Positions 1 to 64,000 of a stretch of DNA of 64,000 nt are shown here, piece after piece (within the stretch, counting starts at the first letter, position 1; each line of letters begins with the position of its first letter). The translations under genes and the position numbers were made by a program. Source of the stretch: the human T2T-CHM13v2.0 reference genome, Homo sapiens; NCBI RefSeq assembly GCF_009914755.1, contig NC_060943.1. One strand, given 5' to 3'. A model generated the notes under the pieces. It did not search any database. It saw only the letters and a list, made by a program, of their open reading frames with translations, and had not been told where the DNA came from.

Positions 1-62
1 AGATTAGAGAAGCACCTTAAATCTTTGGCCAGATGGATTCGTGAGATCCTTCTACTACACTA

Positions 63-1270
<1,208 letters not shown>

Positions 1271-2149
1271 AAACTAAAAGAAAACACACAAAATGAGGGT
1301 GAGATAATCAGATAGTAGCAATAGCACACCACCCATCGTTGCCATCCCAGGCCAAACTCCTCATACCCTACAGCTCTCTCCTCCTGCAAACACTGAAAAG
1401 AACCCTTTCAAATGGCAGGACCCTTCTCTTCTGGGGGGAGTCTCAAGAATGCCCACTCCCTCTTCCCTGCCCTCCAGTCCCAGCCTTCTCATCTCTTACC
1501 CCAGAGATATGAAATAACATACTTAAGACTGCCCCACTTAAATCTGACCTCCTGGCCTTGACCTACTCCAGACCGCTCCCTTCACCCCAAAGATATTCTA
1601 AGCCCAGCCCCTTCCCCACAACTTCAGACCTTCCTCTCTAGTTGCCTAAGTGAGGAAGCCTCCACTCTGAGACATCTCAAAGTCACCATTCCAAAATCCA
1701 AACGTTCATGGAAAAACAACAAAAACACCTTGCTCTTTCATGCCTTACTTTCAGTCATAGCTGCATATGATGGAGCAGAAAATCCTGTTGGTTTCAAATT
1801 TAAAACCTACCCAGAATATGATCACTTCTACCCACTCACCTGCCATTACTCTTGGTACATCCACCACCAAAGCATTCCTGGAATCCACTGCAGTAGCCTC
1901 CTTACCGGTCTCCTCGTATCCATCCTCGCAGTCCCCACCCCAAACTAATGTTCTCCCCTGAGCAAATTTCGAGACACTTAAAATCCCAGCTAAGATCACG
2001 TCCTTCTATTCAAAACCCTCAGTTAATCTCAACGCCCTCAGAATGAAGCGACAACTTCTCAGCCTGCCATTCCAGTCACAGTTCCTCAAACTCTGCTCTG
2101 TGTTGATGAGAACCCTGTCTCCCAAATGTTTGGGGGTCAGCAGCACCCC

Positions 2150-2620
2150 CGAGCCTTTACCTGCGCCGTCCCCTCCGCCCGTAACTCTCCCACACCCACC
2201 CACACCGAGATAGGACCCCGCCCCAAGAGTGCGTCGCTGTCCTGGGACACAGGGGCTGCAGGCACTTTACGATTCGGAGTCGGAGAAAGGGTGACTGAGG
2301 GCCCGGAGGACGCAGCACCCACCCGCGCGGAGTCCGTTAGCTCCGCCATAGGACCGTGGGCGCGGACAGCTGCCGGGAGCGGCAGGCGTCTCGATCGGGG
2401 ACGCAGGCACTTCCGTCCCTGCAGAGCATCAGACGCGTCTCGGGACACTGGGGACAACATCTCCTCCGCGCTTTCCCAACACCTCCACCTGCGGCCCACA
2501 CAAGCGTTACAGAACCCCGGCCAGGGACAGCCTGACAGAAACAAAATGTCCGCTACAAGGAGGAGCCGGAAGTCCCGCCCACGCACCCCCCGCAGGCACT
2601 GAAACACCCCTCTCCTGGGC
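2150..2620 (-). promoter_or_regulatory. ZNF671: ZNF671 CpG island and core promoter (GC box, ETS/GABP site, YY1-like site)
   Basis: CpG-dense; minus strand reads GGGCGGGACTTCCGG (2580-2566) then GGACATTTTG (2551-2542). Confidence 0.8.
2323..2460 (-). CDS. ZNF671: ZNF671 coding exon 1 (MLSPVSRDASDALQGRKCLRPRSRRLPLPAAVRAHGPMAELTDSAR); rest of gene lies left of the window
   Basis: ATG at 2460, 46 codons ending CGG|GTGGGT phase-0 donor (GT at 2322-2321); peptide matches the ZNF671 N-terminus as I recall it; position fits the order ZNF671(-), ZNF776(+), ZNF586(+). Confidence 0.88.
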
Positions 2621-2756
2621 CCTCATTGGGTATGCAACGTATAGGTTTGTGGGTAGAGTGTGGTTCCCACTGAGCTATCCTTCAAGGCAGGGGATTCTCG
2701 GCCTGGGCTCTTGGGAAAACTCGAAGTAGGAGGGCCAAGTTGTTTGGGAAAAGTAA

Positions 2757-3095
<339 letters not shown>

Positions 3096-4050
3096 TGACT
3101 TCTGTCCTCTTAAAAGGCCTGGACCTAGATTCCCTGGAGTGTAGTATGCACCGATCGCAGAAATGTTGAGACATTTCAGATGTTCCCCAAAGCTGCAAAA
3201 CTAAATAGATACACCACACCACAATGTCTCTTTGCGTACACTCACAGCTAGAAGCTAATAACTATTACCTTGTTGCTTTTTAAATATGTGTGCACTCAAG
3301 CTTTACAGTAACTTTTGTGAGCTTCAGTTTGGTCAGAGACGGAAGAGAAAATATTCCAAACAAGGCCTTGGAGTGGAAGAAGGAAGAGGGATGATGTGGA
3401 GTCTCCCTGAAACCAGTGGACAGATTTCTTCAGAAAACTCTTCCTGCCTGGGTAATCAGTGATGTCTCCATCACAGCAAAACACAGTGCAATTACCATTT
3501 AACCTGTCATTGTCATTGTAAGTATGGTGTCTGTGTTAGGAGGTGAGATTATCCCCGGGGGAAAAATCCTGACAGCTATTAATAATGATTCCGTAGTTAT
3601 TTGAAGATAATGAAAGAAATTGCTCTAAGGAAATATCTGTGATAGATGGACAAAGTTAAGATCTCAGTAAAGTTTGAGCCTGAATACTAAAGTATAAGTG
3701 AAAGAATGAAGTTAAGCATATGGTTGTGTTGTGATCTTGACCACACTTTGTCAACAAAATGTGACTCTTTTTTCCTGAAAATGCTGAGCAATTGTAAAGA
3801 AGATATCAGAATGGTAAAAATCAACAGTGAAGTTGTGCTGTCTTGATAATTCACTGTTAAAATACACATCCAAGGAACACATACGAGCTCTCAGTAGGTG
3901 TTTTTCAAATGTGTTAGTAGCATGAAAGACATCACTAATAAAATTTCCAAGATTCCTATACATACAGGACATGTCCTGCATATAATGATTTTTGTCCTGC
4001 ATCACCTTTTGACTTTGTCACAATACCCTAAATAAATATTCTAAAGAAGG

Positions 4051-12135
<8,085 letters not shown>

Positions 12136-12180
12136 TTTGAACCTAATGTATTCTTCAGTGATATCATTCCTTTACTGTAA

Positions 12181-12494
<314 letters not shown>

Positions 12495-13146
12495 GGAGTA
12501 CTTGTTTTTCAATACCACAGGAGCTATGAGCTGGTCCTCCATTTTGTATCAAAGAATGTGTCCCCAGGTGACAAGATGCAGATTCCAAGACATTGAATCA
12601 ATATGATGCCACCATCGCTTTCTTTCTGTTCTATGACATCTTTCTAGTCTTACCTTACTATTTCCTTGGCTCTAAGTTGGTTTTTCCTGAGTTCTCAGAA
12701 ATTGAAATAATACACACTTTGTAGAAATAAGAATTTCATGTTAGTCAAGTCTCTAGGATAGCCATGGGCTCCACTTAATTATCTCAGAACTTACAGCCCC
12801 ATGTCCTCTGCTCACTATCCATTGAGATTTATGTGTTCTCAGACTTCACAGAAACTTTTCTAGCTACTTATGTCATTCTCAGTGGTAACTTCATTTATCC
12901 ACAATATTAACTAATTTTCTCAGTCCAAGCTGTTTTCCAGAGGTAATCTCCAGTCCCCATGCCGAAACTATCATTGTACTTACTGCTGAAATGATAGTTC
13001 CTTCCCAGCAAGAAGGTGAGATTATTGTACCCAGAATCTTTTCTCAGGGTTCAAATATCCACTTTCCCCATGGCAGGAATGCTGACACTCCAGCCACGGT
13101 TTTGTAAATGTGAATTAGTAAATACCAACTATTCCCAGGTGAGTGT

Positions 13147-14133
13147 TGTGGGCAGCAAGCTACCCAGGTGCTGAGGCAAGAGACCGAGGGCATGAGCCAT
13201 TCCAGTATAATAAAATATATAAAACAACAAGAGTTATACTAGATCTAGATCATAGATGTAATTATATATGAATATCATTAATCATTAGTTTGTAGCAATT
13301 ACTCTTTATTCCAGTATTATAATAATACTCGCTCTATAATCATAACCTAGAAAAAACCAGGCCATACAGAGATAGGAGCTGAGGGGACACAGTGAGAAGT
13401 GACCAGAAGACAAGAGTGCGAGCCTTCTGTTATGTCCAGACAGGGCCACCAGAGGGCTCCTTGGTCTAGCGGTGATGCCAGCATCTGGGAAGTCTGGTCT
13501 AGCGGTAGCCTTAGTGTCAAGGAAAAACAACCGCTACTTAGCGGACCGGGAAAGGGAGTCTCCCTTTTCCCCGGGGGAGTTTAGAGAAGACTCTGCTCCT
13601 CCATCTCTTGTGGAGGGCCTGACATCAGTCAGGCCCACCCGCAGTTATCCGGAGGCCTAACCATCTCCCTGTGATGCTGTGCTTCAGTGGTCACGCTCCT
13701 AGTCCACCTTCATGTTCCATCCTGTACACCTGGCTCTGCCTTCTAGATAACAGTAGCAAAATTAGTGAAAGTACTAAAAGTCTCTGATATGCAGAAATAA
13801 TGGTGTAAGCTGTCTCTCTCTCTCCCTCTCTCTCTCTGCCTTGGCTGCCAGGCAGAGAAGGGCCCCGCGTCCAGTGGACACATGACCCACATGACCTTAC
13901 CTATCATTGGAGATGACTCACACTCTTTGCCCTGCCTCTTTTGCTTTGTATCCAATAAATAACAGTGCAGCTAGACATTCAGGGCCACTACCAGTCTCCG
14001 CGCATTGGTGGTAGTGGTCCCCCGGGCCCAGCTGCCTTTTCTCTTATCTCTTTGTCTTGTGTCTTTATTTCTACACTCTCTCGTCACCGCACACAGGGAG
14101 AGACCCACCGACCCTGTGGGGCTGGTCCCTACA
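13147..14133 (+). mobile_element. Solo LTR13 (HERV-K13/HML-4, ERVK class)
   Basis: TG...CA ends (TGTGGGCAGCAAGC...GGTCCCTACA), perfect 6-bp TSD GAGTGT (13141-13146, 14134-14139), AATAAA near 13954; family named from memory of the consensus. Confidence 0.88.
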
Positions 14134-14585
14134 GAGTGTTACAATCAGAAGGAACCAGTTCTGCTCTGAGGTTGAGACATACTCTGAGGGACCTGGAGAC
14201 ATGGTGCAACCTCCTCTCCTTGCCTTATGCCTCTCCTCTATATTTCCTCTGAAACCTTCTTTGAATATTCTTCCTTCCATTACTGACTGAAAATATTAAG
14301 CCTCACAAAGTCCACTGTAAGATCTTTACCAGTGGGAAATGAAGAAGACTGTTTAAAGTATTTGAGTGGCCATTTAGTGTCTTTATAACATTTTTTGGTT
14401 ATGCATTTTTGTCTTTTTGGGGGCATGATTTGCAAATTGAGTCTCTGGTATTTTACTAACTTGTGTTTGATGAGTGAAAGAGTTAATACTTCCTCTCCCA
14501 TTAGTGAAAGGAAAGACACTTCAGAAACATGAATAAAAGATTGTAAATTGGAAATAGTAAGGTAATCAGATATGTAAAGAATCTA

Positions 14586-18789
<4,204 letters not shown>

Positions 18790-18790
<1 letters not shown>

Positions 18791-20130
18791 GACAGGCTTC
18801 TTTATCCCATAAATATCTCTAAATCCCATCATCAAAGAGGCAGATTTGAGAACTGTTCTCCCACCTCTGCACTTGGCAGCCTTGTAAATACATGCTTTCT
18901 CTGCTGCAAGACTCATCATCTCAGTGATTGGCATACTGTGAGATGGACAGAACAGGCCTGGTTCTATATCAATAGTGTGGAGGAATTGTTTCATTTTATA
19001 GACCAGTATCGTCAGCTTCCTCAGGAACCTTTACTAACATGGATAGTGAGAATAACTAACTTAGGGGAAACATCTTTGGTTTTAAATAATGCAGAGTGGA
19101 AGAACATGTTTGGGTTGATGTAGTACCTACAGGTCACTCTTCAACAATTGCAGATAGGTATGTATCATCCACACACACAAGAGTTTATTCCTGAAGGAAC
19201 TGCCAGCCTGGGTGGGTGTATAAAAGCTACTCTGAAGTCTGTCTACTCGGAAAAGCGGGACTGTCTGACTCCCCCTATAAATGCCAAGTGGGGCTCCCCA
19301 GATGAACCAGCTTAATATGCTTCCCATGCAAGCCATGTGGAACTGGCATTATGATGATAGGAATATTTACCTACTGAATATGTTTATTACCCAGGTCATG
19401 GTAAATGTCTTGGTTTGGGGAACCCCATTTTCTTGGGCACCTTATGTAAACTTACTGCTGCAAAATTGAGCTATAGTCAGTCTTACCAAATTTGCTTCCT
19501 ATTATGGGCCTTTCAGATGCTAATAAAACCATTAGATTAATTAATAAGATAGACAATGATGAAAGGTACAGGGGAGAGTCAAATAGCTCCTTCCAGGAAG
19601 GTAGAAATTTTTAAATAGTTATAAAGAAATAAGACAAATAAAGAAAACATGGATAGGAATGAAACTAAGAGGAAAAAGAAAAGGGGGAAATCATGATACT
19701 CATCCCAGCATGGTGGAAATCTTTAGATGGCTATTAGATGGAAATTAGATGAATAAAATAAAAACTGATCGGATTAAAACAAAATTCTGAATATAACACT
19801 ATTGAAGGTTGGGTGGACCAAAGGAAGTTCCTGTTGATCCCCCAACATTAAAGGGCCTTAAGCTAAGTTGCTGTAGTTCCTGAAGTTTGGATAAATTTTA
19901 AAAGCCAGAAGGTAAAGATATAATGAGAAACCCCACCTGGAATGCCTAGGGTGATGGTTAGACTGGTTAATCAAGGTAGCACTTGGAAAAAAGGCCAAAG
20001 TCTCCTGGCCTGAACCCTGGGTGGAAACCTGAAGACATCTGCACAAGAAAGGGTAAAATGGTCTGGAGAGAAGAGTCCTGGGACTACAACATAAAGTAAA
20101 AGTTGACAGGACTATGAAAGTTGGAATGTT
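18790..20130 (+). mobile_element. LTR 3' fragment followed by a degenerate ERV-L-like gag remnant
   Basis: ORF 18938-19123 EELFHFIDQYRQLPQEPLLTWIVRITNLGETSLVLNNAEWKNMFGL resembles the ERV-L gag block EL.EF...Y.Q..GE..WEWILRVWD.G...I.LD.AEF; multiple stops. Confidence 0.55.
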
Positions 20131-21629
20131 AAACATGCTTTTTTTTTTTTAAGTTGTACTACCAATAAACTGAGTTCTTTCCCTACTTTGTATTGGTCAC
20201 AAAAAAAAGAACACCCAATTTGGGAAAAAAAAAAAAAAGGCAAGCAAGTTTTATTTCTGAGCAGAAATGGAGAATGAGTAAGCTCTTGCTCTAAATGCCT
20301 CTTCTCCCTGAACATAGAAGACATAGGTTTTTTAAGAACTGAGCGGCTGGGTACAGTGGCTCATGCCTTTAATCCCAGCACTTTGGGAGGCCGAGACAGG
20401 TGGATCACCTGAGGTTGAGAGTTCGAGACCAGCCTGACCAACATGGAGAAACCCCATCTCTACTAAAAATACAAAATTAGCCAGGTATGGTGGCTCATGC
20501 CTGTAATCCCATCCATAACATTAATTTATTAGGCAAAACACTCCTTGCCATGGAAACAGAAATAAAGAATAGTCACAAAAAAAAAAAAAAGAAAAGAAAT
20601 AAATAAAGTCTGTTTTATCTAATACAAAAAAAAAAAAAAAAAAAAGAATAGCCACTTCCCAGCAATAACATGAACTCCTGGATTTAAGACACAACCAATA
20701 TCAACAGGTGGAGAGCATCTTCTGCATACGTGCCCCACCTTTGAAAACTGCAGCCATTTATCACTACCAAAATAGCATTTCTTTCATTGGTCTTCCTGTA
20801 AGATTGATAAATCTTAGATAAATTAATCCAGAATTAATTGAATATAAGTTGGAATCTCAAGCGAGGGATACTAAGTGGATAAAAGTGTTGCTCAATGTAC
20901 TGGACACTATGATTGATTTTATAGGCAGGAGAGTTGTCTTCTGTGGGAATCACAGACAGAGATTCAGCATGTATTCCTGCTTTAGGGAACACAACATTTC
21001 TCCTCTATCTTCCTTGTCTTGTCCTATCTGGATTAGTTCTCTCTTGTCCCTGACAGACTGAGAAACTGACTCTAATGCCTCAGAGTGCATTCATGTGAAT
21101 TTATAACACAATAATGTTTATCAGCCTCTGCTGCCAGTACCGGGATTTTGCGACTGAAAGACTGTTCAAAACGTTATGATAATTTGGATTTTTAGTCTTT
21201 GGGGGCATCCTAAATAATAAGTTTAGCATCGGAGAGCTCGAGTTCCCCAAAATCTAAAATAATATTTTTTCAAATACTTGAGTGATCAGTTACAGACACT
21301 AATCTCCAAAAATCTCAATACGGGTTCTAAGGCTAGGTGAGACTATCCTCTACCCTAGAAGGACATGCACTTTAAGGACAGGCCGCTGAGATGGAGCTGG
21401 GCCTTTCCTGCAAGTAAGTGAACGTGATGGTAGGGTATACCTGACAGCATAGTTTGACAGGGGATATAGACTTTCAAGGAGAAAATAGACATGAAATAGA
21501 TACATGCAGAAGTATAGTCAAATTGAGGGAAGATGACACTTAGGCCAGAGTAGTGTTTATTCACCACTCTGTGCAATCAAGCGCCTCTGAGAAGGCCTTC
21601 TTTACCGCCTTGGAACTGTCTTGGAACCT

Positions 21630-22200
21630 GAGGAAACTACATAACCCAGAAATCTCTGCGTCGAATGACAGCGCGTCAGAGCCAATGAGAGCTCAAAATA
21701 AAGGCGTTTCCGCGGAAACAGTATAAAGGTGGGACTTCCGGCGTCCTCTACTAGTGGCCATTTTGATTGGTGTTGGGTGTATTTTCCAGTGAGAGACCGC
21801 GGAGTGTTGGGTCGTGTAGAAGTGACTGAACCCAGAAGGTGGAGACGAGACGTTGTCCCGACTGCACAGAGGCTGCTCTGCAGCTCCTTAAAGGCGCTAG
21901 GCGTGACCCGCACCAAGGCCGGGATCGGGACCACCGTGCCCGGGTACCTGCACTGCTCGCCCCCTCCTTTCGACCCCGCTTTCCCCACCCAGTCGGATGG
22001 CGGCGGCCGCGCTGAGGCCCCCGGCTCAGGTAATTTTGGCGTCTTCCGTGCCCTCAGGTCACCTCATCTTTACCTAAGTCCAAAAGCAGAGAGGAAGCGG
22101 CGCCTGCTCAAGGTTTTACACCCTGAACCCGGCGTCGGGACACTGAGGCGCTCTCTATGGGCCCCCGTTTTTGACACCCGCGGGATGCGCTCAGGAGAGC
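21630..22200 (+). promoter_or_regulatory. ZNF776: ZNF776 promoter, 5' UTR and CpG island
   Basis: ACTACAtaaCCCAGAA ZNF143/THAP11-type site at 21636, CCAAT 21682, TATAAA 21722, ETS ACTTCCGG 21734, YY1 GCCATTTT 21757; CpG-rich through exon 1. Confidence 0.82.
21997..22029 (+). CDS. ZNF776: ZNF776 coding exon 1 (MAAAALRPPAQ)
   Basis: ATG at 21997, 11 codons, CAG|GTAATT phase-0 donor. Confidence 0.92.
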
Positions 22201-24469
22201 TACAGGCACAGGGAGCGGTGCAGGCAAAGGCCTGGAGATGAACTGAGCCGAGAGGATCGTAACCTAGGGTCCACAGGCACCTGTCGGGAGCAAAGTGTGA
22301 GGCAGAGCTCCTCCTGGAAGAGCAGGCTGAGGACCGTGTATTCACCCTGAGAACGCTGGAAGCCATGGACAGCTTCCAACAAAGGAAGGAAAAGATCAAT
22401 GTCCAGGCTTTAAAGGTTTCCCAAAGTCCAGTCGAAAAAGAACACAGGGGATGACTTTTGGGCCCTGGGAGGTTGAATTCTTGTTCAACCTCTACAGATC
22501 AGATAGGTGCTAAGAGATGACATTTTGTACTGAGGCGCTCAGTTCAGACAACCAACTCGCGTTTACCTAGTTACAGGGCCAAGAAAGAGTTCAGGGAGGC
22601 CTGAGCTTATCAAATCTCATCAGGGATACATTCTTGTAGCTTGTGCCTCTCCTCTCAGGAACTCCTGGCTGCAGAAGCACTTGCAGAACCTCCGCAGGGA
22701 AGCGGAGGGTGTTATTCCCTCACTGGCCCTAACTCCTATCCACATGCTCTTTAGATTGGGATGTCCTGGGATTCTTAGGTACCTTTTTTTTTTTTTTTAA
22801 GTTTTTTGATATGGGAACCCTGGAGGAACCTTAAACCCAGGATCCAAAGTCTGTGACACAGGATATATGGAGGTATTCCCATTTCTGTCAACCAGTATAA
22901 ACATACTTGGAAGGTTAACCCAGGAGTTAGTACCAGGATGTGAAATGCTTAGAGGTGAAACTGACCAGAGGGAGGAGGTGATGTTGCCACAGTTTCATCT
23001 GGCTGTAGTCTCCTCTGGCTGTACAGTGGAGAACAGACTGTGGGGTTGAGAGAGGAGGAAATAAGATGAGAGTTGAGGCTTTTGCCGTAATCCAAGTGAG
23101 GGTTAACAGACTAAGATTCATGGCTAAGGAGATGTGGCTGGATTCAAAGTTGATATTTTGTTACAGCATCTAGGTTTCCTAATACACAAAGTAAGGGCAT
23201 GAAGAGAGCAATCAGGATCCCGAGGTTTTTGGTCTTAGTAGCTGTAGCTATGGAAGCTGCATCAGCTGAGATGAGCATGTTGGTAATAAACATAATTAGA
23301 ATATTATGCAAATATCAGGATGACTGTTATGGCCATATGAAGAGTCAGAGACGAATAAGTGTAGGCATCAAATGGCTATGGACATGCAGGTTGGGGTATC
23401 TGGAAAGGGATTGACACTGGAGACATCTAATATATGGTAGCTAATGTGTATGCTATGGTGAGTGAGCCATGGGTCACATTAAGGAGAACACACTTCAGAT
23501 TCTGGTGGTAAATCTTTTAGGGGACCAGAAAGCAGTGGTTGAATGATGAGGACTGCATCTGTTGCTTGGGTCCCTGGGTAATGTTACTGGGCTTCCTAAA
23601 CACTGGAGAGGTAGGTAAGTGACCATGATGGTAGGGTATACCTGTCAGCATAATTTGACAGGGGACATAGACTTTCAAGGAGAGAATAGACATGAAATAG
23701 ATATATGCAGAAGTGTAGTCAAATTGAGGGAAGATGACACTTAGGCCAGAGTGGTACTTATTCACCACTCTGTGCAATCAAGATTTGAGATGACTTTGGT
23801 AGTGTGTGGGGGGTTTCATTACACGTGCTGAATATGCTCAGGGAGAAATATGGTCATCTGTGACAGTAGGTCTTGGGCCTTAAATGGATTAAAAACAGGA
23901 CTTTTTTTTTTTTTGAGACGGTGTCTCACTCTGTCGCCCAGGCTGGTGTACTGGTGTATAGTGGCGCAATCTTGGCTCATTACAACCTCCACCTCCCAGG
24001 TTCAAGTGATTCTCCTGCCTCAGCCTCCCGGTAGCTGAGAATACAGTTGCGTGCCACCACGCCCCACTAATTTTTTTTTGTATTTTTAGTAGAGATGTGA
24101 TTTCACCATATTGGCCAGGCTGGTCTCGAACTCCTGACCTCATGATCCACCTGCCTCAGCCTCCCAAAGTGCTAGGATTACAGGTGTGAACCACCATGCC
24201 CATCCAGGACTGCTCTTTAAATGGCAATGGTATTAGGTGAATGGAAGTTGGTCCGTGTTGCTGAAGGGTAAGCCATTGTAGCACAGAAGTGGAATAAGAC
24301 CATGGATATCTGAAGTTACATGTGGTTTTGCATGGATGTGGAGTAATGCAAGGAGGCATTCATAGAATTATTAGGGACTACCACTGCTAATGGGAACCAT
24401 GGTCATTTTGTGTTATTATTGGATCCTGTTTGAATATGTGAAGCATATTGGATGCTGTCAGCCATATTG

Positions 24470-24980
24470 TGGTATAAAGCCAAAAATGGAGGCCCAATAT
24501 GATGTGTCACCTTGACATCTAGTGATATTGGTATGACCTCAAATGACCTGAGAACCAATTCCCTTCCCACTAGGCTCTTTTAGATAATAATCAGCATGGC
24601 CTAATAATCCTTTTATTAGGGAGACCAGGCAGAATTCCTGGTTATTATACTTTGTAGTGAGTTTCAATTTTATCCTTACCCACAGTGTTATTCAAACAAG
24701 CCAGTTGCATCCTCCTAAGGGATTCGGGGGTCATCACACCCTCTTCATTTTAAAAGCTTGCATATCATAGTTTCTGGTTATGCACTCTTATCCATAGTGC
24801 AACCCCTATGTGGTCCTTCATGATGAGGGATGTCCTCTTCTAGACTTTGAGTGTATTTGATTTTTAAACATATTTATAGCACCTGTCTAGTGTTTGATGT
24901 CATGTGTTTGGTCATTAATATAACTGTAAGGTGAAAATCTCACCCTTACTGGTAGAAGGAAGAAGAGGGTATAAACATAC
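24470..24980 (+). mobile_element. Old ERV-L LTR (MER54-like) in ZNF776 intron 1; paralogous copy in ZNF586 intron 1 (49720-51022, split by Alus)
   Basis: CCTTGACATCT, TTATTCAAACAAGCCA, AGTGCAACCCC, GTGTTTGG.CAT motifs, collinear in both genes; family name tentative. Confidence 0.55.
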
Positions 24981-25195
24981 TTTAACTTGTGGGGAGGCAG
25001 AGGCCAATGTGGGAGGCAGTTTAGTGGGGGTGGCCATGGGCATGTGTCTGTGCAGTCTAAAGAATGATGTGTATTTTGGCCTAGCACAGTGGCTCATGCC
25101 TGTAATCCCAGCACATTGGGAGGCTGAGGTGGGTGAATCACTTGAGCTCAGGATTTCGAGACTAACCTGGGCAACATAGTGAAACCTTCTCTCTA

Positions 25196-25366
<171 letters not shown>

Positions 25367-25670
25367 TCAAAAAAAAAAAAAAGCAAAAAAAAGGAATGAT
25401 GTGTATTTAGAGAAGGAGTATGTCTGATAGACTGAGGATGCTGCATTGGGATTTACATGACTTCATCTCTACCAGGGGCATTGGCTATCAGGAAGTTATG
25501 GACCGCTTTATATCAGCACCAAAACATAGAAATCTATTGTTTCACCCACTTCTTGTGGCTGATGGCTGTACACCATGACCAGTGAGCCCATGAGAAGATA
25601 GTGACACCAGTGGGCCTAGTTTCTCCTTGTAGTTTAGGACCTTGGGAGGAGGAAGGGCAAGGGTGGATAA

Positions 25671-25964
<294 letters not shown>

Positions 25965-26210
25965 TAGTTCCCTGGGTAGGTTCTATGTGGTATGTAGGAC
26001 TGAGGTGTGTGCACTGCCCTCTCTTCTCCTTGAGCAGCCCCAACACCTGCTTTGCTGCAAGCTCCCAGAGAAGGAGCTTTACAGGCACCATAATGCATCC
26101 CACCTTGCTTGCCCTCTGGCTGTTGAGTAATTTTTCTAGATCAGAGACTGGTATGCACAGGTTCTACTTCCTTGCTCTAGGTGACATTTATTCATGACTG
26201 CCTGTGCTAG

Positions 26211-26537
<327 letters not shown>

Positions 26538-26735
26538 TGATCCTCCCACCTCATCCTCCCAAAGTGCTGGGATTACAAGCATGAGCCAGTGTGCCCTGAG
26601 TATTTTTTGCTTTTTTGTTTTTTTTTTTTTCAGACAGGGTTTCACTGTCATCCAGGCTGCAGTCTACTGATGCAATCATGGTTCACTTCATTCTCAGCCT
26701 TCTGGGCTCAAGTAATCCTCCCACCTGACTCCTAA

Positions 26736-26990
<255 letters not shown>

Positions 26991-28228
26991 TAGTAGAGAC
27001 GGGGTTTCACCGTGTTAGCCAGGATGGTCTCGATCTCCTGACCTTGTGATCCACCCGCCTCGGGCTCCCGGAGCTGGGATTACAGGCGTGAGCCACCGTG
27101 CCCGGCCTCATTTGTTTGTTTTGTAGAGATGGTGTCTCATTATGTTACCCAGGTGGGTCTTGAACTCCTAGGGTCAAGTAGTCCTTCCAGTTTGGCCTCC
27201 CACAGTGCTGGGATTATAGGTGTGAGCCACTGCACCTGGCCAAAAATTATCTTTGTAGTATTTAGTTTTCTTTCCTATGGGCTATCATGTGCTGATTTTT
27301 TCTGAACTGTTGGTTGGCTATTCTTCTCTCTTGTCTTTCTCTTATTCTTTATGTCATCCATGTCTCATGTAAATTCCATGTATATCTTTGCAGTGGGACT
27401 GAGAGTTCTCAGTGATCCAGAAGTTGCAGCTAAACCCAGGCTCAGCATGATGGGCCCAGAGGGAGGCCACCTCTGAGGAGTAACACCCTGGAGGAAGACA
27501 TAACATTAGGGATTTAGGAAAGTCATGCTAGAAGCTCTCTGATTTCACAAGTATTTACCTGGCAACATGACGAGCCATATGCTGTTTCTGTCTTCCCCAT
27601 TCTTGAGAGTTTCAGACTTCACCGTTCTATACCCTGTCACTTCTCCTCTGATGCCAGCCCAGGACTAATCTTCACATCTCTGGATCCCACCTGGACCCAT
27701 TTTTCTCACATTTCCATCTGCAGTGGACTCCAATACTGGCATATCAATTTTGTATTAGGAAGTGTGTACACATTGCTAAGCCATACCTGACCAACAGCTG
27801 CTTTGTTGTACTCGTATTTTCTTGTGACACACAAACAAGTGTATCTTTGTTGTACTCGTATTTTCCTGTGACACACAAACAAGTGTATCTAACAGAGGTA
27901 TTACTCCATGGAAATAATTGCAGAAACAGAATGTTGCCTTTAGGTTGAAGATAAGTCTTCTTCATATTACTGGGTTAGAATGATTACAGAATGCAGGGGG
28001 CCACATGATGTGAAGGAGCCAACAATACATGCACTACAGGAAGCAGAGGCAATTCCTTCCTGTGCAAACATCTAAAGGACCTTCATAAAGCATGTGGGTG
28101 CTATATAAAAGGATATGTCTAGGCCCAAGTAAATATAAGTACAACAAAGCAGCTGTTGATCAGGTATGGCTTAGTAATACTTCCCTTCGGAAGTACCTTG
28201 CATTTTACCAGCATTTTATTTCTTTTAG

Positions 28229-29625
28229 GTTGTTGGTATGGAGCAAAAGACGAGACACCTTCTAAGCAGACCCTTTCTATACAACAGGAGTCCCCACTCA
28301 GGACACATTGGACAGGTGTATGTACCAAGAAGGTCCACCTCTGGGGAATGTGTGGCCCTCTCCTGGGAGATATCTTACACCAGGGAACACAACACAATCA
28401 GAAATTGAATGGGTTTGGGGCATATGAAAAAAAATTGGATGACGATGCAAACCATCATCAAGACCAGAAGCAGCACATTGGAGAGAAATCGTACAGAAGC
28501 AATGCCAAGGGAACATCTTTTGTAAAGAACTGTAAATTCCATATGTCACATGAGCCATTTATCTTTCATGAGGTTGGGAAAGACTTTTTGTCCAGCTTGA
28601 GATTACTCCAACAAGAGGACATTCACACTTCAGGGAAGTCAAACTTTGAAACTAAGCATGGGATACCCCTTCAGGGTGGAAAAACTCATTACATCTGTGG
28701 AGAGTCCACAATACCGTTTAGCAACAAACACTCACTTGTCCTTCACCAGAGACTTCTCCCTAGAGAAGGACCTTATGTATGCAGTGATTCTGGGAAATTC
28801 ACTAGCAAAAGTAATAGTTTTAATAATCATCAGGGAGTTCGCACTGGAAAAAGACCTTATCAGTGTGGACAATGTGATGAATCATTTTGGTATAAGGCCC
28901 ACCTCACTGAACACCAGAGAGTTCACACTGGAGAAAGACCTTATGAGTGTGGAGAATGTGATAAATCTTTTAGTCATAAGCACAGTCTTGTTGACCATCA
29001 GCGAGTTCACACTGGAGAAAGACCTTATGAATGTGACGAATGTGGGAAATCTTTTAGCCATAAGCGCAGCCTTGTTCACCACCAGCGAGTTCACACTGGA
29101 GAAAGACCTTATCAGTGTGGAGAATGTGGGAAATCGTTTAATCACAAGTGCAACCTCATTCAGCATCAGCGAGTTCACACTGGAGAAAGACCTTTTGAGT
29201 GTACGGCATGTGGGAAGTTATTTAGGAGCAACTCCCACCTAAAGGAACACCAGAGAGTTCACACTGGAGAAAGACCCTATGAGTGTAAAGAATGTAGGAA
29301 ATCATTTAGGTACAAGTCACACCTCACTGAACACCAGAGAGTTCACACTGGAGAAAGGCCATATGAGTGTAGAGAATGTGGGAAATGTTTTCATCAAAAG
29401 GGCAGTCTCATTCAACATCAGCAGATCCACTCTGGAGAAAGGCCACATGAGTGTGGAGAATGTGGGAAATGTTTTCATCAAAAGGGCAGTCTCATTCGAC
29501 ATCAGCAGATTCACTCTGGAGAAAGGCCACATGAGTGTGGAGAATGTGGAAAGTGTTTTCGTCAAAAGGGAAACCTCATTAAACATCAACGAGTTCACAC
29601 GGGAGAAAGACATCATGAATGTTGA
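28229..29625 (+). CDS. ZNF776: ZNF776 coding exon 3: spacer, 2 degenerate and 9 intact C2H2 fingers
   Basis: TTTCTTTTAG acceptor; CxxC...HxxxH repeats with TGERP/SGERP linkers; TGA 29623-29625; spliced CDS 33+127+1397=1557 nt, 518 aa. Confidence 0.95.
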
Positions 29626-30575
29626 AAATTTGGCAGATCTGTTGGTAAAAAGAGCACCCTCATTCAACATTCGTGAGATCACACTGGAAAGCACTTATGA
29701 GTATGGAGAATGTGCAAAATCATCTAGCCAAAAGGTTGGCCTCATTCAACAATAGCAAGATTACACTGGGGAAAGGCTTTCTGAGTGTAGAGAATGTATG
29801 AAATCCTGTACATAGAAGTTTTGCCTCACCAAATACCAGAAGGGTCACACTGGAGAAAGACCCTATAGTTATGGGGAATTTGGGAAATTACCTAACAAGA
29901 AGTCCCACCTCACTGAACACTACTGAGTTCACAGTTGAGAAAGGCCATATGACTGTAAGGAATTTGTAAAATTATTTAGCCAGAAGAGCTGCATTACTAT
30001 TCATCAGATAATTTACAATGGAGAAAGGCCACATAATAATTTCTCACATAATAAATGTGAGAAATCATTTCCGTACAGCTCTGCGCTCCATGTTCGTAAG
30101 AGTTCACACTGGACAAAGCCTTATGAGAGCAGCGAGTAGAAAATCCTTTGTGGGAAAACTCTGGTTTCATTAAACACAGGAGAGTTCATGCTAGAGAAAG
30201 GCCTCAACAGTGTAGCAAATATGGAAAGACATTCACTAGAAGCTCTGCCCTGCAAGTTCACACTAGAGAAAGCCCTTCTCAGTGAAGTAAATTTGGAAAA
30301 TTGATTAGTCAAACCTCTATGCTCCTTCAAAATCAGAGTTCACACTGGATCAAGGCTTTATGGTGTGACAAATATGGCACATTCTTTATCTAAATGTCTA
30401 ACATATTATGCACAGACAAGCTCCTGCTGTGGAAGTGCCTTTTGAGTGCAGAGCATTTGCGAGGGCTTCACTCTTCTTTCACTGGATACCAGAATGTTGA
30501 CAGGAGAAAAATAACATAGATGTGTGGGAATATTACTTCTTGTCCAGTGTAACTGTGGGAGAGAGCCCTTATGAG
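29626..30575 (+). other. ZNF776: Decayed zinc-finger repeats (about 11) in the ZNF776 3' UTR
   Basis: ~84-bp periodic CACACTGGAGAAAG.CC.TATGA motifs continue past the stop with stops and frameshifts. Confidence 0.85.
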
Positions 30576-30896
30576 GACACCATCAACCTATATTGAATGT
30601 CATATGTCCAGTAGCTGCATAAATTCCAGGTATATGGGAGCTGTATTGCATTTCTTATCCTGCGTATGTCCTTGCCAGATTTATTTCATTCTTAGGTCTC
30701 TGGCAAAAGCCATTTCATCTCTACCACTTGGCAGGTACCTACAGTGCATCACTCATGCACTCCATCATATTCCAGAAAAAAAGTTCAAGTTGTCTCCCAT
30801 TCAGCAGTGGTATTTTTGAGTAGCCTCTGCACTCGTTCCTTTCTCATTTCTCTATGAAGAGTTAGGCCATGGACCTGACTCAGTTCTGGCCTAGAG

Positions 30897-31118
30897 CAGA
30901 AGTGTCCAATCTTTTGGCTTTCCTGGTCCACATTGGAAGAAGAATTGTCTTGTGCCGCATATGAAATACATTAACACTAATGATAGCTGATGAACTTTTT
31001 TAAAAATCACACAAAAACCCTCATAATGTTTTAAGAAAGTTTACAAATTTGTGTTGGGCTGCATTCAAAGCTGTCCTGAGATACATGCGGCCCACAAGCT
31101 GCGGGTTGGACCAGCTTG
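30897..31118 (+). mobile_element. MER30 (hAT-Charlie non-autonomous DNA transposon)
   Basis: GTGTCCAATCTTTTGGC...GGGTTGGACCAGCTTG with perfect 8-bp TSD GCCTAGAG (30889-30896, 31119-31126). Confidence 0.88.
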
Positions 31119-31794
31119 GCCTAGAGAATTTTTCTGATTACTTGACAAGATGGGCTGTCTTTCCTAGGAATCTCATGATTGTCATGATTCTTAAAATGGA
31201 ATTTTCCAGCCTCTAACTCACCAACCCAAGTACAAGCTGCCTCTCATTGTTCTGGTTTCTGCTATGATGAAGTCCTTATTTAAGCTTCCTTCAATCTTGG
31301 GAATTGTATTGACTGTATTGTGTGAATTGTATACTCACTGCATTGTGTGGCTTAGATACAACATGGTTCTGGTACCATGAAGGATTCTGGTACCATGAAA
31401 GTTTGTTGGGGTTACTAAACTGTGTGACTCTTAGGGAACAGTATGAAGGCAGAATATAGCTCTGCATTTGTGGCCTAGTTTGGATGGCTGCCTAAGGCCT
31501 CCAAATAAAGACTTCAGGGCTTTGTGATCTTTATTTTTAGATGAAATAGTGCAATAATATGTGTTTTCATAAATCAACCTGAGTAGGGGACAGTTTTAGT
31601 GACACACTTTGGTGCTTCTGAGAACAGCACAAAATTATTCTCTTGTTTATAATGGATATTGCATTCTGCTCAGTACTGGTGAGGGAAATCTGTTCTCAAG
31701 TCCTACAGTGCATTCATGTGTCCTGAAGTCCAGAATTCTGTAGGATAGTGTCCTACGTTATAAGCCTGGAGAAAGAAATCATAATTCTTTAATT

Positions 31795-32712
31795 TTTATT
31801 TTTTTAGGGAAATGATGTCACTCTGAAACTCAGGCTGGAATACACTGGCATGGTCATACCTCACTGCGGCCTCAAACTCCTGGGCTCAAGTGATCCTCCT
31901 GCCTCAGCCTCCCGAGTACCTGAGATTAGCCCAGGTAATTTAAGAATTTTTTATAGAGATAGGGTTTTGCTATTTTACCCTGACTGATGTTCAACTCCTG
32001 GCCTCAAGTAATCCTCTAGCATACGCCCTTGAAAGCACTAGGATTACAGGTGTGAGCCACCATGCCCAGCCCAAAAATAATTTTTGTAGAATTAGCATTT
32101 CTAGGTAGTGAAGCAGACTGCAACAGAATAGTTGGGATATACTTTTTTTAAAAAGGCATCCACAATGATTCAGTCACTATGTCTGTGATGGACAAGCAGG
32201 TACAGAAATTTTCAGGACCTCCATAATTATGAATCTAGTGTAGCTTAGGTCATTGTCAGACTAAATCTAAAGGTTTTGTGGATTTCTGTAGCCTATCTGG
32301 GCTGCATACCAAAAAGCCATCCCTGAATTAGTAGGAGGAAGAGGATAGGGAGAAAGGAAATCTCTTAGTCCAGTGATGTGGCCTTTGCAACCAGCCAGCA
32401 TTCCAATTTAATCAGGTGGAAATGATCTTCCTGGCTCATAAGTATTTGGTATCACACAGGCTAATTGCCCCCCTTAGGGCGTGATGAGAGTTAGGAGAGT
32501 CAATGTAAAATCACATAACCTATTTGTCAAAAATAATGTTAAATCCAGATAGTTCTTTCAAATTAAATTTTTAAAGCTGTAATAAGACTGGGCATGGTGA
32601 CTCATGCCTGTTATCCCAACACTTTGGGAGTCCAGGGTGGGAGTATTGCTTGAGGTAAGAAGTTTGAGACTAGCCTGGGTCCCATAGTAAGACCCTGTCT
32701 CTTAAAAAATAA
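31795..32712. mobile_element. Antisense AluJ-like element (31795-32072) and sense FLAM-like monomer (32588-32712)
   Basis: Diverged Alu motifs in opposite orientations. Confidence 0.8.
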
Positions 32713-33061
32713 ATACTATCTTTCTCTCTGGCCTCTCCATCCTCCAGACAATCACTGAATTACAATATTTGCTTAACAGTAGATTAATGTCAATTTTCTG
32801 GAATTTTATATGACTGATATAACATGTTTCCTCTTTTCATACCTGAGTACTCTCCTGAGCCCTATTTATTTAGATGTTCTTCTTTTTTCTTTATTATTAT
32901 TTTTATTTCACATAGCAGGGATGCATATTTTGACATTCATCAATCATGATATATGAGTAGTTCATTCTTTTTATCTTAGAATATGACATGCTATGGAAAT
33001 CACTGTATACGAATTCATCTGCTTATGGATATGTTATTGCTTCTTATTTTTGTCTGTTAGG

Positions 33062-33067
33062 AATAAA
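33062..33067 (+). terminator. ZNF776: Candidate distal poly(A) signal of ZNF776 (proximal alternative AATAAA at 31504-31509)
   Basis: AATAAA followed by T/GT-rich sequence; usage inferred. Confidence 0.5.
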
Positions 33068-33179
33068 ACTGCTTGTTAAGCACATTTGAATGCAATTCTT
33101 CATATAGATAAGGTTTCATTTCTCTTGTTTGAATGCCTTGGTGTGCAGTGCCCAACTCACATGGTAGATGAATGTATAC

Positions 33180-37295
<4,116 letters not shown>

Positions 37296-37329
37296 TTTTT
37301 TTTTTCTTTTTTTTGAGACAAAGTCCCAC

Positions 37330-42874
<5,545 letters not shown>

Positions 42875-43257
42875 GAGGTGGAGATTTCCCAGAACTGAGG
42901 TTCCCTCCCCTTTTTAGACTATATAGGGTAACTTCCAAACATTGCCAGGGCATTGGTATACTGTCATGGCGCTGGCGGGAGTTAGTATGCTAATGCATTA
43001 TAATTAGCGTATAATGAGCAGTGAGGATGACCACAGGTCACTTTCATCACCATCTTGGTTTTGGTGCGTTTTAGCCAGCTTCTTTACTGCATCCTGTTTT
43101 ATCAGCAGGGTCTTTGTGACCTGCATCTTGTGCCAACCTCCTATCTCATCCTGTGACTAAGAATGCCTAACCTGGGAATGCAGCCGAGTATTTCTCAGCC
43201 TTACTTTATCCAGCCCATTTTCAAGATGGAGTCACTCTGATTCCAATGCCACTGACA
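42875..43257 (-). mobile_element. MER41B LTR, 5' portion (3' end lost)
   Basis: Minus strand TGTCAGTGGCATTGGAATCAGAGTGACTCCATCTTG...AAAACCAAGATGG...GGAGGGAACCTCAGTTCTGGGAA matches MER41B as I recall it. Confidence 0.85.
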
Positions 43258-43338
43258 ATGATAAGCACTTGCCAGCAAAGAGGTGAACGCATGGATTTAA
43301 GGCACTTGAAATATCTCAGTGTAAAAGCACCCTGTGCA

Positions 43339-43797
43339 TGTAGCAGGACGAGCCGCAGACAAAACCTCTCAGACACCGAGTTGCAGAAGGAAGGGCTTTA
43401 TTCAGCTGGGAGCATTGGCCAGCTACTGTCTCAAAATCTGAGCTCCCGGAGTGCACAATTTCTGTCCCTTTTAAGGGCTCACAACACTAAAGATTTCACA
43501 TGAAAGGGTCGTGATTGATTTGAGCAAGCAAGGGGTATGTGACAGGGGCTGCATGCACCGGTGGTCAGGGAGGAACAGAACAGGGCAGGGAGTTTCACAA
43601 TGTTCTTCTATACAATCTAAGGAATCTATGAATAACATCGGCTTCTAAATCATAAGTTGATTTTTAACTACTGGGTTTAGGCCAGGCGGGCCTAGGCCTG
43701 GTTTCGGGCCTGGCGCGGGGTTGCCTGTCTTTGGTTTTACTTCCTTGTTGTTTTTACTGAATATAAAACAATGTGAGAGGGTCTCTCTCTTCTCTCA
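43339..43797 (-). mobile_element. Solo ERV1 LTR (LTR15-like)
   Basis: Minus strand TGAGAGAAGAGAGAGACCC...GTCTGCGGCTCGTCCTGCTACA; perfect 4-bp TSD TGCA (43335-43338, 43798-43801); AATAAA on minus strand near 43400. Confidence 0.8.
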
Positions 43798-43884
43798 TGC
43801 ATACATACTCCATGTTTGAACACCGCAGTCATTGTCCTGTAACATAATAGCATTTGTCTCATTAGCTTTTTGATGTTGATATCA

Positions 43885-44246
<362 letters not shown>

Positions 44247-44459
44247 GAAGAAGCCGAGCATCACAAATTCTGAAATAAGAAGTCTCCAAACACGCGGGCA
44301 ATCAGTTGCACACAGTACCCCCAGAAATGTGCGTATGGCCTCTTCTAAGATGGGAGACCCTCCTCCGCATCTGGACCTGGAGTCGCCATTTCCTAGCGCC
44401 CCTCGCAGTGGAGCTTGCCCCTTTCTTCGGAAAGTCGGAAGAAAGCCACCTTAAGCGCT

Positions 44460-45298
<839 letters not shown>

Positions 45299-45919
45299 TG
45301 ATCCGCCCACCTCGGCCTCCCAAAGTGCTGGGAATACAGGCGTGAGCCACCGCGCCTGGCCGAGGCGGAGTTGTTTCTTCAGTACCAGGCTGAGGGTTGA
45401 ACTTTGACTGTGAGGACGCTAAAAGCCATGGACAGTTTTGAACAAAGGAGGAAATCTGTGTTAGAGTTGCGATTCCCAAAAGATGTTCGAAGGAAGAACA
45501 GAGTTGAAGGCAGTGATGAGGACATTGAGAGGTTGAATCATTGAGAGGTGACATTGAGCACTGGGCCACAAGATTAGAGACTCAGTCTGAAGTCATCTGG
45601 CTGCAGGGCCAAAAAAAGCTTACAGAGAAGCCTGAGTCTATCAAATCCGAGCACAGACACATTTGTGAAAGCCCTGCCTTTTGGCACACCTCATGGCTAC
45701 AGAAGCACTTACAGAATCCACAGTAGGAAGTAGGGGATGCTCTAGTCCTTCACTGGTCCTCATCCTATCCCACATGTCTAGATCTTGGCATCTTTTTTTT
45801 TTTTCGGCGACGGGTTCTCACTCAACACCCAGGCTGGGTTGCGGTGACGCGATCACGGCGCAGCACGGCCTCGACCTCTCCGGGCTCAGGAGAGCCTCTC
45901 ATCTCAGTCTCCCGAGTAA

Positions 45920-46033
<114 letters not shown>

Positions 46034-46050
46034 TGAGACCATCCTGGCTA

Positions 46051-46362
<312 letters not shown>

Positions 46363-46751
46363 CTACCGCACCTCCTAGGACACTTAAGTGCCATTTCTCC
46401 GGTCCTTCAATCTGGGGATCTTGGAAAAACCTCAAACCCCAAACGTACATCAGTGACATAGGTTATGGGGAGTTGTTGCTATGTCTGTCAACTAATGTAA
46501 CACATGTGGAGGGTTCACCCAGGAACTGATACTGGGGTGTGCAAATACTTACTTAGAAGTGAAACTAGAGGGGTGAGGTGATGTTACCAATTTCTTAATA
46601 GGCGCTGTCTGGTTACTGAGTGGGCAACAGACTGTGGGGTTGAGGGAGGAGGAAGATCAAACTGGAAGCTACTGCCCTAGTCGAGGTGAGGATTAATGGA
46701 CTAGAGTTGTGGCTTAGGCAATGTGGCTAGATCTGGATTTGTGTTTTTTAG

Positions 46752-47037
<286 letters not shown>

Positions 47038-47228
47038 TGAGCCACCGTGCCCAGCCTGGCAACTCAATTTTTAAATGTGAACAGTGAGAGCTTGAGAGGA
47101 TTCAGGAAACACCCCTGGGTTTTTTATCTTAGCAGCTGTAGCAATGGGAGCTGCATCAACTGAGATGAGCAAGTTGATAGCAGGTGTAATATTCACTGAG
47201 GCTATCAGGAGGTTTGTTTTGGCCATTC

Positions 47229-48017
47229 TGCGTGGAAAAAAATACAAATTGCTTTTGCTCTGCTCTCCCCCACAACAATCAACACAGAGTACTTCTGTGA
47301 CTAGATAATGTGTGGATGGTTTTCCTCATACACCAAGTAGTTCTGCAGTGGACATCAGATCCCACAGGGTGAAGTCTCAGTCCCACGGGACTGTCCGCCA
47401 ACCCCTTTCGATGCCAATCACAAGCCCCAGGATGTTTTTTTTTTTTTTACCTGTCCTTTGACTGACTTGATAAAAATCAGGTTCCCATGACCCCTTCCTC
47501 GGCTTCCATTAAATTGCTAGAGCCAGTCACAGAACCTCAGGAGATGCTTTAATTTGCCAGTTTATTTTAAAGAGTATTTATTACAAAGGTTACAGATGAA
47601 GAGATGCATAAGGGGAAGCGACCCAGAGCTTTTATGATCTTCAGGCACACCACCATCCAGGAACTTCCATGTGTTTGGCTATTTGGAAGCTCCCCAGACC
47701 CTGTCTTTATGGGGTTTTATGGAGGCTTTATTACATAGGCATGATTAATTAAATCATTGGCCAATGCTGATCAGCTTAACCTTTGGCCCCCTCTCCCCTT
47801 TCTGGAGATTGGGGTATGGGGCTGAAATTTCCAGACCTCGAATCCTGACATAGTCTCTTTTCCCTGACCGGTCTCCATTCTGAAGTTATCTAGGGGTTTC
47901 CAACCATCAGTCAACTCATTGCCATTCAAAGTCACTTATAAATTTGAGAATTTCATGAATTTTAGGAGTTGCATGCCAGAAAAGGAGATGACCAAATATA
48001 TATTTCACAATATCACA
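47229..48017 (-). mobile_element. MER21-family LTR in ZNF586 intron 1
   Basis: Minus strand begins TGTGATATTGTGAAATATATATTTGGTC; absent at the homologous ZNF776 site (~23335). Confidence 0.7.
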
Positions 48018-48277
48018 CCCATATTAAGATTCTGAAATGTATTAGATACTACTTAGTGGAGCTATTAAATGGGCAGCTGGACACATAGATGCAAATATCT
48101 GGGGAAGCGTTGATATTGGAGGTATCTAATATATGGTAACTACTGTGTGGACTGAAATGATTGAGTCATGGCTCACATTTGGAAGGCACAACCTTCAGAT
48201 TATGTTGATGACACTGTTGGACAGGAAGTAGAGTTTGGGTTTCCTGCTTGTGTACCTGGTGATGGTATTGGATTTGA

Positions 48278-48544
<267 letters not shown>

Positions 48545-48862
48545 TAGGCTGGAAAGGGAGGATACATCTGACAGACTAGTTTGGCAAGTGACATAATGCT
48601 TCCAAGAAATGAATAGACTTGAGATGCATGCTGACGCATAGGAGTAGCTGAGGGAAGATGACACTCAGGCTGGAGCTTGTGTTTATTGGCCACTTTGTGG
48701 CCTCACCAAGATTTTGAGATGACTTTAGTGTGGCCTGGGGTGTTTGATTCAGCCTGGTGGATGTGGAGGCAAATATGGTCACCTTGTGAGAGTCACTATG
48801 CATGAGATTGATGACCAGTGGTTCTGGGCTTTGAATGGGGTTAGGTGGACAGAAGAAAGTCA

Positions 48863-49625
<763 letters not shown>

Positions 49626-50656
49626 CTACCATTGCTATTGAGAAACATTGGAATTCTGTGGTAATTTTGGATTCCTTTTTAATTTACCAAGACTACTGTG
49701 GATGATGTCAGCCACATTATGGTGTAAGCCCTAAAGTTAAGGTCAGTATCATGTGCTACCTTCATGTCTGGTGATACCAGTACTACCTCACATGGTCTGA
49801 GTGCAAATCTCCCTCCCCACTCTGCTCTTTGGGATAATGTGTCCTAGCTTAACTACCCTTTTAATCAAGAGGACTAGACAGAGTTCCTGGTTATTATTTA
49901 TTTGTAGCAGGTTTCAGTTTCTTTCTTTTTTTTTTTTTGAGACGGAGTCTCGCTCTGTCGCCCAGGCTGGAGTACAGTGGCAGATCTCATCTCACTGCAA
50001 GCTCCGCCTCCTGGGTTCATGATTCTCCCGCCTCAGCCTCCTGAGTACCTGGGACTACAGGCACCCGCCACCACGCCCGGCTAATTTTTGTATTTTTAGT
50101 AGAGACGGGGTTTCACAATGTTAGCCAGGATGGTCTCGATCTCCTGACCTCGTGATCTGCCCACCTCGGCCTCCCAAAGTGCAGGGATTATAGGCGTGGG
50201 CGTGAGCCACCGCACCCAATGCAGGTTTCAATTTCATTTCTACCCACAGAGTTACTCAAGCCAGTTGCAGCTGGGTGTGGTATCGCACACCTGTGGTCCC
50301 AGCTACTCAGGAGGCTGAGATGGGAGGATTGCTGGAACCCAGGAAGTTCAGGCTGCAGTGAGCTGTGATTGTGCCACTATGCTCCAGCAGGAGTGACAGA
50401 ACAAGACCCTGTCTCAAAAATTAAAAATAAAAACAAGCCAGTTGCATTCTTTTATGGGAATCAGGGACTATCACACCCTCTTGATTGAGCAAAGCTTACA
50501 TACCACAATCCCTGGTTGCTCTTTTTTTTTTTTTTTTTTTTTTGAGACAGGGTCTTGCTCCGTTGCCCAGGCTAGAGTGCAGTGGTGCCATCTAGGCTCA
50601 CTGCAACCTCCATCTCCTGGGTTCAAATGATTCTCCTGTCTCAGGCTCCTGAGTAG

Positions 50657-50761
<105 letters not shown>

Positions 50762-51462
50762 TGATCCACCCGCCTCGGCGTCCCAAATTACTGGGATTAC
50801 AGGCGTGCGCCACCGCGCCCGGCCACTCTCTCTTATGCATAGTGCAACCCCCATGTGGCTCTCTGTGGTGAGTGGTGTCCTCTTCTCTCAAGCGCTGAGC
50901 ATATTTGATTAATGAACTTTCGTGATGACTTGTGTTCAGCGTCAGGTGTTGTGTTTGGCCATCATCATAACCCTAGGGTGAAACTCCTACTCTTTACCAG
51001 TAGAAGAAAGGGGGATTAAAATACTGTAACTTCTGGCAAGACCAGAGAGAGGCCTATAGTGTGGGCAGTTAGGTGGTGGTGGCAATTGGCATGTGTCTGT
51101 GGTGTCCAAAGATGGGAAGGATGTGTACGTACATAAGGATTATGTTTGAAAGGCCTCAGGCACTGCACTGGGATTCATGTGACCTTTGCTGTACCAGGGG
51201 AATTGCTAGAAAGGAGAGGATGGAACCCTTTATTTCAGGACCACAGCATAGATACCTGTGTGCTTATCTGCCTCTTGTTGCTGACGGCTATGTGTCATGA
51301 TTAATGGTCCCATGAGGACACAGTGGCACTAGTGGGCAAAATTTCTCCTCTGAGTTGGGGATCCTGGGAGGAGGAGGATGGGCAAGGGTAGATATGTTGG
51401 GGAAGTGGACTGTGGGTCTTCAGCATAGGGGCCATTTGTGGTTTCATCTATCCCCATCATAA

Positions 51463-51624
<162 letters not shown>

Positions 51625-52696
51625 TAGTCTGTGCCCCTCACCTTTATGCCTTATCTCTTTCTCACACCAGGACCATGGACACAGCTTCATTCTCCAGTTC
51701 TCTGGAGAGGTTCTGTTGTTGGTTGGACTGAGGTGTACGTACTGCCCTGTCCTTTCCTTGAGCAGCCCCAACCTGCTTTGTTGCAGGCTTCCAGGGAAGG
51801 AGTCAGGGTCAGGAGTCTTAAAGTCACCCTAATGCCTCCCACCTTGGTTGTCCTCTGCCTGTCTGGGTGACTGTGCAGATCCAAGGCTTCTGTTTGTCTC
51901 AAGTTCCGTTTCCCTCCTTTAGTTCACATTTGTTCATGCTACGAATTGTCGTCACTGATGTGGTCATTATGTACATGAACCACAGCCTATTCTTGCAATA
52001 CCCTACTTCAAAATTCTTTTTGTAGTATTTCATCAGGCACAATAACACCTGTCATCCCAGCTCTTCAGAGGCTACTCGGAGCCCAGGAGTTTGAGGCCAG
52101 CCTGGCCAACATAGCAGGTCCTCATCTCTAAAAATATATAGGAAGGAATTCTTTTTGTAATATTTAGTTTCTTTTCCTGTGGAATATCAAATGCAGAGTT
52201 GTTCTGAGCCAGCATTGGCTGTTCGTCTGTCCTATTTTTCCCTTAGTACTTACATTATCGAGTTTCCATGTAGTTGCTCATCTTGGTGGTGAAATGAAGA
52301 GCCCGTGGTTGTCCCTAAGATGTAAATGAGTCCAGCCTTAGCAAGGACTTGGGGCAGCTTGGTTCTGAAGAATAGCATGTGAGTAAGGTCATGACATCAG
52401 GGCTCTATTCAAATTATGCCATAGACCTCTTCTATTTGACTAGTATTTTCATGCCAATAGAAGTAGCCCCACTTTATGTCTTTCCTTCCCCATTCTTGAG
52501 AGTGCCAGTTTATTAGTCCTACACCTTGTTGCTTCTGCTGTTACATCCAGCCCAGGACTAATTTTCATATATCTGGACTCCACGTCTCACCTATTTTTCT
52601 CACGGCTCTGTCTGCAGTGGTCTTCAATATTGGCTCATGTATTTTGTATTACGAAGTATATACCCATTCTTTTTTTTTTTTTTTTTTTTTTTTTGA

Positions 52697-52801
<105 letters not shown>

Positions 52802-53672
52802 TGAGTAGCTAGGATTACAGGGGCCCACCACCACGCCCGGCTAATTTTTGGGGTATTTTTAGTAAAGATAGGGTTTTACCATGCTGGCAAGGCTGGTCTT
52901 GAACTGACCTCAGGTGATCCACGCCCCTCAACTTCCCAAAGTGCTGGGATTACAGGTGTGAGCCACCGCGCCCAGCCTCTATGGAGTATATAATCTTTTT
53001 TTTTTTTTTTTCTTGAGACAGTTTGCTCTGTTGCCCACGCTGGAGTGCAGTGGCACAGTCTAGGCTCACTGCAACCTCCGCCTCCCAGGTTCAAGCAAGT
53101 CTCCTGCCTCAGCCTCCCGAGTATCTGGTATTACAGGTGCATGCCACCACACCTGGCTAACTTTTATTTTTAGTAGAGATGGGGTTTTGCCATGTTGGTT
53201 GTTGACCAGGCTGGTCTCAAACCCCTGACCTTGTGATCCACCCACCTCGGCCTCGCAAAGTGCTGGGATTAGAGGCATGAGCCACGGTTCTCGGCCACGT
53301 ATATACCTATTCTTAACAGTCCCTGACCAAAGGATGTTGTGCTCTAGTCATGTTGGGGGGGGCCTGGACATATTTATATAGTACTCACACGTCATCAGCA
53401 AATAAGGTTCCACAGGCAAGTTGTTTGCAAATGAAGGAGTTATAGACCCTGCCTTTATTCTGTCTGTTGACTCATTTAGTCATGCCCTTGACAATATGAG
53501 GCCTTCTATATCTGTGATAATGCTAAGCAGCCCCAACCTCAACCTGAACCCAACTCCCTGTTTGTGCAAATAATTCCATAGACTAGTTTTTTGGTTTGTC
53601 AGATACTCTTGTGGGTAGGCTGCATACTCAACAAAGTCAACATGTACCTCACCAGCATTTCTTTGCTTTTAG

Positions 53673-54718
53673 GTTGTTGGCATGGAGGGGAAGATGAGGC
53701 AGCACCTTCTAAGCAGAGCACGTGTATACATATATACAAAGACCAGGGAGGTCATAGTGGAGAAAGGCCTTATGAGTGTGGGGAATATAGGAAATTATTT
53801 AAGAACAAGTCCTGCCTCACTGAACCCAGAAGAGATCACAAACACAGGAATGTTCGCACTGGAGAAAGGCCTTATGAGTGCAGCAAATATGGGAAATTAT
53901 TTCACCAAAAGCCTACACTCCATATTCATGAGAGATTTCATACTGGGCAAAAGACCTATGAGTGCAGTGAGTGTGGAAAATCATTTCACCAAAGCTCTTC
54001 ACTCTTGCAGCGTCAGACACTTCACACTAGAGAAAGGCCTTATGAGTGTATTGAATGTGGGAAAGCCTTTGCTGAAAAGTCCAGTCTCATTAACCACAGG
54101 AAAGTTCACTCTGGAGCAAAGCGTTATGAATGCAATGAATGTGGGAAGTCCTTTGCTTATACATCTAGTCTCATTAAACACAGGAGGATTCACACTGGAG
54201 AGAGGCCTTATGAGTGCAGTGAATGTGGGAGATCCTTTGCTGAAAACTCCAGTCTTATTAAACACTTGAGAGTTCACACAGGAGAAAGGCCTTATGAATG
54301 CGTTGAGTGTGGAAAATCATTTCGCCGAAGCTCTTCACTCTTGCAGCATCAGAGAGTTCACACTAGAGAAAGGCCTTATGAATGTAGTGAATGTGGGAAA
54401 TCCTTTAGCTTAAGGTCCAACCTCATTCACCATCAGCGAGTTCATACTGGAGAAAGGCATGAGTGCGGGCAGTGTGGGAAATCCTTTAGCCGAAAATCTA
54501 GCCTTATTATACATCTGAGAGTTCACACTGGAGAAAGGCCTTATGAGTGCAGTGACTGTGGGAAATCCTTTGCTGAAAACTCCAGCCTTATTAAACACTT
54601 GAGAGTTCACACTGGAGAAAGGCCATATGAATGCATTGATTGTGGAAAATCATTTCGCCACAGTTCTTCGTTCCGTCGCCATCAGAGAGTTCATACTGGA
54701 ATGAGGCCTTATAAGTGA
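53673..54718 (+). CDS. ZNF586: ZNF586 coding exon 3: very short spacer, 3 degenerate and 8 intact C2H2 fingers
   Basis: GCTTTTAG acceptor; finger array; TGA 54716-54718; spliced CDS 36+127+1046=1209 nt, 402 aa. Confidence 0.95.
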
Positions 54719-55478
54719 AGCAAATTTTGGAAATTCTCTTGCCCAGGCTTTTTGCTCCTTCAAGGCCAGAGAGTTCACACCGGATCAAGGTGTTATGAGT
54801 GTGACAAATGGGGAATATTCTTTAGCTAGAATGCTAGCTTCTTTACATAAAAGAGTGCTCCCACTGAAGAAGTGCCTTTTGAGTGCAATGAATGTGAGAA
54901 AGCCTTCAGCCCTCTCTCATTGGTTACCACAATATTTACATGAGGAAAATACCACAGATGTGGAGGTAATATTATTTTTTCTTCAATATAACACTGGAGG
55001 AAACCCCTTATGAGGATGCCATCTGCCTAAATTGAATGTCATACATCAAATAGCTGCATACATTCCAGGTATGTGGGAACTGCATAGTATTTTTCGACCT
55101 GCCCAGGTCTCTTGCTAGACTTCTGTGACTTACAGTTCTCTTCTAAAAAGCATTTCACCTTTACCACTTGGCAGGTGCCCACAGTACATCATTCGCCTAA
55201 CTCATCATGATCCAGAAGTAACTTTGATTTTGTTTCATTCAACAGAGGGATTTTTTAGTATCCTCAGCACTCATTCTATTCTCATTTCTTTCTCTCCAAT
55301 GAGTTAGGCCATGAACCTGACTCATTTTTGGCACAGAGGACTCTTCTGATAACTTGAAAAAATGGACTACCTTTTTCAGGGATCTTTTGGATCTCACAGA
55401 ATTCTTAAGATGGAATTTTCCAGCCTGCCAGTCATGAATCTCAGACAGCCTGCCACCTATTGCCCTGATTTGTGTTAT

Positions 55479-55484
55479 AATAAA
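55479..55484 (+). terminator. ZNF586: Candidate ZNF586 poly(A) signal
   Basis: AATAAA ~760 nt after the stop codon. Confidence 0.6.
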
Positions 55485-55539
55485 GGCCTTGTTGCTTAAG
55501 ACACCTTCAGTCTTTGCAGGAGGGCATGGAAGCTCCAAG

Positions 55540-55965
55540 TGCTTTTCTCATACTTTACCCTATGCATCTCTTTATCTGCATCTTTTGTACTATTTATAAT
55601 TAACCAGTAAGTTATTTTCCCTGAGTTTTATGTGCCATTCTATCAAATTAGTCAAATCCAGTTGTGGGGTCCACGGGATTTGTGGTTTATAGCTCATCAG
55701 TCAAAAGCAGAGGCTCTGGGGCTTTGATTGTCATCAGAAATGGGAGCCTCAGTCTTGGTGACTGAGTCCTCAAACTGGGGGATGTGATGCTATCTGCAGG
55801 TAGATAATGACTGAGTTGAACTGGAGGACCCCCAGCTTGTGTCCACGGGAGGATTGCTTGGTGTGTGTGGAAAACACCCTGCACATCTGGTCACAGAATT
55901 ATTCCATATTGATTGTTGTTGTGTTGTGTGACAGACAATAGAGGAAAAGTTTATTTTTTTCTACA
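55540..55965 (+). mobile_element. MER21-family LTR fragment
   Basis: TTCCCTGAGTT.T.TG.GCCATTCTA.CAAATTA, GGACCCCCAGC, CACATCTGGTCACAGAA motifs. Confidence 0.6.
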
Positions 55966-56586
55966 CATATGCTATGGCTTCCCTTCTATTATTCCATATC
56001 TTTCAACTCCTGCCATACTATTTCTTTCTCTCCAAGTTTTTGTTCTTCCTCAGAGTTCCCATAAATGGAAAGGATACGCACTTCATTGAAATAAGAATTT
56101 CATGTTAGCCAAGTTTTCAGGATAGCCATGAGTTTCACTTAATTATCTGAGAACTTAGAGCTTACTGTCCTCTACTTACTATCCACTGAGACTTAATGTG
56201 TTCTTGGCCATCACAGAAACTTTACTAGCTACTTATGCCATTGTCAATGGATAACTCTCTGAATCCACATTAATAACTTTGTAATTAGCTTAGTCCTCAG
56301 CTGTTTTTCAGAGATAATCCCCAGTCTTCATGCAGACACTATCACTGCACCTACAGGTGAAATGATAATCACTTCCTAGCAAGGAGGTTGGATCATGGAA
56401 TACAAGATAATTTCTCAGGAATCAGATGGTCTTATTCCACACCTGCAGGAATGTCAGCATTGCAACCACCATGGCAAATATTGATTTAATAAACAATTAC
56501 TATTCCCAGATAAGTGTCAAAATCTTAGAAGAAATTGTCATATCTTAGACAATTTAGAAGTGATGGAGGGTGGATGATGAGAAATT

Positions 56587-60798
<4,212 letters not shown>

Positions 60799-60877
60799 TT
60801 ATGACCCTATGTAATGAAATGTCCATTTTGATTCGTGGCTCTTGATGGCATCTCAAATGATGTCTTAGATCTGCGAA

Positions 60878-63800
60878 GAAGCTCAGCATCACAAATTCTG
60901 AAATAAGTCTCCAAACACACGGGTAATCGGTTGCACACAGTACCCGCAGAAATGCGCGTATGGCCTCTTCTAAGATGGGGGAGCCTCCTCTGCAACTGGA
61001 CCTGGAGTTGCCATTTCCTAACGCCCGTCGCGGTGGAGCTTAGCCCCTTCTTCCGAAAGTCAGGTTGGAGGCGGCCTTTAAGCGCCGCGCGTCTCTCGGA
61101 ACTTAAATATTACCCGGAATCGTCTCTGTGAATTGGAAAGCCCACTGAAGCCTCAGAGAAGCCGCGCCATTGCGGAGGCACGTAACGTCAAGCAGGGACT
61201 TCCTGCGTCCTCGCCGCGGTGGCCATTTTGGCTTGTCAGGACCATCCACCTATGCTGCGTCTGTACCTCTTTGTCAGGACCGAGAGCGCGCGAGAGGAGT
61301 GGTTGTGCCCATTGCACACAGGCGGATCTGAGGCTTGGCGACGCCGCTGGTCGCGACCTGGGACAGGACGAGCACAGGAACCGCCTGGCCTGCGTCCCCG
61401 CCCGCGCATGAAGTCGTGGCGGCGGCCGCTCAAGTGAGCCCTGCGACCTCCAGGCCTCACCCGCCATCCCCACACAGACCCTGAGACCCCTGACTGTGAG
61501 GGGCGCTTCCTCGCGTCCTTGCAGCTCAGGCCTCTGTCAGGGACCTAGAGGCGCCGGCGGGTGGAATCCCTGTTTCCGACACCCGGTTGATGCGGTCGGG
61601 AGAGCGAGACTGGCCGAGGGACCGGCTTAGGCAAAGGCCTGGAGGCACGACTGCGCCAGGAGGATTCGGAACACAGGGACATCTTGTGTCCACTGAGAAC
61701 AAAGTATGAGTCGGAGTTATTTCCTCAGTACCAGGCTGAGGATTGATCTTTGTGAGGACCGTAGAAGCCATGGACAGTTTTGAACAAAGGAGGAAATCTG
61801 TGTTAGAGTTAAAGATTCCGAAAAGATGTTCAAAGGAAGAACGGAGTGTAAGGCGGTGATGAGGACAGTGAGGCATTGAGAGGTTGAATATTTGCTCAAG
61901 GTCACGTAGCTGGTAAGAGGTGACATTGAGCACTGGGCCACAAGATTAGAGACTCAGCCTGAGGTCACCTGGCTACAGGGCCAAAAAAAGCTTACAGAGA
62001 AACCTGAGTCTATCAAATCCCAGCAGGGACACATTCCTGAAAGCTCCGCCTTTTGGCACACCTTCTCATGGCTATGGAAGTATTTAAGGAACCCACAGAA
62101 GGAAGTATAGGATGCTCTAGTCCCTCACTGGTCCTCATCCTCACCTATATGTCTAGATCTTAATGTCCTGGGAATTTATTTATTTAGCGACAGAGTGTCA
62201 CTCTTGGTACCCAGGTTGGAGTGCAGTGACGCGATCATGGCTCAGCATAGTCTTGACCTCCCCAGGCTCAGGTGATCCTCCCATCTCAGTCTCCCGAGAA
62301 ACTGGCTAATGTTTGTGTTTTTAATAGAGACGGGGTTTTGCCATGTTGCCTAAGATGGTCGAAAACTCCTGGGCTCAAGCAATCCTCCCGCCTTGGCCTC
62401 CTAAAGTGCTGGGATTACAGGCGTGAGCCGCTGGTCTGGCCAGGCCTCCTAGGACTCTTAAGTGCAATTTCTCCTGTCCTTCGATCTGGGGATCTTGCAA
62501 AATCCTCAAACCCCAAACCTAAGTCACTGACACAGGCTATGGAGAAGTGTTTTCATGTCTGTCGACCGGTGGGAAACACATGTGGTGGATTAACCCAGGA
62601 ATGATACTGGGATGTGGAAATGGCTTAGAAGTGAAACTGGAGAGGCCGGGCGTGGTGGCTCTCGCCTGTAATCCCAGCACTTTGGGAGGTCAAGGCGGGT
62701 GGATCGCTTGAGGTCAGGAGATCTAGACCAGTCTGGCCAACATGGTAAAACCCAGTCTCTACTAAAAATACAAAAATCAGCTGGGCATGGTGGCGGGTGC
62801 CTGGAATCTCAGCTACTCGCAGGCTGAGGTGTAAGACTCCCTTGAACCTGGGAGATGGAGGCTGCAATGAGCCAAGATTGTGCCAATCTGCACTCGAGCC
62901 TGAGCAACAAAGTGAGAATCCATCGCGAAAAAAAAAAGAAAGTGAAACTGGAGGGGGTTAAATGATGTTACCAGTGTTTTAACAGGTTCTGTCTGGTTAC
63001 AGAGTGGACAACAGACTGTGGGGTTGAGGGAGGAGGAAGATCAAACTGGAAGCTACTGCCCTAGTCCAGATGCTCAAATCCTGACAGTCTTTTCCCTGAC
63101 CAGTCTCCATCCTGAAGTTATCTAGGGGTTACCAACCATCATTCAACTCATTACCATTCAAAGTCACTTATAAATTTGAGAGTTTCATGAATTTTAGGAG
63201 TTCCATGCCAGGAAAGGAGATGACCAAATATATATTTCACAATACCACAGCCATGTTAAGATTCTGAAATGTAATAGATAATACTTAGTGGAGCTATCAA
63301 ATGGGCACCTAAACCCATGGATGCAAATATCTGGGGAAGGGTTAATATTGGAGCTATCCAATATATGGTAGCCACTGTGTGGAGCAAGATGAGTGAGTCA
63401 TGGATCACATTTGGAAGGGGCAACCTTCAGATTATGGTGGTGACACTACTAGGAAGACAGGAAGTGGAGGTTGGGTTTCCTGCTTGTGTACCTGGTGATG
63501 GTATTGTACTTCAGAAAACAGGTGAGGGAGGTAAATGGCCATGAAGGGAGAATATATCTGGTAGCCTAGTTTGGCAGGTGACATAGGCTTCCAAGGAATG
63601 AATAGACATGAGATGCAAGCAGAAGCATAGGAGTAGCTGAGGGAAGATGACACTCAGCCTGGACCTTGTGCTAATTCGCCACTCTGTGGCCACACCACGA
63701 TATTGAGATGACTTTTGTGGGGCCTGGGGTGTTTCATTCAGCCTGGTGGATATGGAGGCAAATAAGGTCACCTTGTGAGAGTCACTAGGCCCGAGATTGA

Positions 63801-64000
63801 CGGCCAATGGGTCTAGGCTTTGAATGGAGTTAGGTGGACAGAAGAAAGTCATAATTTCTGAAGATAACAAATGCAGCACAGAAGTGGAATAGGGCCATGA
63901 ATACCTGAAAACACTAACGTTCTTTTTTCCTGTGGATTTATGCATGGAGGGCTTCGTATAATGACTTGGTACTACCACTGCTATTAGGAACCATTGGAAT
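60878..64000 (+). pseudogene. ZNF586-like duplicate: promoter, exon 1 (donor at 61434) and intron 1; start codon mutated; continues beyond the window
   Basis: Collinear similarity to ~44250-49650; agtcGTGgcggcggccgctcaa|gtgagc versus agtcATGgcggcagcagcc...cag|gtgagc in ZNF586. Confidence 0.8.

What the first reader, a model, noticed from the sequence alone, without database searches (positions are those of the whole stretch)
28229..54960. ZNF776 and ZNF586 appear to have kept complementary halves of one ancestral zinc-finger array
Seen: both last exons start alike (CCTTCTAAGCAGA...TATACA at ~28258-28283 and ~53705-53730). ZNF586 then jumps to AAAGACCAGGGAGGTCATAGTGGAGAAAGGCCT (53738), matching AAATACCAGAAGGGTCACACTGGAGAAAGACCC at 29831 in the ZNF776 3' UTR, so ZNF586 lacks ~1.55 kb (spacer plus all 9 fingers ZNF776 uses). 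The next dead ZNF776 UTR fingers track ZNF586 coding fingers in order: AAGTCC..CCTCACTGAAC; AAATTATTT..CCA.AAG...TATTCAT; a shared CGT at the first His position; the SFAENSSLIKH type; the RSS..HTRE type. The ZNF586 stop (aagTGAagcaaattttggaaa, 54716) aligns with cagTGAagtaaatttggaaaa at 30283 in the ZNF776 UTR, and the UTRs stay collinear afterwards. Inference: the ancestor stopped at that TGA; ZNF776 gained an earlier stop (29623) and dropped about 8 distal fingers, while ZNF586 deleted the proximal block. The sister repressors would then read DNA with non-homologous fingers.
Basis: partly seen in the sequence, partly recalled or inferred. Interest (0 to 1): 0.8.

Follow-up and report, generated by a model that had tools for sequence, protein, structure and literature searches.

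The report
ZNF776 and ZNF586 use different finger sets
Two neighbouring human KRAB zinc-finger genes read DNA with non-matching parts of an older, longer finger array that several of their neighbours still carry whole; this is a tidy example of a known way in which such genes diverge, not a new mechanism.

Summary
The core idea holds once neighbouring paralogs from the same assembly are added.

**ZNF776.** Its 3'UTR holds eight decayed finger units, U1-U8 (29614-30276), behind the stop TGA at 29623. U4-U8 match, in order, the last five coding fingers of ZNF587 and the ZNF417-like gene. I call these types T1, T2, S, A and last. A fossil TGA at 30283 follows.

**ZNF586.**
- It uses that same TGA as its stop, at 54716. 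A ZNF418-like neighbour does too.
- It has no spacer and no proximal block.
- Nine of its 11 units fall in well-supported clades of distal types, together with U4-U8. None falls in the proximal clade that holds ZNF776's C2-C4 and C7-C9.

- The two genes are not shown to be sisters; the family tree is star-like.
- The whole array survives in ZNF587, ZNF587B and the ZNF417-, ZNF814- and ZNF418-like genes.
- ZNF586's working fingers are mostly its own re-expansion of A and S/last types.
- F2 pairs with U6, not U5.
- The shared CGT and the 29831 anchor are not specific.

Interest is modest.

The parts
25722..25848 (+). ZNF776 KRAB-A exon
   Evidence: Pfam KRAB box, E 1.5e-22. Exon limits come from the hub's gene table.
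28229..28689 (+). ZNF776 spacer at the start of the last exon. Only about its first 60 bases have a counterpart in ZNF586.
   Evidence: Translation. The exon starts are aligned.
28690..28857 (+). Degenerate units D0 and D1. D1 is the family's first, non-canonical finger type.
   Evidence: D1 groups with unit 01 of ZNF587 and the ZNF417-like gene (UFBoot 100). Its best hit is 587B_01 at 80%.
28858..29613 (+). ZNF776 canonical fingers C1-C9, the block that the protein uses
   Evidence: Unit table. C2-C4 and C7-C9 lie in the proximal clade (UFBoot 87). C1, C5 and C6 lie in the T-class clade (UFBoot 97).
29614..29863 (+). Fossil units U1-U3. U1 holds the ZNF776 stop TGA at 29623-29625, where C8 and C9 have GGA.
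   Evidence: One search shows TGTTGA in U1 against TGTGGA in C8 and C9. U1 and U2 are of the proximal type. U3 is T0-like, 69% against 61-63%.
29864..30276 (+). Fossil units U4-U8: the family's distal module T1, T2, S, A, last, now in the 3'UTR
   Evidence: Collinear match to the last five coding fingers of the ZNF417-like gene and ZNF587: 73% and 72% over about 490 bases, E 1.8e-72 and 4.7e-67. Class by class.
30277..30358 (+). Fossil unit U9 with the old family stop, TGA 30283-30285, in the first-Cys codon
   Evidence: Aligned with the working stops of ZNF586 and the ZNF418-like gene. U9+V1 has UFBoot 96.
30359..31298 (+). 3'UTR collinear with the ZNF586 UTR
   Evidence: HSPs. The 700 bases after the TGA are 71% identical to ZNF586 and 69% to the ZNF418-like gene.
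51466..51592 (+). ZNF586 KRAB-A exon
   Evidence: Pfam KRAB box, E 2.6e-22
53673..53741 (+). ZNF586 exon start: the remnant of the spacer, up to ...ATATACAAAGA
   Evidence: It matches the starts of ZNF552, ZNF587B and the ZNF814-like gene; the residues EDEAAPSKQS are identical.
53742..53770 (+). Tail of a finger cut by the deletion (..GGHSGERP)
   Evidence: The Gly-His before the linker is also found in U3, 587_06 and 814_16. At 23-26 of 33 bases the match is not specific to any one of them.
53771..54040 (+). F1-F3: in frame, but not canonical fingers. F1 and F2 lack the second Cys, F3 has Arg for the first His, and F1 carries 18 extra bases.
   Evidence: Classes: F1 is T class, F2 is S type, F3 is last/S' type.
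54041..54709 (+). F4-F11: the eight canonical fingers of ZNF586
   Evidence: F4, F5, F6 and F10 are A type with U7 (UFBoot 98). F7 and F11 are last/S class. F8 and F9 are unresolved.
54710..54792 (+). Unit V1, with the ZNF586 stop TGA 54716-54718 in the first-Cys codon
54793..55514 (+). ZNF586 3'UTR collinear with the ZNF776 UTR

Best explanation
**What the two genes are.** ZNF776 and ZNF586 belong to a tandem family of KRAB zinc-finger genes on 19q13.43. The other members seen here are ZNF552, ZNF587B, ZNF587 and genes I take to be ZNF814, ZNF417 and ZNF418.

**The founder's last exon (inferred).** It encoded, in this order:
- a spacer;
- one or two degenerate fingers (D);
- a proximal block whose copy number varies between paralogs;
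- a conserved distal module of types (T0) T1, T2, S, A and last;
- a stop, TGA, in the first-Cys codon of the next unit.

**ZNF776.** A single-base nonsense change (GGA to TGA at 29623) ended the reading frame after nine canonical fingers. Eight units passed into the 3'UTR. They have since decayed at about the neutral rate, which suggests the change came early in the gene's history. The UTR fossils are shown; the order and date of the events are inferred.

**ZNF586.** One in-frame deletion joined the start of the spacer (about 53741) to the tail of the finger that precedes the T-class unit. This removed the spacer, the D units and the proximal block. The A and S/last types were then multiplied by tandem duplication to give eight canonical fingers, which end at the old TGA.

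**Consequence.** Both proteins keep a standard KRAB-A box. They would presumably bring the same co-repressor to different DNA sites, because their zinc-binding fingers come from different homology classes.

**Limit.** The two losses are independent events in a star-like family. They are not shown to be a reciprocal split between sister genes.
For: 1. **The whole array exists in paralogs.** The last-exon ORFs of ZNF587, ZNF587B and the ZNF417-, ZNF814- and ZNF418-like genes all carry spacer, D, proximal and distal units in one frame.
2. **Best genome-wide match of the fossils.** For ZNF776 29864-30420 the best matches in the assembly are the distal coding fingers of the ZNF417-like gene and ZNF587: 73% and 72% over query 11-499, E 1.8e-72 and 4.7e-67. 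ZNF586 follows at E 2.5e-30, in the register U7-F10, U8-F11, U9-V1.
3. **Tree of 114 finger units (IQ-TREE).**
   - Clade at UFBoot 99: U6, U8, U9, V1, F2, F3, F7, F11 and the paralog S and last units.
   - Clade at 98: U7, F4, F5, F6, F10 and the paralog A units.
   - Clade at 97: U3, U4, U5, F1, C1, C5, C6 and the paralog T units.
   - Clade at 87: C2-C4, C7-C9, U1, U2 and the paralog proximal units. It holds no F unit.
   - FastTree recovers the A clade at 0.93, F2 with the S type and U6 at 0.92, U5 with T2 at 0.92, and U4 with T1 at 0.73.
4. **Best class among 82 paralog units.** U4-U8 give T1, T2, S, A, last, in that order. Seven of the 11 F units are clearly distal. F1 ties between T1 and A at 80%, F9 is A at 79% with proximal at 78%, F11 is S at 80% against S' at 79% (both distal types), and F8 is proximal at 82% against A at 79%.
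5. **Shared stop.** ZNF586 and the ZNF418-like gene use the TGA, and ZNF776 has it as a fossil. The same unit type lies in the ZNF814-like UTR and in the chr3 intronless copy.
6. **Decay of the fossils.** Terminal branches of U1-U8 average 0.238, against 0.066 for C1-C9. ZNF776's non-coding branches are 0.216 (UTR tree) and 0.155 (KRAB flank tree).
7. **Age of the ZNF776 stop.** It is at least catarrhine-old: a Papio protein 95% identical over the spacer ends ...GERHHEC, as the human protein does.
8. **Later duplications inside each gene.** F6/F10 are 94% identical, F3/F7 90% and C7/C8 95%. Between the genes, non-coding sequence is 70-74% identical.
9. **Domains.** KRAB boxes and C2H2 fingers are confirmed by Pfam.
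Against: - **Raw identity.** All 11 ZNF586 fingers are closest to a unit upstream of the ZNF776 stop (a coding finger, or for F11 a tie of C6 with the degenerate D1), not to a fossil. Examples are F1-C6 80% against F1-U4 73%, and F8-C4 81%.
- **Top BLAST alignment.** The highest-scoring alignment of the two exons is gap-poor and collinear. It puts F1-F3 opposite C7-C9.
- **Unresolved units.** F8 is closest to proximal units (82%) and is unresolved in both trees. F9 is weakly placed.
- **F1.** It cannot be told apart as T0, T1 or T2 (mean identity 74, 70 and 72%). ZNF776 has coding fingers of that class (C1, C5, C6), so the split is not clean at class level.
- **Short units.** At 84 bases per unit, several deep nodes have supports of 31-57.
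- **No outgroup species.** No sequence from another species was available beyond the one Papio protein. The polarity of events rests on human paralogs alone.
- **Names.** ZNF418 is a name recalled from memory. ZNF814 and ZNF417 are recalled, with partial backing from the passages read in PMC10940857.
Confidence: 0.75

Rival explanations
1. ZNF776 and ZNF586 are sister genes from one duplication. After it, each lost the half that the other kept, with a one-to-one order U4-U8 = F1, F2, F3, A type, RSS type. This would be a domain-level case of duplication followed by complementary loss.
For: - The two genes are adjacent, on the same strand, and alignable along their whole length at 67-71%.
- The UTR tree joins them, at UFBoot 73.
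- They share the TGA.
Against: - In the KRAB exon with its flanks, ZNF776 is closer to the ZNF418-like gene (78%) and to ZNF552 (77%) than to ZNF586 (74%). Internal supports in that tree are 49-56.
- ZNF586's 5' flank is 73-74% identical to ZNF552, ZNF587B and the ZNF814-like gene, and 50% to ZNF776.
- ZNF586's array with the start of its UTR matches the ZNF418-like locus best: 73% over query 11-1215, E 2e-187.
- F2 is of the S type, not T2.
- F3 and U6 belong to different types.
- The TGA is shared with a third gene.
Confidence: 0.15
2. ZNF586 is the sister of the ZNF418-like gene and derives from an array of that layout. Both lack T1 and T2: a T0-like unit is followed directly by an S-type unit. 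On this view F1 corresponds to T0, a type that ZNF776 still uses as the coding finger C6. The two proteins would then share one homologous unit type, although that unit is dead in ZNF586.
For: - F1's best hits are 418_09 and C6, both at 80%.
- Both genes show a T-class unit followed by an S-type unit.
- Both end in ...PYK and then TGA.
- Identity with ZNF586: UTR 73% to the ZNF418-like gene against 71% to ZNF776; 5' flank 70% against 50%.
- The best genome-wide match of the ZNF586 array is the ZNF418-like locus.
Against: - F1 is not resolved between T0, T1 and T2 (74, 70 and 72%).
- In both trees the S'/last units of the two genes pair within each gene, not between the genes.
- The gene trees are star-like.
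- In ZNF776 the T0 unit by position is the fossil U3, which lies directly before U4. C6 would then be a duplicate, not the positional match.
Confidence: 0.3
3. Plain collinear homology. The 11 ZNF586 units match the 11 ZNF776 units counted back from the shared TGA (C7-C9, U1-U8). The first three ZNF586 fingers would then be homologs of the last three ZNF776 coding fingers.
For: The top blastn HSP joins 53739-55338 with 29330-30896: 1633 columns, 68% identity, E about 1e-140.
Against: - In that register the double-centred residuals sum to about -10. Each of the 11 lies between -6 and +3.
- The unit classes disagree in that register: F1 (T class) faces C7 (proximal) and F4 (A type) faces U1 (proximal).
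- The fit in length is a coincidence of unit counts.
Confidence: 0.03
4. Chance. Any finger resembles any other finger, and the ordered matches carry no specific signal.
For: - The tail anchor at 29831 is no better than other finger tails: 25/33 against 23-26/33.
Against: - U4-U8 take the five distal classes in the canonical order.
- They align collinearly with ZNF587 and the ZNF417-like gene at E 1e-67 to 1e-72, ahead of every other locus in the assembly.
- The class clades have UFBoot 97-99, and a second method recovers them.
Confidence: 0.02

Closest known systems
Divergence of KRAB zinc-finger genes by gain and loss of finger units (Nowick et al. 2011, PMC3126818; passages read)
   Same: [quoted passage not shown] It describes chimpanzee ZNF780B losing nine fingers, both internal and terminal, and notes one finger gained between ZNF417 and ZNF587. 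ZNF776 (terminal loss) and ZNF586 (internal deletion followed by duplication) show the same kinds of change.
   Different: Here the two losses remove non-overlapping classes in two paralogs of one family. The lost part of one gene can still be read as fossils in its own 3'UTR. The passages I read do not treat ZNF776 or ZNF586.
The ZNF587/ZNF417 pair and its 19q13.43 neighbours (Martins et al. 2024, PMC10940857; passages read)
   Same: This is the same gene neighbourhood. The paper lists ZNF587, ZNF587B, ZNF586, ZNF814, ZNF417, ZNF671, ZNF776 and ZNF552 within one stretch of 200 kb, and gives ZNF417/ZNF587 as 98% alike. Its shRNA target for ZNF587B/814 is the exon-start motif seen here.
   Different: The paper concerns function in cancer cells. 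The passages I read say nothing about the layout of the arrays or about fossil fingers.
Duplication-degeneration-complementation, the subfunctionalisation model (recalled; no paper read here)
   Same: Two copies each lose a different module of a modular ancestor.
   Different: The model needs the two copies to be products of the same duplication and to divide the ancestor's function between them. Sister status was tested here and not shown. Division of function could not be tested. Other family members keep both modules.
Finger remnants behind the stop codon of KRAB zinc-finger genes (recalled from the older literature on KRAB-ZNF evolution; not found with the terms)
   Same: A stop codon or a frameshift retires the distal fingers, which then remain as recognisable units in the 3'UTR. 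In this family that holds for ZNF776, ZNF587 and the ZNF417- and ZNF814-like genes. ZNF586 and the ZNF418-like gene also have fossil units behind their TGA.
   Different: Nothing in kind. ZNF776 is a large case, with eight units.

Membership tests
KRAB-C2H2 zinc-finger proteins | An N-terminal KRAB box | tested here: met
   Pfam PF01352 in exon 2 of both genes, E 1.5e-22 and 2.6e-22
KRAB-C2H2 zinc-finger proteins | A tandem array of C2H2 fingers joined by TGEKP-like linkers and encoded in one last exon | tested here: met
   Linker anchors lie 84 bases apart. There are nine canonical fingers in ZNF776 and eight in ZNF586. Pfam finds zf-C2H2 and zf-H2C2_2.
19q13.43 subfamily around ZNF587/417/814/587B/552/418 | A shared start of the last exon (GCW..EDE..PSKQ) and a shared spacer | tested here: met
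   The exon starts of eight genes are aligned. ZNF776 has the full spacer and ZNF586 only about its first 23 codons.
19q13.43 subfamily around ZNF587/417/814/587B/552/418 | The distal module T1-T2-S-A-last at the end of the array | tested here: met
   ZNF776 carries it as the fossils U4-U8. ZNF586 carries the T, S, A and last classes, but no clear T2 and extra copies of A and last.
Reciprocal (complementary) loss between sister duplicates | The two genes are each other's closest relatives | tested here: not met
   The trees are star-like, with internal supports of 49-73. ZNF776 is as close or closer to the ZNF418-like gene and to ZNF552, and ZNF586's 5' flank is closer to the ZNF552 group.
Reciprocal (complementary) loss between sister duplicates | The common ancestor carried both modules in one reading frame | tested here: met
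   Five paralogs still do. ZNF776 itself holds both, one of them as fossils.
Reciprocal (complementary) loss between sister duplicates | The parts kept do not overlap | tested here: inconclusive
   No F unit lies in the proximal clade. However, F8 is unresolved, and F1 is T class, as are the coding fingers C1, C5 and C6.
Reciprocal (complementary) loss between sister duplicates | The two copies divide the ancestor's binding sites between them | not testable with these tools
   No binding data were on hand. The one paper holding both 'ZNF586' and 'ChIP-exo' gave a single ZNF586 passage with no motif.

The most novel reading that the evidence does not exclude
The founder's array was truly bipartite: a fast-changing proximal block and a conserved five-finger distal module, each able to find DNA sites on its own. 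ZNF776 (proximal only) and ZNF586 (distal types only) would then be natural single-module versions of it. ZNF552 (spacer plus the distal five) would be a third version. The target sites of the whole-array members ZNF587, ZNF417 and ZNF418 would be composites of sub-sites that the single-module genes have divided between them. If so, one human gene family would offer a ready-made test of modular site recognition by long finger arrays.
Probability: 0.15. Interest if true: 0.55.

Novelty: new member of a known kind. Interest (0 to 1): 0.33.

Why it matters
- **A well-documented case.** Every step can still be read in one genome. The whole array survives in five neighbours, the retired half lies as eight fossils in ZNF776's own 3'UTR, and ZNF586 has a trimmed and re-expanded version.
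- **For users of binding data.** Despite their adjacency and similar gene structure, the motifs of ZNF776 and ZNF586 should not be expected to resemble each other. ZNF586's motif is more likely to share parts with the distal fingers of ZNF552, ZNF587 and ZNF417.
- **A caution on method.** Raw finger-to-finger identity points the wrong way when one side has decayed. Classes defined from paralogs give the better answer.
- **Scope.** The finding does not change how this gene family is understood.

Tried and rejected
1. **Raw unit identity matrix.** It favours coding units for every F unit. I judged it biased by the decay of the fossils and replaced it with double-centred residuals, ML trees and best hits among paralog classes.
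2. **Plain collinear alignment (top HSP).** Rejected on unit classes and residuals.
3. **Protein database, ZNF586 residues 1-125 of the last exon.** The 120 listed hits, out of 727 with E <= 0.001, are generic zinc-finger proteins at 39-57% identity. No ZNF586 ortholog appears, so the search says nothing about other species.
4. **Protein database, ZNF776 spacer.** One hit among 46 candidates, a Papio protein. It shows only that the stop is shared with an Old World monkey.
5. **The odd GERH linker shared by F8 and C9.** I considered it as a sign of homology. I dropped it because the order would not fit and because His-ending linkers also occur in the ZNF814-like gene.
6. **F2 as a T2/S hybrid.** The first 36 bases do not discriminate (18-26 of 36 across the T1, T2 and S units). 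The last 48 favour S (30-35) over T2 (27-30). Left open.
7. **The last 1.5 kb of intron 2.** It is crowded with what look like Alu-type repeats (my reading; the hub table masks these stretches as repeats), and only short stretches are comparable.
9. **Literature.** The search for 'ZNF776' with 'ZNF586' found 3 papers. In the one I opened, the passages shown do not deal with array layout; the other two I saw only as listings. Searches on finger loss and fossil fingers gave only Nowick 2011 as relevant.

Full report
**What was checked**

I read both last exons and rebuilt the two annotated proteins.
- The exon-start motif begins at 28258 and at 53705.
- The two finger tails begin at 53738 and at 29831.
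- The ZNF776 stop is at 29623-29625, the ZNF586 stop at 54716-54718, and the fossil TGA at 30283-30285.

I then cut both exons into 84-base finger units, using the linker as anchor:
- ZNF776: degenerate units D0 and D1; nine canonical fingers C1-C9; eight decayed units U1-U8 (29614-30276, 663 bases); and U9, which holds the fossil TGA.
- ZNF586: a cut finger tail; F1-F3, which are in frame but not canonical; eight canonical fingers F4-F11; and V1, which holds the stop.

**Direct comparison of the two genes gives a mixed answer**

- In raw identity, each of F1-F11 is closest to a unit upstream of the ZNF776 stop (a coding finger, or for F11 a tie of C6 with D1). Only V1-U9 (74%) stands out across the genes.
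- The top blastn alignment is a plain collinear one that puts F1 opposite C7.
- The fossils have decayed, however: their mean terminal branch is 0.238, against 0.066 for C1-C9. Intact fingers therefore look alike simply because they are intact.
- After removing row and column means, the best partners are F1-U4 (+10), F2-U6 (+6; U5 +5), F6/F10-U7 (+4/+3), F3/F7-U8 (+7/+5) and V1-U9 (+17). For F3 and F7 the top residual is in fact the degenerate unit D0 (+8). The plain collinear register sums to about -10.
- A 32-unit ML tree puts U7 with F4, F5, F6 and F10 (UFBoot 91) and U9 with V1 (98).

**The decisive evidence comes from the neighbours**

The window's own assembly can be searched. The ZNF776 fossil stretch 29864-30420 finds as its best matches in the genome the last exons of ZNF587 and its near-twin, which I take to be ZNF417: 72-73% identity over query 11-499, E 4.7e-67 and 1.8e-72. 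Matches to a ZNF814-like locus, a chr3 copy, ZNF552 and ZNF587B follow. ZNF586 matches at E 2.5e-30, in the register U7-F10, U8-F11, U9-V1.

The reading frames of these loci show that ZNF587 and the ZNF417-like gene carry, in one frame:
- the spacer and a D unit;
- six further units, the last of a type I call T0 (RYRSHLTEH);
- five distal fingers: T1 (KLFNRKYHLLVH), T2 (KLFGNK..VTIH), S (SFLSSSALHVH), A (SFAECSSLIKH) and last (KTFQRSSTLLHH).

ZNF587B and the ZNF814- and ZNF418-like genes also carry both blocks. ZNF552 has the spacer, one D unit and then only the five distal fingers.

**Unit trees and class assignment**

A tree of all 114 units (IQ-TREE) gives four main groups:
- S/last superclade, UFBoot 99: U6, U8, U9, V1, F2, F3, F7, F11 and the paralog S and last units. 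Within it, U6 groups with the ZNF587/417-like S units (90) and U8 with 418_14 (83).
- A clade, 98: U7, F4, F5, F6, F10 and all paralog A units.
- T clade, 97: U3, U4, U5, F1, C1, C5, C6 and the paralog T0, T1 and T2 units. U5 groups with unit 09 of ZNF587 and the ZNF417-like gene (93).
- Proximal clade, 87: C2-C4, C7-C9, U1, U2, D0 and the paralog proximal units. It contains no F unit.

F9 attaches weakly (42) beside the A clade, and F8 is unresolved. FastTree recovers the same picture: A clade 0.93, F2 with the S type and U6 0.92, U5 with T2 0.92, U4 with T1 0.73, and U9 with V1 0.96.

Best hits among 82 paralog units give U4-U8 = T1, T2, S, A, last, in order. They give F4-F6 and F10 = A (85-88%), F7 = last (82%), F3 = S'/last (80/78%), F2 = S (73%, with T2 at only 64%) and F11 = S/S' (80/79%). 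F1 is T class (80%, tied with one short A unit), F9 is A 79% against proximal 78%, and F8 is proximal 82% against A 79%.

**The stops**

- ZNF776 (as a fossil), ZNF586 and the ZNF418-like gene share a TGA in the first-Cys codon of the unit after the array.
- The same unit type sits at the end of a second, fossil set of distal units in the ZNF814-like UTR. It also sits behind the array of an intronless copy on chr3.
- ZNF776's working stop is TGA where its neighbour units C8 and C9 have GGA. A single base change suffices.
- A Papio protein 95% identical over the spacer ends at the same residue.
- U1-U8 all have long terminal branches (0.17-0.34). These are about the length of ZNF776's own non-coding branches, 0.216 and 0.155. 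This fits one early truncation; it is an inference.

**The ZNF586 deletion**

Homology with the family's exon start runs to ...ATATACAAAGA, at about 53741. It is closest to ZNF552, ZNF587B and the ZNF814-like gene, where the residues EDEAAPSKQS are identical. A finger tail with Gly-His before the linker follows. That tail matches U3 at 25 of 33 bases, and seven other tails match at 23-26.

How much ZNF586 lost cannot be said. Proximal unit counts range from 0 (ZNF552) and 1-2 (the chr3 copy) to about 16 (the ZNF814-like gene). Part of ZNF776's own block is young: C7/C8 are 95% identical.

**Are they sisters?**

This was not shown.

| Partition (call) | ZNF776-ZNF586 | ZNF776-418-like | ZNF586-418-like | Other |
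|---|---|---|---|---|
| 700 bases after the family stop (23) | 71% | 69% | 73% | the split joining ZNF776 and ZNF586 has UFBoot 73 |
| KRAB exon with 450 bases each side (38) | 74% | 78% | 75% | ZNF776-ZNF552 77%; internal supports 49-56 |
| 330 bases of intron plus 62 of exon (28) | 50% | 53% | 70% | ZNF586 to ZNF552, ZNF587B and the ZNF814-like gene 73-74% |

In ZNF776 only the last 50 or so bases of that intron align with any family member. ZNF586's array with its early UTR matches the ZNF418-like locus best in the genome: 73% over query 11-1215, E 2e-187. The family looks like a near-simultaneous radiation with some mosaic history.

Two papers call ZNF586 and ZNF587 primate-specific (passages read). 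I could not date the events here.

**Conclusion**

ZNF776's working fingers are of the proximal and T0 types. ZNF586's working fingers are of the A and S/last types. The ZNF776 counterparts of those types lie dead in its 3'UTR.

The account needs three changes:
1. The whole array is a family feature that five neighbours still have. It is not something peculiar to this pair.
2. ZNF586's array is mostly its own re-expansion (F6/F10 94%, F3/F7 90%).

Gain and loss of fingers is described as the common path of divergence in this gene family (Nowick 2011, passages read). This is therefore a clear new example of a known process.

Noticed in passing
L016 (G000:C19:60901500-60907500, minus strand; inside the hub's ZNF552 span): ZNF552 keeps the full spacer and one D unit, then goes straight to the five distal fingers T1-T2-S-A-last. 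This is a second loss of the proximal block, apparently independent of the one in ZNF586. Its 5' flank is 97-98% identical to ZNF587B and the ZNF814-like gene, so the loss looks recent.
   Followed up: partly
L013 (G000:C19:60966500-60973500, minus strand; ZNF814-like): The reading frame ends in a T1-like unit that is 2 bases short, so an out-of-frame TGA is read (...HQSSHWRKAI). Behind it the UTR holds a second set of units, T2', S', A' and last', followed by the same unit type that holds the TGA in ZNF776 and ZNF586. T2' and S' are still open in another frame. The coding part also has a run of near-identical D-like units.
   Followed up: partly
L003 and L002 (ZNF587 and the ZNF417-like gene), the ends of their last exons: Both stop at an out-of-frame TGA after a 2-base shortfall inside the last finger (...HHQSSHRRKAL). 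An A-type fossil finger and a further unit lie directly behind the stop. ZNF552 and ZNF587B reach the same TGA through a shortfall in the linker instead.
   Followed up: partly
L005 (G000:C3:31796764-31800090): An intronless copy of a family member on chromosome 3. KRAB, spacer and array are contiguous, and the spacer is broken by what looks like an Alu-type insertion. Its units read D1, one proximal unit, T0, T1, T2, S, A, last, A, last', followed by the TGA unit and an A-rich run. It may be a snapshot of an early, short-array transcript.
   Followed up: partly
window 29362-29529; 54209-54292 with 54542-54625; 53957-54040 with 54293-54376: Young duplicates inside the arrays: C7/C8 are 95% identical, F6/F10 94% and F3/F7 90%. 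This is far above the 70-74% seen between the two genes in non-coding sequence.
   Followed up: partly
window 53771-53872: F1 is 102 bases long. The 18 extra bases look like a tandem copy of the segment that encodes the His-x3-His part of the finger (EPRRDH / KHRNVR).
   Followed up: no
P0121 (database protein, Papio anubis): UniRef names it 'Zinc finger protein 551', yet it is 95% identical to the ZNF776 spacer and ends exactly as human ZNF776 does. The name is probably wrong. Its extra 86 residues are an upstream extension at the N-terminus.
   Followed up: no
window 26729-28180: Upstream of the last ZNF776 exon, only the final 50 or so intron bases align with any family member. In contrast, ZNF586, ZNF552 and the ZNF418- and ZNF814-like genes align with one another over 200-390 bases. 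Something has replaced or removed this stretch in ZNF776.
   Followed up: no
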